64,000 bases of DNA, from the NCBI RefSeq assembly GCF_046707225.1, contig NZ_JBJKOP010000036.1:70832-134831 (forward strand), given 5' to 3'. The number at the start of each line of letters is the position of its first letter. Positions within the stretch are counted from its first letter, which is position 1. The notes beneath the pieces were generated by a model. It ran no database searches and had not been told where the DNA came from. It saw only the letters and a program-made list of their open reading frames with translations. The position numbers and the translations under genes are program-made. Below are positions 1 to 64,000 of this stretch, in pieces. Source of the stretch: Caproicibacter sp. (lineage in GTDB: Bacteria > Bacillota > Clostridia > Oscillospirales > Acutalibacteraceae).

Positions 1-530
1 TATTCTTTTCTTAGGAAACAGCGCAGCGCGGCGTTTTGGCAGGGTGTGCCGCAGAAAAGGACCGGAAGCCCTTTCTTCAGCCATTCCTGTACTTGAGCGT
101 AAATACGTTGCGTATCGCTCTGTAAGTACTTGGACTGCCGGAGCAGGGGAATGTCCTGCTCCGAAAATATGGCGGCGTGCTCCACCGCGAAGTTTTCCGT
201 GTACCGGGCGCCGATCGCCGCTCCACCGTCCGACAGAACCGCTTTGGCTAGTTCGGTAAACAATCCGCCGGATGTGCTGCCGAGCTGCGTTTCCCGGTCT
301 CTGCTGTAGCAGGCGAAGGCCTCCGGCTCGGTTCGGTTTTCCGGCTTCGCCTTAGAAAGCGGGCATTTTAACAGGCAAAGGCCGCAGTCGGTGCATTTTT
401 CCCGGTCAATGACAGGGTACAAAAATCCTTCTTGATCCGGTTCCATAGAAATCGCCCGGTGGACGCAGACGCAAACGCACGCGCCGCAGCCGGTGCATTT
501 TTCCTTTTCAATCACATCTACCGTCATCAT
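1..530 (-). CDS. Fe-S protein, coenzyme F420 hydrogenase/dehydrogenase beta-subunit (FrhB)-like; N-terminal part only, C-terminus runs off the window
   Basis: My own minus-strand translation from the ATG at comp(528-530) gives MMTVDVIEKEKCTGCGACVCVCVHRAISMEPDQEGFLYPVIDREKCTDCGLCLLKCP. That is two 4Fe-4S ferredoxin Cys motifs, followed by STSGGLFTELAK...FCGTPCQ. There is no stop inside the window, so it is absent from the ORF track. Confidence 0.7.
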   Translation of the reverse strand, partial: MMTVDVIEKEKCTGCGACVCVCVHRAISMEPDQEGFLYPVIDREKCTDCGLCLLKCPLSKAKPENRTEPEAFACYSRDRETQLGSTSGGLFTELAKAVLSDGGAAIGARYTENFAVEHAAIFSEQDIPLLRQSKYLQSDTQRIYAQVQEWLKKGLPVLFCGTPCQNAALRCFLRKE

Positions 531-535
531 GAAAC

Positions 536-1159
536 CTACTTCCAGTTTATATTTTCCCGAATTACACGGGCAGGGATGCCCGCGGCGAGGCAGTGCGCCG
601 GAATCTCTCCGGTAACCACGGCGTTTGCGGCGATGACGGAGTGGTCGCCGATCACCGCTCCCTTCAGAATGGTGGCATGAGTGCCGATGAGGACATGGCT
701 TCCGATCCTGATGGGTTTTGTCATATCACTCCCGGTTCCGCAAAGCTCATGCGAATCGGAGTCCAGAATGGTGACGTTGTGGGAAATAAAAGTGCGGTCT
801 CCGATTTCAATCAGGCGGGTACATCTGATTTTCACATCCGAATTGCATCCGCAGTCTTTTCCGAAAAACAGCTTTGCGTTTTCAAATACAATGATGTCTC
901 CGCCGTAATACAGCGTAAACTCACCGCCGGTTTCCAGTACGGCGTCACGGTCCACGCGAACGATGGTTGAGCGTCCGTTCCTCTTGATGCAGTTGACGTT
1001 GGTTCTAAAATTTCCCCGAATGATCAGCCTTCCGTTTGGCCCGAAGAGAAAGACGGAACGGGAGTAGGGAATGATTTTTCCTCCGCTTTTCCGAACGTGT
1101 CCGCAGAAAAAATTGTAGCGGATCGCAGAAGAAAGCGACAGTTCGTGAGCCAGGCGCAT
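536..1159 (-). CDS. Hexapeptide-repeat (left-handed beta-helix) O-acetyltransferase
   Basis: 207-aa ORF with hexapeptide repeats (IGSHVLIGTHATILKGAVIGDHSVIAANAVV). AAGGAGG RBS upstream. Last-but-one gene of the EPS operon. Confidence 0.8.
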   Translation of the reverse strand: MRLAHELSLSSAIRYNFFCGHVRKSGGKIIPYSRSVFLFGPNGRLIIRGNFRTNVNCIKRNGRSTIVRVDRDAVLETGGEFTLYYGGDIIVFENAKLFFGKDCGCNSDVKIRCTRLIEIGDRTFISHNVTILDSDSHELCGTGSDMTKPIRIGSHVLIGTHATILKGAVIGDHSVIAANAVVTGEIPAHCLAAGIPARVIRENINWK

Positions 1160-1173
1160 ACGGCATCCTCCTT

Positions 1174-2751
1174 TTATGATTTGTCCTTTCCCGGCAGGAA
1201 AGTTTTTTGCGGTCGTGCAGGATTTTTTACGAATTTTTGAAACGGCTGTAAAACAAGTCCCTTTTCATAGGCGTTCAGGCCGAATTTCCAAACAGAAAAA
1301 AAGAACAGCACGGAGTAGAGTAGCCCAAACCCCAAAAACCGAGCAGCGCTGTCAACCGGAAAAAAGCGTGTCACGCAGAATCCAAAAGCTGCCGGTAAAA
1401 TCAGCGCGGGGAAAGTTTTCAGAATCTGTTTCCAGAAAAAATGAATGTCCAGTCCGACTCTTGACTGATAATACCAGTTCATCAGGAAGCCGGAACCCAA
1501 CGTGATAGAGGCCGCGGTGGCTGCGGCACAGCCGACGCCGCCGAGGGACGGGCATAGAAGAATGCTGGCGGTGAGATTGGCGGCGGCGATGAGCGCGTAG
1601 ACGATCGAGCGGAATTTGTGCATGTTTTTGGCGATCTGTATTTCAATTCCAAGATTTTGAATTAAAGGAATTGTAACCGGAACCATCAGCAGCAGGGCAA
1701 TGTGATAAGCCGTCAGGTACGTCCCCGCATATTCCCGGCCCGCCCAACCTTTGATAAAATAGCCGCCGAAAAAAGCAAACCCTGTTAAAATGAAAGATAA
1801 AACAAAAAACTGGATTCTTCCGACTTTGGTAAACAGATTTGTTAAAGATTTGATGTCGCCGTGTTCCGCAACCATCCGGTTTACCTTTGGAACAAACACG
1901 GACGAAATCGCGGTCGAAAAAGAAAGGTATATGGTGTTGAACTGGGAGCCGATGGAGTAAACTGCCACATCGGAGCTGCCCTTCATTTTCCCAAGTATGA
2001 TTTTATCGACGCTCCAGTTTGCCTGCTCCGTTACCATGTTCAAAAAGAGATAAGCGGAAAAAATCCAGATTTCCCGAAGCAGCGCAAGATGAAACCGGCT
2101 GAAAATAAACTGAGTTTTCAGCTTGCTCAGACAAAACCAGATGTTAATCAGCAGACCCGCCACATTCAAAGCGGTCGTGACGACAACCAGACTGATGGAC
2201 CGGTACCCCATCAGAAGAAGCGGCAGCGCCAGAAACGGATTTAAAACGGTTCGCAGCAAATTTACCGTTTTTTGAAAAATATACTGCTCGTGAATCATCA
2301 CGATAGAGTCGAAAACGCTGGTCGGAAATGTAACCGCAATATTAAAAACCATCAGTTTCATCAAAACCGCGGCGATTTTTATCTCTCCGTCCGTCAGCCC
2401 GCCGGAAAAAAGAGAGTCCGCGTTTTTAACCAGGACGGAACCGGCCGACAGCGCTAGAATTGAGATCAGGGTGAACAGGGTCAGAAACATCCCGTTCAGG
2501 CGAGCCATTCCCGTAACGTCCTTTTTCGCCTGAAGGCGGGAATAGAAACGGATATAGGCGCTGTCGAACCCGAAGCTCAATACCCCGAGGTAGCTGACCA
2601 CGGAGTAAACCAGATTATAAACTCCGTATTCGCTTTTCCCCAGAAGGCGCAGCATCACGGGCGTATACGCGATGGCGATGACGCTCTGCGCCGCCATCGT
2701 CGTGTAGGAAAGAACGACTCCTGCTTTTCTCTGGCTGACTCTCGCGTTCAA
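1174..2751 (-). CDS. wzx: Polysaccharide flippase (MOP/PST family, Wzx-type)
   Basis: 525-aa polytopic membrane ORF with a typical Wzx-like N-terminus (VLSYTTMAAQSVIAIAYTPVMLRLLGKSEYGVY). 4-nt overlap with the upstream gene. Confidence 0.8.
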   Translation of the reverse strand: MNARVSQRKAGVVLSYTTMAAQSVIAIAYTPVMLRLLGKSEYGVYNLVYSVVSYLGVLSFGFDSAYIRFYSRLQAKKDVTGMARLNGMFLTLFTLISILALSAGSVLVKNADSLFSGGLTDGEIKIAAVLMKLMVFNIAVTFPTSVFDSIVMIHEQYIFQKTVNLLRTVLNPFLALPLLLMGYRSISLVVVTTALNVAGLLINIWFCLSKLKTQFIFSRFHLALLREIWIFSAYLFLNMVTEQANWSVDKIILGKMKGSSDVAVYSIGSQFNTIYLSFSTAISSVFVPKVNRMVAEHGDIKSLTNLFTKVGRIQFFVLSFILTGFAFFGGYFIKGWAGREYAGTYLTAYHIALLLMVPVTIPLIQNLGIEIQIAKNMHKFRSIVYALIAAANLTASILLCPSLGGVGCAAATAASITLGSGFLMNWYYQSRVGLDIHFFWKQILKTFPALILPAAFGFCVTRFFPVDSAARFLGFGLLYSVLFFFSVWKFGLNAYEKGLVLQPFQKFVKNPARPQKTFLPGKDKS

Positions 2752-5006
2752 CTCCGTTCACCCGCCAGCTTTTCAATTTCCTTTGCCGCGTCCAGAGCCC
2801 TGGCGCAATAGTCCGGCATGACATTTTGAAGGCGGGCGCGAATGGAGTTTTCTTTGTTCATCAGCCATTTGAAGGCATGCACAAGGTCGCTGCTTTTGCG
2901 CAGCGACTGTACCGGTACGACGTAATGCTTGTCGGTCCCAAAAATATCTTTCGCGATTCCCGAAGATTTGACGGAATACCCGACGACAAGGGTCGGCACG
3001 CAGGAAGAATATGCCGCGATGGACGCATGGGTTCGGGCGCACAGCATCATGCGGCAGCGGGCGATGCAGCCTTTCAGCTCCATACAGTTATGGTCCTCCA
3101 CCAGAACCACACGGCCGGTGTCCTGAAAGGGCTCGTACAGATTTTTCATGACCTTAAGGTCGGCCTCCACAACATGAGGGATAAGGGCAACCTGAAAATC
3201 GGTTGAAGCAAGAATGAAACGAATCAGCGAAAGGTAATTCCGCAGAGTGATTCCCTTGCTGCTTTCATATTCCAGAATCAGCGGACTGACGTTAATCCCA
3301 ATCATATGTGTTTCATCGAACCCGGGCGGAAGGGGATGCTTTCGCGCTTGCAGAAGAAACGCCGGGTCCGGGCAGAGCTTTGTGTTTTTGCAGATCCTTG
3401 CGTTCAGCAGCGCGCGGTACGTGATGGATTCACGCGCCGTAATCAATGAATATCGGTTTAGGTCCCTGAGAATGTCAGGGTCCTTCAGCAGCTTTGGTTC
3501 AATGGAACAACCCCACAGGACGGTTTGAACGCCCTTCTGATTCAGCCTGCGGTTCAGGGTCCTCAGAATCAATGGGTACCGGTAGCGGGGATAACAGTAA
3601 TTATCTCCGCCAACGGAGATTGCAATTTTAAAATCCGGGTTTCGAAGCAGGTTTCCGTATACTTTGGCGCATTTCATCCCCGCATTTCCCAGGACTTTCA
3701 TCAGAATCCCGGCAGGCAGCCGAGCGGGATCGTATTGACAAAACGGTTTTCCTGCGGCGCGGACACGCAGGATGCGGTCGATTCCGTAAGACCGGTCGTC
3801 CTCCGGATGATCGGAGAAAAGAATGAAACTGAAATCGGTCAGCATTTGTGCGGTTGAGCGGATGATTGCCTCGCAGCCGTGATTTTTGCTGCTTGCGTGA
3901 AAATAAAGAGCTGCCGTTTTTCCAAAGTTATCGACCGATTCCTTTTTGGCAGACCTGTTTAAAAGCGTGCGGTGCTTGATAGAATGGTACAGAATCAGGA
4001 GCCAGTCAGCGTTTAGCTTGACGCATAAAATCTGCGGCCGGACATTTCTTCGAAAACTGCTTCGTTTTTTCCAGGCGCTGTGAAGCGCTTCCTGAACAAT
4101 GGGCAGTCGCTTTAGCTCCCTGCAATACCGGATGCGCCTGAACAGCCCCAGGGGAGTTCCCTTTTTGCACGTATTCGCGGCCGCAAGAATCAGCGCGTTC
4201 GCGGTGCTGGCTCTGATTCCTTCGTCCACGCACGCCCGGCCGTATTTTGCGGAAAGGTTTTTTCGTGACCACTCTAGAACGGCCATCATGTCCGGCCACA
4301 TGTTTTGTATGTAATTGCGGGTAACGGAGCCGGGGTTATCCCGGTAGAAATAGAGGAATTCACGGTTAATACTGATTCGCTCCGCCGCGTCCACACACTG
4401 AAGGACAAAGAGCATATCTTCCGACATTTTGATGGTTTCGCTGAACTGAATCCCGTGTTTTATGAAAAGCTCCCTTGAAATCAGAACCGTGCAGCTGCTT
4501 CCCATGATGTTGCGCTCGGAGGGAGACAGAATTCCGGACAGAAGCTTCCTCTTGATTTGAGGATCCTGCTCTTTCATGCCGCGGAACTGGTCGCGGCGGG
4601 TTTGGCGGTTCTCTTTCACCATTGCAAAATTACAGAAAACAAGCTGCGACCGGCTGGAAACGGCGTCCTGAATTAATCTGCGGAACATATCTTTAGAGAC
4701 CCAGTCGTCCGCGTCCGCAAACGCGATGAATTCTCCCCGCGACGCTTGGATGCCCGCGTTTCTTGCGGCGCCGACCCCCGCGTTTTTCTGCCGGATGAAA
4801 CGGATTCTCCGGTCCCTTTTCGCATATCGGCGGCAGATTTCAGGACTGCTGTCGGTGGAACCGTCGTCGATCAGAATAATCTCCATTTGACGATAGGTTT
4901 GATCGACCAGGGATTCCAGGCATTCTTGCAATGTTTTTTCCGCGTTATAAACAGGAACGCATACGCTGACGAGACCTTTTTGGAATTCTTCTGATATTTG
5001 TATCAT
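2748..5006 (-). CDS. Fusion protein: N-terminal family-2 glycosyltransferase plus C-terminal polysaccharide pyruvyl transferase
   Basis: N-terminus: VCVPVYNAEKTL...LIDDGSTDSS...FADADDWV (GT2). C-terminal half: ISVGGDNYCY...CARTHASIAAYSSCVPTLVVGYSVKS (pyruvyl-transferase-like). I chose the start at MIQISEEF (ATG comp 5004-5006, GGGAGA RBS) over the ORF-track start at 5111, which overlaps the upstream gene. Confidence 0.75.
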   Translation of the reverse strand: MIQISEEFQKGLVSVCVPVYNAEKTLQECLESLVDQTYRQMEIILIDDGSTDSSPEICRRYAKRDRRIRFIRQKNAGVGAARNAGIQASRGEFIAFADADDWVSKDMFRRLIQDAVSSRSQLVFCNFAMVKENRQTRRDQFRGMKEQDPQIKRKLLSGILSPSERNIMGSSCTVLISRELFIKHGIQFSETIKMSEDMLFVLQCVDAAERISINREFLYFYRDNPGSVTRNYIQNMWPDMMAVLEWSRKNLSAKYGRACVDEGIRASTANALILAAANTCKKGTPLGLFRRIRYCRELKRLPIVQEALHSAWKKRSSFRRNVRPQILCVKLNADWLLILYHSIKHRTLLNRSAKKESVDNFGKTAALYFHASSKNHGCEAIIRSTAQMLTDFSFILFSDHPEDDRSYGIDRILRVRAAGKPFCQYDPARLPAGILMKVLGNAGMKCAKVYGNLLRNPDFKIAISVGGDNYCYPRYRYPLILRTLNRRLNQKGVQTVLWGCSIEPKLLKDPDILRDLNRYSLITARESITYRALLNARICKNTKLCPDPAFLLQARKHPLPPGFDETHMIGINVSPLILEYESSKGITLRNYLSLIRFILASTDFQVALIPHVVEADLKVMKNLYEPFQDTGRVVLVEDHNCMELKGCIARCRMMLCARTHASIAAYSSCVPTLVVGYSVKSSGIAKDIFGTDKHYVVPVQSLRKSSDLVHAFKWLMNKENSIRARLQNVMPDYCARALDAAKEIEKLAGERS

Positions 5007-5044
5007 CCGTGCAGTCTCCCGTCTTGTTTTTTCGGATTCTGATT

Positions 5045-6130
5045 TCATTGAAAAATGGATCGATAGGGCACCGTCTGGCAGCTTCCCATTACAAAATAGT
5101 CGTAAATCCACAAAAAAAAGACAAAAGCAAATATCGTTACGCTAATCCATGTCTTTTTTTGCTCTTTGAATTGCCGGCAGTAGGTAGGGACGAGAACAAT
5201 TTGGGGAATCAGAAAATAGTAAGCAATTCTTTCCGTAAAATAAACGGTCGTATAGGCCGTCAACCGGAAAATGCAGCCCATGATCAAAAGGTTAAACAGC
5301 AGAAACATGCGGGAATCCCGTTTCAGTTCCCGTCGGAGCAAAAAACCGGGAAGTAAAAAAGGAACGGTGCGTGCAAAAACGCCGATGCTGAACGAAAAAC
5401 TCTTGGTTGCCCGCAGATAACCGGAGTAATAGCGCAGGGAGCCGATTCCGCCGAGAATCGGATACAGAATCCGATTGTAGTTCAGGACCAGAAAAATCAG
5501 GGCGGCATAGGAGATCATGGCCGGCGCTTGATATTTCGGCTTTCCGTACAAAAAATAGGCAAAGTAAACGGGGAACAGAATGAGTGCGGAAAGGTGAAAA
5601 CAGCAGGCGAAAGCGGTCAGCGCGGAAAATCGAAACAGCTTTCTGGAAGTAACATATTTTAACGCGTAAAACTCGATTGACATGGCCGCCGCCTGACGCA
5701 TGATATCAAACGAAAGCTGGTAATACAGCAGCATGAAAACAAGCATGCCCAACCCCACGCTGAGCTTTTTTCGGTATTGCTTCAAACAGAGGAAAACAAA
5801 AAGAATCGTGAGGAACGAAACAAGAAAAAGAAGAACCGGGAAACCGCAGCCCAGCGCGATGACAAATCGGTTCAGCAGTACGAACCCGAGTTCCATGCGG
5901 CTGTGATAATGAATATGATTCTGAAGATTCTGAAATTCGGGATAATAAACCAGCAGATAATCCGTCCCGATGCCGTACCGAAATCCGGCGGTCAGAGAAG
6001 GAATCAAAATAGCGTTGCAGGCAAAAAATCCCTGTGCCCGGATATCCCCGGACCGGACGGAGCATTCGGCATTGAGAGCGGTGAGCAAACCGATGATGCC
6101 GTAAAAGATCATGGAGCTGTAAAAATCCAT
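5045..6130 (-). CDS. EpsG-like / Wzy-type polysaccharide polymerase (polytopic membrane protein)
   Basis: 361-aa ORF, about 10 hydrophobic segments, Phe/Tyr/Leu-rich. Sits between glycosyltransferases in the EPS operon. Confidence 0.6.
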   Translation of the reverse strand: MDFYSSMIFYGIIGLLTALNAECSVRSGDIRAQGFFACNAILIPSLTAGFRYGIGTDYLLVYYPEFQNLQNHIHYHSRMELGFVLLNRFVIALGCGFPVLLFLVSFLTILFVFLCLKQYRKKLSVGLGMLVFMLLYYQLSFDIMRQAAAMSIEFYALKYVTSRKLFRFSALTAFACCFHLSALILFPVYFAYFLYGKPKYQAPAMISYAALIFLVLNYNRILYPILGGIGSLRYYSGYLRATKSFSFSIGVFARTVPFLLPGFLLRRELKRDSRMFLLFNLLIMGCIFRLTAYTTVYFTERIAYYFLIPQIVLVPTYCRQFKEQKKTWISVTIFAFVFFLWIYDYFVMGSCQTVPYRSIFQ

Positions 6131-6167
6131 AAGCGCCCCCGAACCGCATTTTTAATCTCTCTTTTTT

Positions 6168-7289
6168 TCATCCTGTGTCTTCCCCCTCAGCTTTCACGTT
6201 CCGGTACGCGGACCGCGCGGTTTCGCGTGCGACAAGGTCCCAGTCGTGGTGCTTCAGGACATATTTTCGCGCCTGAACCGTCTTTTGGGCGGACGGCCCC
6301 TCCTTTAAAATGGAGCAAATCCGTTGCCGGAGATCTTCCGGGTCGCCTTTTCGAAACGTGTATCCGAAGGGTCCCAGCACTTCCGTGTTTTCCGGAATAT
6401 CGCTTACAAGGCAGGGGCAGCCGCAGCTCATGGCTTCCAGCAGACTGATGGGCATGCCTTCTACATCGCTGGGGAGCAGATAAAGGAACGCGTTGCTGAA
6501 GAGTTCGTCCAATTCCGGTCCCCGGACAAATCCCGCCATGACAACTCGTTTATCTTTGGCCGCCGTTTTGCGGATAAAGTCCGTGTAGCCGTCGGAATGG
6601 CTGCTCATCCCGGCCACAACCAGCTTTTTCTCCGTATCGATCTCCGCAAAGGCGCGCAGCAGATAGTGCAGCCCCTTTTCGGGAACGATACGGGCCAGAA
6701 ATAGCAGATAGCAGCCTTGGCGCAAGCCGTACTTTTGGGTAATAAGGCTGGCTTTTCGAATTTCCGGACGGTTCACTCCATTCGGAATCAACAGGGTTTC
6801 CCTGCCGTAGGTATTTTTAAAGTACTGCCGGACATTCTGAGAGAGGACAATGAGTTCATCCGCGTATTTGACCGCGCATTTTTCTCCCAGCAGCAGGAAA
6901 TTTGACGCCAAGTTGCCCCACTTCGAGCGCTGCCAGTCCAGACCGTGAATGGTCGCAGCCGTGCGGATTCCAAAGAGGTGAGGCAGCCAAAGCATGGCGC
7001 AGGGGCCTTCCGCGTGAAAGTGAATCACGTCATACCGCCCGAACAGCGCGTGGACGGCGGCGAGAAAGGAATAGACGGGCGCGTCAAGGCTTTTTCGGTT
7101 GATGGTCGGCACGGTAACAATCCGGATTCCGTGATATTCGCGGTTGCGCGGAAAGCCCTTTTTGCCTCGGTTGTAAACGGTTACCTCATGCCCCATTTCA
7201 ACCAGCCGCAAAGAGAGTTCCTCTACATGAATTTCAACGCCGCCTTCACGGCTGGGGATCCTTTTCTGCCCGATCATTGCAATTTTCAT
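6168..7289 (-). CDS. Family-4 (GT-B) glycosyltransferase
   Basis: 373 aa. N-terminus MKIAMIGQKRIPSREGGVEIHVEELS. C-terminal EGMPISLLEAMSCGCPCLVSD (the E-x7-E region typical of GT4). Confidence 0.8.
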   Translation of the reverse strand: MKIAMIGQKRIPSREGGVEIHVEELSLRLVEMGHEVTVYNRGKKGFPRNREYHGIRIVTVPTINRKSLDAPVYSFLAAVHALFGRYDVIHFHAEGPCAMLWLPHLFGIRTAATIHGLDWQRSKWGNLASNFLLLGEKCAVKYADELIVLSQNVRQYFKNTYGRETLLIPNGVNRPEIRKASLITQKYGLRQGCYLLFLARIVPEKGLHYLLRAFAEIDTEKKLVVAGMSSHSDGYTDFIRKTAAKDKRVVMAGFVRGPELDELFSNAFLYLLPSDVEGMPISLLEAMSCGCPCLVSDIPENTEVLGPFGYTFRKGDPEDLRQRICSILKEGPSAQKTVQARKYVLKHHDWDLVARETARSAYRNVKAEGEDTG

Positions 7290-7305
7290 AGCGGCCTCAC
7301 AAAAC

Positions 7306-8355
7306 TTATTCCCGCAGCAGTCCGGCGGCGTCGTTCTGAATTTTGTTTTCTTCCCCGGGGCTTTCCCGAATAAAATCGTTTTCCTTCAGGCTGTACCCGC
7401 GTTTCAGCAGTTTGTGCCGGACGACCCACCCGGCGGGTACGGAAAAATGCTGTTTCATGGCGGGGGAAACGCTGCCGATCATCCAGCAGTTTTTGGGGCA
7501 GCATCTCACCGCCGTGCGCACTTTTTCCGCTTCGGCGGAATTCCAGATCTCTTCCCACGATTGGTTCTTCAGGCTGCCCATCGGCATTTTGCAATCCATT
7601 CCGTTGCAGGGCAGAACATCGCCGAACGGATCGAGAAAAAAGCCGTTGCTCCCCATTTCGCAGGGCAAAAGACGGGGGTTTCCATAAATGTAATTGATCA
7701 GCCCGTGGTTAAAGTAGGCGCGAAACCACTTTTTGGGCGAATTGCTTTTCAGCAGCTCGTTGATCAGCTTTTCAAATTGCAGCGCCGTGTGGTATTTGTC
7801 AACGATAGCGTTGTCCGTTTTGCGAAAATAGAAAGAGTTGTGAAGCGCGGCGGTCGCGAATTCCATTTTCATATCACGGGCCAGCTCGTAAAGCAGAAGC
7901 AGGTCGTCCGCGTTGCCGTCCTGAACCGTCATGCCGAATCCCACATCCCTGCGGCCGGCGGCGACAAGCTCCAGCAGGCAGCGCAGGCCGTGGTCAAAGC
8001 CGTCCCGAATGCCGCGAATGGAGTCGTTTGTTTTGGGCATTCCCTCTATGCTGATCCGGATTCCCAGCCGGGGGTATTTGCGGCAGAGAGCTAAGATTTT
8101 CTGATGAAAATATCCGTTTGTCGAGATGACGATCCGGTCGGCTTTTCGATACAGCTCGGAAACGATTTCGTCTAAATCATCGCGGAGAAACGGTTCTCCC
8201 CCGGTAATGTTCGCAAATTTCATCCGGGGGAGTTTCCGGAGGAGATCAGGACTGATCTCTTCACTTTTTTTGGTCGGGTCGGCATAGCAGCCGCACATGC
8301 TGCAGTGGGCGTTGCAGCGGTATGTGACGATAATCGATCCGTGTAGATGATTCAT
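7306..8355 (-). CDS. Radical SAM enzyme with a C-terminal SPASM/twitch-like Cys-rich domain
   Basis: CNAHCSMC (CX3CX2C) near the N-terminus. GGEPFL SAM motif. C-terminal CEMGSNGFFLDPFGDVLPC (CX12GX4C) and CCPKNC. Confidence 0.8.
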   Translation of the reverse strand: MNHLHGSIIVTYRCNAHCSMCGCYADPTKKSEEISPDLLRKLPRMKFANITGGEPFLRDDLDEIVSELYRKADRIVISTNGYFHQKILALCRKYPRLGIRISIEGMPKTNDSIRGIRDGFDHGLRCLLELVAAGRRDVGFGMTVQDGNADDLLLLYELARDMKMEFATAALHNSFYFRKTDNAIVDKYHTALQFEKLINELLKSNSPKKWFRAYFNHGLINYIYGNPRLLPCEMGSNGFFLDPFGDVLPCNGMDCKMPMGSLKNQSWEEIWNSAEAEKVRTAVRCCPKNCWMIGSVSPAMKQHFSVPAGWVVRHKLLKRGYSLKENDFIRESPGEENKIQNDAAGLLRE

Positions 8356-9607
8356 GATTGTTTCCTCCGTGCTGACTCAGACTTTTGTATTCCTGAAAAA
8401 ATTTCTCAAGATAGCGTTCGGCGCTGAATTCCTTTTTGGCCCGTTCCAGGGCGTTTTTACACAGTTCAGCGTATTCCTGATCATCCAGCCGATACAGCTT
8501 TGCAATCGCTTCACGAAGGGAGCCGGCGCTGCCGGCTTTAAAAATATAGCCGTTAACGCCGTTCTCCACCAATTCCGGAAGTCCCCCCAGATTGCTGACA
8601 ATGCAGGGACGGCCTTTCGCCATTGCTTCCAGAATGGAATAGGGGCAGTTTTCATACCATTCGGACGGCAGAACCACGCATTTGCACTGCTCCACCAGCG
8701 TTTGAAGCGCTTCGCCGCTTTGAAAACCGACGAAGCGAACGGATTCCGTCAGTCCGTTCTCCGCCGTGAAGCGCTCAAGCTCCGGGCGCTGCGGCCCGTC
8801 CCCCGCTACGGTCAATCCCATGGATGCTCGCGGGCCGGCTTTTTTCAACGCTTTCAATAAGGTCAGAATTCCTTTTTCCGGCGACAGCCGTCCGAAGTAA
8901 AGCAAAGAATCGCCGCAGTGTTCGGGCATCCGGTAAATCGTGCCGACCGGCAGAGGGTTCCTCAAAAAGCGGATCGGTTTCCGGGTGAATCCCGCTTTAG
9001 TCATCTTGTCCTGCAAAAAAAGGGATGGAGACAGATAGAGATCAACCCGGTCGTAGAGCTTTTTCCATCTCAGAAAACTGGCCTCCACGGCGGCAAGAAC
9101 GCTTTTGATCCGGGAATTTTTCACGCACTTTTTCAGGATACACGGCAGGAAGCATCCCCCGGAGCATCTTTCACAGACTGCTCCATGAGAGAGCATGGTG
9201 CAGTTCGGGCAGAGAAAAACCAGATCGTGCGCGATAAAAACAACGGGAATGCCGTGCCGCTTGAGCGGTTCAAGAATGGAAAGCGTAATTTGCCTGTGTA
9301 CCAGATTTAAAACCGCTAAATCGGGCTTTTCCTGTTGAATCAGGCGTTCCATCTTCTTTTTTGCTTCCAGTGAGTACACAAGACGGATGCCGAACCTGAT
9401 TTTTCGAATTGCACGCAGGCTCTTTTCGTTGTAGTCCACGTTCGAAACAAAGAAAGGCGTTTGCCGGCAGGGGATGTTTTGGGGGTTCAGCATGGAAAAA
9501 AAGACGACCTCATGTCCGCTGTTTTTCAGCGCGTCGGCCAGAGTGAAATAGTAGGTCTCGGCTCCGCCCTTCGGATAATGAAATTTATTGACCAGCAGTA
9601 TTTTCAT
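8261..9607 (-). CDS. Family-4 (GT-B) glycosyltransferase
   Basis: 448 aa. [21 protein letters not shown]...; [29 protein letters not shown]. Its 3' end overlaps the radical-SAM gene by 95 nt. Confidence 0.8.
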
Positions 9608-10320
9608 AATGCCTTCTCTTTCCGTGAGCCGCGGTATTTCATCACCTTGGCGGGTACGCCTCCTGCTACCGCCCGGTCGGGAACGTCACGGTTTACCACA
9701 GCGCCTGCGGCGATTACCGCGCCGTCTCCGATTCTAACCCCGTCCAGAATGGTGGCCTTTGCGCCGATCCAGCAGTCGGAGCCGATCTCAATCCCTTTTC
9801 GGACCGTGCCCTGAAGACGGATTGGATCTGCAAGATCCTCATAAACATGGTTTTCCGCGTGAAGGCTGGCCATTGGGCCAAAGATGGTGTTGTCACCGAT
9901 TCTCACGGGCCCTCTCACACCGATAAAACAGCCGGGGGAAAAGCCCACGCAATTCCCGACATTCAGACTTTCGCCCAGCTCCCGCAGAACGCCGGTGCAG
10001 TCAATGATGGTATTTCGCCCGATGGAGACGTTCCTTCCGAAGATAACCCTCTGCCGGCAGAGAGCGTTGATGCATGCTCCGTCTTCAATCAGCAGATTTT
10101 TACCGCAGGAAATATTCCCCGCGCATTTGATTTTTACATGCTTTCCGATCAGGACAATCCCGTCCCTGCGGTGAAACGCAAGCCCTCGAATCCATCCTCT
10201 TGCCAGTTGGCGGAACCTTTCCCAGAAAACACCGCAAAGGTCTTTCAGTTGAATGCGATCCTGCAGAAGGTAAGGCTCGCCTTTCAGCTTCGACAGGAAT
10301 CTTGAAACCGCTTTTCTCAT
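9604..10320 (-). CDS. Hexapeptide-repeat acetyltransferase
   Basis: 238 aa with hexapeptide repeats ([35 protein letters not shown]). ATGA overlap with the downstream GT4. Confidence 0.8.
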
Positions 10321-10333
10321 GTACTTCCGTCCT

Positions 10334-11023
10334 TTAATAGGCGCCCGCCCCGAACAGAACCGCGGGCACCGTTTTCAGAATGGTTTTGAAATCAATCCAT
10401 AAGCACCGTTCCCGGATATACTGTAAATCCAGATTGACCCAGCGTTCAAAGCTGACATCGCTTCTTCCGCTGATCTGCCAGTAACAGGTTAAACCGGGAG
10501 TCACCCGCAGACGCTGCATCTGGTAGGGCGTGTACTGTTCCACTTCCCTTAATAACGGAGGCCGCGGACCGACGATGCTCATTTCACCTTTGAGAATGTT
10601 GATCAGCTGCGGCAGCTCGTCGATGCTTCCTCTCCGGATCAAACGGCCGACGCGCGTCACCCGTGGGTCGTTTGAAATTTTAAATACGGGTCCGTCCGCT
10701 TCATTCAGGTACCGGATGTTTTTCAGCTGGTCTTCGGCGTCCGGACACATGCTGCGGAATTTATAGAGTTTAAAAGGTTTTCCGTTTCTCCCGGCGCGCA
10801 TCTGGGTATAAATGACGGGCCCTCTGGAATCAAGTTTGATGGCGCATGCGGTCAGGAGCAAAAGCGGCGAGAAAAAAACAACCCCCATTATGGAAAGAGT
10901 GATATCAAAAAACCGTTTGAAAAATTCATAGGCCTGCGCCCGATTCTCAGAAAGCAGGGGATACGCCTGCGCGGGGACCTCGCAGGCAACGGTTTCCGCC
11001 TGAAAAGTCACGTCTCGATTCAT
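10334..11023 (-). CDS. Undecaprenyl-phosphate sugar phosphotransferase (priming transferase, bacterial sugar-transferase family)
   Basis: 229 aa. One N-terminal TM segment, then KLYKFRSM...[22 protein letters not shown], the signature of WbaP/EpsL-type transferases. Confidence 0.85.
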
Positions 11024-11064
11024 TTTTCACTCCTCCCAATCAGACACGAATTTCCCCGGCCGGA

Positions 11065-12138
11065 TCAGCCGTAGATTTGTTTCTGAATCTCCGCGATATT
11101 TTTGGAAAAGTCGATTTTCAGAACGGTCATTCCACGAATGTTCCGGCAGGAAAAGGTTCCGTCGATCGGAATATGACACGATTCCACCTTGTAGTTGGGG
11201 TAAGAAGGCAGAAGCAGGAGCAGCGAGAGCAGTTCTCCCTTGCTCAAATTGGTGGAAATATCCGGTAAAAATGTGTTCAGCAGGCTTGCTGACTCAAAGA
11301 GACTTTGTGTTTTCAGCTTTTCCAGTGCTTTTCTCAGGATCACGCGCTGCCGGTCGGTCCGGTAAAAATCCCCGCTCCCGATGGAGCGGATGCGCGCGTA
11401 GCTTAGCGCCTGTTTTCCATTCAGAACCTGTTTTCCGGCGGAACACAGAACTCCGTCGTTTTCAGAAATGCCGTACCAGAGGTTTATATTTCGGATATAC
11501 TCATTGGCCGCTGCGATTTCGTCGTCGGTGACATCGATTTCAATGCCCCCGATCCGGTCGATGAATTGCATGAAAGAGGAGAAATCCACGGAGATGTAAC
11601 GATCCACCTGTACCTGAAAATTGCGCCGGATGGTCTCAAGAAGAAGGTTTGGCCCACCGAATGCGTTTGCGGCGTTCAGGCGGTTATCCTGTCCGATTCC
11701 GGGAATCCGAAGGTAAATGTCGCGCAGAAAGGATGTAAAGGCCACTCGCTTGGTTCGGCGGTCGATGGAAACCAGTATCATGGTGTCTGAGCGCCCTTTT
11801 TGGCCCGGAACTCTGCTGTCGCTGCCGATCAGAAGAAGGTTGAAAACATTTTGCTTTTCCGGAAGAGAGGCAGCGTCCTTGAGAAGCTGTTCTTCCACGA
11901 GGCTTCCCGGGGCGCCGGATTGATTCTGGGAAGACTCCGGCGCCGTCCGGCTGTCGGAATCGGTAGAGATGACGGGAACAGGGCTTTTTGTTTCCGGGTC
12001 ATAATGAATCCTGTTCAGGTAATAATTGAAGAGGAAGATTCCGGAAAGAAAAAAGAGGAGAAGAACTTCGGCAATCACGGTAGCGGCGATCCAAGCCGCT
12101 TGCTTTCCGGTTCCCTTTCTTTTTCCATGTCTCTTCAT
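11065..12138 (-). CDS. LytR-CpsA-Psr (LCP) family glycopolymer ligase/attenuator
   Basis: 357 aa. N-terminal TM segment, then FNLLLIGSDSR...GRSDTMILVSID (LCP motif). Confidence 0.85.
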   Translation of the reverse strand: MKRHGKRKGTGKQAAWIAATVIAEVLLLFFLSGIFLFNYYLNRIHYDPETKSPVPVISTDSDSRTAPESSQNQSGAPGSLVEEQLLKDAASLPEKQNVFNLLLIGSDSRVPGQKGRSDTMILVSIDRRTKRVAFTSFLRDIYLRIPGIGQDNRLNAANAFGGPNLLLETIRRNFQVQVDRYISVDFSSFMQFIDRIGGIEIDVTDDEIAAANEYIRNINLWYGISENDGVLCSAGKQVLNGKQALSYARIRSIGSGDFYRTDRQRVILRKALEKLKTQSLFESASLLNTFLPDISTNLSKGELLSLLLLLPSYPNYKVESCHIPIDGTFSCRNIRGMTVLKIDFSKNIAEIQKQIYG

Positions 12139-12180
12139 TCTTCAACTTCCTTTTTTTTGCAGGAAAGAGGATTGTTTTTA

Positions 12181-12900
12181 TCATGGGCAGGGTTCACTGG
12201 TTTTGCCGTATCTGTCGTATCGGTATTTGCAATCCCTGGGTTCCGGCTTCATTCCGTTCAAGATGATCCCAAGAATTTTTGCTTCCGCCATTTTCAGCGT
12301 TTCAACGGTTTTGGTCAGCTCCGGATAGGTGGAAATTCCGTCCCGGACGACAAGGATCACCCCGTCGGAGATCTTTGCAAGAGGCAGGGCGTCCACGACG
12401 ATATTGACGGGTGACGTGTCCATGATGATATAGTCATAGTAAGGCTCCAGGCAAGCGAGCAGATTTTTCATTGCAGAACTTGCCAGAAGCTCCGACGGAT
12501 TGGGTACGGCCACGCCGCTGCAGATTACGGACAGATTGGGCTCTTCCGTAGGCCGGGTTACATCTTTCACCCCGCACATGCTTCCAAGATAATTTGTCAG
12601 CCCGACCGTGTTGTCCAGACCGAAGTATTCGTGAATTTTTGGTCTGCGCAGGTCGGAATCGATCAGAAGAACTTTTATATCCACCTGCTGCGCCAGTGAT
12701 TTTGCAAGATTGACGGAAGTTGTGGTTTTTCCTTCCGCATCGAGCGAACTGGTGACGATGACTTTTTTGCATTCCTTTTTCAGCAGAGAAAAAGCAAGGC
12801 TTGTTCTTGCCACTTTATACGCTTCGGTAACCTGAAACGTAAGGCTTGGGTCCGTGAAAGGCTTTTTGGGGTGGCCTTTTTTAAAATGTTGTTTTTTCAA
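12181..12900 (-). CDS. CpsD/CapB-type tyrosine autokinase (BY-kinase catalytic subunit)
   Basis: Walker A VTSSLDAEGKTTTS. Walker B IIMDTSP. C-terminal Tyr cluster CKYRYDRYG. I prefer the TTG start at comp 12898-12900 (AAGGTGGA RBS) to the ORF-track start at 12957. Confidence 0.8.
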   Translation of the reverse strand: MKKQHFKKGHPKKPFTDPSLTFQVTEAYKVARTSLAFSLLKKECKKVIVTSSLDAEGKTTTSVNLAKSLAQQVDIKVLLIDSDLRRPKIHEYFGLDNTVGLTNYLGSMCGVKDVTRPTEEPNLSVICSGVAVPNPSELLASSAMKNLLACLEPYYDYIIMDTSPVNIVVDALPLAKISDGVILVVRDGISTYPELTKTVETLKMAEAKILGIILNGMKPEPRDCKYRYDRYGKTSEPCP

Positions 12901-13594
12901 ATTGGATCCACCTTTTTCCCTTTCTGAAATTTTTATGAAAAGCAGGAATTGCTGCAAGGATTGGAAGATCTAGGTTTCCGGCAAGGTTATCGCTTCTGAT
13001 TTTTAGATTGAAAAACAATTGCAGAAACAGGATAAAAACACAGCCCGCAGCGCCCAGCAAAAAACCCAGGGCGCTGAGCAGCACGTTGTTTGGAAAAGAC
13101 GGCTTTTCGGGAATTACCGCCGGGTCGACGACTTCCAGCGTGGAATTTTTTTTGAGGCTTCCGATGGTGGACGGGGCAAGCGCGGTGATGGAATCGGCAA
13201 TGCTTTTGGCATCGCCCGGCGTGTGTGCGGAGACTTTTGCCTGAAAAACTTCCGTTTGGTTCATCGGAGAGAACTCAATCATTTTTCCAAAATGATCTAC
13301 AGTATCTTTGATGCCGGACCTTTCCATGACCTTTTGGTAAAAACTTCTGGTCTGCAGCATTTCTATATAGGTGTTCACTATTTTCTGGGCGTAGTCGAGG
13401 GCGTTGATGTTCATGGTTGGGTCGGGATTGCTTTCCGGAGTATAAACATACAGCTTCACCGTCGAAACATATGTTTTCGGAACAATATATTTTGATATTC
13501 CATAGGCGGCCGCCGCGCAGAGGAAGGCGCTGAGAAGAATCGGCAGAAATTTTTTTCTGATTAGCTTCAACATCTGTACCATTGATATTTCCAT
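12881..13594 (-). CDS. Wzz/CpsC chain-length determinant (kinase transmembrane modulator)
   Basis: 237 aa. N- and C-terminal TM segments flank a soluble domain. GGAGGA RBS. First gene of the EPS operon. Confidence 0.75.
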   Translation of the reverse strand: MEISMVQMLKLIRKKFLPILLSAFLCAAAAYGISKYIVPKTYVSTVKLYVYTPESNPDPTMNINALDYAQKIVNTYIEMLQTRSFYQKVMERSGIKDTVDHFGKMIEFSPMNQTEVFQAKVSAHTPGDAKSIADSITALAPSTIGSLKKNSTLEVVDPAVIPEKPSFPNNVLLSALGFLLGAAGCVFILFLQLFFNLKIRSDNLAGNLDLPILAAIPAFHKNFRKGKRWIQFEKTTF

Positions 13595-13779
13595 AATTCC
13601 TCCGTGAATTTAAAAAATAGTACATCCTTGAATAGGCTTGTTTCACTTTTCTAATTTCATTTATATGTCGCTTTCCTACAGAAATAACCTTCTCCCGGAT
13701 AAAAAAGAAACCGCTGCGAAAGATCGGCCGGAGCCGTGTCGAAAACGCAAATGCGGCATAAAATGATTGAAAAAGGATA

Positions 13780-13808
13780 TTGACAAAATTGCGATACGCC
13801 TTTATAAT
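13780..13808 (+). promoter_or_regulatory. Consensus sigma-A promoter of the trp leader
   Basis: TTGACA (13780-13785), 17-nt spacer, TATAAT (13803-13808). Confidence 0.75.
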
Positions 13809-13809
13809 A

Positions 13810-14138
13810 AGTCCAATTTCATACGAAAAATCCTGCGAGCAAAGGTAAGTAGCAGACACGGCGGTGTCACAGAGAGCGCGGTAACGGTGAGAGCCGGCAC
13901 ATACGATGGCTGCGAATGGATTTGTGAGGAGCACAGAGAAAGGCTTTGGCCCAGTATCTGCCGCCGCGTCCGCGCGTTACAGCGGAAGGGTATTCATGCG
14001 TTTTGTGCGGCGTACCTGTTTGTAAGCGGCGCAGCATCGCAGTGTACCTGTTTTGAGGGGAACAATTTTTGTTCCCGAATAAGGGTGGCACCACGAGTCC
14101 ATCGTCCCTGATATATCAGGGACGATGGGCTTTTTTTT
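13810..14138 (+). promoter_or_regulatory. T-box riboswitch leader, Trp (UGG) specifier
   Basis: AGAGAG (13871-76) and GGTGAGAG (13886-93) stem-I elements. GAA-UGG-A specifier context (UGG 13917-19). T-box sequence AATAAGGGTGGCACCACGAG (14078-97) abuts the terminator. Sits upstream of trpE. Confidence 0.8.
14099..14138 (+). terminator. Intrinsic terminator of the T-box leader
   Basis: CCATCGTCCCTG-ATATAT-CAGGGACGATGG hairpin followed by GC and a T8 run. Confidence 0.85.
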
Positions 14139-14177
14139 ATTTATTTAAACCCCAAAACGAAAAAAGGAGAATGGGCC

Positions 14178-15644
14178 ATGTTGTATCCGCCGATTGAAAC
14201 CGTAACAACCCTGCTGCAAAATTTTCGAACGGTGCCCGTCTTTTCCGCGGAACTGATGGACTGCCGCACACCCGTCGGAATTTTCGCCGCGCTGAAGGAA
14301 AATTCGAAAAATTGCTTTCTTTTGGAAAGCGTGGAGCAGTCCGAGCGATGGGGACGTTATTCCTTTATCGGCGTGAATCCGAAAGAGGAACTCGTCCTCC
14401 GCGGTGGCGCCGTAACAATTCGGTCGGCGGAAGAGGCTTATGAGGAGCCGGTTACGGATCCGGCGGAATTTTTGGCCGGGTATCTTAAAAAGTACAGGTC
14501 TCCGCATTTTTCCGGGCTTCCCCGATTTACGGGCGGCCTTGCGGGATACTTTGGCTATGATATTCTCCGCTATCTGGAGCCGAAGCTTGGCCGGCCCCCG
14601 CGGAACGATCTTGAGATGCCGGACAGTGTTCTTCACCGGTATGACGAGGTGGTCGCGATCGATCATCTGAGCGGAAAAGCCTATGTGATTCTTCATATCG
14701 ACGGAAACGCGGAGATAAAGCAGCAGTACGGAGCCTGTGAAGAACGGGCAAAGGAGCTTTTCCGGCAGATGGGCGGCGAGCCTAAGCTGGGCGTCCGGAA
14801 AACCTTGGCAGAACCGGTGATTCGATCCAATATTTCAAAACAGGATTTCATCCGCCGTATTGAGACGGCAAAGCGTTTTATCCGTGCCGGGGATATTTTT
14901 CAGGTGGTTCCGTCTCGGCGGTTTGAAGCCGAAAATCCGCCGGACGCGTTTTCGGTGTACCGGATGCTCCGCGCGACGAATCCCTCGCCTTACCTTTACT
15001 ATTTTCAGGCTCCGGATTATCAGATTGCGGGCGCGTCGCCGGAGATGCTCGTCCGGGTCGAGGACGGAGTCGTCATGAACAAGCCGATTGCGGGGACATC
15101 GCCGCGGGGAAGAGACGAAACGGAGGACAGACGGCTGGAACGCGAACTGCTGCGGGATGAAAAGGAATGTGCCGAGCACGCCATGCTGGTCGACCTTGGG
15201 CGAAACGACGTCGGCCGTGTTTCCAAATTCGGCACGGTGAAGGTTTGTGATTTCATGCATGTGGAGAGGGCCTCCAGAGTCATGCATCTGGTCAGTGAGG
15301 TTCATGGAGAGCTGAGAGAGGATAAAACCGCGGTGGATGCGCTTTTTTCCGTTCTTCCGGCGGGAACGCTTTCCGGGGCGCCGAAAATCCGGGCGATGCA
15401 GATCATTGACGAGCTGGAGCCCGTCAAGCGCGGCGTGTACGGTGGGGCGATCGGGTACCTCGGCTTCGACGGAAACGCGGATACCTGCATAGCCATCCGC
15501 ACGGCGCTGTTTCACAACGGAAAGGCTTATGTTCAGGCGGGCATGGGCATTGTGGCCGACAGCGACCCGGAAAAAGAATACGAGGAATCCGCGAACAAGG
15601 CTCAGGCGGTGCTGGAAGCAATTCGGAGGGCGGCGGAATTATGA
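14178..15644 (+). CDS. trpE: Anthranilate synthase component I
   Basis: 488 aa with chorismate-binding motifs (GAIGYLGFDGNADTCIAIRT, SGAPKIRAMQII). First gene after the Trp T-box. Confidence 0.95.
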   Translation: MLYPPIETVTTLLQNFRTVPVFSAELMDCRTPVGIFAALKENSKNCFLLESVEQSERWGRYSFIGVNPKEELVLRGGAVTIRSAEEAYEEPVTDPAEFLAGYLKKYRSPHFSGLPRFTGGLAGYFGYDILRYLEPKLGRPPRNDLEMPDSVLHRYDEVVAIDHLSGKAYVILHIDGNAEIKQQYGACEERAKELFRQMGGEPKLGVRKTLAEPVIRSNISKQDFIRRIETAKRFIRAGDIFQVVPSRRFEAENPPDAFSVYRMLRATNPSPYLYYFQAPDYQIAGASPEMLVRVEDGVVMNKPIAGTSPRGRDETEDRRLERELLRDEKECAEHAMLVDLGRNDVGRVSKFGTVKVCDFMHVERASRVMHLVSEVHGELREDKTAVDALFSVLPAGTLSGAPKIRAMQIIDELEPVKRGVYGGAIGYLGFDGNADTCIAIRTALFHNGKAYVQAGMGIVADSDPEKEYEESANKAQAVLEAIRRAAEL

Positions 15645-17287
15645 TACTTCTTCTCGACAATTACGATAGCTTTACCTATAATCTGCGCGACCGTATCGGC
15701 GTATTTTACCCGGATGTCCGCGTCGTGAGAAGCGATACGATCACCCCGGATGAAATCGGCGCAATGCAACCTGCGGCAATCCTGATTTCCCCCGGGCCGG
15801 GCTACCCGAAGGACGCCGGAGTTTCCGTCGAAGCAGTCCGCAGGTTCAGCGGAAAAATACCCATTCTCGGCGTGTGCCTTGGGCACCAGTCCGTCGGCGA
15901 GGCGTTCGGCGGCAAAACCGTTCCCGCGGAGCGGCTGATGCACGGAAAAGCGAGCCCTATTTCGATTGACGGCGGTTGCCCGCTGTTTTTTGGCCTGCCG
16001 GATAAAATCAGGGCCGCGCGGTATCACTCGTTGATTTTGGAGCGCGGTTCCCTGCCGGACTGCCTGCAAATCACTGCGCTGGACGCGGATGGCCAGATTA
16101 TGGGAGTCCGGCACAAGACGGACCCTACGTTTGGAGTACAGTTTCACCCGGAGTCCGTGATGACTCCGGCGGGGGACAGAATTCTGTATAATTTTTTGAA
16201 AGAGGTGTGCAAATTGGAAATGAAAACAGCCGCGCCGTCGATCCCGGTAGAAAAAAGAGTCGCTCTCAAGCCGTTTCTTGCGAAGGTGGTTGACGGAGAA
16301 AACCTGACGGAAAGGGAAGCCCGCGACGCCATGGACTGCATTATGAGCGATCAAGCGACGGATTCCCAGATCGCGGCGTTTATCACCGCGCTGCGCATGA
16401 AGGGCGAAACCATCGACGAAATCACCGGGTTTGCCAGAATTATGCGCCAAAAGGCAAAGCTCGTTCCAATGTCCCCCGCCGCGGTGGACATTGTCGGGAC
16501 GGGCGGCGATCTTTCGAACAGCTTCAACATTTCCACAACCTCCGCGTTCGTGGCGGCGGGCGCGGGACTCAGGGTGGCAAAGCACGGCAACCGCAGCGTT
16601 TCCAGCAAGAGCGGCGCCGCCGATGTGTTGGAAGCGCTTGGAGTCAGGATTTCTATCACGCCGGAGCAAGCTGCCGAATGTATGGAGCGATGCGGCATGA
16701 CGTTTCTGTTCGCGCAGAGGTTCCACGGCTCCATGCGTTTCGCTGCGGGGCCGCGCCGGGAAACGGGAATCCGGACGGTGTTCAACATCCTCGGCCCTCT
16801 CTCCAATCCCGCGCACGCGGAGGGAATGCTTCTCGGCGTATACGACGAAGCCCTGCTGGAGCCGCTTGCCGAAGTGCTGCGAAATCTTGGCGTAAAGAGC
16901 GCGATGCTGGTACATGGCAACGACGGCCTGGACGAGGTCAGCGTTTCGGACCGGACCGCGGTGTGCGAGATCATGGACGAAAAGCTGCTGCGCTACGAGC
17001 TGAACCCGTGTGACTACGGCATCGGTCTCACAAAGAAAGAGGAGATCGTGGGAGGCACGGCGCAGGAAAACGCGAAAATCACACTGGATGTTTTAAGCGG
17101 TCAAAAGGGCCCGGCAAGGGACATTGTAATTTTGAACGCGGGGTGCGCCCTGTACGTCGGCAAACTGGCGGAAACCATTCAGCGCGGCGTGAATCTTGCG
17201 GAGCATTCCATCGACAGCGGCGCGGCCTTGCAGAAGCTGAGGGAACTAAAGGAACTGACCAACCGCTTTCCGGGTGACGCTTCATGA
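15641..17287 (+). CDS. trpGD: Bifunctional anthranilate synthase component II (glutamine amidotransferase) / anthranilate phosphoribosyltransferase
   Basis: 548 aa. N-terminus ILLLDNYDSFTYNL...GVCLGHQ...FHPES (GATase). C-terminus DIVGTGGDLSNSFNISTTSAFVAAGAG...KHGNRS (TrpD). Confidence 0.9.
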   Translation: MILLLDNYDSFTYNLRDRIGVFYPDVRVVRSDTITPDEIGAMQPAAILISPGPGYPKDAGVSVEAVRRFSGKIPILGVCLGHQSVGEAFGGKTVPAERLMHGKASPISIDGGCPLFFGLPDKIRAARYHSLILERGSLPDCLQITALDADGQIMGVRHKTDPTFGVQFHPESVMTPAGDRILYNFLKEVCKLEMKTAAPSIPVEKRVALKPFLAKVVDGENLTEREARDAMDCIMSDQATDSQIAAFITALRMKGETIDEITGFARIMRQKAKLVPMSPAAVDIVGTGGDLSNSFNISTTSAFVAAGAGLRVAKHGNRSVSSKSGAADVLEALGVRISITPEQAAECMERCGMTFLFAQRFHGSMRFAAGPRRETGIRTVFNILGPLSNPAHAEGMLLGVYDEALLEPLAEVLRNLGVKSAMLVHGNDGLDEVSVSDRTAVCEIMDEKLLRYELNPCDYGIGLTKKEEIVGGTAQENAKITLDVLSGQKGPARDIVILNAGCALYVGKLAETIQRGVNLAEHSIDSGAALQKLRELKELTNRFPGDAS

Positions 17288-18063
17288 TTCTGGATGAAAT
17301 CGCGGAAAAGAGAAAAGAGCAACTGAGACGCGAGAGGAACGCTGTTCCCTATGAGGAAATTCGAAAAGCCGCGGAGCGGGCCGGACCGGCAAGAAATTTT
17401 AAAGCGGCTCTGAGAAAGAAAAAACTTTCGGTAATTGCGGAAGTAAAAAGAGCGTCGCCGTCAAAAGGGCTGATCTGCGCCGAGTTTCATCCGGCGGAGA
17501 TTGCGAACCGTTACGAGGCCGCGGGCGCGGACGCTCTCTCCGTCCTGACGGAGGAGGCCTATTTTCAGGGCTCCTCCCAGGTTCTGCGGGAAGTGAGACG
17601 GGAAACTTCCCTTCCAATCCTGCGAAAGGATTTTGTGATCTCTCCGTATCAGATTTACGAGGCGAGAGCGATCGGAGCGGACGCGGTACTGCTGATTGCC
17701 GCTTTGTTGGACGCGTCCAGGCTCAGCGAGTATAAAGCGCTGGCGGATTCCGTCGGCCTTGCCTGTCTGATGGAGGCCCATAACGAGGAGGAACTGGAAA
17801 AAGTCCTCGGCGCGGGGGCGGAAATCGTGGGGATCAATAACCGCGACCTGAAAACCTTCCGGGTTGATCTAAGCACGACCGCGCGCCTTTCAAAGCTGGT
17901 TCCGGCGGAATGCGTCCTGGTCTCTGAAAGCGGGATTGCCTCCCGTGCGGACATGGAGGCAGCAAAACAGGCGCACGCGGACGCCGTTCTGATCGGGGAG
18001 ATGCTGATGCGCAGTGCGGACCCTGCCGCCCTGCTGCGCGAATGGAGGGGTGATTCGGGTTGA
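17284..18063 (+). CDS. trpC: Indole-3-glycerol-phosphate synthase
   Basis: 259 aa. VIAEVKRASPSKG, ILRKDF, VGINNRDL motifs. Confidence 0.9.
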   Translation: MILDEIAEKRKEQLRRERNAVPYEEIRKAAERAGPARNFKAALRKKKLSVIAEVKRASPSKGLICAEFHPAEIANRYEAAGADALSVLTEEAYFQGSSQVLREVRRETSLPILRKDFVISPYQIYEARAIGADAVLLIAALLDASRLSEYKALADSVGLACLMEAHNEEELEKVLGAGAEIVGINNRDLKTFRVDLSTTARLSKLVPAECVLVSESGIASRADMEAAKQAHADAVLIGEMLMRSADPAALLREWRGDSG

Positions 18064-18695
18064 AAATCAAATTCTGCGGAATCAGGCGGCCGGAAGACGT
18101 CGCTTACATGAATGAATTCCGTCCGGATTACGTCGGTTTTGTCTTTGCCGGGGCAAAACGCCGCGTCACGCCGGAAAAAGCCGCCGCTTTGGCAGGTTTG
18201 CTGGATGCCGGCATCCGGAAGGTCGGCGTCTTTGTCGACGAGCCGCCGGAAAACATTGCCCGCACCGCAAAACTCGCGGGATTGGATGTGGTTCAGCTTC
18301 ACGGATCGGAAACGGCGCAGGGGATTGAAAGGCTGCGCGACCTGCTGCCGGAGGCGGAGATCTGGAAAGCGGTGCGGGTCGAAAACAGCGGCAGTATTCC
18401 GCACGCGCAGAGGCTGGGGGCGGATATGCTGCTCCTGGACAGCTTTTCGGTTACGGAGCAGGGCGGAACCGGAAAAACGGCTGATTTGAATCTGATCCGG
18501 AAAGCAAATCTTTCGTCGCCCTTTTTCCTCGCGGGCGGGCTGAACAGCGGTAACATTGGGCCGATCGTGAGGGAATTCTCTCCCTATGGGGTAGATGTTT
18601 CCAGCGGGATTGAAACCGGCGGCGTGAAAGACCGCCGGAAGATCGAACAAATCATGAGGATTCTTCGGAAAGAATCCGGAAAGGCGGTAGGCTGA
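18060..18695 (+). CDS. trpF: Phosphoribosylanthranilate isomerase
   Basis: 211 aa. TTG start. MKIKFCGI...DYVGFVF...QLHG...FLAGGL. Confidence 0.9.
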
Positions 18696-18696
18696 G

Positions 18697-19890
18697 ATGC
18701 AAAAAGTCGGAAGATACGGCGAATTCGGCGGACAATATGTGCCGGAAACGCTGATGAGCGCGGTTCATGAGCTTGAAAGAGCTTACGAATCTTACAGCAA
18801 AGACCCTGAATTCGTCTCCGAACTGGAAAGACTGTACCGCGATTATGCCAATCGCCCGTCTCCGCTTTACTACGCGAAGCGGATGACAGGAGACCTTGGC
18901 GGGGCGAAAATTTACCTCAAGCGCGAAGATTTGAATCATACCGGAGCCCATAAGATCAACAATGTGCTCGGGCAGATTCTTCTGGCGCAGCGCATGGGCA
19001 AAAAAAGAATCATCGCCGAAACCGGCGCGGGACAGCACGGGGTGGCGACCGCGACGGCGGCGGCGATGTTCGGGATGAAATGCGAAGTGTTTATGGGTGT
19101 GAAAGATATGGAGCGCCAGTCTTTGAATGTATACCGCATGGAGCTGCTCGGCGCAAAAGTGACGGGGGTCGAGTCGGGTACCGGCACGCTGAAAGACGCC
19201 GTGAACGAAGCAATGCGCGACTGGGCGACCCATGTGGAGGATACCTATTATCTGATCGGTTCGACGATGGGGCCTCATCCTTACCCGATGATGGTGCGGG
19301 ATTTTCAAAAGGTCATCGGAAAGGAAATCAGAGGGCAGCTTTCCGAATGTGAGGGCAGGCTGCCGGACTGCGTGATTGCATGCGTCGGCGGCGGATCCAA
19401 CGCAATGGGCGCGTTTTATGAGTTTATCCCCGAAAAGGGTGTTCGTCTGCTGGGCGCGGAGGCGGCGGGAAAGGGGGTCGATACAGCACTTCACGCGGCG
19501 ACGGTCACAAAGGGGTCCGCCGGTATCTTCCACGGGATGAAATCGCTGTTCCTTCAAAACGACGAGGGGCAGATCATGCCGGTCTACTCCATTTCCGCCG
19601 GGCTGGATTACCCCGGAATCGGCCCGGAGCACGCCGAGCTTGCCGCAAGCGGGCGCGCGCAATATGTTCCGGTTACGGACGAGGAGGCGGTATGCGCGTT
19701 TGAGTATCTTTCCAAAACGGAGGGGATTATCCCGGCGATAGAATCCGCGCATGCCGTCGCAGCCGCAATGCGGATCGCGCCGGAAATGGAGAGAGATCAA
19801 ATTCTGGTGATCAATCTTTCCGGCCGCGGGGATAAGGATGTTGCCTCAATTGCAAAGTACAGGGGGGTGAAGCTTAATGAACAGGATTGA
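18697..19890 (+). CDS. trpB: Tryptophan synthase beta chain
   Basis: 397 aa. [30 protein letters not shown]. Confidence 0.95.
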
Positions 19891-20680
19891 CCGAAAGTTC
19901 GCGCTGCTGAAAGAAAAGGGGGAAAAGGCGCTGATCGCTTTTGTGACGGCGGGAGACCCAAATTTGGAAACGACCGAAAAATTGGTTCTTGCCATGTTTT
20001 CGGCGGGGGCGGATCTGGTGGAGATCGGCGTGCCGTTTTCGGACCCCGTGGCGGAAGGGCCGGTGATTCAAAAAGCCAGCAGCAGGGCCCTCAATTCAGG
20101 TACGACTCTGATGAAAATTTTTGCGCTTGTGAAAAAGCTGCGTGAAAAAACCGACGAGCCGATTTTATTCATGCTGTATCTGAACAGTATTTTTCGGTTT
20201 GGGAAAGAGCGCTTTTTCAGTCTTTGTTCGGCGAACGGCGTGGACGGCGTCATTGTGCCCGATATGCCGTTTGAAGAACGGGACGAAATTTTGGGTACGG
20301 CGGAAAAATACGGCGTGATTTCCATCAGCATGGTGGCACCGACTTCCCACGAGCGCATTGCGATGATCGCGTCTTCCGCAAAAGGATTCCTTTACTGCGT
20401 CTCTTCCACGGGAGTGACCGGGACCCGGAATCGGTTCACGACTGATTTCGACGCCTTTTTCGGAGCGATCCATCGGGCCGCAAAGGTTCCCTGTGCCGTG
20501 GGATTCGGAATTTCCGACCCGGAACAGGCGGAGCGGATGGCTTCTTACTGCGACGGAGTGATCGTGGGCAGCGCCCTTGTAAAAATCGTGGAACGTGAGA
20601 GGGCAAACGCCGTCATCCCGGTTTCAGATTTTGTAAAATCCCTTTGCAGGGCGGTAAAGCGTGCAAATTCCGAAAAATAA
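19877..20680 (+). CDS. trpA: Tryptophan synthase alpha chain
   Basis: 267 aa. [28 protein letters not shown]. Confidence 0.95.
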
Positions 20681-20780
20681 GAAACGGCTGTCTGAAAAAC
20701 GGAGCCCGGCATTGGGGAAAAATGAACTTTCTATCAGACAGCCGGTGCGATTAGGCCGATCAAAATTCGCGCAAATATCA

Positions 20781-20826
20781 AAAAACATCCGGATGCGGGT
20801 TACTACTGCCGCATCCGGATGTTTTG
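20781..20826. terminator. Bidirectional intrinsic terminator between trpA and chrA
   Basis: ACATCCGGATGCGG / CCGCATCCGGATGT hairpin flanked by an A-run (left) and T-run (right). Confidence 0.75.
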
Positions 20827-20853
20827 CTGTATAGCAATACGATGGAAGGAAGA

Positions 20854-21426
20854 TTAAAGAAATTGATAACAGATGAGCCCTACAATGCCGGAGCCAAGCA
20901 TTACAGTAATCGGATTCGCTTTAAACTTTCTGAGTATGATAAATGCCGCGAGGAAAAGGATTCCCGCCACGACATCAAACTGCGACAGATTTGCGCTCAG
21001 CCAGGAGGAGGCTTTTCCGTTAAATAATGCCATCAGCAGGATGGATAATCCGGCCGACGCGATCAGCGATACCACGGATGGCCTCAGGCCCTTCAAGGCT
21101 CCCTTGATCACCCAAAGATCCTGGTATTTATAGTAGAAATAAGCGATGGTCAGCACGATGATACAGGAGGGAGCGACGCATCCGATGGTAGCGACGACGG
21201 CCCCGGCGACTCCCGCGATCCGCATCCCGACAAAGGTTGAGGAGTTGATGGCGATGGGGCCCGGCGTCATCTGGGAGATCGTGATGATGTCGACAAACTC
21301 CTTCATGGACATCCAATGGTTTAAGTCGACCACCTGAGCCTGAATAATCGGCATGGCCGCGTAGCCGCCGCCGATGCTGAACAGTCCGATCTGAAAAAAG
21401 CTCCAGAATAATTTCAGATAAATCAA
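20854..21426 (-). CDS. chrA: Chromate transporter (CHR family, short half-size protein)
   Basis: 190 aa. FFQIGLFSIGGGYAAMPIIQ motif. About 5-6 TM segments. Confidence 0.8.
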   Translation of the reverse strand: MIYLKLFWSFFQIGLFSIGGGYAAMPIIQAQVVDLNHWMSMKEFVDIITISQMTPGPIAINSSTFVGMRIAGVAGAVVATIGCVAPSCIIVLTIAYFYYKYQDLWVIKGALKGLRPSVVSLIASAGLSILLMALFNGKASSWLSANLSQFDVVAGILFLAAFIILRKFKANPITVMLGSGIVGLICYQFL

Positions 21427-21999
21427 TCAGCTCATCTCCTTTTTGCTCAGCTTGTGGAAAAGGCCGTTTGCCAGACCGAGCAGGCCGCACACCAGAATAA
21501 TCAGCTTGACATCCACGTCAAAAATTGTAACCGCCAAAAAGGAGACAATCATAATCGAAGCGGTGAAAATGCTTTTTTCACGAAAAATATCTTTTCCCAT
21601 CTTGACCGTCACGTCGGCGATCACCGCTGCCACGCCCGCGCTCATGCCGCGTAAAACATACTTGACGATCGTGCTTTTCTGAAACGAAACATAAAAAAGT
21701 GATATGACGGAAAGAATGACCAGCGGCGGCAGAACGGTTCCCAAAATTGTGATGAAGGTGCCGGGAAGCCCCGCCAGACGGTAGCCAATCAGAATAGAGG
21801 CGTTTACCGCGATGGCACCCGGTGTGGACTGGGCGATGGCGACCAGGTCGAGCATTTCCTTTTCCTCAATCCATTTGTATTCGTCCACAAACTTTTTTTG
21901 CATCAGCGGGACAATAACATAGCCTCCGCCGAAGGTAAAGGCGCTCAAATAGAATGTTGAGGAAAACAATTTCCAGTAAAATTTCCATCCCTTATTCAT
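21427..21999 (-). CDS. chrA: Chromate transporter (CHR family, short half-size protein, partner of the previous gene)
   Basis: 190 aa. LSAFTFGGGYVIVPLMQ motif. Directly abuts the downstream half gene. Confidence 0.8.
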   Translation of the reverse strand: MNKGWKFYWKLFSSTFYLSAFTFGGGYVIVPLMQKKFVDEYKWIEEKEMLDLVAIAQSTPGAIAVNASILIGYRLAGLPGTFITILGTVLPPLVILSVISLFYVSFQKSTIVKYVLRGMSAGVAAVIADVTVKMGKDIFREKSIFTASIMIVSFLAVTIFDVDVKLIILVCGLLGLANGLFHKLSKKEMS

Positions 22000-22032
22000 T
22001 CAAAAATCCTTCCATCTATCAAAATTAACTTT

Positions 22033-22076
22033 ATTATACAACTTGATAATTTATAAGTAAAATAATATAATATTAT
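22033..22076. promoter_or_regulatory. Candidate LysR-type binding sites in the chrA/lysR divergent region
   Basis: ATTAT-N8-ATAAT (22033-50, contains a T-N11-A core) and the 15-bp palindrome ATAATATAATATTAT (22062-76). The background is very AT-rich, so chance is not excluded. Confidence 0.3.
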
Positions 22077-22113
22077 CAAAATCATATCTTTTTTAATATC
22101 AGGAGGAAGAACG

Positions 22114-22983
22114 TTGACTTTACGGCACATGAAGATATTTGTCGCCGTCTGCGACTGCGGCAGCGTTACGGCTGCCGCCCGGAACCTTGGGCTTGCGCAG
22201 CCGGCGGTCAGCCTCGCGATCAAAGAGTTGGAAACCTATTATGGAATCAAACTTTTTGACAGAATCTCCAGAAAACTTTTTGTTACGGAAAAGGGAAAGA
22301 CGTTTTTGCAGTATGCCAGACAGATTGTCTCATTGTTCGATGAAATGGAAAACGGGGTGAAGGACTGGGATTCTTTCGGGATGCTTCGGGTTGGTTCCAG
22401 CGTTACGATCGGCACCTGCCTACTTTCCCAATTTATCGCGCGGTTCTCTCCCCAATACCCCAATGTCAAGGTTCGTGTCACGATTGACAATTCAAGCGTA
22501 ATTGAAGATAAAATACTCCTGTCCCAACTGGATTTTGCTCTGATTGAAGGGCAAATACACTCGGAAAATATTATTTCCAAAAGTTTTATGGAAGACGAGC
22601 TCGTTCTGGTCTGCGGAGCGCATCATCCGCTCGCCGCCGCTCAGGAAATATCGCTGGAGGAACTGCTCGGGCAAACCCTGATTCTGCGCGAAAAAGGAAG
22701 CGGAACCCGCGAATTGTTCGACAGCACGCTTCTGACGCATGGGCTGACGGCAGCCCCCGCGTGGGAAAGCATCAGTACGGAAGCTATTATCGGCGCGGTG
22801 TCCTGTGGAATGGGGGTATCCGTTCTTCCTTATAAGCTGGTAAGGCGGGAACTGGAGGAGCGCCGGCTGGTAAGGATTTTCATTCCTCATATCAAGTTTC
22901 AACGCAGCTTTACCGTGATACGTCATAAGGATAAGCACCTTTCCAAATCGGCGCAGGCGTTTATCCGTTTGGTAACCGGCTGA
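22114..22983 (+). CDS. LysR-family transcriptional regulator
   Basis: 289 aa. N-terminal HTH MKIFVAVCDCGSVTAAARNLGLAQPAVSLAIKELE. Divergent from the chrA pair. Confidence 0.9.
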   Translation: MTLRHMKIFVAVCDCGSVTAAARNLGLAQPAVSLAIKELETYYGIKLFDRISRKLFVTEKGKTFLQYARQIVSLFDEMENGVKDWDSFGMLRVGSSVTIGTCLLSQFIARFSPQYPNVKVRVTIDNSSVIEDKILLSQLDFALIEGQIHSENIISKSFMEDELVLVCGAHHPLAAAQEISLEELLGQTLILREKGSGTRELFDSTLLTHGLTAAPAWESISTEAIIGAVSCGMGVSVLPYKLVRRELEERRLVRIFIPHIKFQRSFTVIRHKDKHLSKSAQAFIRLVTG

Positions 22984-23159
22984 AGCGCGGCAATGCGAGC
23001 GGTTCCCGGACCTTTCGCTCAATGAAACAGGGGACGTGAGCCGCGTCCCCTGCTTGTGCCGTATGTCAGTTTTTTTCGTCCTTTGTGGTTTTCATCCGTG
23101 TGGCTTTCTCCATTGGCAGACCCGTATCGTAATCCAGCTGCCGTATTTTTATTAAATAC

Positions 23160-23411
23160 ATGCAGCCGGGCATTGGCGCCACCTTTTTGAAAGACGGAGA
23201 AATTTACCGCGGAGAATCCTATTTTTCCATGGAGATTGGCCATACGATCATCGACGCGGAGGGAGACTATTGTCCGTTGTGCCGACGCCGCGGCTGTCTG
23301 GAAAGCATTATTTCCATCGACATGATTGTCGGAACTCTGTTTTCTTCCGTCCGCTTTCGGACAGTGTCCGTAAGGGAGCAGCTTTTTTCATGGCGAGCGG
23401 CGGCGTTATAA
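23160..23411 (+). pseudogene. ROK-family (sugar kinase/repressor) internal fragment
   Basis: GIGATFLKDGEIYRGESYFSMEIGHTII...CPLCRRRGCLES matches the ROK signature and Zn-Cys motif. Only about 60 aa are present and both protein ends are missing. Confidence 0.6.
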
Positions 23412-23432
23412 AAACGGCACTCGGCCCAATAT

Positions 23433-23969
23433 TCAGTTTTGCGAACCGGCTTCCGCCCAGCTCTGCGGGTCAACCGCACCGATGTTGTTGTAGATGATCT
23501 CCACTTTCTGGCGGCGGTCGCCCCGGGCCTGCTCCGGCTCATAGACGATAATTTTCTCAATAAACTCATGGACGATGGCGGGAGTCAGCTTCTCAATCTC
23601 GGTGGTGCGGCGAACCAGAGCGAGGAAGCTGTCCACGTTGGCGGTCTGCTGTTCCTGACCGGAAATCTCCGTTTCCAGCGTGGCAACCGTTTCTTTTAAC
23701 CCAGACTGCTCCGTTTCAAGTTTAGTGGACATTTTCGCATACCGTTCATCCGGCACCTTGCCCGAAACGTTGTCCTCGTACAGCCGTTCAATCAGTGTGT
23801 CGATCTCCGCAATGCGGCGGCGGTGCTTGGAAACGGCCCGTTTTTTCGCCGCCGTTTCCCGGCTCTGTTCCTGACGGCTGTTATCCATCACAAGGCGCAC
23901 AAACCGCTTTTCATTCTGTGAAACGAACCGGAGCAGTTCCCGCAGCTCTTCCAGCACAATCTGTTCCAA
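23433..23969 (-). pseudogene. C-terminal fragment of a large serine recombinase (DUF4368-type tail); catalytic N-terminus deleted
   Basis: EKRFVRLVMDNS...RRIAEIDTLIERLYEDNVSGKVPDERYAKMS...IVHEFIEKIIVYEP is typical of the tail of TndX-like large serine recombinases. No resolvase domain is present. Confidence 0.65.
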
Positions 23970-24133
23970 CGCGCCCCGCGCTCAATGAGACGGTGCGTCC
24001 TCGCTTTTCGCTCTGCGTCGGCTTTCCGGTTGAGTAAAATTTTCTGCCGGTTTTCAAGCTGGCGGATTTTCTCCCTCACGGCTTCCGACTCCTGTTTGGA
24101 TGTTGGCATATCGTTCTCAATCACTCCATCCAT
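23888..24133 (-). pseudogene. DUF3847-like coiled-coil (mobilisation-associated) gene fragment, fused out of frame to the recombinase remnant
   Basis: MPTSKQESEAVREKIRQLENRQKILLNRKADAERKARTHRLIERGA, then nonsense. The recombinase frame continues from the same DNA (LEQIVLEELREL). Confidence 0.5.
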
Positions 24134-24552
24134 TTTTTCTTTTCAAAATAGCGTCTGAGATTTCTCGCACCTTTCCTTACGGAATCGCAAACACCGCTGC
24201 TGTTTACGTCTTCGGCGCGGGCAATGTCCACTTTCTTCATACCGAGAATGTAATGCGCATAAACGCGCCGCGCCTGAATGGGCGGCAGATGGTCAAGAGC
24301 TTCATAAAGCTGTTGCATCGAAACCTTTTGCATGAGAATTTCTTCAGGTGACGGCTCTGTGTGAAGAATACTGTTTTCAATACCATCGCCGCGATCCAGA
24401 GAGTAATAGGCTTTGTCATACCAAGCCCGGTGGTGATAATTATCTTCCTGCCGCTTTGCAAACAAAAATGCCTCGGCAACTTCGTCACTGACTTCAATGA
24501 AACAATCTTCATTGAGAAATGGATAATACTTGCGCAAGTTGATGGTGGGCAT
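24121..24552 (-). CDS. Sigma-70 region-4-like HTH protein of conjugative/mobilisable elements
   Basis: 143 aa. ALDHLPPIQARRVYAHYILGMKKVDIARAEDVNSSGVCDSVRKGARNLR. Confidence 0.6.
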   Translation of the reverse strand: MPTINLRKYYPFLNEDCFIEVSDEVAEAFLFAKRQEDNYHHRAWYDKAYYSLDRGDGIENSILHTEPSPEEILMQKVSMQQLYEALDHLPPIQARRVYAHYILGMKKVDIARAEDVNSSGVCDSVRKGARNLRRYFEKKKWME

Positions 24553-24664
24553 ACGGCTAACCTCCAGACAGTAAACGGGACAGACAGATTCAACTGCCTG
24601 TCCCGTTTACCCATGTGATAGGGCAGAAGCCCTTCACCGGGTTAGCCTGAAAATACGCTTCCGA

Positions 24665-25068
24665 TCACTCTGTCTGCAAAAAACATTTCACCTTCCTTCT
24701 AACCGCTTCGATGCTTCTCATAATAGCGGACTTGGAACATCCGCAGATGTTACCAATCTGGGAACAACTGAGCCCTTCTAAAGCGTAAAGCAAAAAGCGA
24801 TAACGCTGTTTTTCGTGCAGCTTTCCAATGCCGTCGTGATCTCCCGGAGGGTTTTTTTTCGACAGAGCCAATCTTCCGGCGTTTCGTAGTAACTCCTGCT
24901 GCACTCATGCGCTATAATGTACTCGTCAAACTCGCGCCCATCCCAATGGCGGCGCTGCTCATGGAACAAGTTCTCGGTTTTGTGATCGGCCTGAACAAGA
25001 TATTCTCCGACTTCGACGGATACTTCCACGTTTACGCTTTGTCCGTAAATTTTGATATGTACCTCCAT
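24665..25068 (-). pseudogene. Frameshifted sigma-70 region-4/HTH gene of the element
   Basis: Frame A MEVHIKIYG...TALESCT runs into a stop. Frame B continues EKQRYRFLLYALEGLSCSQIGNICGCSKSAIMRSIEAVRRKV. The shift lies at an A5 run near 24822-24832. Confidence 0.6.
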
Positions 25069-25507
25069 GATTTTTCCATCCTTTCTGAATGTTTTGAAAA
25101 TCCAGAAAAGACGGCGGGAGGCGAACGGCAACGGGACAAAAAAATGCCCAGTGGGAGAGCATCCCAAAGGGCAGTACGAAAGCTGTTATATTTTATACAA
25201 TGCCGATTAAGGTCAGAATGACCCCAATGAGCAATTCGGCTTTTTTTGAGGCATAAACGCCTGTCAGATAAAATCTGTTGTCCGCTTGTCACGCTTGGCC
25301 GCAAATTTGCGGCCAATGATATTGTGAATTACGTTGGATGAACATAACAAAATCCTCCAAACCAACAAGTTTGGAGGATTCCCATTCAGAAAAAGGTATG
25401 GAAAGAATCCCGCCAAACCCTGTTTTTTTGTTTGACGGGTGTCGCCCTATTTGTCCTTGACCAGCTAATATTCTATTTAAACTTCAATTTTTACCATACC
25501 ATTACTT

Positions 25508-26086
25508 TTAAGGCTTCAGAATCGCGACAATCCAATCGCTTTTTGGAAACGGCAATTCCTGCAAAAGAGATTTATTTAGTGCAATACCCTGTATTGCACT
25601 CCAATAGGCATTAGAAAGTGCCAAAGGATCGCCCTGCCGTGTCTGGCCCACTTTTTGTCCAATAGATATCAGCGTCGCTGTCGGCGTTATCAGGTCATAA
25701 TTATTCAGAAGTTCTTTTACACTGTCCGGCGTTGCTGCCGACCAAAAGGCCTGCATGATTAATACAAATAGTTTCAGACTGCGATCATTCTTTTCAAAAA
25801 CACTGAGCGCCGTTTCGGTGACTTTTTGAAGTGTATCAATTGGATTTTCAGTTTGAAGCAGCATCTGTTCGATATATTTCTGTCCTTCAACCGCCTCTTT
25901 GATTAATTCAAAGTAGATTTTCTCTTTCGACTCGTAATAGTTGAAAAACACACCGGTAGCAATCTGCAATTTTTGGGCGATGTCACGAATTCCAGTGGAT
26001 ACATACCCCTGGCTGATAAATAGATCTAAACTACAGTCCCTTATTTGTTTTTCTCTGCTGATTCGTTGCTGTTCCCGAAGTCTCAT
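25508..26086 (-). CDS. TetR/AcrR-family transcriptional regulator
   Basis: 192 aa. N-terminal HTH IRDCSLDLFISQGYVSTGIRDIAQKLQIATGVFFNYY. Confidence 0.85.
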   Translation of the reverse strand: MRLREQQRISREKQIRDCSLDLFISQGYVSTGIRDIAQKLQIATGVFFNYYESKEKIYFELIKEAVEGQKYIEQMLLQTENPIDTLQKVTETALSVFEKNDRSLKLFVLIMQAFWSAATPDSVKELLNNYDLITPTATLISIGQKVGQTRQGDPLALSNAYWSAIQGIALNKSLLQELPFPKSDWIVAILKP

Positions 26087-26101
26087 AATACATTCATCCC
26101 T

Positions 26102-27583
26102 TTATCTCAGTCGGCCGGTTAAATAATCCCTTACGAACGCCACCTTTGGGTCATCCGATTTTTCTATCATTTCTATTTTATCCCCAAAACTCATTGCATG
26201 TGGAATGGTATTTGTATAGGCTGTCCATTCCGGCAATTCGGCTCCGTTTGGATTTCCGAATTTAGCAAAATTTGTCCAGTATTGCGACATTGCAAGAGAT
26301 ATTTCGTAATCGGTGTTTTCAAACGGCCTCCAGCACTCTCTCAATGTTTCAAAGACATACCACAATTCACAGTTATGATACGCTCCGGCACCGTCACCTG
26401 GTAACGCACGGATAAACGAATACACATACATGGGAGCTCGGTTGCCCTGATCAGCCTGCACCTGTGCCCATGCACGCGCTACTCCGGCCATATGAACAGC
26501 CATAAAATTATCAAAACCGGTCAATTTATGATCAGTACAAAACAAATTGATAAATTTGTCGGCAAATTTGCCATAGAAGTTTTTCATGTTGTTCCGAAAC
26601 ATGTCTTCCGGCATGTTTTTGAAGACCATTCGCATTTCATCTGCCGTTGATCCGATCAGATAAGGAATATTGTGCTGATGACCATGATAAATGGCGTCCG
26701 ATACGTCTTCCGGCAATATTACTCCATCAATATTGGGCCGGAATGCAATGCGGTCCTTTGAAAAACCGGACGCTGCCATGATGAGTTCTTGAGCCGGGAC
26801 TTCTCTGAGCTCCTTTAGAGTTGATTTATTGATTTTACCCGCAAATTCAGATCCCTGTTTCTCGGCATTCTGGAGTTTAACATACTCAATCATGTGAATA
26901 CCGCCGCCGCTTTGCATGATTGCCTTTGTAAACAATTCTTTGGTCAATGGAGAGGTGGAAAGGGCCTGTACGCACATGGCACCGGAGGACTGACCAAAAA
27001 TCGTAACATTAGCGGGATCGCCGCCAAAACCTACGATATTATTCTTTATCCAACGTAGTGCGGTAATCTGGTCGAGAAGCCCGTAATTTCCGGAAATACC
27101 GTCTTTAGTTTCCCTTGAAAGTTCCGGGTGCGCCAAAAAACCTAATATTCCAAGCCGATAATTTATTGTTACGACAATGACGCCATGTTCCGCAAGTTTT
27201 TCACCGTCAAACTCAATTTCATGACCGTATCCCTGACGAAAACTACCGCCGTGTATCCACATCATCACAGGTGTTTTTGCATCATCGGACACAGCGGGAG
27301 TCCATATATTCAGATAGAGGCAATCCTCGCTCATCGGGTTGGGATCCGTGTGAAACTCACGTTTATAGTAGGGATCCATTAGCATTTCGTTCTGAATACA
27401 GGCATTTCCATACGAATCAGCTTTTCGAATTCCACTCCATGGTATAACAGACTGCGGTGCCTTCCAGCGCAAATCACCTACAGGTGGCGCTGCATATGGT
27501 ATACCCTTGAATATGGAGACTTTACCCGTGCCATCTGTGACACCAGAAACATAGCCGCCTTCAACTTTTACTGTTTGCATCAT
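26102..27583 (-). CDS. Type-B carboxylesterase (para-nitrobenzyl-esterase-like)
   Basis: 493 aa. EDCLYLNIWTP, WIHGGSFRQG, nucleophile elbow FGQSSGA. Confidence 0.9.
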   Translation of the reverse strand: MMQTVKVEGGYVSGVTDGTGKVSIFKGIPYAAPPVGDLRWKAPQSVIPWSGIRKADSYGNACIQNEMLMDPYYKREFHTDPNPMSEDCLYLNIWTPAVSDDAKTPVMMWIHGGSFRQGYGHEIEFDGEKLAEHGVIVVTINYRLGILGFLAHPELSRETKDGISGNYGLLDQITALRWIKNNIVGFGGDPANVTIFGQSSGAMCVQALSTSPLTKELFTKAIMQSGGGIHMIEYVKLQNAEKQGSEFAGKINKSTLKELREVPAQELIMAASGFSKDRIAFRPNIDGVILPEDVSDAIYHGHQHNIPYLIGSTADEMRMVFKNMPEDMFRNNMKNFYGKFADKFINLFCTDHKLTGFDNFMAVHMAGVARAWAQVQADQGNRAPMYVYSFIRALPGDGAGAYHNCELWYVFETLRECWRPFENTDYEISLAMSQYWTNFAKFGNPNGAELPEWTAYTNTIPHAMSFGDKIEMIEKSDDPKVAFVRDYLTGRLR

Positions 27584-27608
27584 CAGAATTCACCTCACAA
27601 GATATATA

Positions 27609-27666
27609 ATGAACAGTCGTTCTATGAACATAGGTTCATTATATCTCAAACATTTCCTGTTGTCAA
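27609..27666 (-). promoter_or_regulatory. Consensus promoter of the esterase-tetR operon with an overlapping palindromic operator
   Basis: Read on the minus strand: TTGACA (27661-66), 17 nt, TATAAT (27638-43). ATGAAC-N4-GTTCAT follows (27624-39), plus an extra ATGAAC half-site at 27609-14. Confidence 0.7.
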
Positions 27667-28024
27667 TGTTAAAAAGGGCTGCCTTACAGAGACAAATTCT
27701 CTCGCAAAATGACAATATGATCGTATCCCTGTCCATACAGAGATACGATCATATCAAACCGCTGCCCTACTGCTTTGCAGAGCGGTAGTTTCATATTCCC
27801 GTCCGTTGGCGTGTCTAGCTTATTTTTAGTTGTTCTGGGTTCTGCTTCCTTATGAGCCCTGACTTTTTCCGAATACTTTAAAACATTTATGTATGAGTAT
27901 CAGTTAACTCCGATTTATGATATGATCCAAATACTTCCGCTCAAAAACATGGAATTATCCCAGGTGGCTTTATGCGTTCATTCGTTTCTGGAGCATATTT
28001 GAGTACAGCTGAACGATTCCTCAT

Positions 28025-28053
28025 AAAAAAATCCGAACCCCCGCAAGGTTCGG
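28025..28053 (-). terminator. Intrinsic terminator of the MFS gene
   Basis: CCGAACC / GGTTCGG hairpin followed on the minus strand by ATTTTTTT. Confidence 0.7.
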
Positions 28054-28100
28054 TTTAAAACAGACAATTCGGAAAATGATTGAGATGGAAAGTCCGGCGG

Positions 28101-29339
28101 TCAGGTTTGCTCCGCCGGATTTTTTAACTCCCGGTTTCTGATGATCAGCAGAAGTAGAGACACCGGAATTAAAAAGATCACCGTTGCGGAAATGCCAAAA
28201 CCAACCGAAAACTTTTCCGCAAGCAGCCCGATCAAAGGTCCCCCCAGAATTTCTCCCAGCGAGTTGACCTGCTCGTTTGTCGAAAGAACGGTTGCCCGGA
28301 CGCTTCTGTCAATCTGGTTGGTGAGCAGCGCACTGAGAATCGGCCGGTTCAAGGCCTTTAAGGTATTAATTGCGAGATAAGAGAGAAGCATCAGACTGAA
28401 ATTTCTTGTAATGCCGAAAAGCAGCATACTCAGAAGATAGAAAAAATTAATCAGTGACAACTGTTCCACAGACCCAAGGGACGACGAAGCTTTCTTTCTT
28501 TTTACTGCGAACTGCATGACAAGAGTACTGAGAAGCATGACCAGTATTCCGAAGATCCCGAACCAGGTCACAGGCTTCAAATTCCCCAGGCGGGGGAGAG
28601 TGGTATCATTTAGAAAATGATCGGTGTTCAGACGGTCGTAGCCCTCGCTTGCAAGGCCTGTGAACAGAGCCATGCACAGGAGAAGCAGCAGGATTGTTTT
28701 TGTCCTTATGATTTTTATTCCTGACCGCAGGGTGAACCCTATTTTTTGAAAGGAATTCAGTTCCTCCGGGGCGGCGGGGTGGAAATGGACCTCCGGCATG
28801 GAAAGAGCTAAGAACAGGCACAGTGTCAGCATCAGCCCCCCGCCCAAAAGGATGGGAAGAACGAGCGATAGATTGCCGAGAACGGTGCTCAGCAAAATCC
28901 CCGCCAGCGCGCCGATTTGTCCAAACTGCGCGCCCCTCAGATAGACCGTATTCAGTTCTTTTGCGTGGTCCTCATCGGCAATCCAGGCCTCAAGAGCTCC
29001 ATCGATAAAGGTGGAACCGATTCCAAGAAAAACTTGGGAGGCCATGACGGCCGGGTAGCTTGGAATACTTCCCTGAATGAGAAATCCGAGCCCGGTCAGA
29101 CCGACTCCAAGAATCACCGAGAGCTTTCGGCTGTAAAGGTCCGCCACAATTCCGGTGGGAACCTGGGAAAGAAAACAGGAAGCTTCAAAAGCCGTTCCGG
29201 TTAAAACCAGCTCCAACGGACTTAAGCGAAGAATCTCTACCTGATACACCATCGTAACCGTCGAATTTAATGAATAGAACAGTGCATACAGGCAGGAGAA
29301 GATCAGATACATACGATATGCTTCAAACTTTTTTCTCAA
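28101..29339 (-). CDS. MFS transporter (12 TM)
   Basis: 412 aa. TTG start. Typical MFS loop motif GIVADLYSRK. Highly hydrophobic throughout. Confidence 0.85.
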   Translation of the reverse strand: MRKKFEAYRMYLIFSCLYALFYSLNSTVTMVYQVEILRLSPLELVLTGTAFEASCFLSQVPTGIVADLYSRKLSVILGVGLTGLGFLIQGSIPSYPAVMASQVFLGIGSTFIDGALEAWIADEDHAKELNTVYLRGAQFGQIGALAGILLSTVLGNLSLVLPILLGGGLMLTLCLFLALSMPEVHFHPAAPEELNSFQKIGFTLRSGIKIIRTKTILLLLLCMALFTGLASEGYDRLNTDHFLNDTTLPRLGNLKPVTWFGIFGILVMLLSTLVMQFAVKRKKASSSLGSVEQLSLINFFYLLSMLLFGITRNFSLMLLSYLAINTLKALNRPILSALLTNQIDRSVRATVLSTNEQVNSLGEILGGPLIGLLAEKFSVGFGISATVIFLIPVSLLLLIIRNRELKNPAEQT

Positions 29340-29385
29340 TTTGGCTCCTTATCTTTATACTTACAACAATTCCAGTTGAATTGTA

Positions 29386-29417
29386 AAATTTTCTTATGTC
29401 CCCCCCGCCGAAGGCGG
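29386..29417 (-). other. Very GC-rich hairpin in the MFS 5' UTR, built from C7/G8 homopolymer tracts
   Basis: ATGTCCCCCCCGCC-GAA-GGCGGGGGGGGACAT. About 14 bp with one bulged G. Confidence 0.7.
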
Positions 29418-29489
29418 GGGGGGACATGTTCATATTTGCAATCTAAATTGGAAATGCTGTCGGGCGCGCGTTCCGGATATAACAGTATT

Positions 29490-29541
29490 TGTAATGATCG
29501 TTACATAATTATATTGTAATGATCATTACAAAAAAAGTCAA
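29490..29541 (-). promoter_or_regulatory. MFS promoter flanked/overlapped by two near-identical 16-bp palindromic operators
   Basis: Minus strand: TTGACT (29536-41), 17 nt, TACAAT (29513-18). Palindromes TGTAATGATCATTACA (29515-30) and TGTAATGATCGTTACA (29490-505), centres 25 bp apart. Confidence 0.65.
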
Positions 29542-29560
29542 GAGAAAAGTTGATTTTCCA

Positions 29561-29595
29561 AAAAAAGAACCCCCGCCGCGAAAATGCGGCGGGGG
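29561..29595 (-). terminator. Intrinsic terminator of the ChrB-N-like gene
   Basis: CCCCCGCCGC / GCGGCGGGGG hairpin followed on the minus strand by a T7 run. Confidence 0.8.
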
Positions 29596-29611
29596 TGAAA
29601 TGCTGATCACT

Positions 29612-30145
29612 TTAAGTGGCGTCCTGTTTAAAAACCTCTTCCGAATACGTTTGAAGCTCCTTTTTTGCCCCTTTTAAAACGTCTGCCGCCGAAGCTTTCA
29701 ACTTGGATTGAAAGTAGTTTTTTCTTCCGATTTTTTCATACCAGCGCTGAAATTTCTTGTATTCTTCTTCGTTCTCGGTAATTTCTGAAAAATTGTAATC
29801 CCCGCAGGAATTTTCATGCTTCAGCTCATCGATCAGCGCCTGACAATTTTTGATAAACTCCCGATATTCCTCGTCGATTTGCCTGGTGAATTCGGAAACG
29901 ATCTCTGTTTCGTCGTCCTCTTCCAAAAACTGAAGCTTTCCCAGAGTTGAGATTCCCCCAAAAGAGATCACTTTTTTTCGAAGGGCTGAAAGGGAGGCGT
30001 GCAAATCATCGCGATAGGGAAGCAGCACAACCCCCTGCTGAAGGAATACCGCCCCGAATTCCTTGATCGCCCTCCATACATAGACCCGGCTGTTGGACCG
30101 GCTGCTGGGCAGTTTATAAGAAAAAATCAGAAATTCCCTGCTCAT
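29612..30145 (-). CDS. ChrB N-terminal-domain-like protein (putative small regulator)
   Basis: 177 aa. FLIFSYKLPSSRSNSRVYVWRAIKEFGAVFLQQGVVLLPY resembles the ChrB N-terminal motif (sLP..s..R...WR.L...GA..L..GV.lLP). The C-terminal half is helical and acidic. Confidence 0.5.
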   Translation of the reverse strand: MSREFLIFSYKLPSSRSNSRVYVWRAIKEFGAVFLQQGVVLLPYRDDLHASLSALRKKVISFGGISTLGKLQFLEEDDETEIVSEFTRQIDEEYREFIKNCQALIDELKHENSCGDYNFSEITENEEEYKKFQRWYEKIGRKNYFQSKLKASAADVLKGAKKELQTYSEEVFKQDAT

Positions 30146-30295
30146 GCTTTCCCACCTTTGGATTCTTTTTTCAATCCGCCTTTTTCAGCGCGGCAGTCTG
30201 GTCCGCTCTGAAGGCCGAAAGAGTTAATTTAAATCATTATAGCATAATTCCGGAGGATAACATATCAAATTCTTAAAACCGGAACGGGAAAGGTG

Positions 30296-30343
30296 TAAAA
30301 AAAGAAAAGCGCCCGCATTCAGAAAAGCTCCGGAATGCGGGCG
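30296..30343 (-). terminator. Intrinsic terminator of the oleate hydratase gene
   Basis: GCGCCCGCATTC / GAATGCGGGCGC hairpin followed on the minus strand by a T-rich run. Confidence 0.75.
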
Positions 30344-30365
30344 CGGCAGTAAGATTAAGATTTCT

Positions 30366-32171
30366 TTATTTGCTGAGCGGAGCCTCGGGATGCAGGACGG
30401 ATTCTTTCAGCGGAACCGTCTGGTCGCGGCCGAGGTACATGTGATAGTACGGCGGATAGGAATTGAGCAGGGTAATCGCCATCTGCCGCAGCTGTTCACC
30501 GTCAAGATTTTTTAAAGCCGGCACGTCGTCCTCCGACAGCTTTTCGGCGGCGGTTTTTCCGGCAAACTTTTTCAGGCGCTCGACGGTGTAACGAATGTCG
30601 TATTTCGACGGGTAAACTTCCAGCATATCCTTTTCGATGCCTGTGAGCTGATAGACAGCCCCTAATCCGGTGCGGACCGACATTTCAACCGTAAAAACAA
30701 CATCCTCGGGCACCTCGACATACTGTCCCAGAAAACCGATGTTCGTGCAGCCGTCCGGAACATTCTTCGGGCGGTCCGAAACCTTTCTTGGCATGAACTG
30801 GCTGGTGATATACGGCATCATGCAGGTGGAGATATAGGAATGGGACAGTACTTCGTCCTTGATGTCGAGCATATTCAAATGATAGAGAAGCTCTGTCATG
30901 ATTTCCTCGCCGGTGCATTCGCACATGGGCTTTTTCACATAGTTGCCTACGTTTTCACCGTAGCAGCCGTATCCCCACATGACCTGTTCGTCATCCTTCT
31001 GGTCAAGGAAGAACGGATTGTGGTGCAGCTCGAAGGACATATCCCAGTTGGAATCCAAAATTGTGATTGCGCCGCCGGTTCCGGCCTTGCTGCCGGTCAT
31101 TTTCTCGATTCTGCTGACAAGCTCCGGGTAGCCCTTGATGGTGGGCATGAACGAAACCCATTTTGTCTTGTCGATCTGGCCGATGAATTTTTCCGGATGA
31201 CCGAATTTCTCATTCTTTTTGGCAAGATTCTGCCAGAGCGTAAAGGCTCCGAGGTCGGCGGTATCGCGGTTGATCGGAGCGACCGTTTTGTTGTCGCCAA
31301 AGGCGCTGTTGGTTGTCATTGAGCCGTTTGTGATCAGAACCAGATCCCGATCGTCAAGACGGATGACGGACTCCTCTCCGTTTTGGCGGAGCAAGATGGC
31401 TTTTGCAGTGTTGCAGGCGTCGTCCATCTCAAGGTCGTACACCCAGCAGCCGTAAGCCGTTTTCACGCCCTTGTTGCAGAGCCAGGTCATCAGGGGGCGG
31501 ATCATGGCGTCATATTCACAGTACTTCGTGTGAATGATTCCCTCAAGGTATTCGTGACGGACTTCGAGGGCAAAACGCTGAAAATACCGCTGGCATTCCA
31601 GCGCGCTGTGGTAGGTCTTAAACGCAAGACAGCTGTGAAAGTTGATCCAGCAGCTGCTGTGAAAGAAAGACTCGTCAAAAAAATCTGCAATCTTCTTGTC
31701 TTCCAGAGCCGACTCGGGCAGGCTGAGAAAACGCTGCATGTCGGCCATGTCCTTGGGGGAGAAGCGGTAATCATGGACCTTGCTGTACCGTTCGCCCCGG
31801 TTCAGAATCACACGGCATTCGGAGTGAATCGGCTCGTCACGGTTGAAATCCACAATGTCGTCCAGCACCGTGCGTCCCTTGTTTTCCAGTGAAGGGATTT
31901 TACTGTACAGATACCAGAGGCATTCCATGTACGGCTCCATCTCGCGCTCGCCGCGGCACAGGTAACCGAATTCGTTTCGCATGCCGTCCATGCTGCCGCC
32001 CACATCGTCGCGTTTTTCCAAGATCGTGATGTTTTCTCCGGGCATGCCGGCGTCGTCAATCAGGAATGCCGCCGCCGCCAGACCGGCCAGACCTCCGCCG
32101 ACGATGTAAGCCTTTTGCTTTTCAATGCCTTCCGGCTTTTTCGGCCGATACATGGTCCTGTAAATGTTCAT
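30366..32171 (-). CDS. ohyA: Oleate hydratase (MCRA / 67-kDa myosin-cross-reactive-antigen family, FAD-dependent)
   Basis: 601 aa. AYIVGGGLAGLAAAAFLIDD FAD fold. GGSMDG...GYLCRGEREME, characteristic of MCRA hydratases. Confidence 0.85.
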   Translation of the reverse strand: MNIYRTMYRPKKPEGIEKQKAYIVGGGLAGLAAAAFLIDDAGMPGENITILEKRDDVGGSMDGMRNEFGYLCRGEREMEPYMECLWYLYSKIPSLENKGRTVLDDIVDFNRDEPIHSECRVILNRGERYSKVHDYRFSPKDMADMQRFLSLPESALEDKKIADFFDESFFHSSCWINFHSCLAFKTYHSALECQRYFQRFALEVRHEYLEGIIHTKYCEYDAMIRPLMTWLCNKGVKTAYGCWVYDLEMDDACNTAKAILLRQNGEESVIRLDDRDLVLITNGSMTTNSAFGDNKTVAPINRDTADLGAFTLWQNLAKKNEKFGHPEKFIGQIDKTKWVSFMPTIKGYPELVSRIEKMTGSKAGTGGAITILDSNWDMSFELHHNPFFLDQKDDEQVMWGYGCYGENVGNYVKKPMCECTGEEIMTELLYHLNMLDIKDEVLSHSYISTCMMPYITSQFMPRKVSDRPKNVPDGCTNIGFLGQYVEVPEDVVFTVEMSVRTGLGAVYQLTGIEKDMLEVYPSKYDIRYTVERLKKFAGKTAAEKLSEDDVPALKNLDGEQLRQMAITLLNSYPPYYHMYLGRDQTVPLKESVLHPEAPLSK

Positions 32172-32255
32172 ACATGACAGCTCCTTTTCGTGTAAATTCT
32201 GAGGGGTGAACCCTCATTACGATCAAAGTATAACACTGGGACCGCCGGAGAGGAA

Positions 32256-32310
32256 TTGACAGACGGTTTCATGTGTCAAGAAATTTTTACAGACCCTTTC
32301 GCCTGTAAAA
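32256..32310. promoter_or_regulatory. Two inverted repeats in the ohyA/tetR divergent region (candidate TetR operators)
   Basis: TTGACA-N12-TGTCAA (32256-79) and TTTTACAG-N10-CTGTAAAA (32285-310). Confidence 0.4.
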
Positions 32311-32396
32311 GGAAAAATCTTTTGTTCATATCAATGTAAAAAAAGTATTATATGGTAAATAAGTTCCTACTCCAACAATCAAAGGCAGATGATAAC

Positions 32397-32951
32397 ATGC
32401 TGAAAAATGCGAAGGAAGTTTTTGCGGATTCCCTGAAAAAGATGCTTGAAAAAAAGACGCTCGACCATATTACCGTGAAGGATCTTGTGGAGGACTGCGG
32501 CGTAACCCGCCAGGCGTTTTACTATCATTTTTCGGATATTTACGCCCTTGTGGAATGGATTTTTATTGAAGAGGCTTCCGCGGCTCTTGCCAATAACCGG
32601 GATATCGACACCTGGCAGCAGGGTTATTGCAGGGTCCTGCAAAGAATGAAGAAGAACAAAAATCTTGTTTTGAATACCTACCGTTCCATCAGCCGCGAAT
32701 ATCTGGAGACATTTATGTACAAGGTTCTGTATCAGGTGATCTTTCCGGTTGTCGAGGAACAGGCGAAAGGCTTGAATGTTGAAAAGAGACATAAGGAGTT
32801 TATCGCGCATTTTTACAGCCTTGCCGTTGTTGCAATGGGAATCGACTGGGTCCGTACGGGAATGAAAGAGGATCCGGAGGAAATAGCCGAGCAGGTTGCC
32901 GTCCTGGTAAAAGGGGATTTTCAAAAGGTGCTGAAACAATACGCCACCTGA
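32397..32951 (+). CDS. TetR-family regulator (DhaS-like subgroup)
   Basis: ITVKDLVEDCGVTRQAFYYHFSDIYALVEWIF. Start chosen at MLKNAKE (ATG 32397) by alignment with the paralogue at 59486. Confidence 0.8.
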   Translation: MLKNAKEVFADSLKKMLEKKTLDHITVKDLVEDCGVTRQAFYYHFSDIYALVEWIFIEEASAALANNRDIDTWQQGYCRVLQRMKKNKNLVLNTYRSISREYLETFMYKVLYQVIFPVVEEQAKGLNVEKRHKEFIAHFYSLAVVAMGIDWVRTGMKEDPEEIAEQVAVLVKGDFQKVLKQYAT

Positions 32952-33186
32952 CGCCTGTCGGTTCAGATTCAGCGGAGGCGGTTTGTTTGCGGATCGAACA
33001 GGCGCCGGACAAGTTTCGGACCTCAAAATTTCGGCTTGATGCATGCGTGTGCCTGCTGCTGCCGAAAATGCCTCTTCGTGGCACCGCATACCGGAAGGAA
33101 CCGAGTGGAACGAAAGCCGGCAGGGAAATTTTAAGGAAAAACAGAATCCCTGCCGTTTGATTCATTAGAATATAGGAGAGAGAAAT

Positions 33187-34056
33187 ATGACATACACGGG
33201 AGTGATATACCGGCCGCCGAGCGAAGCGCGAAGCCTGATTGTGCAGGTTACGACCGGCTGTTCCCACAACCGCTGCCGTTTTTGCACGATGTATCGGGAC
33301 AAGGAATTCAAAATCCGAAGCATGGAAGACATCAGGCGGGACTTTTGCGAAGCCCGCGAGCAATACGGAGACCAAATCGAAAAAGTGTTTTTGTCCGACG
33401 GGGACGCTTTGGTGCTGTCCGGCCAAAGGCTGATGGAATTGCTTGCTTTTATTCGGGGCCTGTTTCCCCGACTGAGGTCCGTTACATCCTATGGAACTCC
33501 GAAGGATATTCTGAGGCATTCGCCCGCGGAACTGAATATGCTCCGGCAGGAGGGCCTGTTGATGGTTTATCTTGGGGCGGAGTCGGGGGACGCCCTGGTC
33601 TTGAGCCAAATGGAAAAGGGCGCAACCAGAGAGGAAATCATTGAAGCTGGTCAAAGGCTGAAATCCGCGGGAATTCAGTCTTCGGTTACGCTGATTTCCG
33701 GTCTGGGAGGAAGGGAGAGGTTGAGCGAACACGCCATAGGGTCCGCGGATTTAATCAGCCGGATGAATCCCGACTATGTTGGGTTCCTGACGTTAATGCT
33801 GGAGAAGGGCGCGCCGGTTCTGCAGGATATTGAAGAGGGAAAATTGGAACTGTTAACTCCCGAAGGGGTTGTAACCGAAATGGAATTGTTCTTACGGAAT
33901 GTGAACTCGGAAGGTACTGTTTTTCGGGCAAATCATGCATCGAATTATGTGATGCTGAAAGGGACTTTAAATCGCGATATTCCCATGATGCTGAACGAGC
34001 TTGATGAGGTAAGAAGAGAAAAATTGTTTCGCAAAGAAAACTGGCGCCGACTTTAA
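33187..34056 (+). CDS. Radical SAM protein with a non-canonical CX4CX2C cluster motif
   Basis: 289 aa. YRPPSEARSLIVQVTTGCSHNRCRFCTMY; FLSDGDAL; GAESG. TIM-barrel-like periodicity. Confidence 0.7.
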   Translation: MTYTGVIYRPPSEARSLIVQVTTGCSHNRCRFCTMYRDKEFKIRSMEDIRRDFCEAREQYGDQIEKVFLSDGDALVLSGQRLMELLAFIRGLFPRLRSVTSYGTPKDILRHSPAELNMLRQEGLLMVYLGAESGDALVLSQMEKGATREEIIEAGQRLKSAGIQSSVTLISGLGGRERLSEHAIGSADLISRMNPDYVGFLTLMLEKGAPVLQDIEEGKLELLTPEGVVTEMELFLRNVNSEGTVFRANHASNYVMLKGTLNRDIPMMLNELDEVRREKLFRKENWRRL

Positions 34057-34108
34057 GATTGAAAAGGACGGGAATTTCCCAAAGTCCTGTTTGGAGGAAG
34101 AAGAGAAA

Positions 34109-34675
34109 ATGGAATTTCTGGACATTGTGGATGAGGACGGGAACCCAACGGGCGAGACGGTATCACGCGAAGCCGCTCACCGGCTTGGTGTTCGCCACCG
34201 TACCTCTCACGTGTGGATTCTGAGGATGCGGGAGGGAAAAAGGCAGGTTCTTCTTCAGAAAAGAAGTTTTCATAAGGACTCGTATCCCGGGTGCTACGAT
34301 ATTTCGAGCGCAGGGCATGTTCCCGCCGGAGACGGTTTCTTGCAGTCGGCGTTGAGAGAATTAAAGGAAGAGCTTGGAGTAAACGCCGTTGAGAAGGAAC
34401 TGATTTATTGCGGATGCCGCCGGTTCGAGTACCGCGGGCAGTTTCACGGTCATGAGTTCCGGGACAATCAGGTCAGTAATGTATATGCGCTCTGGAAAAA
34501 TCCGGGGGACGGAGAGTTTGTTTTACAGAAATCTGAAGTTGATTCAGTGGTGTGGATGAATTGGGACGCCTGCGTTGATCTGGTGAAAAACAGCAAAGCT
34601 CCTCATTGCATTCGGCTGGAGGAATTGGAAATGATTCAAAGAGCCTGTTGCACGGAGCCCGGAAAAGAACGCTGA
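34109..34675 (+). CDS. Nudix hydrolase
   Basis: Nudix box GHVPAGDGFLQSALRELKEELGV. Start at MEFLDIV (GGAGGA RBS). Confidence 0.85.
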   Translation: MEFLDIVDEDGNPTGETVSREAAHRLGVRHRTSHVWILRMREGKRQVLLQKRSFHKDSYPGCYDISSAGHVPAGDGFLQSALRELKEELGVNAVEKELIYCGCRRFEYRGQFHGHEFRDNQVSNVYALWKNPGDGEFVLQKSEVDSVVWMNWDACVDLVKNSKAPHCIRLEELEMIQRACCTEPGKER

Positions 34676-34809
34676 ACCCTTCTTCCCGTGGCCGCCTGTG
34701 CTGAGGGAAAGCTGGAAAACCCGGGAGGCAGCCTCTGCTTTTAGGAACAGGGCGATGCTGCCGCCAAAGGTACGAAAACCGAAATTTCTCCTATGCTTAT
34801 ATAAAAGAT

Positions 34810-34845
34810 AACCCATGCGCAAACAGTGCTGTCTGCGCATGGGTT
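34810..34845. terminator. Bidirectional terminator between the Nudix gene and the aldolase/epimerase gene
   Basis: AACCCATGCGCA / TGCGCATGGGTT hairpin with A/T-rich flanks. Confidence 0.7.
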
Positions 34846-34881
34846 ATTGCTTTATTTCAGGGCGGCTCTGTCCGCGGTTGG

Positions 34882-35556
34882 TCAGACGCGCCCGAGGAGT
34901 TCCTTCGGAATTTCACCGTGAGCCTGACCGACAAACTTGTAGATTTCCACGGTCTGCTTGATCTGCGCGTCGGTCAGATGACGAATCGGGCTGACTGCGC
35001 GGGCGGCAAGATAGCCTTTGGCGCATTCTTCCAGATAAACCGCGGCGTTGAGAGCCTGCTTCATGGAATCTCCGGTCGTCATGACTCCGTGATGCGCCAA
35101 AATAACCGCGTGGCCGTCGCCCAAAAATTGGACGGTGTCGATGCCCATTTGTTCGCTGCCGGGGGAGCTGTAAGGGGCCACCGGGACGTTGCCGCCGCAG
35201 GCGTTGCCCAAAGTTGTAAGGTCGGCGTGGAATTCGTCCTGAATCAGGCCGATTGCGGTTGCGTAAGGCTGATGCGTGTGGATGACCGCGTTCACATCCT
35301 GTCTGTGATTAAAAATGTACAGAATGGCGGCTGTGTCCGACGACGGCTTGCGATTGCCCTCGATGACTTTTCCCTCTAGGTCCATCACGATCACGTCGTC
35401 CGCCTTCATGTCCTCATAGATCATTCCGGACGGCGTAATCAGGATTTCGCCGGATGGCTGGCGGAGACTCAAATTGCCTCCCGCGAGAGAAATCAGTCCG
35501 TAGCGGTCCAGACTCATGCCTGCCTTGATCATTTCCATTTTTTCTGTTTCAAACAT
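34882..35556 (-). CDS. Class II aldolase/adducin-family enzyme (L-ribulose-5-P 4-epimerase/AraD-like)
   Basis: GGNLSLR...VIHTHQPYATAIG...ILAHHGVMTTG. Start at MFETEK (GAGGAGG RBS). Confidence 0.75.
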   Translation of the reverse strand: MFETEKMEMIKAGMSLDRYGLISLAGGNLSLRQPSGEILITPSGMIYEDMKADDVIVMDLEGKVIEGNRKPSSDTAAILYIFNHRQDVNAVIHTHQPYATAIGLIQDEFHADLTTLGNACGGNVPVAPYSSPGSEQMGIDTVQFLGDGHAVILAHHGVMTTGDSMKQALNAAVYLEECAKGYLAARAVSPIRHLTDAQIKQTVEIYKFVGQAHGEIPKELLGRV

Positions 35557-35567
35557 AGTAAACCTCC

Positions 35568-36233
35568 TCAATCTTTTATAAAAAGGGGCAGCAGCTCCTC
35601 GGGTGAGCGCACAATCCAGTCAGGCTCATACGCGGAAAGGGAGCGCGGGTCCTGGTAACCCCAGGCAACGGCAGCCAAGGGCACGCCCGCAGCCCGCGCT
35701 GTCCTCATATCCACGTCGGTGTCGCCGACGAACAGGCATTCCTCCCGGCTCAGGCTGAGGGATTGAATCAAATGCAGCAGCGAACGCGGGTCCGGCTTTG
35801 AAATCGTGTCGGGTGTCTGGCCCGCGACCGAATTCAGAAGTCCGGGAAAAAAGGAAGAGACGACCTGTTCGGCCAGCGGCGCCGGTTTGTTGGTGAGTAC
35901 GGCCGTCGCCGTTCCGCGGCGCCGGAGCTCGCGGAGCAGCTCCGGAATGCCGGGAAACGGACTCGTTTGCGCACAGGGGTCTTTCAGGTATATTTCCAGA
36001 TCATATTGACGAATCGGCTCCACTAACTCCGCCGATCGGTCGTCCGGGCAGCCGCCCAACTGCAAAAGTCGAGGATAAAATTCCGCGATTGGCAGGCGGC
36101 ACAGGCCGCGGCACTGTTCGGCGGAAACCGGACTCAGGCTGAAGTGTGCGAGCGAAGCGTTGCAGCAGCGGCACAGGGTTGGGAGAGTGTCCAGCAGGGT
36201 TCCGTCAAGGTCGAAAATACAGGCCCTGAACAT
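35568..36233 (-). CDS. HAD-superfamily phosphatase (phosphoglycolate-phosphatase-like)
   Basis: 221 aa. IFDLDGTLLDT, VLTNK, FVGDTDVDMRTARAAG. Confidence 0.8.
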   Translation of the reverse strand: MFRACIFDLDGTLLDTLPTLCRCCNASLAHFSLSPVSAEQCRGLCRLPIAEFYPRLLQLGGCPDDRSAELVEPIRQYDLEIYLKDPCAQTSPFPGIPELLRELRRRGTATAVLTNKPAPLAEQVVSSFFPGLLNSVAGQTPDTISKPDPRSLLHLIQSLSLSREECLFVGDTDVDMRTARAAGVPLAAVAWGYQDPRSLSAYEPDWIVRSPEELLPLFIKD

Positions 36234-36236
36234 TCC

Positions 36237-37226
36237 TTATACCGCGGAGAAATCCTCGAAGCGAATTTCCTCAAGGTCTTTTTCGCTGATTTCGAAGGAT
36301 TTTCCCATCAGGTTTTCGACCGCGCCGATCAGCGTCATGGCATCCATCTTGTATTTTTTGAGCAGGTACATTTTTGAAGCGCCGTGCGCGTAGGTGTCCT
36401 GCAGGCCGACCTTCACCAGCTTTTTGCCGATTCCGTGCTCGGCCATCACGTCTGCGACCGCCGAGCCCAGACCGCCGATCACGGTTCCGTTTTCAATGGT
36501 GACGACGCCGTATTTTGTCTTTTGGCACGCTTCCACTACTTGCGGGTCCGTGAAGGGCTTCAGCGTGGAGACATGCAGGTGCCGGATGGAAACTCCTTTT
36601 TCCCGGAGCGCGGCGGTCGCGCGCATAGCTTCCTCCGTGCAGACAGAGGAAGAGAGCAGCGTAATGTCCGTTCCCTCTGAAAGGATGCGTGCGTGGTTGA
36701 AGCGAATCGGCTCGTCCGCCGGGAAGAAACGGGGGACTTCCTTGCGGAGCATCCGGATAAACACGGGGCCGTTGTAGCTGTAGGCGAGGTCGAGAACCCC
36801 CTCGATCTCCGTCGCGTCCCCAATGTCGAAGATGGCGAGGTTTGGAACCGTGCGCAGCACGCCCACATCATTTGTGGACTGATGCGTTACGCCGCCCGGC
36901 GTGGTGATTCCCGGGACAAAGCCGACAAAAACCACGGGGAGATTCGGGTAGGCCACGCTCATTTCCAGCTGGTCGAGGATGCGTCGGTACAGAAAGACCG
37001 AAAACGTGTGCAGGAACGGACGGAAACCTTCGCGCGCCATACCGGCGGCCCAGGAGCACATGTTCTGCTCCGCGATGCCCATGGAAAAATAGCGGTCTGG
37101 GAAAACCTCGTGGAATTCCTTGATTTCACAGGAGGTTCCCAGGTCCGCAGACATCACGACGACTTCCGGGTGCTCTTTGGCAAGACGAATCATGTTTTTG
37201 GAATGTGTATTCACTTCAATTTTCAT
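36237..37226 (-). CDS. Transketolase, C-terminal (pyrimidine-binding) subunit
   Basis: 329 aa. VVMSADLGTSC...FSMGIAEQNM...THQSTNDV. Confidence 0.85.
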   Translation of the reverse strand: MKIEVNTHSKNMIRLAKEHPEVVVMSADLGTSCEIKEFHEVFPDRYFSMGIAEQNMCSWAAGMAREGFRPFLHTFSVFLYRRILDQLEMSVAYPNLPVVFVGFVPGITTPGGVTHQSTNDVGVLRTVPNLAIFDIGDATEIEGVLDLAYSYNGPVFIRMLRKEVPRFFPADEPIRFNHARILSEGTDITLLSSSVCTEEAMRATAALREKGVSIRHLHVSTLKPFTDPQVVEACQKTKYGVVTIENGTVIGGLGSAVADVMAEHGIGKKLVKVGLQDTYAHGASKMYLLKKYKMDAMTLIGAVENLMGKSFEISEKDLEEIRFEDFSAV

Positions 37227-37248
37227 TGCTTATCACCTCACCCTTTCG

Positions 37249-38151
37249 TTACATCTGCTCGCAGAAAGAGATGAACTCTTCCCGGCGGTCTTTCGGAATT
37301 CTGACAAAATGCTTCGGAACGATGGTCTTCAGCGGAGGAATCCCCTGTGCGGGGTCGGTGTCGCAGAGGACCATCAGCGGCTTTCCCGGATGCGGGGTTT
37401 GCGCCGCTTGTTCCAAAGCTTCAATATCGTGGCCGTTAATCTGCACCACTTCCCAGCCGAACGCCTTCATGCGGTCGGTCAGCGGCTCCGTGTTCATCAC
37501 GTCCTTGGTCCAGCCTTCCACCTGCTGATGGTTGATGTCCGCGTAAACGATGAAGTTGTCCAGGTGATAATAGGCGGCGGCCTGGAAGCATTCCCAGTCC
37601 TGTCCTTCTTCCAGTTCTCCGTCGGAGAGCATGCAGTAGATTTTTCCGGCGTTTCCCTTCAACTTGTACGCGTGGGCCGTGCCCGCTGCAATGGAAACCG
37701 TCTGCCCAAGGGACCCCGCCGTGTTTTCAAAACCGGGGGAGTGTTCCGCTCCGATCATTTCCATATTCCAGCCGTCCGCGTTGAATTTGTCGATGGCGGC
37801 TTGGGAAATGCGTCCGCATTCCGCCAGTGCGCAGTAGATGACGGAGGCGTAATGGCAGCAGGAAACGAACAGGCGGTCCCGATCCGGCGTTTGTTCTCCA
37901 TTGTAAAGGGAACCCTTCGGGTAGTCCATGTTTTGCGCCGAAGGAACTCCCGGAAACAGCTGGGTGTCCGGATTCCCGAGGCTGGGTCCGATGTTCAGGA
38001 TGTTCATGTAGAGGGTGGTGACGATTTCTGCGGAAGAGCAGGCCTGCGTGAGGTAGCAGCCCCCGCGCTCAATCGCCAGACTGAGAATGTGCTTGCGCAC
38101 GTTAGTGGCTGCGCGGGCAATCTCCTCGTTGGAAAATTTTTTGTCCGGCAT
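37249..38151 (-). CDS. Transketolase, N-terminal (TPP-binding) subunit
   Basis: Start at MPDKKF (AAAGGAGA RBS). GSLGQTVSIAAG...CMLSDGELEEGQDWE (TPP motif). Confidence 0.85.
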   Translation of the reverse strand: MPDKKFSNEEIARAATNVRKHILSLAIERGGCYLTQACSSAEIVTTLYMNILNIGPSLGNPDTQLFPGVPSAQNMDYPKGSLYNGEQTPDRDRLFVSCCHYASVIYCALAECGRISQAAIDKFNADGWNMEMIGAEHSPGFENTAGSLGQTVSIAAGTAHAYKLKGNAGKIYCMLSDGELEEGQDWECFQAAAYYHLDNFIVYADINHQQVEGWTKDVMNTEPLTDRMKAFGWEVVQINGHDIEALEQAAQTPHPGKPLMVLCDTDPAQGIPPLKTIVPKHFVRIPKDRREEFISFCEQM

Positions 38152-38388
38152 AATTACAGATCTCCTTTCGACTTTAACTCCGTACGGATGGGTTGACCAA
38201 AAAACCTGGGCAGGGCTTTCTAAGCAAACCGCTTGTTTTCGTGCTGGCCTGACCGGGTAACGGGGCACGACCCGGAAGGTATAATAATTATTTCATATAA
38301 ATGAACATATGTCAATACATAATATTTCATAAATCCATAAAATATATTTAAATAAAACGATTAAAATGTGCAAATTATCAAAAAACAG

Positions 38389-38417
38389 TTGACATTTTAT
38401 CAAAGATTGGGTAAAGT
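38389..38417 (+). promoter_or_regulatory. Candidate sigma-A promoter of the Zn-ADH gene
   Basis: TTGACA (38389-94), 17 nt, TAAAGT (38412-17), inside a 230-bp very AT-rich divergent region. Confidence 0.5.
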
Positions 38418-38498
38418 AAAATTGTGAAAAGATTCATTGGTATGAACATAATTTAATTCAAAGCGCACGAATGGCGGAGAATAGGAGGAATTTAAAGC

Positions 38499-39551
38499 AT
38501 GAAAGCAGTTGTAAAAAGCTCGACTGGCTACGATAACATGATTTATGAGGAGATCCCGGAACCGGAGGCGACCGGTGATCTGGTGAAAATTAAGATCGCC
38601 TATTCCGGAATCTGTGGGACGGACCTTCACGCGTTCAAGGGAACCTACTCCAGCACAAAGCCGCCGGTCGTTCTGGGACACGAGTTTTCAGGAATCGTTA
38701 CCGCGGTGGGGCCGGATGTAAAAAAGATCAAAGTTGGGGACCGCGTGACCAGCGAGACGACGTTTACCACTTGCGGCCACTGTTCTTACTGCCTTTCCGG
38801 GGACTACAACCTCTGTTCTCACCGCAGGGGCATCGGCACTCAAATCAACGGCAGTATGGCGGAGTATGTGGTCAGCCGCGAAGAGAGCATCCACATCGTG
38901 CCGGAAGATGTCTCCCTGCTTTCGGCGGCGCTGACCGAGCCGCTGGCCTGCGGCGTTCATGCCGGCATTGAAAAGGGAGATGTGCAAAAGGGTGACGTCG
39001 TCTGCATTTTCGGCGTCGGCGCCATCGGCCAGATGGTGGCGCAGGTTTGCAAGGCAAGGGGAGCGACGGTTGTCGTGGCCGGGTTGAGCTCGGACCGGGA
39101 GCGCTTCCAGATCGCGCTGGACAACGGCGCCGACCGCGCGGTCGATCAGATGAAAGAGGACCTGCAACAGGTCATCGGCCAGATGACCGGAGGCGAAGGG
39201 GCGGATATTTCCTTTGAATGTTCCGGAGCGGTGCCGGCAGCCAACAAGGCGCTGGAAATTACGCGCCGAAAGGGCAAAGTGGTTCAGATGGGTGTTTTTC
39301 CGCAGTCAAAGGAGCAGATCTGGACGGATTTGATTCTGCACAAGGAGATCAACTATGTCGGTTCCCGCAGTCAGAAGCCGAGTTCCTGGAGAACTTCCAT
39401 TCAGCTGCTTGCGGCCCACACGGTTGTCCCGGAAAAAATCGTGACGAAAATCGTCACCCTGGAGAATTGGAGGGAGGGATTCGAGACGTCAATGCGCGGA
39501 GAGGGAGTGAAGGCCGTAATTTCCTGTAACGCCGACCTGGAGGACAAATAA
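38499..39551 (+). CDS. Zn-dependent medium-chain alcohol/polyol(-phosphate) dehydrogenase
   Basis: 350 aa. GICGTDLH, GHEFSG, structural-Zn CGHCSYCLSGDYNLC, Rossmann GVGAIG. Confidence 0.85.
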   Translation: MKAVVKSSTGYDNMIYEEIPEPEATGDLVKIKIAYSGICGTDLHAFKGTYSSTKPPVVLGHEFSGIVTAVGPDVKKIKVGDRVTSETTFTTCGHCSYCLSGDYNLCSHRRGIGTQINGSMAEYVVSREESIHIVPEDVSLLSAALTEPLACGVHAGIEKGDVQKGDVVCIFGVGAIGQMVAQVCKARGATVVVAGLSSDRERFQIALDNGADRAVDQMKEDLQQVIGQMTGGEGADISFECSGAVPAANKALEITRRKGKVVQMGVFPQSKEQIWTDLILHKEINYVGSRSQKPSSWRTSIQLLAAHTVVPEKIVTKIVTLENWREGFETSMRGEGVKAVISCNADLEDK

Positions 39552-39555
39552 AAAG

Positions 39556-39575
39556 GCAGAGGCAAAAGCCTCTGC
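39556..39575. terminator. Terminator hairpin between the ADH and SorC genes
   Basis: GCAGAGGC-AAAA-GCCTCTGC. T-run on the minus-strand side, T-rich on the plus side. Confidence 0.6.
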
Positions 39576-39605
39576 GCAACAGTTTCTGTTTTGTTTTGGG
39601 AACGG

Positions 39606-40556
39606 CTAATTTTCACGGGCAAGCTCCAGCATGCGAACGGCAAGCGCTTCGTCTGCGACAAGGACGTTGATGTATTTTCCCCGTATGGCCCCAAGCACCG
39701 CCTCCGCCTTAAACGCAGCCGCGCTGATGCCGACGGACCATTCGGCGGCATGCATGGCATCCAGCGGCGCCCCGATGGTGTAACGGCCCTCCGGCTCCAT
39801 ATCGATCGGGTTCCCGTTCCGGTCATAAGGGCGCGCCAGCAGGTGCCCCACGGCCCCTTTCCCGATAATGCTCATGCGGTCCTGGTCGGTGAAATAACCG
39901 GACTGCTGCAGCGTGGTGCCGGAGTCAAACGATCCGATTCCGGTCAGGATGATGTCGACATGGTTGGCCTGATTCAGGGTTGCCTCGATCTGAGGCTCTT
40001 TGATCAGATAGGAGTGTACGGTTTTGCTGCCAACGTAAATCGGGGCATAAATGTTGGAATAAGTGCCTCCAAGACGCTTGGAAATCCGGAGCGCCAGCTC
40101 AATCCCGTCGATGTTGGGATTCCCGGTGCCGAGGCAGCCGACCATCTGGACCACGTGAACGTTGTAGTAGTCCTTCCGTTCGATCAGTTCGCAGAGGTAC
40201 TGCGGCGCGGCGCCCCAGGAAATGCCGATGACCGTGTTGTTTTCCATAATGGTGTTAAAAAAGTGGCTGGCCGCCTCGCAGCACCTGTGCAGTGCTTTGT
40301 GGTATTCGTAGGAGCCGTTAACCACAATCGCTTCCCGCAGACCGAACGTATTCCGCAGGTCGAATGAGAGCTTCGCATTTTTTCGTACCGGGCTGTGGAC
40401 AATAATTTCCACGATTCCGGCGTCCTTTGCTTCCTCCAGAAGGCGGGATACCGTTGGGCGGGAAGTATTCAAAATTTTCGCAATATCAATTTGGTTCAGT
40501 TTCTGTTCATAATAAAGTTCGGCGGCACGCACCAGAAGGTCGGTTTTATCTTCCAT
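39606..40556 (-). CDS. SorC/DeoR-type sugar-binding transcriptional regulator
   Basis: 316 aa. HTH QIDIAKILNTSRPTVSRLLEEAK followed by a SorC sugar-phosphate-binding domain. Confidence 0.85.
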   Translation of the reverse strand: MEDKTDLLVRAAELYYEQKLNQIDIAKILNTSRPTVSRLLEEAKDAGIVEIIVHSPVRKNAKLSFDLRNTFGLREAIVVNGSYEYHKALHRCCEAASHFFNTIMENNTVIGISWGAAPQYLCELIERKDYYNVHVVQMVGCLGTGNPNIDGIELALRISKRLGGTYSNIYAPIYVGSKTVHSYLIKEPQIEATLNQANHVDIILTGIGSFDSGTTLQQSGYFTDQDRMSIIGKGAVGHLLARPYDRNGNPIDMEPEGRYTIGAPLDAMHAAEWSVGISAAAFKAEAVLGAIRGKYINVLVADEALAVRMLELAREN

Positions 40557-40674
40557 TGGGAAGAATACACTCCTTTGTTGAAATCGGTAAAGATAATCTG
40601 ATAGCAGTATACCATAATCTTGACGATCTCAAAAGGACTATTCAATAAATCATTTCAGAATGGAGACGAGAGAC

Positions 40675-40935
40675 ATGTATCGGTATGAAACAGTCGTAAA
40701 AAATCCAACCGGTCTGCACGCAAGGCCAGCTTCACAGATGACTCAGCTCTGCAAAAAATTTTCAGACAATATCGCGCTGGTCTGCGGAACGAATCGCGTG
40801 AATCCCAAAAGCATCATTTCCATCCTGTCCGCCGGAATCAAACAGGGGACCGCGGTCACCGTTGAAGTGGAGGGGGAAAACGAAGAGGCCGTGTGCATGC
40901 AAATCGTTTCGCTGATCGAAAATCTTGCTGATTAA
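40675..40935 (+). CDS. ptsH: PTS phosphocarrier protein HPr
   Basis: Start at MYRYETVV places GLH15ARPAS and K45-S46-I in canonical positions. 86 aa. Confidence 0.9.
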   Translation: MYRYETVVKNPTGLHARPASQMTQLCKKFSDNIALVCGTNRVNPKSIISILSAGIKQGTAVTVEVEGENEEAVCMQIVSLIENLAD

Positions 40936-40951
40936 GGAGGTGACCGGGGAC

Positions 40952-41407
40952 ATGCAGGCTATTTACGAAGATCTGGTCGTCTGCGGCGTTGATGCCGTGG
41001 ACGCGGAGGACGCGATCCGTCAGGTTGGGCGGCTTCTTTTTCAAAAGGGATTTGTCAAAGACACTTACGTTGACGCGGTGGCAGCACGTGAAAAGGAATT
41101 CCCGACGGGCTTGCAGCTGAAAAATCTTGCCGTTGCAATGCCGCATACCGCGGGTGTTCACGTCAACACGCCCGCGGTGTGCGTGGCCAAGCTGGCGCAT
41201 CCTGTTAAGTTTGCGCACATGGGCGATCCGGAAACGGAAGTTAAGGCGGAGCTTTTGTTCATGATGGCAATTCAAAATCCGGATGCCCAGCTGGAAACCC
41301 TGCAAAAGGTGATGAAGATTTTTACCGACGAAGCAGCCGTCGCAGAATTTAAGGCGGCCGGCGACAAAGAATCCCTTTATCAGGCGGCGAAACACCATAT
41401 CGGGTAA
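40952..41407 (+). CDS. PTS EIIA component (EIIA-2, galactitol/fructose/mannitol type)
   Basis: AAGGAGG RBS. GLQLKNLAVAMPHTAG (phosphorylatable His). Confidence 0.85.
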   Translation: MQAIYEDLVVCGVDAVDAEDAIRQVGRLLFQKGFVKDTYVDAVAAREKEFPTGLQLKNLAVAMPHTAGVHVNTPAVCVAKLAHPVKFAHMGDPETEVKAELLFMMAIQNPDAQLETLQKVMKIFTDEAAVAEFKAAGDKESLYQAAKHHIG

Positions 41408-41440
41408 AACGAAGAGATGAAATTCAAGGAGGAAAAAGCA

Positions 41441-41737
41441 ATGGCAAAACATGTAAAGATTCTTTGTGTCTGCGGTTCAGGGACCGTCAGCTCCGCGATG
41501 GTCGCGAACAAGCTGAAGGAAAAGCTGGCCGACTACGGCTATGCTGTCGAGGCGACGGAATGCAGCCCAAATTCCGCCGAAACGGCTTTGGCTTCGGGGG
41601 GATTTTCCCTGATGGCCTGCGTCAGCCCCGTGTACCAGGAGTTCGGGGTTCCAAAAGTCAACGCGGTCGGCATGCTGACCGGCCTTTCGGAAGATCAGGT
41701 GCTGCAGGACTGCTTGAAAATTTTGGAGAAGGAGTAA
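41441..41737 (+). CDS. PTS EIIB component (galactitol type)
   Basis: MAKHVKILCVCGSGTVSS (active-site Cys). 98 aa. Confidence 0.85.
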   Translation: MAKHVKILCVCGSGTVSSAMVANKLKEKLADYGYAVEATECSPNSAETALASGGFSLMACVSPVYQEFGVPKVNAVGMLTGLSEDQVLQDCLKILEKE

Positions 41738-41835
41738 GCATCCGCGTTTGCACGGGAGCATGGATTTAAAACGAAATCCAAGGGGATTAAAAAAACACGG
41801 GAAAGCCGTTGGACGGCGTGACAAAATCAAGGGGG

Positions 41836-43254
41836 ATGTTTGTATTGGATAATTTCTTTAAAGGCATGAGCGACGTTTTTTCTACGTTCGGGGCGGGTGT
41901 CTTTGTTCCTGTCATTTTGTTTGTCATTGCGATCGGCATGGGAGTAAAAGGGAAAAAGGCCTTTAACTCGGCTCTTCTCTGCGCGGTTGGACTGACCGGG
42001 TTCAATCTGGTCATCAGCAGCTATGGCAGCATCATTACTCCTGTCGTCAATTCCATGGTCAAAAACTCGCATGTAAACCTGCCCGCGCTGGACACCGGGT
42101 GGCAGTCAACCTCTGTGATTGCCTATTCCACCAGCGTAGGCCTGATCTTCATCGGAATCGCCATTGTAATCCAGCTTGTGCTCTTTTTCAGCAAATGGAC
42201 GGACATATTCATGGCTTCCGACTTATGGAACAACTATTCGTTCATGGTATGGGGCTCCATGCTTTATGCCCTGACGAAAAACATGTGGCTTGCACTGGCC
42301 TGCATGGTTGTGCAGCTGCTGTACATTCTGCTTTTCAGCGAAGTGGTCGCCAAGCGCTGGTCGAATCACTATCAGTACCCGAACTGCTGTATGACCGCTC
42401 CGCACCATATGGAAGCGGTGCCCTTTGCCCTTTTCATGAACTGGTTCCTCGGAAAGCTCGGTTTTAATAAAATCAAGCTCAACGCGGCTTCCATTCAAAG
42501 ACGGTTCGGCCTCCTGGGCGAGCCGATGTTCATCGGTCTTGTGATCGGCGCGCTCATCGGCGTGCTGGGAAACCTCAGTGCTTTGAATCAGCTGGCCTCA
42601 TGGGGCGTCATCACCTCCTCCGCGGTTTCAACTGCGGCGGTTATGGCGGTTTTCCCGAAAGTCGGCGGAATTTTCGCTTCCGCGTTCACCTCGCTGACAG
42701 ATGCCTATAAGTCCAAGGCTGCGAAGAGCGGGCAGGGACGTGTCTGGTATCTTTCCGTCAACGACGCCGCCGGCTACGGCGAGCCGAACACGCTGGTGAC
42801 CGGCATTCTGCTGATGCCCATTATGCTTCTGCTGGCGTTTGTCCTGCCGGGTAACACTATCCTGCCGATGCTCGATCTGGTCGCGCTGCCTTACATGGTT
42901 GAGGTGTTTGTCTGCGTTTCTCACGGCAACATTGCCAAAAGCCTGCTTTCCGGTGCCATTTGGTTCAGCCTCGGCCTGATTGTTGCCTCTCAGCTGGCTC
43001 CCACCTTTACGCAGGTTGCGATTGCAGCGGGCTTTGAGCTGCCGCAGGCCGGCGTGTACATCATGAGTTTCGGAATTATGTGCCACCCCCTGATCGCGGG
43101 TCTGTTTTACGCGTTCCTGTCCCGGAACCCCGTGATCATTGGCGGCGTGGTTATCCTGTACTTCGTTCTTTACTATCTGTTCCGTAAAAATAAGGACCGT
43201 GTGGTGGACTGGCTGGAAAATTACGGAGCCATTCCGGAAGCTTCCCAGACTTGA
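41836..43254 (+). CDS. PTS EIIC component (galactitol/Gat family)
   Basis: About 470-aa polytopic membrane protein. FGEPMFIGLVIG motif as in GatC. The start is uncertain (41809 TTG, 41818 GTG or 41836 ATG). Confidence 0.8.
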   Translation: MFVLDNFFKGMSDVFSTFGAGVFVPVILFVIAIGMGVKGKKAFNSALLCAVGLTGFNLVISSYGSIITPVVNSMVKNSHVNLPALDTGWQSTSVIAYSTSVGLIFIGIAIVIQLVLFFSKWTDIFMASDLWNNYSFMVWGSMLYALTKNMWLALACMVVQLLYILLFSEVVAKRWSNHYQYPNCCMTAPHHMEAVPFALFMNWFLGKLGFNKIKLNAASIQRRFGLLGEPMFIGLVIGALIGVLGNLSALNQLASWGVITSSAVSTAAVMAVFPKVGGIFASAFTSLTDAYKSKAAKSGQGRVWYLSVNDAAGYGEPNTLVTGILLMPIMLLLAFVLPGNTILPMLDLVALPYMVEVFVCVSHGNIAKSLLSGAIWFSLGLIVASQLAPTFTQVAIAAGFELPQAGVYIMSFGIMCHPLIAGLFYAFLSRNPVIIGGVVILYFVLYYLFRKNKDRVVDWLENYGAIPEASQT

Positions 43255-43310
43255 GCACGATTTGCTGAAACGGAAAACTGCAGCAATCGGAAGTTTCAAA
43301 ACAGATCCGC

Positions 43311-43346
43311 GGCCGCTGTTGCAGGAAAGGACAGCGGCCCTTTTTT
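43311..43346 (+). terminator. Intrinsic terminator inside the PTS operon, between EIIC and the dehydrogenase
   Basis: GGCCGCTGT-N11-ACAGCGGCC then C and T6, 12 nt before the AAGGAGAAGG RBS of the next gene. Confidence 0.7.
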
Positions 43347-43358
43347 AAGGAGAAGGAA

Positions 43359-44447
43359 ATGCTTGACTATTTGAGAAGCGAACCACAGAACATAGTCGTC
43401 GTCGGCGATGCTTTTGTCCGGCCAGAGACGATGGAGCAAGCCGTCCGCACCTCACAGATCAACGCGGCGAAGGTTTCGCGCGTTTTTTGGGGAACTGAGG
43501 ATAAAGATGATTTTGCCGCCCGCCAAATGAATCTTGAGAAAAACGGATCGGAAGCGGAACCCTGGGCGGAGGATCTTGCTCCCCTGCTGAAGGATTGCAC
43601 CGTGCTGATGACTCATTTCAGCCCTGTGCCGCGCGGGCTGATTGACCGGGCACCGAAGCTTCGGGCCGTACTGACCTGCCGGGGCGGGATGGAACACATC
43701 GACGTAAAGGCGGCCGGCGAGCGAAAAATCCCGGTGATCAACGTAATTCGGAACGCGGTGCCCGTCGCGGAATTCGCACTTGGCTTGATGCTTGCAATGA
43801 CGCGCAACATCGCGTCCTCCCATCATCGGCTGATGGAGGGGGAGTGGCTTAAGGAATTTCCGAACTCCGGGTTTGTCTCAACGCTCGGCAGCCTGACCGT
43901 TGGTCTGGTCGGACTGGGGAATGTGGGAACGGAGCTTGCAATCCGTTTAAAAGCGCTGGAAGTTCCATTGATCGTACAGGACGATTATCTGGACCGGGAC
44001 CGCATGAAGCGCAACGGTTTGGGAGATGTTACAATCGTAGAGACGAAAGAGGATGTGTTTCGGCTTGCCGATCTGGTGAGCCTGCATCTGCGCCTGACGC
44101 CGGAGACGCGAGGCATAATTGATCAAAACTGCTTTTCGCTGATGAAGCCGAGTTCCTATTTGATCAACACGGCCCGGGGAGGACTAGTCAATCAGGCCGA
44201 CCTGATCGAAGCTCTGCGCCGCCATGCCATTGCGGGCGCGGCCCTTGACGTGTTTGACCGGGAGCCGCTGACCCCGGAGGATGGATTCGCCGGACTCGAC
44301 AATGTGGTGATTACTCCCCACATTGCCGGCGCTACCGTTGACGCGATTCCAAATTCCCCGTTTCTTCTCATGCGAACGGTCGATAAAATCCTGACGCAGG
44401 GACTGAAAGACAGAATTGTGAATTACAAAGAAATTTTTTCGGACTGA
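43359..44447 (+). CDS. D-isomer-specific 2-hydroxyacid dehydrogenase family enzyme
   Basis: 362 aa. GLVGLGNVG Rossmann; INTARGG; ITPHIAG. Confidence 0.85.
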   Translation: MLDYLRSEPQNIVVVGDAFVRPETMEQAVRTSQINAAKVSRVFWGTEDKDDFAARQMNLEKNGSEAEPWAEDLAPLLKDCTVLMTHFSPVPRGLIDRAPKLRAVLTCRGGMEHIDVKAAGERKIPVINVIRNAVPVAEFALGLMLAMTRNIASSHHRLMEGEWLKEFPNSGFVSTLGSLTVGLVGLGNVGTELAIRLKALEVPLIVQDDYLDRDRMKRNGLGDVTIVETKEDVFRLADLVSLHLRLTPETRGIIDQNCFSLMKPSSYLINTARGGLVNQADLIEALRRHAIAGAALDVFDREPLTPEDGFAGLDNVVITPHIAGATVDAIPNSPFLLMRTVDKILTQGLKDRIVNYKEIFSD

Positions 44448-44463
44448 TTAGGAGGATTTTGCC

Positions 44464-45108
44464 ATGATTTTAAAAGAGGAACGCGAACAGGTTGTGGAGT
44501 TTGGAAAGAAGCTGGTGGAGCTGGGCCTTACCGCGGGCACGTTTGGAAACGTCAGCGTCTACAATCCGAAGGAAAAGCTGATGGCGATCAGCCCGTCCGG
44601 AATGGACTATTTTCAGATCGACCCGGAGGATGTGGTTGTGCTGACGCCCGACGGAGAAAAGGTAGACGGCGAAGCGAAGCCTTCGAGCGAATACGACATG
44701 CACCGAATTTTCTACCAGAAGAGGCCGGGCGTCAATGCCGTGATTCATACGCACTCCGTTTACGCGACCACGCTGGCCTGTCTGCACTGGAGTATCGAGC
44801 CGATTCACTATGAGGTTGCCTACGCCGGGCCGGACGTCCCGTGCATCCCGTATGTGCAGTTCGGAAGCTACGAGCTGGCCGTCGCGGCTCTGCAGGCCAT
44901 GGGGAACGATCATTATGCGTGCCTGCTCGGCAACCACGGCCTTCTTGCCGTAGGAAGCAGCCTCACTTACGCGCTGGATGTTGCGCAGCAGACGGAATTT
45001 GTCGCTCAGCTGTATTACAACACCAGAGTTGCGGGCGGCGGCGTCAACCTGACCGACAAAGATATGAAGACTGTTTTGGGAGCGTTTCAGTCATACCGTC
45101 AGAGATAA
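44464..45108 (+). CDS. Class II aldolase (L-fuculose-phosphate-aldolase-like)
   Basis: 214 aa. GTFGNVSV, VIHTHSVYATT, LGNHGLLAVG. Confidence 0.8.
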   Translation: MILKEEREQVVEFGKKLVELGLTAGTFGNVSVYNPKEKLMAISPSGMDYFQIDPEDVVVLTPDGEKVDGEAKPSSEYDMHRIFYQKRPGVNAVIHTHSVYATTLACLHWSIEPIHYEVAYAGPDVPCIPYVQFGSYELAVAALQAMGNDHYACLLGNHGLLAVGSSLTYALDVAQQTEFVAQLYYNTRVAGGGVNLTDKDMKTVLGAFQSYRQR

Positions 45109-45124
45109 CAAGGGAGATAATTTT

Positions 45125-46855
45125 ATGAAAGTCATCAAGGGCCTGGCCGGTGCTTCCGGATATGCGGCCGGACGTGCCGCGGTTTTTTCGCGGATGGTAA
45201 TTCCGGCCGATAAAAAGAAAATTGAAGATCCCGAAACGGAAATAACCGCGCTTGAATCCGCGCGTTCGCGTTACGTCCGCTCTTTGGGGCTTTTGGCGGA
45301 ACGCGCCCGCCGGGAGCACGGCGAACAGGAAGCCACTATTTTTGAGGCTTACCGTGAAATAGCGTCGGACGACGTGTTTTTTGATGAGATCAAGGAGAAA
45401 ATCCGCACGGAGCGCGTCGACGCCTCCTGGGCGATCGAGCAGAAGCGTTCGGAAACGGAATCTGTTTTGGACGGTTTGGACGATCCCTATTTGAAAACCA
45501 GGAAGGACGACGTCAACAACGTCTGCAGGGAGGTTACGGCGGAGCTGCAGGGCGCCGGCGCCGCGGACCCGATTGCCGAAGCCGGCGGGGACGACTTGAT
45601 CGTGTTTGCCGAAGATCTGACTCCCGCCGATACCGTCCGCCTGGACCGCACGCGTCTGAAAGGTATGGTGACGGAAAAGGGCGGCGTGACGTCCCATACC
45701 GTGATTCTGGCCAAGCTGCTTGGAATTCCGGCGATTGTGGGAACGGGCCCCATGCTTTCGGAGGTGAAAAACGGAGACGAAGTGCTGGCCGACGGCGGTT
45801 CCGGCACGGTGGTCCTTTCGCCGGACACAGCCGGCAGGCAGGACTTTCTCGCAAAACAAAAAAAGGCGGGGCTTCGGGAATCTTTATACGCGGAATGCCG
45901 TGCGAAACCCGCTCGTACCCGCGACGGATTTTCCGTGCGCGTGGATGTTAATTCCGGCGATAAAGAGAGCATAGAGAAGTTCAATGCCGATGAGTGTGAC
46001 GGCGTAGGGCTGTTCCGCACGGAGTTCCTCTATATGGGGCAGAAGGATTACCCGTCCGAAGAATTCCAGTTTCAAGTTTACCGCGGCATGGCGGAAAAGG
46101 CGGGCGGAAAGGAACTGATTATCCGCACGCTGGATATCGGCGGCGACAAGCAGCTGGATTATATGGACCTTCCCAAAGAAAGCAACCCGTTTTTGGGGTT
46201 CCGCGCCATTCGGATCTGCCTTTCCAGACCGGAGCTTTTTCAAACGCAGCTGCGCGCCATCCTGCGGGCCGGCGTGTATGGAAACGTGAAAATCATGTTT
46301 CCGATGATTGTGAACCTGGAGGAGCTGCTTCAGGCAAAAACGCAGCTGGAGACCGCCAAGAGAGAACTGGACAGACGCCAAATTGCCTATCGAAAAGACA
46401 TCCCGGTCGGCATCATGGTGGAAACGCCGGCCGCGGTGCTGCTCTCGGATATTCTTGCGAAGCATGTGTCGTTTTTTTCCATTGGCTCGAACGATCTGAT
46501 TCAGTATACCACGGCAACGGACCGGATGAACGAAAGGGTTCAGTATCTGTATGACAGCTGCAACCTGTCCGTGCTGCGGTCGATCCGGACGGTCTGCCGG
46601 AACGCGCACGCGAACGGCGTGCAAGTCGGAATCTGCGGAGAGACAGCTTCGGAGCCCCGCCTGATTCCGCTTTGGTGCGCCTTGGGCGTGAATGAGCTTT
46701 CGGTAGCTCCGCCGCTGGTCGGGCGGACCAAATATATCGTCGGGCAGGTGTCCAAAAAGGAAATGGAAGAGAGGGCGGAAAAGCTTCTCGCCTCCGGAAG
46801 CGTTCCGGAAGCCAAACAGGAGCTTTCGGAAATTCTCGGGGAGCTTGGACTATGA
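45125..46855 (+). CDS. ptsI: PTS Enzyme I (PEP-protein phosphotransferase)
   Basis: 576 aa. GGVTSHTVILAKLLGIPAIVG (phospho-His), GLFRTEFLY, FFSIGSNDLIQY. Confidence 0.9.
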   Translation: MKVIKGLAGASGYAAGRAAVFSRMVIPADKKKIEDPETEITALESARSRYVRSLGLLAERARREHGEQEATIFEAYREIASDDVFFDEIKEKIRTERVDASWAIEQKRSETESVLDGLDDPYLKTRKDDVNNVCREVTAELQGAGAADPIAEAGGDDLIVFAEDLTPADTVRLDRTRLKGMVTEKGGVTSHTVILAKLLGIPAIVGTGPMLSEVKNGDEVLADGGSGTVVLSPDTAGRQDFLAKQKKAGLRESLYAECRAKPARTRDGFSVRVDVNSGDKESIEKFNADECDGVGLFRTEFLYMGQKDYPSEEFQFQVYRGMAEKAGGKELIIRTLDIGGDKQLDYMDLPKESNPFLGFRAIRICLSRPELFQTQLRAILRAGVYGNVKIMFPMIVNLEELLQAKTQLETAKRELDRRQIAYRKDIPVGIMVETPAAVLLSDILAKHVSFFSIGSNDLIQYTTATDRMNERVQYLYDSCNLSVLRSIRTVCRNAHANGVQVGICGETASEPRLIPLWCALGVNELSVAPPLVGRTKYIVGQVSKKEMEERAEKLLASGSVPEAKQELSEILGELGL

Positions 46856-47313
46856 GTGGGAAACGGGCCGGGAAAAAGCGGGCGGCGGCAGCCCAAAGTA
46901 AAAAAATCGAATCCGTGCGGGGCAAACGCTGCGTCTACTGCGGGAAACCCCTCGAAGCGGACGGCGAACCGTTTGAGGCGACAGTCAAGAGCCGCAGATT
47001 CCATACGTGCTGTGCCTCCTGCAAAGAGGCAACCGAGCGTTATGTCCTGCTGGATAAGCGGAAAAAAATCTGGCTGTATCTGACTCTTCTTCTCTGCGCG
47101 GCCGGGATTATTATCAGCGCCATGGGGGCATCGAATCTCTTTATGTACGGCAGCATCCTTCTTGCCGGAATTGGATTTCTGGCCTTTCCGTACCCGATTA
47201 CTACGTTTGAGACATTTTTGAGCTGCCCGATTCAACGGGTGACTGTGATAACCCGCGCGGTGGGGGCCTTGCTGAGCGTTTTGGGTCTTCTTTTTCTGCT
47301 TCTGGCCCACTGA
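46852..47313 (+). CDS. Small membrane protein with an N-terminal TRASH-like Cys4 motif
   Basis: 153 aa. CVYC-X22-CCASC (CX2C-X22-CX3C), then 3-4 TM segments. ATGA overlap with the ptsI stop. Confidence 0.6.
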   Translation: MSGKRAGKKRAAAAQSKKIESVRGKRCVYCGKPLEADGEPFEATVKSRRFHTCCASCKEATERYVLLDKRKKIWLYLTLLLCAAGIIISAMGASNLFMYGSILLAGIGFLAFPYPITTFETFLSCPIQRVTVITRAVGALLSVLGLLFLLLAH

Positions 47314-47368
47314 GAAGCGGGGGCTCTTACCGCCTTTTGGCCGCATGCCGCCCGCCGCGGGCGCGGAT

Positions 47369-48319
47369 TCAGTCGGAAGTCAGCATGCCGGTTTCCGAGA
47401 CGTCGTATCCGCCGATTGCCTGAAGCTCGGCGCGGAACTCCGGGGAGCGCACCGTTTCCAAAGCCTGCCGGAACAACGGCTTTGAAAGGTTTTCCTCTTT
47501 GAAAACAAGGTCGTACCGTTCCTGCTGCAGAGGAACGAATTCAATCGAATCAACCTGCATTGCCGTTTTTTCTATGCCGACAGCAGCGTCCGCTCCGCCG
47601 CGGGCAACCGCGCCGGCAGCCGCAAGATGTGTGAGGCAGGCGCGGCTGTAGCCCTTGATCCGTGTCCCCTCAAGACCGAGCAGGCGCAGATGCTCATCCA
47701 GAAGAATTCTGGTTCCGCTTCCTTTTTCGCGGTTTGCAATGGTGATGTCGGAGCGCTTCAGGTCTTCCCAGGAGCGCAGGTTTTTCGGGTTCCCTTTTTG
47801 TACGTAGAAGCCCTGCATCCGGTAGGCCAGATTAACCGAGATAACCGCAGTTCCGGGGAGCAGGCTCCGGAGGTATGTCGTGTTGTACGTTCCGGTTTTC
47901 CCGTCCCAGAGATGAGCCGTCGCAAGCTGCACTTCATTGTTATAGAGACCGTAAAGACCGTTGTAGCTGCCGATATACGAACGAAGAATCCGCTGATTCG
48001 GGCGAAATTCTTCCAGTCTGCGGGAGAGCAGGTCAAGCGCAAGGTCCTGCCCGCACAGGACAAATCCGTTTTCGACAGGCTCCCGCTCTGAAAGAAGAGG
48101 ATTTCGGCCTGCGTTTTTGTCCGCTTTGCCCGGGCCGGTCTTGGCGGACTCAAGATACGCGCGAACGTCGCTGTAATCAAAGCGGATTTTATTGCCGATG
48201 CGGTAGCCGTTCAGCTCATTTCGCTTAATCAGCTCGTAGACCAGATTTTTGCTGATTTTCAGCAGATCCGCGACTTCCTGGGGGGTCAGCGCGGTAAGCT
48301 CTTTTGCCGGTTGGTTCAT
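47369..48319 (-). CDS. Transcriptional regulator: excisionase/MerR-type HTH fused to a periplasmic-binding-protein-like ligand domain
   Basis: 316 aa. LTPQEVADLLKISKNLVYELIKRNELNGYRIGNKIRF, followed by a PBP-like domain (...ANREKGSGTRILLDEHL...). Confidence 0.7.
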   Translation of the reverse strand: MNQPAKELTALTPQEVADLLKISKNLVYELIKRNELNGYRIGNKIRFDYSDVRAYLESAKTGPGKADKNAGRNPLLSEREPVENGFVLCGQDLALDLLSRRLEEFRPNQRILRSYIGSYNGLYGLYNNEVQLATAHLWDGKTGTYNTTYLRSLLPGTAVISVNLAYRMQGFYVQKGNPKNLRSWEDLKRSDITIANREKGSGTRILLDEHLRLLGLEGTRIKGYSRACLTHLAAAGAVARGGADAAVGIEKTAMQVDSIEFVPLQQERYDLVFKEENLSKPLFRQALETVRSPEFRAELQAIGGYDVSETGMLTSD

Positions 48320-48573
48320 TTCACAAGTCCCTTTCCGCTTTATTTCGTTACTAATTATACCAAATTGTCAATCGTTTGCAAGAAAAGAATGACGCCTTTT
48401 TGCACTGACTTTATTTATTTTAGTTCATGATGGAATTAATTGGGATTTTTTCTACACTTCACTAATAAATTATGTTTAAAATCGAATAAAACTTTTTATC
48501 AAACGGATTATTTTCGAAGTATTGCAATATAAAACAAAACGATTTAAAATGAAACGGTACAAAACATAAAAAA

Positions 48574-48622
48574 ACAGACGAAAGCGAAGGAGCCTAAATC
48601 ACTTTGCTTCCGTCTGTTTTTT
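48574..48622 (+). terminator. Terminator-like hairpin in the leader of the ABC operon
   Basis: ACAGACGAAAGCGAAG ... CTTTGCTTCCGTCTGT (about 14 of 16 positions paired) followed by T6, 50 nt upstream of the start codon. An A-run precedes it. Confidence 0.55.
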
Positions 48623-48671
48623 ATTTGCTGGAACCGGGATATCCGGCTGCGGCAGACAGGAGGAAAGAGAA

Positions 48672-49856
48672 ATGGAAATGGATCGAGTAAAGAGGAAAAG
48701 CGCACGATTATACAGGGCTGTCATCGGCCTTTCCCTGACAATTCTGGCGGCTGGTCTTTTTGGATGTTCTCAGGGGAGCGCGAGTCCGCCAAATTCACAG
48801 GCAGCCTCCGTTCTCTCCTCCGATGTCTCTTCCGAGGCGACTTCCAGTCATCGGAAGGCCGCGGACGGGACAAGGACGATCACGGACATGATGGGAAACC
48901 GCATCACTGTGCCTGACGAAATCCGCCGGGTGTACTGTTCCAGTCCCATTGGGACCGACTTCCTTTACACGCTTGCGCCCGATACGCTCCTCGGGTGGAG
49001 CTGGGCTTTATCGGACGAGGAGAAAAAATATATTCTCTCTCCGTACAAGGATCTGCCGGTTCTCGGAGGAAACATGGCGGGGCAGAACTCCATCAATACG
49101 GAAAGCGTCATCAAACTGAAACCGGACATTATTTTGGACTTTGCGCACGAGGGACAGGTCGGCGAAGCGGTGAAAAAGCTGAGCGAACAGACGGGAATTC
49201 CGATTGTGGAGGCGCCCTCCGATCTGGACCGGACCGAAGAATGCTATCGATTTTTCGGGAATCTCCTCAATCGAAAGGATCGCGGCGACCAGCTGGCGGA
49301 TTATGTAAGGGATTCTCTCGCAAAGACGAAAGCCGCCTGTGAAAAGGTCCCGGCCGACCGGCGAATGAAGCTGTATTATTCGGAAAGCGCCGACGGGCTA
49401 AAGACGGACGGGACGGATTCCATGCATACGGAGGTGATCAACTTTGTCAGCGCAATCAACGTGGTGGATATGAAAACCACCGCGATGGCGAAGGGAACGG
49501 CTGTGTCGATGGAACAGGTCCTTGCCTGGAATCCGGATGTGATTCTGGTGAATACGAAGATGGGGGGGAGTGAATTTTTGAAATCCGTCTACTCCGACCC
49601 CAAATGGGCCTCTGTTTCCGCCGTAAAAAACAAACGGATTTACACGCCGGTTTCCGTTCCGTTCAACTGGTTTGACCGCCCACCCTCCATGGCCCGTGTG
49701 CTGGGGGTTCAGTGGCTTGCGAGTGCTTTGTACCCGGATACGGTAAAAATAGACCTGAAAAGTGAAGTGCAAAAATTTTATCAGCTTTTTTATCAGGCTG
49801 AAGTATCCGACGAACAGGCCGAAGCGCTGCTCAAAGCCTCGGGGGTCGATCCGTGA
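48672..49856 (+). CDS. ABC importer substrate-binding lipoprotein (FecB/BtuF/TroA-like cluster)
   Basis: 394 aa. Signal peptide with lipobox LAAGLFGC, a Ser-rich linker, then a PBP fold (...WNPDVILV...FNWFDRPPS...). Confidence 0.8.
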   Translation: MEMDRVKRKSARLYRAVIGLSLTILAAGLFGCSQGSASPPNSQAASVLSSDVSSEATSSHRKAADGTRTITDMMGNRITVPDEIRRVYCSSPIGTDFLYTLAPDTLLGWSWALSDEEKKYILSPYKDLPVLGGNMAGQNSINTESVIKLKPDIILDFAHEGQVGEAVKKLSEQTGIPIVEAPSDLDRTEECYRFFGNLLNRKDRGDQLADYVRDSLAKTKAACEKVPADRRMKLYYSESADGLKTDGTDSMHTEVINFVSAINVVDMKTTAMAKGTAVSMEQVLAWNPDVILVNTKMGGSEFLKSVYSDPKWASVSAVKNKRIYTPVSVPFNWFDRPPSMARVLGVQWLASALYPDTVKIDLKSEVQKFYQLFYQAEVSDEQAEALLKASGVDP

Positions 49857-50929
49857 ACGCCCCGTCGGTCAGGCTTGCGAAGATTGAGCGAAGGGCCGGA
49901 CGCGTGCGTATAAACCGAAGAAAAGTGAAAATCGCGGCGGTGTTGCCCATTCTGCCGATTGCCGCTTTTCTGTTTTCCCTCACGGTCGGGCGGTATGGAA
50001 TCCCGCTTCCTGAGTTTTTCAGGCTGCTCCGGATGCGGGCGCTGGGAATCGCCTTGGAAGGAAACTTTTCCACAATGGCGACGGTCCTGTTCGGCGTGCG
50101 CCTTCCCCGGATTTTGAGCGCCTTGCTGGTCGGCGCGGCTCTTTCCGCCTCCGGCGCGACGTATCAGGGAATATTCAAGAACCCCATGGTGTCGCCGGAT
50201 ATTCTCGGCGCCTCGGCCGGCGCCGGTTTCGGCGCGGCGCTGGCGATTCTGAACTCGTTTGGAATTCTCGGCATTGAACTCTCTTCTTTTTTGGGCGGAA
50301 TCACCGCCGTTTTCATGACTTCGCTTTTCACCCGCGCGGTTGGGCGGCACGGAGAAACGGTTTTGCTTTTGATTCTGACCGGAATGGTGGTGCAGAATCT
50401 GTTTAGCGCATTCACCTCCATCACGAAGTATGTTGCGGACCCGAATGACAAGCTGCCGGAGATCACGTTCTGGCTGATGGGAGGACTTTCCTCCATCACC
50501 TGGCGGGAGGTTTGGATGCTTCTGATTCCCTGCATGGCCGGCATGATCCCGCTCTTTTTAAGCCGCTGGCAGATCAACGCGCTGACCTTCGGGGACGAGG
50601 AAGCACAGTCGCTCGGTGTGGATACGCGGAAAATCCGTATTTTGCTGATTTTTGCGTCCACTCTGCTGACCTCGGCTTCCATCGCGGTCTCCGGAATGAT
50701 CGGCTGGGTCGGGCTGATTATTCCGCATCTGACGAGGCTTGCGGTCGGCCCCAATTACAGGGCGCTTCTGCCGGCGTCCGTTCTGATCGGGAGCGCCTTC
50801 CTTCTTCTGGTCGACAATGCCGCGCGCTGCATCTTTCCGACGGAAATTCCGCTTGGAATTCTGACCTCGATTATCGGCGCCCCGTTTTTTCTCTATCTGC
50901 TGCTGAAAAGAAAGGGGGCGGCGGAATGA
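49853..50929 (+). CDS. ABC importer permease (FecCD/BtuC family)
   Basis: 358 aa. RLPRILSALLVGAALSASGATYQGIFKNPMVSPDILG is typical of FecCD. Confidence 0.9.
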   Translation: MNAPSVRLAKIERRAGRVRINRRKVKIAAVLPILPIAAFLFSLTVGRYGIPLPEFFRLLRMRALGIALEGNFSTMATVLFGVRLPRILSALLVGAALSASGATYQGIFKNPMVSPDILGASAGAGFGAALAILNSFGILGIELSSFLGGITAVFMTSLFTRAVGRHGETVLLLILTGMVVQNLFSAFTSITKYVADPNDKLPEITFWLMGGLSSITWREVWMLLIPCMAGMIPLFLSRWQINALTFGDEEAQSLGVDTRKIRILLIFASTLLTSASIAVSGMIGWVGLIIPHLTRLAVGPNYRALLPASVLIGSAFLLLVDNAARCIFPTEIPLGILTSIIGAPFFLYLLLKRKGAAE

Positions 50930-51705
50930 AACTGGAGCTTTTATCCGTCGCGTGCGGGTACGGCGGAAAGAACGTCCTAAGCGGAATTTCGTTCAGCGTT
51001 TCCTCCGGCGAAATTCTCTGCATTCTGGGACCGAACGGCGTGGGAAAAACCACGCTGTTCAAATCAGTGCTCGGATTTCTGAACCTGAGGGGCGGGGAAA
51101 TCCGGGCCGATGGGGAGAATGTGAGCGGCTGGTCGCGAAGAAGGTTTGCACGTTCCGTCGGTTACGTTCCTCAGGCGCACAACACCCCCTTTCCGTTCAC
51201 GGTTTTCGATGTGGTCCTGATGGGCCGCACCGCCTATTTCGGCACGTTTTCCACGCCGGACGAACAGGATCGTAAGATCGTTGAACGGGTACTTGAAGCG
51301 CTGGAGATTGATTGTTTGAGAGACCGCCGGTTTACGGAGCTCAGCGGCGGCGAACGGCAGATGGTTCTCATTGCCCGGGCGCTGGCGCAAAAACCGAAAA
51401 TTCTTGTAATGGACGAACCAACCAGCAATCTTGATTTCGGGAATCAGATTCGCGTTCTGAGGCGGATTAAGAAGCTGTCGCAGAGCGGCCTGGGAGTCGT
51501 GATGACGTCCCATTTTCCCGATCATGCGTTTCTGTGTTCCTCCCGCGTGGCCCTGCTGCGGCGGGGTGGGTTGCAGATCGGCGCGCCGGATACAATCGTT
51601 ACGGAAAAAAATTTACAGGATATTTATGGGGTTTCCGTGAAAATTGCTGAAGTTTCCATCGGAAACGGCATTGGTGTCAAGACCTGCGTCCCCCTGATTA
51701 ACTGA
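50926..51705 (+). CDS. ABC importer ATP-binding protein (FecE/BtuD-like)
   Basis: Start at MKLELL (ATGA overlap with the permease). GPNGVGKTT, LSGGERQ, LVMDEPTS. Confidence 0.9.
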   Translation: MKLELLSVACGYGGKNVLSGISFSVSSGEILCILGPNGVGKTTLFKSVLGFLNLRGGEIRADGENVSGWSRRRFARSVGYVPQAHNTPFPFTVFDVVLMGRTAYFGTFSTPDEQDRKIVERVLEALEIDCLRDRRFTELSGGERQMVLIARALAQKPKILVMDEPTSNLDFGNQIRVLRRIKKLSQSGLGVVMTSHFPDHAFLCSSRVALLRRGGLQIGAPDTIVTEKNLQDIYGVSVKIAEVSIGNGIGVKTCVPLIN

Positions 51706-51735
51706 AAAAGCGTGAAGAACAAGGAGATGAAGAAG

Positions 51736-52374
51736 ATGAATCATGCGGAAGATTTTGACTGCATCGCGGAAAATATCTTTTTTCCGATCTATGAGGTGAT
51801 TGCAAAGGACATCCTCGCTTATTCCAAAATCGCCTCCGGAAGGATTCTTGACCTGGGCTGCGGGGGCGGGCATCTGGGGCTTTCCGTATTAAAACAGGAA
51901 AAAGGGCTTTCAGCTGTTTTACTGGATCGGAACCCGGACGCGGCGGCGATCGCGGAACATCGGGCGGCGCAGTGGGGCCTCAGACAGCGCGCAACGCCGA
52001 TCGTTGCCGACGTTTCACGGATTCCGCTTCCTGACGGCAGCGTCGACCTCGCCGTGAGCCGCGGTTCTTTCGGTTTCTGGCCGGATGAGGGCCTCGCCTT
52101 TTCTGAAATTCTGCGGGTTTTGAGCCCGGGCGGCAAAGCCTATATCGGCGGCGGATTCGGGAACCTGGACCTGAAGCAGAAAATCGTGGAAAAGATGAAG
52201 ACGGTTCACCCCGACTGGCCGGAGTGCGTTCACCGGAAGACCAACGGATTTACCGCAGAGGATTACGGCAAAATTTTAAGCGGGCTCGGCGCGGAATTTG
52301 AGTTCATTGACAATGAGGAGAAGGGCTTCTGGATTTTGCTGCAGAAGCCACGCAGAATGGAGGCCGTGTCATGA
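51736..52374 (+). CDS. Class I SAM-dependent methyltransferase
   Basis: ILDLGCGGGHLG motif I; VLSPGGKAYIGG. Start at MNHAED (AAGGAG 9 nt upstream). The ORF track starts at 51712. Confidence 0.8.
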   Translation: MNHAEDFDCIAENIFFPIYEVIAKDILAYSKIASGRILDLGCGGGHLGLSVLKQEKGLSAVLLDRNPDAAAIAEHRAAQWGLRQRATPIVADVSRIPLPDGSVDLAVSRGSFGFWPDEGLAFSEILRVLSPGGKAYIGGGFGNLDLKQKIVEKMKTVHPDWPECVHRKTNGFTAEDYGKILSGLGAEFEFIDNEEKGFWILLQKPRRMEAVS

Positions 52375-53051
52375 AGCTGATTACAGTTTCGGGCCCGCCG
52401 TCCTCCGGGAAAACCTCCGCCGTTCTTCAGGCGGTTCGGTGTTTCTCACGCAGTGTCAGATTCGGCGTCGTTAAATTCGACTGCCTTTCCACCTGCGACG
52501 ACGGGATTTATCAAAAATCGGGGATTCCGGTACGGGTCGGCATCTCCGGAAATCTGTGTCCCGATCACTATTACATTACAAATATCAGCGAGGCGGTTCA
52601 GTGGGGACTTGAAAATCGTTTCGATTATCTGATTTCCGAAAGCGCGGGGCTGTGCAACCGTTGTTCCCCCCATATCCGGGACGTCCTCGCCGTCTGTGTA
52701 ATCGACAATCTTTCCGGAATCAACACACCCCAGAAGATCGGACCCATGCTTCGAAACGCGGACCTCGTGGTTGTCACAAAGGGCGATATCGTTTCGCAGG
52801 CGGAACGGGAGGTGTTTTCCTTCCACATCCGGAAAACAAATCCCAGAGCAACCGTTGTTTCCATCAACGGCCTTACGGGGCAGGGGGCGCTGATTCTGAG
52901 CAAGTGGTTTGAGCAGGCGAAAGACATCGACAGCCTGGAGCACATGCGTCTTCGCTTTACCATGCCGGCGGCCGTATGCTCCTACTGCCTCGGACAGACG
53001 CTGATCGGGAAGGAATTTCAGATGGGATTTACACGAAAAATGGAGTTTTGA
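52371..53051 (+). CDS. G3E-family (HypB/UreG/CobW-like) P-loop GTPase, putative metallochaperone
   Basis: 226 aa. Walker A VSGPPSSGKTS. GNLCPDH. ISESAGLCNRCSP (compare ENVGNLVCP of HypB). VVVTKGD (NKxD-like). C-terminal CSYC. Confidence 0.6.
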   Translation: MKLITVSGPPSSGKTSAVLQAVRCFSRSVRFGVVKFDCLSTCDDGIYQKSGIPVRVGISGNLCPDHYYITNISEAVQWGLENRFDYLISESAGLCNRCSPHIRDVLAVCVIDNLSGINTPQKIGPMLRNADLVVVTKGDIVSQAEREVFSFHIRKTNPRATVVSINGLTGQGALILSKWFEQAKDIDSLEHMRLRFTMPAAVCSYCLGQTLIGKEFQMGFTRKMEF

Positions 53052-53060
53052 GGGATCGAT

Positions 53061-54119
53061 ATGGAACACAGTCAGATTTTAGAAATGGTTCATACGCAGA
53101 AGCTGGGGCGGCTTTTCGAGCTTTGCCCAGCGATTCAGTTTTTTTTCAGCGGGATTCGCCTGGAGCGGCTGGACACGGAGGAGACTCTGGAGGAAGCGCT
53201 TCAGGGAATCGCCGACGAATATCTGGAGGATTTTGGCCTGACGCGCGGAGAAATTTCGGACTCCCTCGTTCGCCTGATGGAAAAGGACCGGGAGGAAGAG
53301 TCCGGGGGCCGGGTCGCCGTCAGGGAACTGACCGTCCTTCCCGGACTTGATAAATCCGGAAAAGCGGAGCAGTCGGGCTTTACGGTGCGCCGTGGCGAAA
53401 TTGTCGCCGTCGTCGGGCCGACCGGTTCCGGGAAAAGCCGCCTTCTGGGAGACATCGAATGCCTTGCCCAGAGCGACACGCCGACGGAAAGGAGCATTCT
53501 GATCAACGGTGAAATTCCGGACGACGCCTGTCGCTTTGCGCTTGGCGGACGCCTAATTTCACAGCTTTCGCAGAACATGAATTTTGTCATCGACCTGTCG
53601 ATCCGCGACTTTTTAACCATGCATGCGCAAAGCCGCATGGTCAAACAGGCGGACGACAGAATCGAGGAGGTCTTTCTTTGCGCAAACCGGCTGTCCGGGG
53701 AACCGTTCCAAATGGATTCCGGCGTCACGCAGTTGAGCGGGGGCCAGTCCCGGGCGCTGATGATCGCCGACGCCGCAATCCTCAGCAATTCCCCGATCGT
53801 GCTGATCGACGAGATTGAGAACGCGGGAATCGACCGGGAACAGGCCGTCAGGCTTCTTGCCGAGCAAGAAAAAATTGTGTTTCTTTCAACGCACGATCCG
53901 CTTTTGGCCCTTTCGGCCGACCGCAGGGTGGTCATCCGAAACGGGGGCGTTTACCGGGTGCTGGAAACGTCCCGGCAGGAAAGAAGCAACCTTGCGGTGA
54001 TCGAACGGGAGGACCGGAAGCTGATGGAGCTTCGCCGGTCCATCCGCCTTGGCGGCCGGCTGGATTTCGACATGGAAGCTTTTTTTCACGGGATTCAGGG
54101 TTCGGCGCAAAGAACTTGA
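53061..54119 (+). CDS. Stand-alone ABC-type ATPase with an N-terminal extension of about 110 aa
   Basis: GPTGSGKSRLL, Q-loop SQLSQ, LSGGQSRAL, VLIDEIENAGID, STHD. No cognate permease is adjacent. Confidence 0.7.
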   Translation: MEHSQILEMVHTQKLGRLFELCPAIQFFFSGIRLERLDTEETLEEALQGIADEYLEDFGLTRGEISDSLVRLMEKDREEESGGRVAVRELTVLPGLDKSGKAEQSGFTVRRGEIVAVVGPTGSGKSRLLGDIECLAQSDTPTERSILINGEIPDDACRFALGGRLISQLSQNMNFVIDLSIRDFLTMHAQSRMVKQADDRIEEVFLCANRLSGEPFQMDSGVTQLSGGQSRALMIADAAILSNSPIVLIDEIENAGIDREQAVRLLAEQEKIVFLSTHDPLLALSADRRVVIRNGGVYRVLETSRQERSNLAVIEREDRKLMELRRSIRLGGRLDFDMEAFFHGIQGSAQRT

Positions 54120-54140
54120 AATAAAAAGGAGGATACGAGT

Positions 54141-55160
54141 ATGAGTCAAATGGTCAAAACCGGCGAGGCCTGCTCCAGCATCATCGCGGACAGCGGACTG
54201 GACTTTATCGGTCAGGTTCTGTGCCCGATGAAAGCCAATTTTAAACAGGGCTACGACGAAGTGGCGGAACGGTATAAGAAGGAAACAGGATGTGCTTTTT
54301 ACAGCTATGTTCCAACCGTCTGCGGGAGCAAGGGAGACCGGAACGAAGCGACGGCCGGAGATATCCTGAAGTACCTGACCATTGACGATCTTCCGGGTAT
54401 GATCGCCTCGTTCGGACTGGGGGATTACTTTTCCTCACAGTTCCGCGAGCGTTTTCTGAAACAGGGTTATTTTGAGTCCATCAAAAGGAACGGTTTGAGC
54501 TCGGCCTTTGAAGAAGCGGGAATTGACGACCCATCCGGCGAGTTTTACATTTATTCCGGGTATCCCGCCGTATTTCTGGTGGACCGGAAAAAGCTCGGCG
54601 ATCTACCGGTTCCCCGCAAATGGGAGGATCTGCTCAGCCCCGTTTACCGCGATAACATCACCATCGGGGGAGCACATGGCATGGTTTCCCAAACACTTCT
54701 GCTTTACCTGTACAAGATGTTTGGGGATGAAGGGCTCAAAATGCTGGAACCGAATGTCCGTCAGGCGATGCACCCCTCGGAAATGGCGAAACTTGCGGGC
54801 ACATCTGCCAAAGCGGGCACCGCCGTCTACGTCATTATGCTGTTTTTTGGAAAAGCCTGCGGCAAGACAGACCGCACGGAGCTTGTCTGGCCGCAGGACG
54901 GCGCAATTTTCGATCCCGCTTTTATTTTGGTCAAAAAAGGCATGACGGAGAAGTATCAGGTGCTGATCGATTATATCACCGGTGAACGGTACGGGAAGAT
55001 TTCCGCCGCAAACAGTTTTCCGGTGACGACTCCTCTGGTAAGAAATCCCCTGCCTGAAGGAGCAAAGCTGCAATGGCTGGGGTGGGATTTTATTAACTCC
55101 CACTGTATGGAAGAGGTTGTTGGCCATGTGACGGAACCGTTTCAAAAGTTTTTAATTTAA
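54141..55160 (+). CDS. Solute-binding-protein-like protein lacking any signal peptide or lipobox (predicted cytoplasmic)
   Basis: 339 aa. AAGGAGG RBS. The N-terminus MSQMVKTGEACSSIIADSG is not hydrophobic. The overall pattern resembles type-2 PBPs (iron/polyamine class), which is a weak call. Confidence 0.45.
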   Translation: MSQMVKTGEACSSIIADSGLDFIGQVLCPMKANFKQGYDEVAERYKKETGCAFYSYVPTVCGSKGDRNEATAGDILKYLTIDDLPGMIASFGLGDYFSSQFRERFLKQGYFESIKRNGLSSAFEEAGIDDPSGEFYIYSGYPAVFLVDRKKLGDLPVPRKWEDLLSPVYRDNITIGGAHGMVSQTLLLYLYKMFGDEGLKMLEPNVRQAMHPSEMAKLAGTSAKAGTAVYVIMLFFGKACGKTDRTELVWPQDGAIFDPAFILVKKGMTEKYQVLIDYITGERYGKISAANSFPVTTPLVRNPLPEGAKLQWLGWDFINSHCMEEVVGHVTEPFQKFLI

Positions 55161-55294
55161 GCAGAGGTGTTTTGGCATGTAGGTTCTTGAGGCGCTGGAG
55201 AATCGGGATATCTGGGGCACGCCGGTTTTCTTGGGGTAAGTCAAAAGGCCGGTAATAGCTTCAAAGAAAGCTAGAAAGCATACAATAAAAACAT

Positions 55295-55849
55295 TTAGTC
55301 AGAGCTTATTGGCGAACCACAATATTCGCATTCACCCACTGATCCCTTTACAATTTGGTTCTGAGCGCCGCAGTTTTTGCATATAACGACCTGTGTTTCA
55401 CTGCTTGGAACTGTATCCTCATTGCTGGCAGCCGAAGCGACTCTCCCTCGAAAAGCAATGCTGTTTGTTGTTTGATCAATATATGCACCTACAAAATATT
55501 TTTTATCAATCATATATTTCATATCTTCAAAGACAAAATTCACCGGCATTTGAACCATATTTGCAATTTGATCAATACTGGTCTGATTTTGATTTGCTAT
55601 GACGGCTATGTATTCTCTGAACCTTCGAATCCTGTCTTTTGTCTTTTTACCATAGACAATCAGTAGAACACCCAAGGCGATAAAGATCAGGCAAAAAATA
55701 ATATAGCCTGCTTTCTCTGTCACAGCGGATACTCCAAATAAACCAATTAGAAATAATAAAGCGTTGATCCACCCGACTATTGTTGAAACTTTACCGAGTA
55801 TTGCTGCTACCATTACTGCGGATTTCGATGTATGTGTAGTTTGTCCCAC
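55295..55849 (-). CDS. Membrane protein (2-3 TM) with a C-terminal zinc ribbon
   Basis: 184 aa. GTG start with AAAGGGG RBS. C-terminus VICKNCGAQNQIVKGSVGECEYCGSPI. Confidence 0.6.
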   Translation of the reverse strand: MGQTTHTSKSAVMVAAILGKVSTIVGWINALLFLIGLFGVSAVTEKAGYIIFCLIFIALGVLLIVYGKKTKDRIRRFREYIAVIANQNQTSIDQIANMVQMPVNFVFEDMKYMIDKKYFVGAYIDQTTNSIAFRGRVASAASNEDTVPSSETQVVICKNCGAQNQIVKGSVGECEYCGSPISSD

Positions 55850-55900
55850 CTTAAAATGCCCCTTTCTTAAACTGCGCGGCTAACTGGTTTCTTTTTTTAA

Positions 55901-56389
55901 TCAGAATTCGTTCAGCTGGTGTGAATCATTCATTTTACACTTATCATTTATCAATATGAACACGATATTTTCACTCTTCTGCAAAATGCTTTCATTGCTG
56001 CTTTTACCGGATAAAGCTGAAGATGCGAGTGAAATTCCAATGACTGCAACCGCAGCTAAGGCCATCACTATGACTTGAGTTGTAATCAGGCCATTAAGCC
56101 CCACCCCAAACAGCGGCTTATAAAAAACTGAAACTAAAATTGAAGTAAGCCAGTAAATACCCAGCGTTGTAGAAACACCTGCGGTCAAAGGCAATTTATT
56201 CTTATTGGTCTTGTTGGCCGGTGCAGTTCCAATAAAAAATGATACCTCTGAAATAAGTACGAAAGTCAGCGCTACATAATCAATCAACGATTTCTGACTA
56301 AATCCGAATCCGACAAAAAACACAATTAGAGTCACAAAAAGAACAATGCACGCCAGAGCCAAAAGAATATAGCGTGCTGTTTTGCTCAA
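55901..56389 (-). CDS. Small integral membrane protein (4 TM)
   Basis: 162 aa. TTG start with GAGGGA RBS. No recognisable motif. Confidence 0.55.
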   Translation of the reverse strand: MSKTARYILLALACIVLFVTLIVFFVGFGFSQKSLIDYVALTFVLISEVSFFIGTAPANKTNKNKLPLTAGVSTTLGIYWLTSILVSVFYKPLFGVGLNGLITTQVIVMALAAVAVIGISLASSALSGKSSNESILQKSENIVFILINDKCKMNDSHQLNEF

Positions 56390-56443
56390 AAGATCATCCC
56401 TCTGCTTTCATATGCAAAATATAGGAAACTGATTGCCGCCATT

Positions 56444-57757
56444 TTATAACTTTGCTCCACATTCCGGGCAGAATTTAGGTGCCCCGCTTATTTCCTGGCC
56501 GCAATTTAGACATTTTTTTATGATGGAAATCCCACACTCCGGGCAGAACTTTGCCTTTTCATTTTCGATCAGAGCACCGCAGCCGGGGCATTTACGCGGC
56601 AGCACGTATCCGCATTCGGGGCATACGGTTGCGCCTTCTTTCAGATCGGCTTTGCATTTTGGGCACGGAGTATACACATTCCCGCACTCGATACAGAATT
56701 TGGCGGTCGCAGGGAATTTTGCTCCGCAGTTACTGCAGACGATTAAATCTGGGGTACTTTGAGTATGCTGTTTTTCTGCATCACTTTTATAGTTTAATAC
56801 ATCACAGCCGCATTTGCCGCAGAAACGCTGATCTTTATCGATTTCCGTGTTGCAATTCGGGCAGAATTTTTTCTCTGTTATATTAAGGGTGCGCGACATG
56901 TTGGACATTTGCGTCCCCAGGCCTCCGCCTACCCCAAGACCCATGCCCAAGCCGAGCCCTGCGCCCATGATTCCTCCTGATGTTCCCTGATTTGTTGCCG
57001 CCCCCTCAAGGGTATCGAATGAACGCTCCTGTGTGTAATTGTATCCGACGATATCCATTTCAGCCCGTTTGGCGAGAGCGTCCTTCAATTTCATTACGGC
57101 CGGGTCATCTTCGGGCACACTGATATCATTTATGTAGAAATTGACCAGCTTGATTCCGTATTCCTCCAGAGCAGGAAGAATTTCCCGGCTTAATTCATCA
57201 GACAATTCACTAAGATAAGCATTTATTTCGAGTACGCTGATTTGCTTATGTATTAAATAGGACGATATCGAATCTTTTACCTTTGTTAAATACAATCCTC
57301 TGAAATATTTAATCAGGTCGGCCTTGTTAAATTCAGGTACTGTTCCAACGAGTTTTATCAAAAACCTTCTAGAATCTTCAATCTGAATACCGAATTGACC
57401 GAATGAACGCAGGGGTATAAATACCTTGTATTTAGGATCCTGCAGTTGTATAGGGGTTGCAGTTCCCCATTTGATATCCAGAGAATTAATTTTATTAACA
57501 TACCATACTTCAGCAGTGAATGGAGAACGACCTCCGAAAGGCAGATTAATAATTTTGCTCAAAATAGGTATGTTGGCTGTTTCCAATGTATGCCTGCCAC
57601 TTGTAAAGAGGTCTAAGGCCTGCCCTCCCTTAAATAGGATCGCTTCCTGAGCTTCGTTTACAATAAGTTGTGTCCAGGTTCCCAACTCCTCGCTTGGAAA
57701 TTTCCAAGCAAACACATCCGGATTACCATTGTATTTGACAACCTCTACGATAGCCAT
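56444..57757 (-). CDS. SPFH/band-7-type (YdjI/COG4260-like) protein with a Gly-rich linker and five C-terminal zinc ribbons
   Basis: Start at MAIVEVVKYNG (AGGAGTGAGG RBS). N-terminal 270 aa match the YdjI-like SPFH pattern (VFAWKFP...LIVNEAQEAILFKGG...FTAEVWYVN). The C-terminus has 5x CxxC-N10-14-CxxCG. Confidence 0.75.
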   Translation of the reverse strand: MAIVEVVKYNGNPDVFAWKFPSEELGTWTQLIVNEAQEAILFKGGQALDLFTSGRHTLETANIPILSKIINLPFGGRSPFTAEVWYVNKINSLDIKWGTATPIQLQDPKYKVFIPLRSFGQFGIQIEDSRRFLIKLVGTVPEFNKADLIKYFRGLYLTKVKDSISSYLIHKQISVLEINAYLSELSDELSREILPALEEYGIKLVNFYINDISVPEDDPAVMKLKDALAKRAEMDIVGYNYTQERSFDTLEGAATNQGTSGGIMGAGLGLGMGLGVGGGLGTQMSNMSRTLNITEKKFCPNCNTEIDKDQRFCGKCGCDVLNYKSDAEKQHTQSTPDLIVCSNCGAKFPATAKFCIECGNVYTPCPKCKADLKEGATVCPECGYVLPRKCPGCGALIENEKAKFCPECGISIIKKCLNCGQEISGAPKFCPECGAKL

Positions 57758-57836
57758 GTCCTCACTCCTAAGAATATTATTAGACTGTTGCAATAATGGC
57801 AATGATTGATACAAAATCGGTTTATCATATATACGA

Positions 57837-57845
57837 ATTATAGCA
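57837..57845 (-). promoter_or_regulatory. Candidate extended -10 promoter of the SPFH operon
   Basis: TGCTATAAT on the minus strand, 80 nt upstream of the start codon. AT-rich context. Confidence 0.35.
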
Positions 57846-57913
57846 TAATTATTGTGTCGGTACAATTATATAGTCAGTTTTTACCTGTTTCGGAAAATAG
57901 CCTCGAAAATGGA

Positions 57914-57948
57914 CAAAAAAAGCCCGCAGGCCCCAGAGCCATGCGGGT
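57914..57948 (-). terminator. Intrinsic terminator downstream of tRNA-Ala
   Basis: CCCGCA / TGCGGG hairpin followed on the minus strand by T7. Confidence 0.6.
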
Positions 57949-57955
57949 TTCGTTA

Positions 57956-58031
57956 TGGTGGAGCATAGCGGGATCGAACCGCTGACCTCCACACTGCCAG
58001 TGTGGCGCTCTCCCAGCTGAGCTAATGCCCC
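57956..58031 (-). tRNA. tRNA-Ala (anticodon GGC)
   Basis: The reverse complement GGGGCATTAGCTCAGCTGGGAGAGCGCCACACTGGCAGTGTGGAGGTCAGCGGTTCGATCCCGCTATGCTCCACCA folds as a cloverleaf. Anticodon loop CUGGCAG. G3:U70 Ala identity pair. Encoded CCA. Confidence 0.95.
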
Positions 58032-58056
58032 AAATGCCTTATTTTTCAGACAGCTT

Positions 58057-58065
58057 TGTTATAAT
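58057..58065 (+). promoter_or_regulatory. Candidate extended -10 promoter of the CNNM/CorC gene
   Basis: TGTTATAAT (TGnTATAAT). Confidence 0.4.
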
Positions 58066-58192
58066 ATCATATTCGCCTTTTTTTTGCAAGAGCTATTCGG
58101 ATATTTTTTAAAAAATCGGATAACAGGAATGAAATTGAAAAAATATGGAAATCGTGATAAAATAAAAAATAAAAATCCAAAAGGGGATCTGC

Positions 58193-59461
58193 ATGACATA
58201 CCAAATCTTATTGATTTTAGCGTTCACGCTGATGTCGGCCTTTTTTTCTGCCAGCGAAACAGCGTTTACAACTCTGAATAAAGTGAGAATTAAAAGTTTA
58301 GCGAATAACGGGAACGAGCGTGCCGCCGCCGCCTTTCATCTGGTGGAAAATTACGACAGTCTGCTTTCCACGATTCTGATCGGCAACAATATTGTCAATA
58401 TTGCGGGCGCTTCCATTGCGACGATTGTCTTTACAAACTTATACGGGAGCGCAGGCGTTACGATTTCCACCGCCGCCATGACGGTGATCGTATTGATTTT
58501 GGGGGAGATATCCCCAAAGTTTCTTGCCAAGGAAAGCCCCGAAAGTTTTGCGCTTTCGGCTACACCGGCGCTGACTTTTTTCGTTTTTCTTTTCACGCCC
58601 CTGAATTACATTTCCTCCTGGTGGAAGAAGCTGCTGGGGCATCTGTTTAAGCGCAAGGATGAAAAAAAAGTTACGCAGGAAGAGCTGATGACTTTTGTCG
58701 ATGAAGCCCAGAATGACGGCGGCATCGATGAGCGCAACGGGGAGTTGATTCGCTCCGCAATAGAGTTTAACGACCTTGATGCGAACGATATATTAACTCC
58801 AAGAGTTAATATCGTAGCGGTTGATCAAAAAACGCCTATGGAAAAAATCACCGAGCTGTTTTTAAATACAAACTATTCGCGACTGCCGGTTTACGAGGAG
58901 TCTATTGATAATATTGTCGGCATGATCCATGAGAAAGATTATTTCCGGGCCTTGCACCGGGGCGAATCCAGTGTTTCACAGATTATAAAAAAGGTTTCTT
59001 ATGTCGGCACAGGCATGAAGATTTCGGATCTTCTGCGGCTTTTACAGCAGGTAAAAACACATATGGCCGTTGTTGTCGACGAATTCGGCGGCACGGAAGG
59101 CATCGTGACGATGGAAGATATTCTGGAGGAGCTTGTAGGAGACATTTGGGATGAACATGACGAAGTGATCGATTATTTTAAGGAAATAGACGATCTGACT
59201 TATGAAGTCAACTGCGCGGCGAACCTGGACGACATGTTCGATTTTTTTGACCTGAAGAAATCGGATGACGAATTCGATTCCGTGACGGTCAGCGGCTGGG
59301 TGATGGAGCAGCTTGGAAAAATACCCGCCGCAGGGGACAATTTTGAATTCCAGAAAATAAAAATCACCGTATTGAAGGCTGCCGCCAGACACGCAACAAT
59401 GGTATCGTTTCTGCTGCCGTGTCCGATCAATGAGGAACAGGACCGGAAAAACAGCGATTGA
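58193..59461 (+). CDS. CNNM/CorC-family protein (DUF21 membrane domain + CBS pair + CorC_HlyC domain); putative Mg/Co efflux, hemolysin-like
   Basis: 422 aa. N-terminus FFSASETAFTTLN. CBS region. C-terminus EGIVTMEDILEELVGDIWDEHD. Confidence 0.85.
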   Translation: MTYQILLILAFTLMSAFFSASETAFTTLNKVRIKSLANNGNERAAAAFHLVENYDSLLSTILIGNNIVNIAGASIATIVFTNLYGSAGVTISTAAMTVIVLILGEISPKFLAKESPESFALSATPALTFFVFLFTPLNYISSWWKKLLGHLFKRKDEKKVTQEELMTFVDEAQNDGGIDERNGELIRSAIEFNDLDANDILTPRVNIVAVDQKTPMEKITELFLNTNYSRLPVYEESIDNIVGMIHEKDYFRALHRGESSVSQIIKKVSYVGTGMKISDLLRLLQQVKTHMAVVVDEFGGTEGIVTMEDILEELVGDIWDEHDEVIDYFKEIDDLTYEVNCAANLDDMFDFFDLKKSDDEFDSVTVSGWVMEQLGKIPAAGDNFEFQKIKITVLKAAARHATMVSFLLPCPINEEQDRKNSD

Positions 59462-59485
59462 TTTGTCGGAAAGCGGGGGGGGGTT

Positions 59486-60082
59486 ATGTCTGAGTCACTC
59501 ATCACCAAAAAGGCGATTGCACAATCCGTCAAGGAACTCATGAAAAAAGAGGATCTCAGAAAAATATCGGTCGCAGACATTGTGCAGCACTGCGGAATCA
59601 ACCGCCAGACGTTTTATTATCATTTTAAAGATAAGTATGATCTTGTAAACTGGATTTACTACAACGAGGTTGTTTCCGCTGTCTCCTCCCGCAAGACCTT
59701 TCAGGACTGGAGCGATGTTCTGCTCGAAATCCTTAGCATCATGAAAAGGGAAAAATTTTTTTACAGAAACGCGTTGAATGTGACAGGGCAGAACGCTTTT
59801 CAGGATTATTTTTTCACTTTGACAAAAAGCCTGCTGGTCGAGATTGTCAATGCGGTGGAGGACGGGAAGGAAATTCAGAAAGCGGATAAGAATTTTATCG
59901 CCGAGTTCTATACATACGGCCTGGTCGGAATCGTAATACAGTGGGCTCGCAGCGGAATGAAAGAGCAGCCTCAGGAATTGGTGGACAGGTTGAAGTATTT
60001 TATCGACGACAGCAAAAAGGTTGCGGCCGCAAGATATTTGGGCGGAATCGCCGGCCAGTCCAAAAGGCCGGACCGGCGTTAA
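59486..60082 (+). CDS. TetR-family regulator (DhaS-like subgroup)
   Basis: 198 aa. ISVADIVQHCGINRQTFYYHFKDKYDLVNWIY. Paralogue of 32397-32951. Confidence 0.85.
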   Translation: MSESLITKKAIAQSVKELMKKEDLRKISVADIVQHCGINRQTFYYHFKDKYDLVNWIYYNEVVSAVSSRKTFQDWSDVLLEILSIMKREKFFYRNALNVTGQNAFQDYFFTLTKSLLVEIVNAVEDGKEIQKADKNFIAEFYTYGLVGIVIQWARSGMKEQPQELVDRLKYFIDDSKKVAAARYLGGIAGQSKRPDRR

Positions 60083-61056
60083 CACCAACGCGCCTGAGGG
60101 GTCCGGCAGTGGCGCTTGATCTTTTTGTCCGAAAAAATCAAATAACATCGCCCGCCTGATACAAACCGGTTCAGGATCATTCGGTCGGTTTCCGAACCGA
60201 GCAGCAACAGCGGCTTGCTGCGGGAAGTTAAGGAATATTTTATCAGCCTGTTTACGGCCAGACGGCAGGCGCCCGGCTGATCTCCCTGTTCCACAGCGTA
60301 ATACCAGCCGAACAGACAGCCATACTTTGCCATACAGTTGATGAAGCCGTCGCTGCAGCATGATTTTGCTGTGGTGGAGCCTATTTCAGCAATATAGCCG
60401 AACAGGCATTTCTGCTTTTTTAAAATTTGAAAGAAACGGCTGCATTCCGCGACCATTTTTTCAGGCTCGATCCGGGTGTTGATTCTCACGGATAAAATAA
60501 TGTTTCCGGCCTTCGCAACCTCCCCTGCGAGGGCTTCATTGATATCGTTCCCATCCGCGGCGATATAAAAGACACAGTCCCTGTTTTTTCGGCATATGTC
60601 GAGAATCCTTTCACGAAAACGGAGAGGACGGCAACCGCAGAGGACGAAGAAATAGATTCCTGCTTCTTTTGCCGACGTTACCTTTTCGGAAAGCCGGTCG
60701 GGTGAAAACGGGAGAGACCCTTTCGGTCGGTTTTCCACGGCAACCCGCTCCGGGTCGGACGGAATGGCAATACGGTTATAGCACATATTTGTACCGACGG
60801 TTTTTAAAATGAAATGGTCCACGTTGCGAACCATCGAGGTTATCATCCGGTAGAAGCAGCTTCTTGGATTTTCCGCTTCGCGGCGTATTTTTGACATGAT
60901 GCTTTCCCCGAACAGGTCTTCGGTCATGTAGCTGAACAAATCCACCGCGTGTTTCATGCTCCGGCGGGGGTCTTCCACAATTTTTCGAAGAGCAAGGTCT
61001 ACGGTTGCCCCGATTGCGGCCCTCTTCATAACGGAATCGAAATTCATGCTGATCAC
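60079..61056 (-). CDS. Radical-SAM-like protein lacking the CX3CX2C triad and the GGE SAM motif (degenerate paralogue or pseudogene)
   Basis: 325 aa. GIYFFVLCGCRPLRF sits where radical-SAM enzymes have ..SGGEPL... No CX3CX2C anywhere. Ends shortly after GGRCYLIF. Confidence 0.4.
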   Translation of the reverse strand: MISMNFDSVMKRAAIGATVDLALRKIVEDPRRSMKHAVDLFSYMTEDLFGESIMSKIRREAENPRSCFYRMITSMVRNVDHFILKTVGTNMCYNRIAIPSDPERVAVENRPKGSLPFSPDRLSEKVTSAKEAGIYFFVLCGCRPLRFRERILDICRKNRDCVFYIAADGNDINEALAGEVAKAGNIILSVRINTRIEPEKMVAECSRFFQILKKQKCLFGYIAEIGSTTAKSCCSDGFINCMAKYGCLFGWYYAVEQGDQPGACRLAVNRLIKYSLTSRSKPLLLLGSETDRMILNRFVSGGRCYLIFSDKKIKRHCRTPQARWC

Positions 61057-61285
61057 TCCCTTTTTAAAATACCTTTTTGCCGAAAAGCATTAAATAGACA
61101 ATTTCATAAAAGTGTCACATTTTTTTACAATTTTGTCGAATTAATATGACAGGCAGGGAAACTAAACAAGAAATCGGTAATTTGTATCTGTGATCTGTTA
61201 AAAATAAGGCTTTCCTCCCGCCGGCAATATGATATACTTTTATTGCGGGACTGAAAAAGTTGAGGTGTATGTCGCTGTGAAGGCT

Positions 61286-62239
61286 ATGGAACTTTCCCTT
61301 ATATTGCCGGTTAAAAATGTTGAAGAAGAAATTGTGGGTGTCCTCGATTTTATTCAGAAGCAGACCGAGAGCTTGAGCTCGGAATTAATTGTTGTCGACA
61401 TGGGTTCCACCGACCGTACGGTTTTGCAGGCGGTTCGCCGGATGAAGGATATGGGACTTCACGGTTATGTCATTCAGAATGGGAACTCAACGGCTTCCGC
61501 AGCACTGAATACGGGAATTCAAAAGGCGGACGGCAGTTACATTTCCTTTGTATTCGCCCGCAGATTATATGAAAATTTTATCCCTGTTTATCTGGAAACG
61601 GCAAAGCGGACAAAAGCCGATTTCGTATTCGGCTGTACAAGCCGGGAAGAAGCCCGCGCCGCCGAGCGCCGTTCGCTGAGCAGCGCAATCCTTCACCGCG
61701 GCGGGGGTCAGTATTTGAAGGACTGGGTTCTCCACGGCTCCGCCATTGACATTTCTGCCGTCTTAATCCGGCGCGGCTTCCTGCTGGACCGGCAGATTGA
61801 ATTTGAAGAATCCTGCCGTTACGGTTATTCGGAGGAGTTTATCGCCCGGTGCCTGCTGCTTTCGGACGCTGTCGTGCAGGCGCCCGTTGTGCTGAAGCGA
61901 AACGAAACCAGCGAACTGAAGCGCGGAAAACAGAAACCGGCGGGCACGGATATTTTTCAGCGCGTGGAGTCGGTTCTTCGCGTTGCGGACGCGGTCAGGA
62001 CCAACTGCCCGGGGGATACGGAACTGCTTCGGCTGATCGAACGGGTCAGAGCGCCGCAGGCCGTCATGAATGCGGTGGACGTCCTGCTTCGCGAAGGGAA
62101 TGATATTCGCTCCGTACGGGGGTGCCTTCAGGCTTTTGGCTATAATCATTTACTGACGGTTGACCGCAAAATGGACCCGGGATTGAGAAAGAGCATTCTC
62201 CTGTGGCGCTTTTCGCCCGGACTGTACCGTCCAAAATAA
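61286..62239 (+). CDS. Family-2 glycosyltransferase
   Basis: MELSLILPVKNVEEEI...VVDMGSTDRT. The start is uncertain (GTG 61276 or ATG 61286; the ORF track gives 61229). Confidence 0.7.
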   Translation: MELSLILPVKNVEEEIVGVLDFIQKQTESLSSELIVVDMGSTDRTVLQAVRRMKDMGLHGYVIQNGNSTASAALNTGIQKADGSYISFVFARRLYENFIPVYLETAKRTKADFVFGCTSREEARAAERRSLSSAILHRGGGQYLKDWVLHGSAIDISAVLIRRGFLLDRQIEFEESCRYGYSEEFIARCLLLSDAVVQAPVVLKRNETSELKRGKQKPAGTDIFQRVESVLRVADAVRTNCPGDTELLRLIERVRAPQAVMNAVDVLLREGNDIRSVRGCLQAFGYNHLLTVDRKMDPGLRKSILLWRFSPGLYRPK

Positions 62240-62386
62240 ATCATTTTTCTGGCCGCCCCGGTTTGGGACGGCCTTTTTTTCAAGAAAATCGCAGCCGATG
62301 CGAAAAAATACTCGAAGTCTTCAATAAAAACAACCCGCTCCGGAATCTAAACAGATGAGCGCGAAATGAGGAAATGAGGTGCGGCA

Positions 62387-62854
62387 GTGGACGACACATC
62401 CTTCTTTGAAAGGACGGACCAATTGAAGCGGAGATTGTACCGGATTGCTTTCGGCTATCTCGGGAATGAAAACAGCGCGCTGGAAGCCGTGGACGAAACA
62501 ATCTTCCGAGGGTACGGCGCGAGGAAAAAATTGAGGCGGAAAGAGTTTTTTGAAACCTGGATGACCCGCATCCTGATTAATGTCTGTAAAAAGGAGTTAA
62601 AGCGCGGCAAACGGGAAACTTCGGTGGAGACGATTCCGGAACAGGCGCGGGAACAGTATGACGCGCTGCCGCTCAAAGAGGCGGTCCGCCGCTTGCCGGA
62701 GGAATTGCGCAGCGTGGTTGTGCTGCGGTATTATGCCGGGCTGACCGTCGCCGAGACCGCGCAGCGGCTTGGAATACCGCAGGGGACGGCGGCAACCAGA
62801 CAGCGCAGGGCGTTGGAACTGTTGAGACTGGAGCTGAAGGAGAATTTGGAATGA
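62387..62854 (+). CDS. ECF-type sigma-70 family sigma factor
   Basis: 155 aa. GTG start with GAGGTG RBS. Region 4: LPEELRSVVVLRYYAGLTVAETAQRLGIPQGTAATRQRRAL. Confidence 0.85.
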   Translation: MDDTSFFERTDQLKRRLYRIAFGYLGNENSALEAVDETIFRGYGARKKLRRKEFFETWMTRILINVCKKELKRGKRETSVETIPEQAREQYDALPLKEAVRRLPEELRSVVVLRYYAGLTVAETAQRLGIPQGTAATRQRRALELLRLELKENLE

Positions 62855-64000
62855 ACCGTATGGAAGAATTTATGACACTGCAAAGAGAATTGGAAAATGA
62901 ACCTGCGGCGCTTCAAAGCACGACGCTGCGCTGTCTGGAAAGGGCCGGCAGGGCCAGAAAAAGAGCGCGCTTTTGGAAGATACCGGTTTCCGCAGTTGCG
63001 GCGGCTTTGGCCTGCTTTGTCCTACTGGCAAACACCTCCGTCGCGTTCGCGCGCTCCGTGGGAGGAATCCCTCTGCTCAGCGATCTTGCAAAAGCGGTTA
63101 CGTATGAGCCGGGGCTGAAAGCTGCGATTGACAATGAGTATGTGCAGCCCGTCGGACTGTCGCAGACAAAGAACGGAGTGACCCTGTCCATTCCGTATTT
63201 GATTGCCGACAAAAGTCAGCTGGTTCTGTTTTATTCGCTCCATTCCGCCGACGGACGGAGTCTTGAACTGCGGGGCGCGGGCCTTGGCGGGCCGACCGAT
63301 GAATTTGGAAAAAAAGTCGAATATACTTCTGACTGCGAGGAACCGGAAAACGGCGCGGAGGAGCTGCAAAAAATCCATTACCAGTTTACAAACGGCTCCG
63401 AAACGCCTGAAAAGATTCACCTTGAGCTGATTGCGGCGGACAGGTCCGCGGTTGCGCCGGACGCGCCAGCGGCGGCGAATTTTGCCATGGATGTTTCGAT
63501 CGACCATTCCCTGTTTCAGGAGCCGGAAAAATTCGGAATTCAAAAAGAGTATTCCGTTTCAGGGCAGAAGCTCATCGTTCAGTCGGCGGAAATTGCTCCG
63601 ACTATGACGAAAATCACGCTGGACACGCCGAAAACCAATACCGCGTTGCTCCGCAATATCGCGTTTAGCCTGTCGGACGAACAGGGAAATGTGTGGAGCG
63701 GCAGAAAAAACGGGATAACCGCGACCTTTGACCCCTCCGGCGACAATGTTCGCGACGTTTATCTGGAAAGCAATTATTTCTCTCATTCCAAGCATTTGTA
63801 CCTTAAACTGGAAAGTATCGGCTGGCTGCCGAAATCGATGAGAACTGTTAAAGTTGATGTAAAAAATAAAACGGCTTCGCCGCTAACAGATTCCATCCGG
63901 ATGACGCAGTTGGAACAGAACGGCAGCCGACTGAATCTGACGTTCGAAAAACCCATTGACGGAATGAATCTTTCGCAAATTTTCAGCAGCGTTTATTCCG
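62851..64000 (+). CDS. Anti-sigma factor (single-pass membrane protein with an extracytoplasmic DUF4179-like domain); 3' end beyond the window
   Basis: My own translation from the ATG at 62851 (ATGA overlap with the sigma gene): MNRMEEFMTLQRELENEP...WKIPVSAVAAALACFVLLANTSVAF (TM) ...GVTLSIPYLIADKSQLVLFYSL... Open to the window end, so absent from the ORF track. Confidence 0.7.
   Translation, partial: MNRMEEFMTLQRELENEPAALQSTTLRCLERAGRARKRARFWKIPVSAVAAALACFVLLANTSVAFARSVGGIPLLSDLAKAVTYEPGLKAAIDNEYVQPVGLSQTKNGVTLSIPYLIADKSQLVLFYSLHSADGRSLELRGAGLGGPTDEFGKKVEYTSDCEEPENGAEELQKIHYQFTNGSETPEKIHLELIAADRSAVAPDAPAAANFAMDVSIDHSLFQEPEKFGIQKEYSVSGQKLIVQSAEIAPTMTKITLDTPKTNTALLRNIAFSLSDEQGNVWSGRKNGITATFDPSGDNVRDVYLESNYFSHSKHLYLKLESIGWLPKSMRTVKVDVKNKTASPLTDSIRMTQLEQNGSRLNLTFEKPIDGMNLSQIFSSVYS

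Follow-up and report, generated by a model that had tools for sequence, protein, structure and literature searches.

A MolBC-A-like importer operon with a conserved cytoplasmic trio in Caproicibacter sp.: a candidate system for molybdate or tungstate acquisition and hand-off

UreG and HypB are nickel metallochaperone GTPases. Type II import of molybdate and tungstate is represented by MolBC-A of Haemophilus influenzae (HI1470/HI1471/HI1472), experimentally shown for molybdate; MolA-type binders are low-affinity, and the regulator of this system was called unknown by its authors (PMC4031551). According to the summary given where it is cited, TaoR of Desulfovibrio vulgaris (Rajeev et al. 2019, cited in PMC11980592) joins an excisionase-type HTH to a PBP-like domain and regulates aor and tupABC in response to tungstate. 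In Methanosarcina acetivorans, the operons ma1234-1224 and ma1200-1197 were annotated as Fe ABC transporters and are de-repressed on Mo depletion; the ma1234 site was bound by ModE in EMSA, and ma1234-1224 was placed near vnf and anf (PMC12327845).

Here, a locus of Caproicibacter sp. was analysed within a window of 64,000 nt, i.e., the whole stretch of DNA under study. On balance, we consider it probable that this locus serves to acquire molybdate or tungstate and to hand it off in the cytoplasm.

Gene organisation and leader region

The initial annotation had described a divergent regulator next to seven co-directional genes (48672–55160), and this was confirmed: all eight ORFs were found at the coordinates it gave (Table 1), the domain calls of all eight proteins exceeded the Pfam gathering scores, and profile searches run for each protein upheld every domain assignment. 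Its one-operon claim was likewise supported by the tight packing of the array, with 4-nt overlaps at 49853/56, 50926/29 and 52371/74 and gaps of 6, 9 and 21 nt at the other junctions. The annotated gap range of 9–30 nt was slightly off at the junction of importer ATPase and methyltransferase, where the GTG start at 51712 leaves 6 nt; with a downstream ATG start, this gap would fall in that range. The importer ATPase is translationally coupled to the permease via an ATGA overlap, and GGAGG-type ribosome-binding sites lie upstream of 48672, 52371 and 54141. The same gene set recurs in another genome (L001) at 62% protein identity and, rearranged, in dozens of species, so these genes do not stand together by chance.

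Table 1. Features of the locus, with positions given in the window
Feature	Coordinates	Strand	Domains or remarks
TaoR-family regulator (predicted)	47369..48319	-	HTH_17 PF12728 + PBP_like PF12727
Intergenic regulatory region	48320..48671	+	Divergent promoter-like sites and leader hairpin
MolA-like substrate-binding lipoprotein (class III, Peripla_BP_2)	48672..49856	+	PF01497
MolB-like type II importer permease (FecCD family)	49853..50929	+	PF01032
Importer ATPase (MolC/FecE type)	50926..51705	+	PF00005
Class I SAM-dependent methyltransferase	51712..52374	+	PF13649, PF08241
Cys-rich G3E GTPase, UreG/HypB-like branch; trio member 1	52371..53051	+	PF02492
Soluble ABC ATPase; trio member 2	53061..54119	+	PF00005 at residues 105-251
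Cytoplasmic PBP-fold protein; trio member 3	54141..55160	+	PF13343

A promoter scan of the intergenic region returned promoter-like sites on the minus (48381–48354) and plus (48522–48550) strands. The operon leader contains a strong hairpin and T-run at about 48569–48628, with a predicted folding energy of −42.4 kcal/mol (z = −4.86) for 48551–48675, and the hairpin is also kept in C. fermentans EA1. No Rfam family matched the intergenic region, neither a cobalamin nor another riboswitch. A search for an operator motif of the regulator yielded none that was shared or definable, which counts against the proposed molybdate/tungstate system.

Importer and regulator

The first three genes had been taken for a standard FecB/FecCD/FecE-type importer, a view that was not borne out. 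The best solved relative of the permease (FecCD, 292 bits, 6.3e-87) was HI1471 (MolB; 2nq2, 2.1e-75) with 257 bits, vs. 177 for HmuU, 159 for FhuB and 147 for BtuC. The lipoprotein binder (82 bits, 4.4e-23 to its Pfam family) was closest to 4pag (3.7e-50), 4ovk (7.9e-26) and HI_1472/MolA (9.9e-23), compared to about 1e-4 to 1e-5 for BtuF, CeuE and IsdE; 4pag and 4ovk, its two closest structures, have no stated ligand, a point against the Mo/W reading. The importer ATPase matched ABC_tran with 116 bits (2.2e-33). Because the importer proteins missed every Fec, Fhu and Btu equivalog cutoff of NCBIfam, the permease was MolB-like and the binder fell in the MolA group, a generic FecBCDE importer was rejected. 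By sequence, the importer is predicted to be MolBC-A-like and of the molybdate/tungstate type.

With MolBC-A it has in common the three-part design of class III SBP, FecCD-family permease and ATPase, MolB being the top solved match of the permease and MolA a clear relative of the SBP. It differs in that the SBP is a Gram-positive lipoprotein and predicted oxyanion binder, whose signal sequence ends in LFGC (a plausible lipobox, although F is unusual at position −2), and in that the operon adds a methyltransferase, a cytoplasmic trio and a TaoR-type regulator. We know of no such methyltransferase, trio or regulator at the H. influenzae locus.

Alternatively, the imported compound could be a macrocycle resembling haem, a corrinoid or F430, which would be modified by the methyltransferase or by radical SAM or NFL enzymes, with the G3E protein inserting or removing Ni, Co or Fe. 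The top NCBIfam matches of the permease (BtuC) and importer ATPase (a corrinoid ATPase) point this way, as do the nickel chaperones UreG and HypB among the fold matches of the G3E protein, NFL D/K pairs at L002 and L013, a radical SAM enzyme at L009–L011 and L039, an HmuY-like gene at some loci and TP_methylase genes near L008. However, NFL and radical SAM genes occur in a minority of loci only, all Btu and haem equivalog cutoffs were missed by a wide margin, the permease scored higher to MolB than to BtuC or HmuU, no riboswitch was found at the locus, and the regulators are of Mo/W type. We regard such a cofactor pathway as highly improbable.

The divergent regulator had provided the initial annotation with a lead to molybdenum and tungsten, which was retained, and with a TunR-type label, which was not. 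The protein consists of an HTH_17 domain (residues 11–59, 54 bits, 1.9e-14) and a PBP_like domain (residues 103–290, 228 bits, 5.9e-68). Archaeal MoeA fusions (PRK14498) carry the same PBP domain at their C-terminus (alignment at 1e-57); a search of solved structures found no relative. TunR reportedly has a XerC/D-like DNA-binding domain and a ModE-like TOBE domain, and the Pfam search found neither here, so a TunR-type identity was rejected. On domain content, the regulator is assigned the TaoR architecture, sharing the excisionase-type HTH and PBP-like effector domain. Members of this family adjoin Mo/W transporters (e.g., L004, L018): in L004, L014 and L018, where the cluster includes modABC, this regulator type is transcribed divergently from it, and in L091 it stands beside nifH. 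The putative targets differ, being a type II importer and trio here and tupABC or aor for TaoR.

The cytoplasmic trio

As the initial annotation had noted, none of the last four genes belongs to a canonical importer. Among 79 species loci, the G3E GTPase, ABC ATPase and PF13343 binder occurred together in 67, and this trio is the conserved unit. The methyltransferase was present at 22 of the 79 loci, 17 of which also had a Fec-type importer; it therefore goes with the importer rather than the trio. The enzyme, probably an importer-associated accessory, matched PF13649 and PF08241 at about 1e-16 (class I methyltransferase, 62 bits) and, over its full length, the putative SAM methyltransferase 3dlc (2.5e-37), its best solved relative. 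It reached no NCBIfam cutoff, the best being the DVU_1556 family (49.5 vs. 155 required).

The G3E assignment was upheld by both profile search (PF02492, 38.5 bits vs. a cutoff of 20.7) and Foldseek, with UreG and HypB as top matches (TM 0.61–0.72). In 73 homologs, GPPSSGKT, C63-P-D-H66, ESAGL-C95-x-x-C98, C109, TKGD and C203-x-x-C206 are invariant, and H101 is kept in 93%; such a Cys/His set on a UreG/HypB fold is typical of a metal hand-off GTPase. At E ≤ 1e-10 the protein has 6,667 clusters, the best 120 of which are 61–95% identical and carry generic names only. To our knowledge, the cargo of functionally characterised G3E proteins is Ni, Zn, Co/B12 or Fe and never Mo or W, which speaks against a role in Mo/W handling.

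The soluble ABC ATPase (352 aa) has no permease partner of its own. Its ABC_tran domain (60 bits) is preceded by some 100 aa of N-terminal extension, its similarity to any solved nucleotide-binding domain is only about 50 bits, and 64 homologs retain Walker A, LSGGQ, Walker B and the H-loop. The N-terminal profile aligned over 29 columns (hhalign probability 91%, E 1e-6) to DUF1858, a soluble domain that longer homologs of the binder carry in place of a signal. The binder itself (SBP_bac_6, 230 bits, 4.2e-68) begins MSQMVKTGEACSS... and lacks a hydrophobic export signal, as do all 30 aligned homologs, in line with the earlier description of a solute-binding-like protein without one. In 185,579 species genomes, 436 relatives were found, with C28-P29, S90, W161, D163, H211, D253 and G314-W315-D316 among the near-invariant residues. 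The AlphaFold model (pLDDT 88.2) matched the cluster-D binders P5PA, AfuA, FbpA and PotD (TM 0.55–0.63, about 15% identity). The fold is nearer to Fe(III), sugar-phosphate and polyamine binders than to ModA, which was absent from the top 50 fold matches; both observations count against a molybdenum or tungsten cargo.

Genomic associations and proposed function

With neighbours scored within 10 kb, 40 of the 79 loci had ModB (modABC), ModE, ModD, a TaoR-like regulator or nif genes; modD, MoeA, FmdE-domain and CowN genes recur. In L004, L014 and L015, the cluster shares one operon with true modA (204.7 vs. a cutoff of 62.5) and modB (256.8 vs. 182.6), behind the TaoR-like regulator type. The identical 8-gene unit of L001 abuts a true nifHDK-EN-B cluster, the Geobacterales-type loci L059 and L064 have the order trio, modABC, nifHDK, and in a widely sampled nif operon of Clostridium type (L091–L093) the trio is flanked by nifN-B and nifV. 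Against Mo/W handling count the 26 loci with no Mo, nif or importer neighbour, and the 64-kb window, in which no Mo/W enzyme, nif or cofactor gene was found. So do the TonB-dependent receptors and HmuY-like gene of Gram-negative versions, since a bulky chelate fits these better than a free oxyanion.

The Methanosarcina counterpart (L041) has the operon FecCD-FecE-FecB-FecB-SBP6-G3E-ABC2-nifV, with a ModE box exactly 33 bp upstream; the box has 2 nt changed relative to the ma1234 site of M. acetivorans, and L039 has a perfect ModE box (chance expectation 0.08). Homology, near-identical box and equal distance link L041 to ma1234-1224, and ModE control, as independent regulatory evidence, favours the Mo/W reading. 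That system differs from ours in being archaeal and under ModE rather than TaoR-type control, in including nifV and lacking the methyltransferase, and in that its authors read it as iron transport and did not single out the trio (PMC12327845). Their reading counts against a Mo/W cargo and agrees with an iron supply route, in which the importer would take up a Fe chelate and the trio would strip iron or chaperone it for the assembly of Fe-S and nitrogenase clusters; regulation would respond to Mo only because more iron is needed when nitrogenase is expressed. The annotation of both M. acetivorans operons as Fe transporters, the prevalence of the Fe(III) binders FbpA, FutA and SfuA among PF13343 and binder fold matches, and the recurrence of TonB-dependent receptors, a TonB gene and DUF364 'heavy-metal chelation' genes favour it. 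One G3E member, Nha3, is linked to Fe, a further point in its favour. Nevertheless, we judge iron supply unlikely: the specific resemblance of permease and SBP is to MolB and MolA, not to Fhu, Fec or Hmu proteins, the cluster shares an operon with true modAB and has modD and moeA as neighbours, and the Tyr-Tyr-His-Glu iron ligands of FbpA are not evident among the invariant residues of the cytoplasmic binder family. Moreover, every module-adjacent regulator found is of Mo/W (TaoR-like, ModE) or nif type, and no iron regulator was recognised there, Fur and DtxR lying outside the specific search.

Another oxyanion or metalloid, such as vanadate for V-nitrogenase, or selenite, arsenite or tellurite, might instead be detoxified or processed by the methyltransferase and sensed by the PBP-like regulator. 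The methyltransferase is weakly, below threshold, similar to ArsM and TehB-type enzymes, MolA-type binders have low affinity (PMC4031551), the Methanosarcina operon stands beside genes scored NifD/K-like, and ma1234-1224 is near vnf/anf and de-repressed without Mo (PMC12327845). Yet modABC, modE, modD and moeA are Mo/W-specific, most nif-linked loci have a Mo-type NifD (that of L001 passes the Mo-nitrogenase equivalog), no anfG/vnfG-sized gene was evident in the Pfam-annotated nif-linked loci L001 and L091–L093, and most trio loci are devoid of the methyltransferase. Such a cargo appears decidedly improbable.

The best reading is thus Mo/W import combined with a new cytoplasmic hand-off module. 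Since the trio co-occurs with FecCD-type importers (32/79 loci) and the HTH-PBP regulator (12/79) and the G3E call holds, the import and hand-off idea of the initial annotation survives in its operon, non-importer genes and Mo/W lead, though not in its generic Fec importer, TunR label or open cargo list (Ni, Co/B12, Zn, Fe, haem, siderophore). From comparative context, we infer a narrower cargo of group-6 oxyanions, connected to nitrogenase and molybdenum cofactor. Neither a publication nor a curated family describing the trio was found, in agreement with the earlier claim that the cluster is not described as a unit.

In the proposed pathway, the MolA-like lipoprotein would capture the oxyanion outside the cell and the MolB/MolC-like importer carry it inward, where the signal-less PBP-fold protein would bind the incoming species. 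A dimer of the soluble ABC ATPase may spend ATP to load or unload this binder, and the Cys/His-rich G3E GTPase would take the metal on thiolates and deliver it, GTP-gated, to cofactor assembly: FeMo-co in nif-linked genomes, possibly a molybdenum or tungsten pterin cofactor in genomes like this one. The TaoR-family regulator would sense cytoplasmic oxyanion via its PBP-like domain and control the divergent operon, probably repressing it at replete metal by analogy with TaoR and tupABC.

With HypB and UreG, the G3E protein shares the fold, P-loop, ExxG and (N/T)KxD motifs, and its Cys-Pro-x-His lies at the position of the UreG CPH. It differs in its low identity (about 20%), scores far below the equivalog cutoffs (45.7 vs. 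121 for HypB and 27.7 vs. 204 for UreG), extra invariant CxxC, Cys and C-terminal CxxC, an ABC ATPase and PBP-fold protein instead of HypA/UreE/F/H-type partners, and a Mo/nif rather than hydrogenase or urease context. Compared to known Mo/W donors and stores (NifQ, Mop/ModG/Tub, MosAB), the trio is unrelated in sequence or fold, without TOBE domain, NifQ Cys motif or amino-acid-kinase fold, and we know of no description of a Mo or W system that combines GTPase, ATPase and PBP-fold protein. MosAB is, however, a precedent for nucleotide-dependent Mo handling, and Tub and Mop are cytoplasmic oxyanion binders, as proposed for the binder here. The trio would share with these systems the niche between Mo/W import and cofactor assembly, and may be a missing step in the delivery of molybdenum or tungsten to the enzymes of anaerobes.

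Operon layout and regulator

The ORF map comprised a regulator gene on the minus strand and seven plus-strand genes across 48672–55160, joined by 4-nt ATGA/GTGA overlaps at 49853, 50926, and 52371 and by gaps of 6, 9, and 21 nt at the other junctions. Inspection of the junctions revealed GGAGG-type ribosome-binding sites, and the packing is that of an ordinary operon. The remaining long ORFs of the region were treated as non-coding, since they overlap the operon genes out of frame or antisense. All domains named in the initial annotation scored above their Pfam gathering thresholds. The nearest public relative of the window was Caproicibacter (Caprobacter) fermentans EA1, with 96% identity in the last operon protein. 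Elsewhere, the 64 kb carries genes for EPS synthesis, a trp operon, an esterase, an oleate-hydratase-like protein, a transketolase, and PTS genes. A tRNA gene (62.8 bits), unrelated to the operon and about 2.8 kb 3′ of it, was the sole Rfam gathering-level match in the window.

Features of the operon and its surroundings (window positions)
Feature	Position	Strand	Domain or remark
Regulator	47369–48319	−	HTH_17 and PBP_like, above Pfam gathering score
Importer proteins	48672–51705	+	Peripla_BP_2, FecCD, ABC_tran, above Pfam gathering score
Methyltransferase	51712–52374	+	Class I methyltransferase domain, above Pfam gathering score
G3E GTPase	52371–53051	+	cobW/HypB/UreG, above Pfam gathering score
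ABC ATPase of the trio	53061–54119	+	Second ABC_tran, from residue 105
Cytoplasmic PBP-fold protein	54141–55160	+	SBP_bac_6, above Pfam gathering score
tRNA gene	57959–58031	−	

The regulator fuses an excisionase-type HTH (PF12728, 1.9e-14) to a PBP-like domain (PF12727, 5.9e-68), and had initially been likened to tungstate/molybdate-responsive regulators of the TunR type. TunR, as reportedly described by Kazakov et al. in 2013, combines a XerC/D-recombinase-like DNA-binding domain with a ModE-like TOBE/Mop effector domain. Pfam searches of the regulator returned HTH_17 and PBP-like/SBP families alone, with no Phage_integrase or TOBE match, and TunR identity was rejected because the recombinase-like and TOBE domains are lacking. 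The HTH–PF12727 architecture matches instead that of the TaoR family, named for a tungsten-responsive regulator of aldehyde oxidoreductase that has an excisionase-type HTH and a PBP-like domain, according to the part of PMC11980592 that cites Rajeev et al. (2019). The TaoR architecture and the missing TunR domains thus upheld the Mo/W lead and removed the TunR name. The PBP-like domain also aligned (1e-57) to the PBP domain with which archaeal MoeA fusions end, a domain that has been linked to Mo/W capture (PMC11733289). Among homologous loci in other genomes (L numbers), related regulators lay divergent from modABC in L004, L014, L018, L022, and L040, and next to nifH in L091.

The 352-nt leader contained a very stable hairpin (approximately 48569–48622) between an A-run and a T-run, the latter reaching to about 48628; the fold of 48551–48675 had a free energy of −42.4 kcal/mol (z = −4.86). 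Located about 20 nt past the best promoter-like site and about 45 nt before the start codon of the first gene, the hairpin recurred in C. fermentans EA1 with several substitutions, matched no Rfam family, and might act in attenuation or as a bidirectional terminator. Inverted-repeat enumeration in 11 non-redundant regulator–operon intergenic regions, out of 14 collected, detected no shared palindrome or operator, only AT-rich noise.

Affinity of the importer

The first three genes had been taken for a standard FecB/FecCD/FecE-type importer; the domain families held, but the filing under Fec/Fhu/Btu did not, since the equivalogs were missed and the permease was closest to MolB. The importer proteins scored below all Fec, Fhu, Btu, and haem equivalog cutoffs of NCBIfam (score vs. 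cutoff: FecB-type, 23.3 vs. 320; FecD, 183 vs. 406; FecC, 179 vs. 396; FecE, 167 vs. 375; BtuC, 235 vs. 461; BtuF, 35 vs. 234). The best solved relative of the permease was HI1471 (MolB; 2nq2, 2.1e-75, 257 bits), compared to 177 bits for HmuU, 171 for BhuU, 159 for FhuB, and 147 for BtuC. The first solute-binding protein (SBP), of class III, whose signal sequence ends in LFGC, in keeping with the lipobox noted initially, matched MolA (HI_1472; 3psa/3psh) at 9.9e-23 over residues 68–377, and BtuF, CeuE, IsdE, and FhuD at merely 1e-5 to 1e-3. It scored higher against 4pag and 4ovk, structural-genomics proteins without a stated ligand. A generic Fec siderophore or B12 importer was rejected on the basis of the missed cutoffs and the MolB match. 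A cobalamin riboswitch in the leader is common, if not universal, for BtuCDF corrinoid importers; here, no cobalamin or other riboswitch reached the Rfam gathering score across the window, and relaxing the threshold to E ≤ 5 for 48250–48750 gave only spurious, hairpin-driven matches. MolBC-A is an experimentally characterised importer of molybdate (and tungstate; PMC4031551), and the label MolBC-A-like for the present importer refers to homology, the corresponding specificity being putative.

Conservation and composition of the three-gene module

At least 436 relatives of the cytoplasmic PF13343 protein were found in 185,579 species-representative genomes, a minimum, as the search pattern restricted the scan. 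For 79 loci with 10-kb flanks, ORFs were assigned by phmmer best match, and the remaining neighbours by unbiased clustering and Pfam annotation. Within 10 kb, the complete trio (PBP-fold protein, G3E GTPase, and ABC ATPase) was present at 67 of the 79 loci, a Fec/Mol-type importer at 32, a ModABC-type importer at 13, a TaoR-like regulator at 12 (with an importer in 10 of these), and the methyltransferase at 22, of which 17 also had a Fec-type importer. The conserved core of the cluster is formed by its last three genes, and the methyltransferase goes with the importer rather than with the trio. These counts bear out an association of the trio with importers and HTH–PBP regulators, the lack of which would have spoken against the initial annotation. 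A PF13343 gene without an adjoining G3E or ABC partner occurred at L026, L030, and L033 (Paenibacillus forsythiae, Clostridium tyrobutyricum), even though C. tyrobutyricum encodes the G3E protein at another site (P0079); the trio is thus not always contiguous.

Clustered neighbours included NifB (13 loci), ANTAR response regulators (10), TonB-dependent receptors (9), DUF364/DUF4213 (8), ModE (7), ModD (6), N-terminal ModE-type HTH proteins and TrmO-like proteins (5 each), NifA-like, NifV, CowN, and FmdE-domain proteins (4 each), and MoeA (3). A Mo-specific or nif gene lay within 10 kb at 40 of the 79 loci, and at 19 of the 32 with an importer. We judged this to be well above chance, from the small share of a genome that such genes fill and not from a computed background rate. 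Six loci (L049, L052, L019, L020, L058, and L068) combined DUF364/DUF4213 and TrmO_N-like genes with the Fec-type importer and the trio; the DUF364/DUF4213 annotation reads 'putative heavy-metal chelation', TonB-dependent receptors were often present, and the combination may point to a version of the system, in Gram-negative lineages, that works through a chelate.

Several individual loci stood out. At L001 (62% identity), the regulator and seven genes were arranged as in the window and directly followed by nifH, two P-II genes, nifD, and nifK, and then by nifE/N-like genes and nifB-type domains; its NifD scored above the Mo-nitrogenase equivalog (655.8 vs. a cutoff of 653.55). In Anaerobacterium chartisolvens and relatives (L004, L014, and L015), a single operon with a divergent TaoR-like regulator contained modA, modB, modC, the Mol-like importer, the methyltransferase, and the trio, with equivalogs passed for modA (204.7 vs. 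62.5) and modB (256.8 vs. 182.6). Geobacterales-type loci (L059, L064) had the gene order trio, modABC, nifHDK. At L091–L093, whose protein was present in 380 collection blocks, the trio was located inside a Clostridium-type nif operon, with nifN-B and a PpiC rotamase on one side, nifV-omega/alpha on the other, and a TaoR-like regulator upstream of nifH. In C. pasteurianum, this slot holds modA and modB. The PpiC-type rotamase in the nifN-B/trio interval (L091, 9185–9922) may be a NifM-like maturation factor.

At L002 (845–8222) and L013 (MAG Bacillota), NifH and a nitrogenase-like D/K pair were interleaved with the Mol-like importer, methyltransferase, and trio. NifH passed the nifH cutoff, whereas D and K were far under those of NifD and NifK (264 vs. 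653 and 317 vs. 427, respectively), an arrangement suggestive of an NFL system, as yet uncharacterised, that is linked to the module; a review of NFL proteins gave no function for the clades possibly matching this D/K pair. NFL, radical SAM, and HmuY-like additions would suit a tetrapyrrole or NFL-cofactor pathway, but they occurred at a minority of loci and riboswitch and equivalog support was absent, making such a pathway an improbable explanation for the operon.

The G3E protein (226 aa) scored 38.5 for PF02492 against a gathering score of 20.7, and its AlphaFold model (pLDDT 83.7) had UreG and HypB as best fold matches (TM 0.61–0.72, approximately 20% identity), so that profile and fold searches agreed with the HypB/UreG-like assignment made initially. 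Among 73 loci-derived and 30 database homologs, the nucleotide motifs (P-loop GPPSSGKT, ESAG, and TKGD) and a set of Cys/His residues (C63-P-D-H66, C95-x-x-C98, C109, and the C-terminal C203-x-x-C206) were invariant, and H101 was conserved in 93% of homologs. The SIMIBI fold, the ExxG and (N/T)KxD motifs (here ESAG and TKGD), and a Cys/His metal motif between Walker A and B (here CPDH) all accord with membership in the G3E GTPases. The protein fell below the NCBIfam equivalogs for HypB (45.7 vs. 121.2) and UreG (27.7 vs. 204.2), and neither the loci annotated with Pfam nor the recurrent neighbour families showed genes for hydrogenase or urease. As for COG0523 (CobW/ZigA/YeiR), the GCxCC motif was replaced by CPDH, there was no CobW_C match, and the ZigA score was 16 vs. 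600. The subfamily, with 6,667 clusters at E ≤ 1e-10, is unusually conserved (mean column identity of 73% in a 30-sequence alignment); the best 120 of these clusters (P0040–P0159) were 61–95% identical, included sequences from Clostridia and Syntrophorhabdus, and were all generically named. The public label of Ni2+-binding hydrogenase/urease GTPase is probably wrong for this subfamily.

In the ABC ATPase of the trio (PF00005, 5.3e-16), Walker A, Q-loop, LSGGQ, Walker B, and H-loop were all kept among 64 homologs, and similarity to any solved nucleotide-binding domain reached about 50 bits at most. No permease of its own was found, importers where present having their own ATPase, and many loci (e.g., L045, L060, L063, and L091) carried the trio without any importer; the absence of a permease partner stated in the initial annotation was thus corroborated, and a role as second ATPase of the importer was rejected. 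Its N-terminal extension (consensus YPYAxDFFxSxGL...LEDxGxxRxQ) was weakly related to DUF1858 (hhalign 91%, E 1e-6, over just 29 columns), the cytoplasmic-type domain with which the longer versions of the PBP protein begin.

The PBP-fold protein scored 229.9 for PF13343 (cutoff 24.6) and, as first noted, had no signal peptide or lipobox, a hydrophobic N-terminus being absent from the window protein and from 30 aligned homologs. Its model (pLDDT 88.2) had a PBP type II fold of cluster D, with P5PA, AfuA, FbpA, and PotD at TM 0.55–0.63 in Foldseek; these generic cluster-D binders, at TM of about 0.6, provided no specific match from which to call a ligand. Near-invariant C28-P29 and H211 at helix N-termini, and S90 after a lobe-1 strand, would occupy typical ligand positions of the PBP fold in this model. 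The methyltransferase matched PDB 3dlc ('putative SAM-dependent methyltransferase', structural genomics) over its full length (2.5e-37), and thus has a close relative with a solved structure and no assigned function. At L010 (6832–8616; also L009 and L011), a gene for a 594-aa radical SAM protein was flanked by the methyltransferase and a second Peripla_BP_2 gene; its N-terminal half was AmmeMemoRadiSam-like and its C-terminal part weakly matched the periplasmic-binding-protein model TIGR04281 (residues 396–504), an unusual fusion.

Cargo and proposed role of the module

A 2025 study of Methanosarcina acetivorans established the ModE motif RTTATGT-N8-RCATAAY and, by EMSA, the binding of ModE to the ma1234-1224 promoter at a site 33 bp from the start codon; it lists these genes as "Fe ABC transporter" genes together with nifV (PMC12327845). 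In Methanosarcina sp. T3 (L041), the operon consisted of FecCD, FecE, two FecB genes, the PBP-fold, G3E, and ABC ATPase genes, and nifV, and the box ATTATGTTTGTTTGAACACAAC was located exactly 33 bp 5′ of the operon ATG, with 2 differences from the published ma1234 site. L039 had a perfect ModE box 5′ of FecCD, FecE, a radical SAM gene, and the trio (chance expectation 0.08). Based on these two boxes, a Mo-responsive regulator very probably controls the archaeal counterpart of the cluster directly, in agreement with the TaoR-like/ModE association in bacteria.

That study, the sole one touching a homologous operon, groups it under iron transport (PMC12327845). Iron supply, its authors' own reading, would also fit the FbpA-like fold, the TonB receptors, and DUF364, but leaves unexplained why the importer resembles MolB and MolA, why modAB is co-operonic and modD and moeA lie nearby, and why the regulators recognised are exclusively of Mo/W type; we consider it unlikely, if less so than the tetrapyrrole pathway. 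At some loci, the cargo may be vanadate or a metalloid.

For molybdate/tungstate, both cargo and mechanism are predicted from genomic context and homology. From the parts list and the associations among its members, which were observed directly, we infer a sequence in which the oxyanion would be sensed by the regulator, imported via the MolA/B/C-like system, and captured by the cytoplasmic PBP; the ABC ATPase dimer would power loading or release, and the metal, held on the G3E thiolates, would undergo GTP-gated delivery to FeMo-co assembly or MoeA-type insertion. No client enzyme for such a hand-off is encoded within the 64-kb window, and the putative client in Caproicibacter would most simply be a Mo/W pterin enzyme or a distant nif cluster.

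The importer and regulator types were already known; we regard the locus as a likely Mo/W uptake system whose cytoplasmic module is undescribed. The trio had no curated NCBIfam family or informative annotation, and a literature search, outside which many subscription papers lay, found no publication on it, consistent with the initial statement that the pathway had not been described as a unit. A 2026 survey of Mo/W genes mentioned neither MolA nor TaoR nor a chaperone. The route of Mo/W from importer to FeMo-cofactor or pterin cofactors in anaerobes is poorly understood, and the trio is a concrete, testable candidate for the missing step. Mo speciation in sulfidic habitats also makes Mo acquisition a paradox (PMC11484787). 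The module has thousands of members, occurs near modABC, modE, and modD and within nif operons, and has tractable carriers in Methanosarcina, Clostridium ljungdahlii, Geobacter-type bacteria, and Sporomusa.

We tentatively propose, as a possibility well short of an even chance, that the trio is an unrecognised nucleotide-driven Mo/W chaperone, the first G3E system for a group-6 metal, turning imported molybdate, tungstate, or thiomolybdate into a thiolate-bound form for FeMo-co assembly and pterin-cofactor insertion. If true, the metal range of G3E chaperones would reach group-6 metals, genes labelled 'Fe3+ ABC transporter' or 'Ni2+-binding GTPase' would need re-annotation, and minimal gene sets for nitrogen-fixation engineering could change. 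NifQ is, to our knowledge, largely restricted to Proteobacteria, and as a chaperone the trio would take the equivalent role in NifQ-less anaerobic bacteria and archaea.
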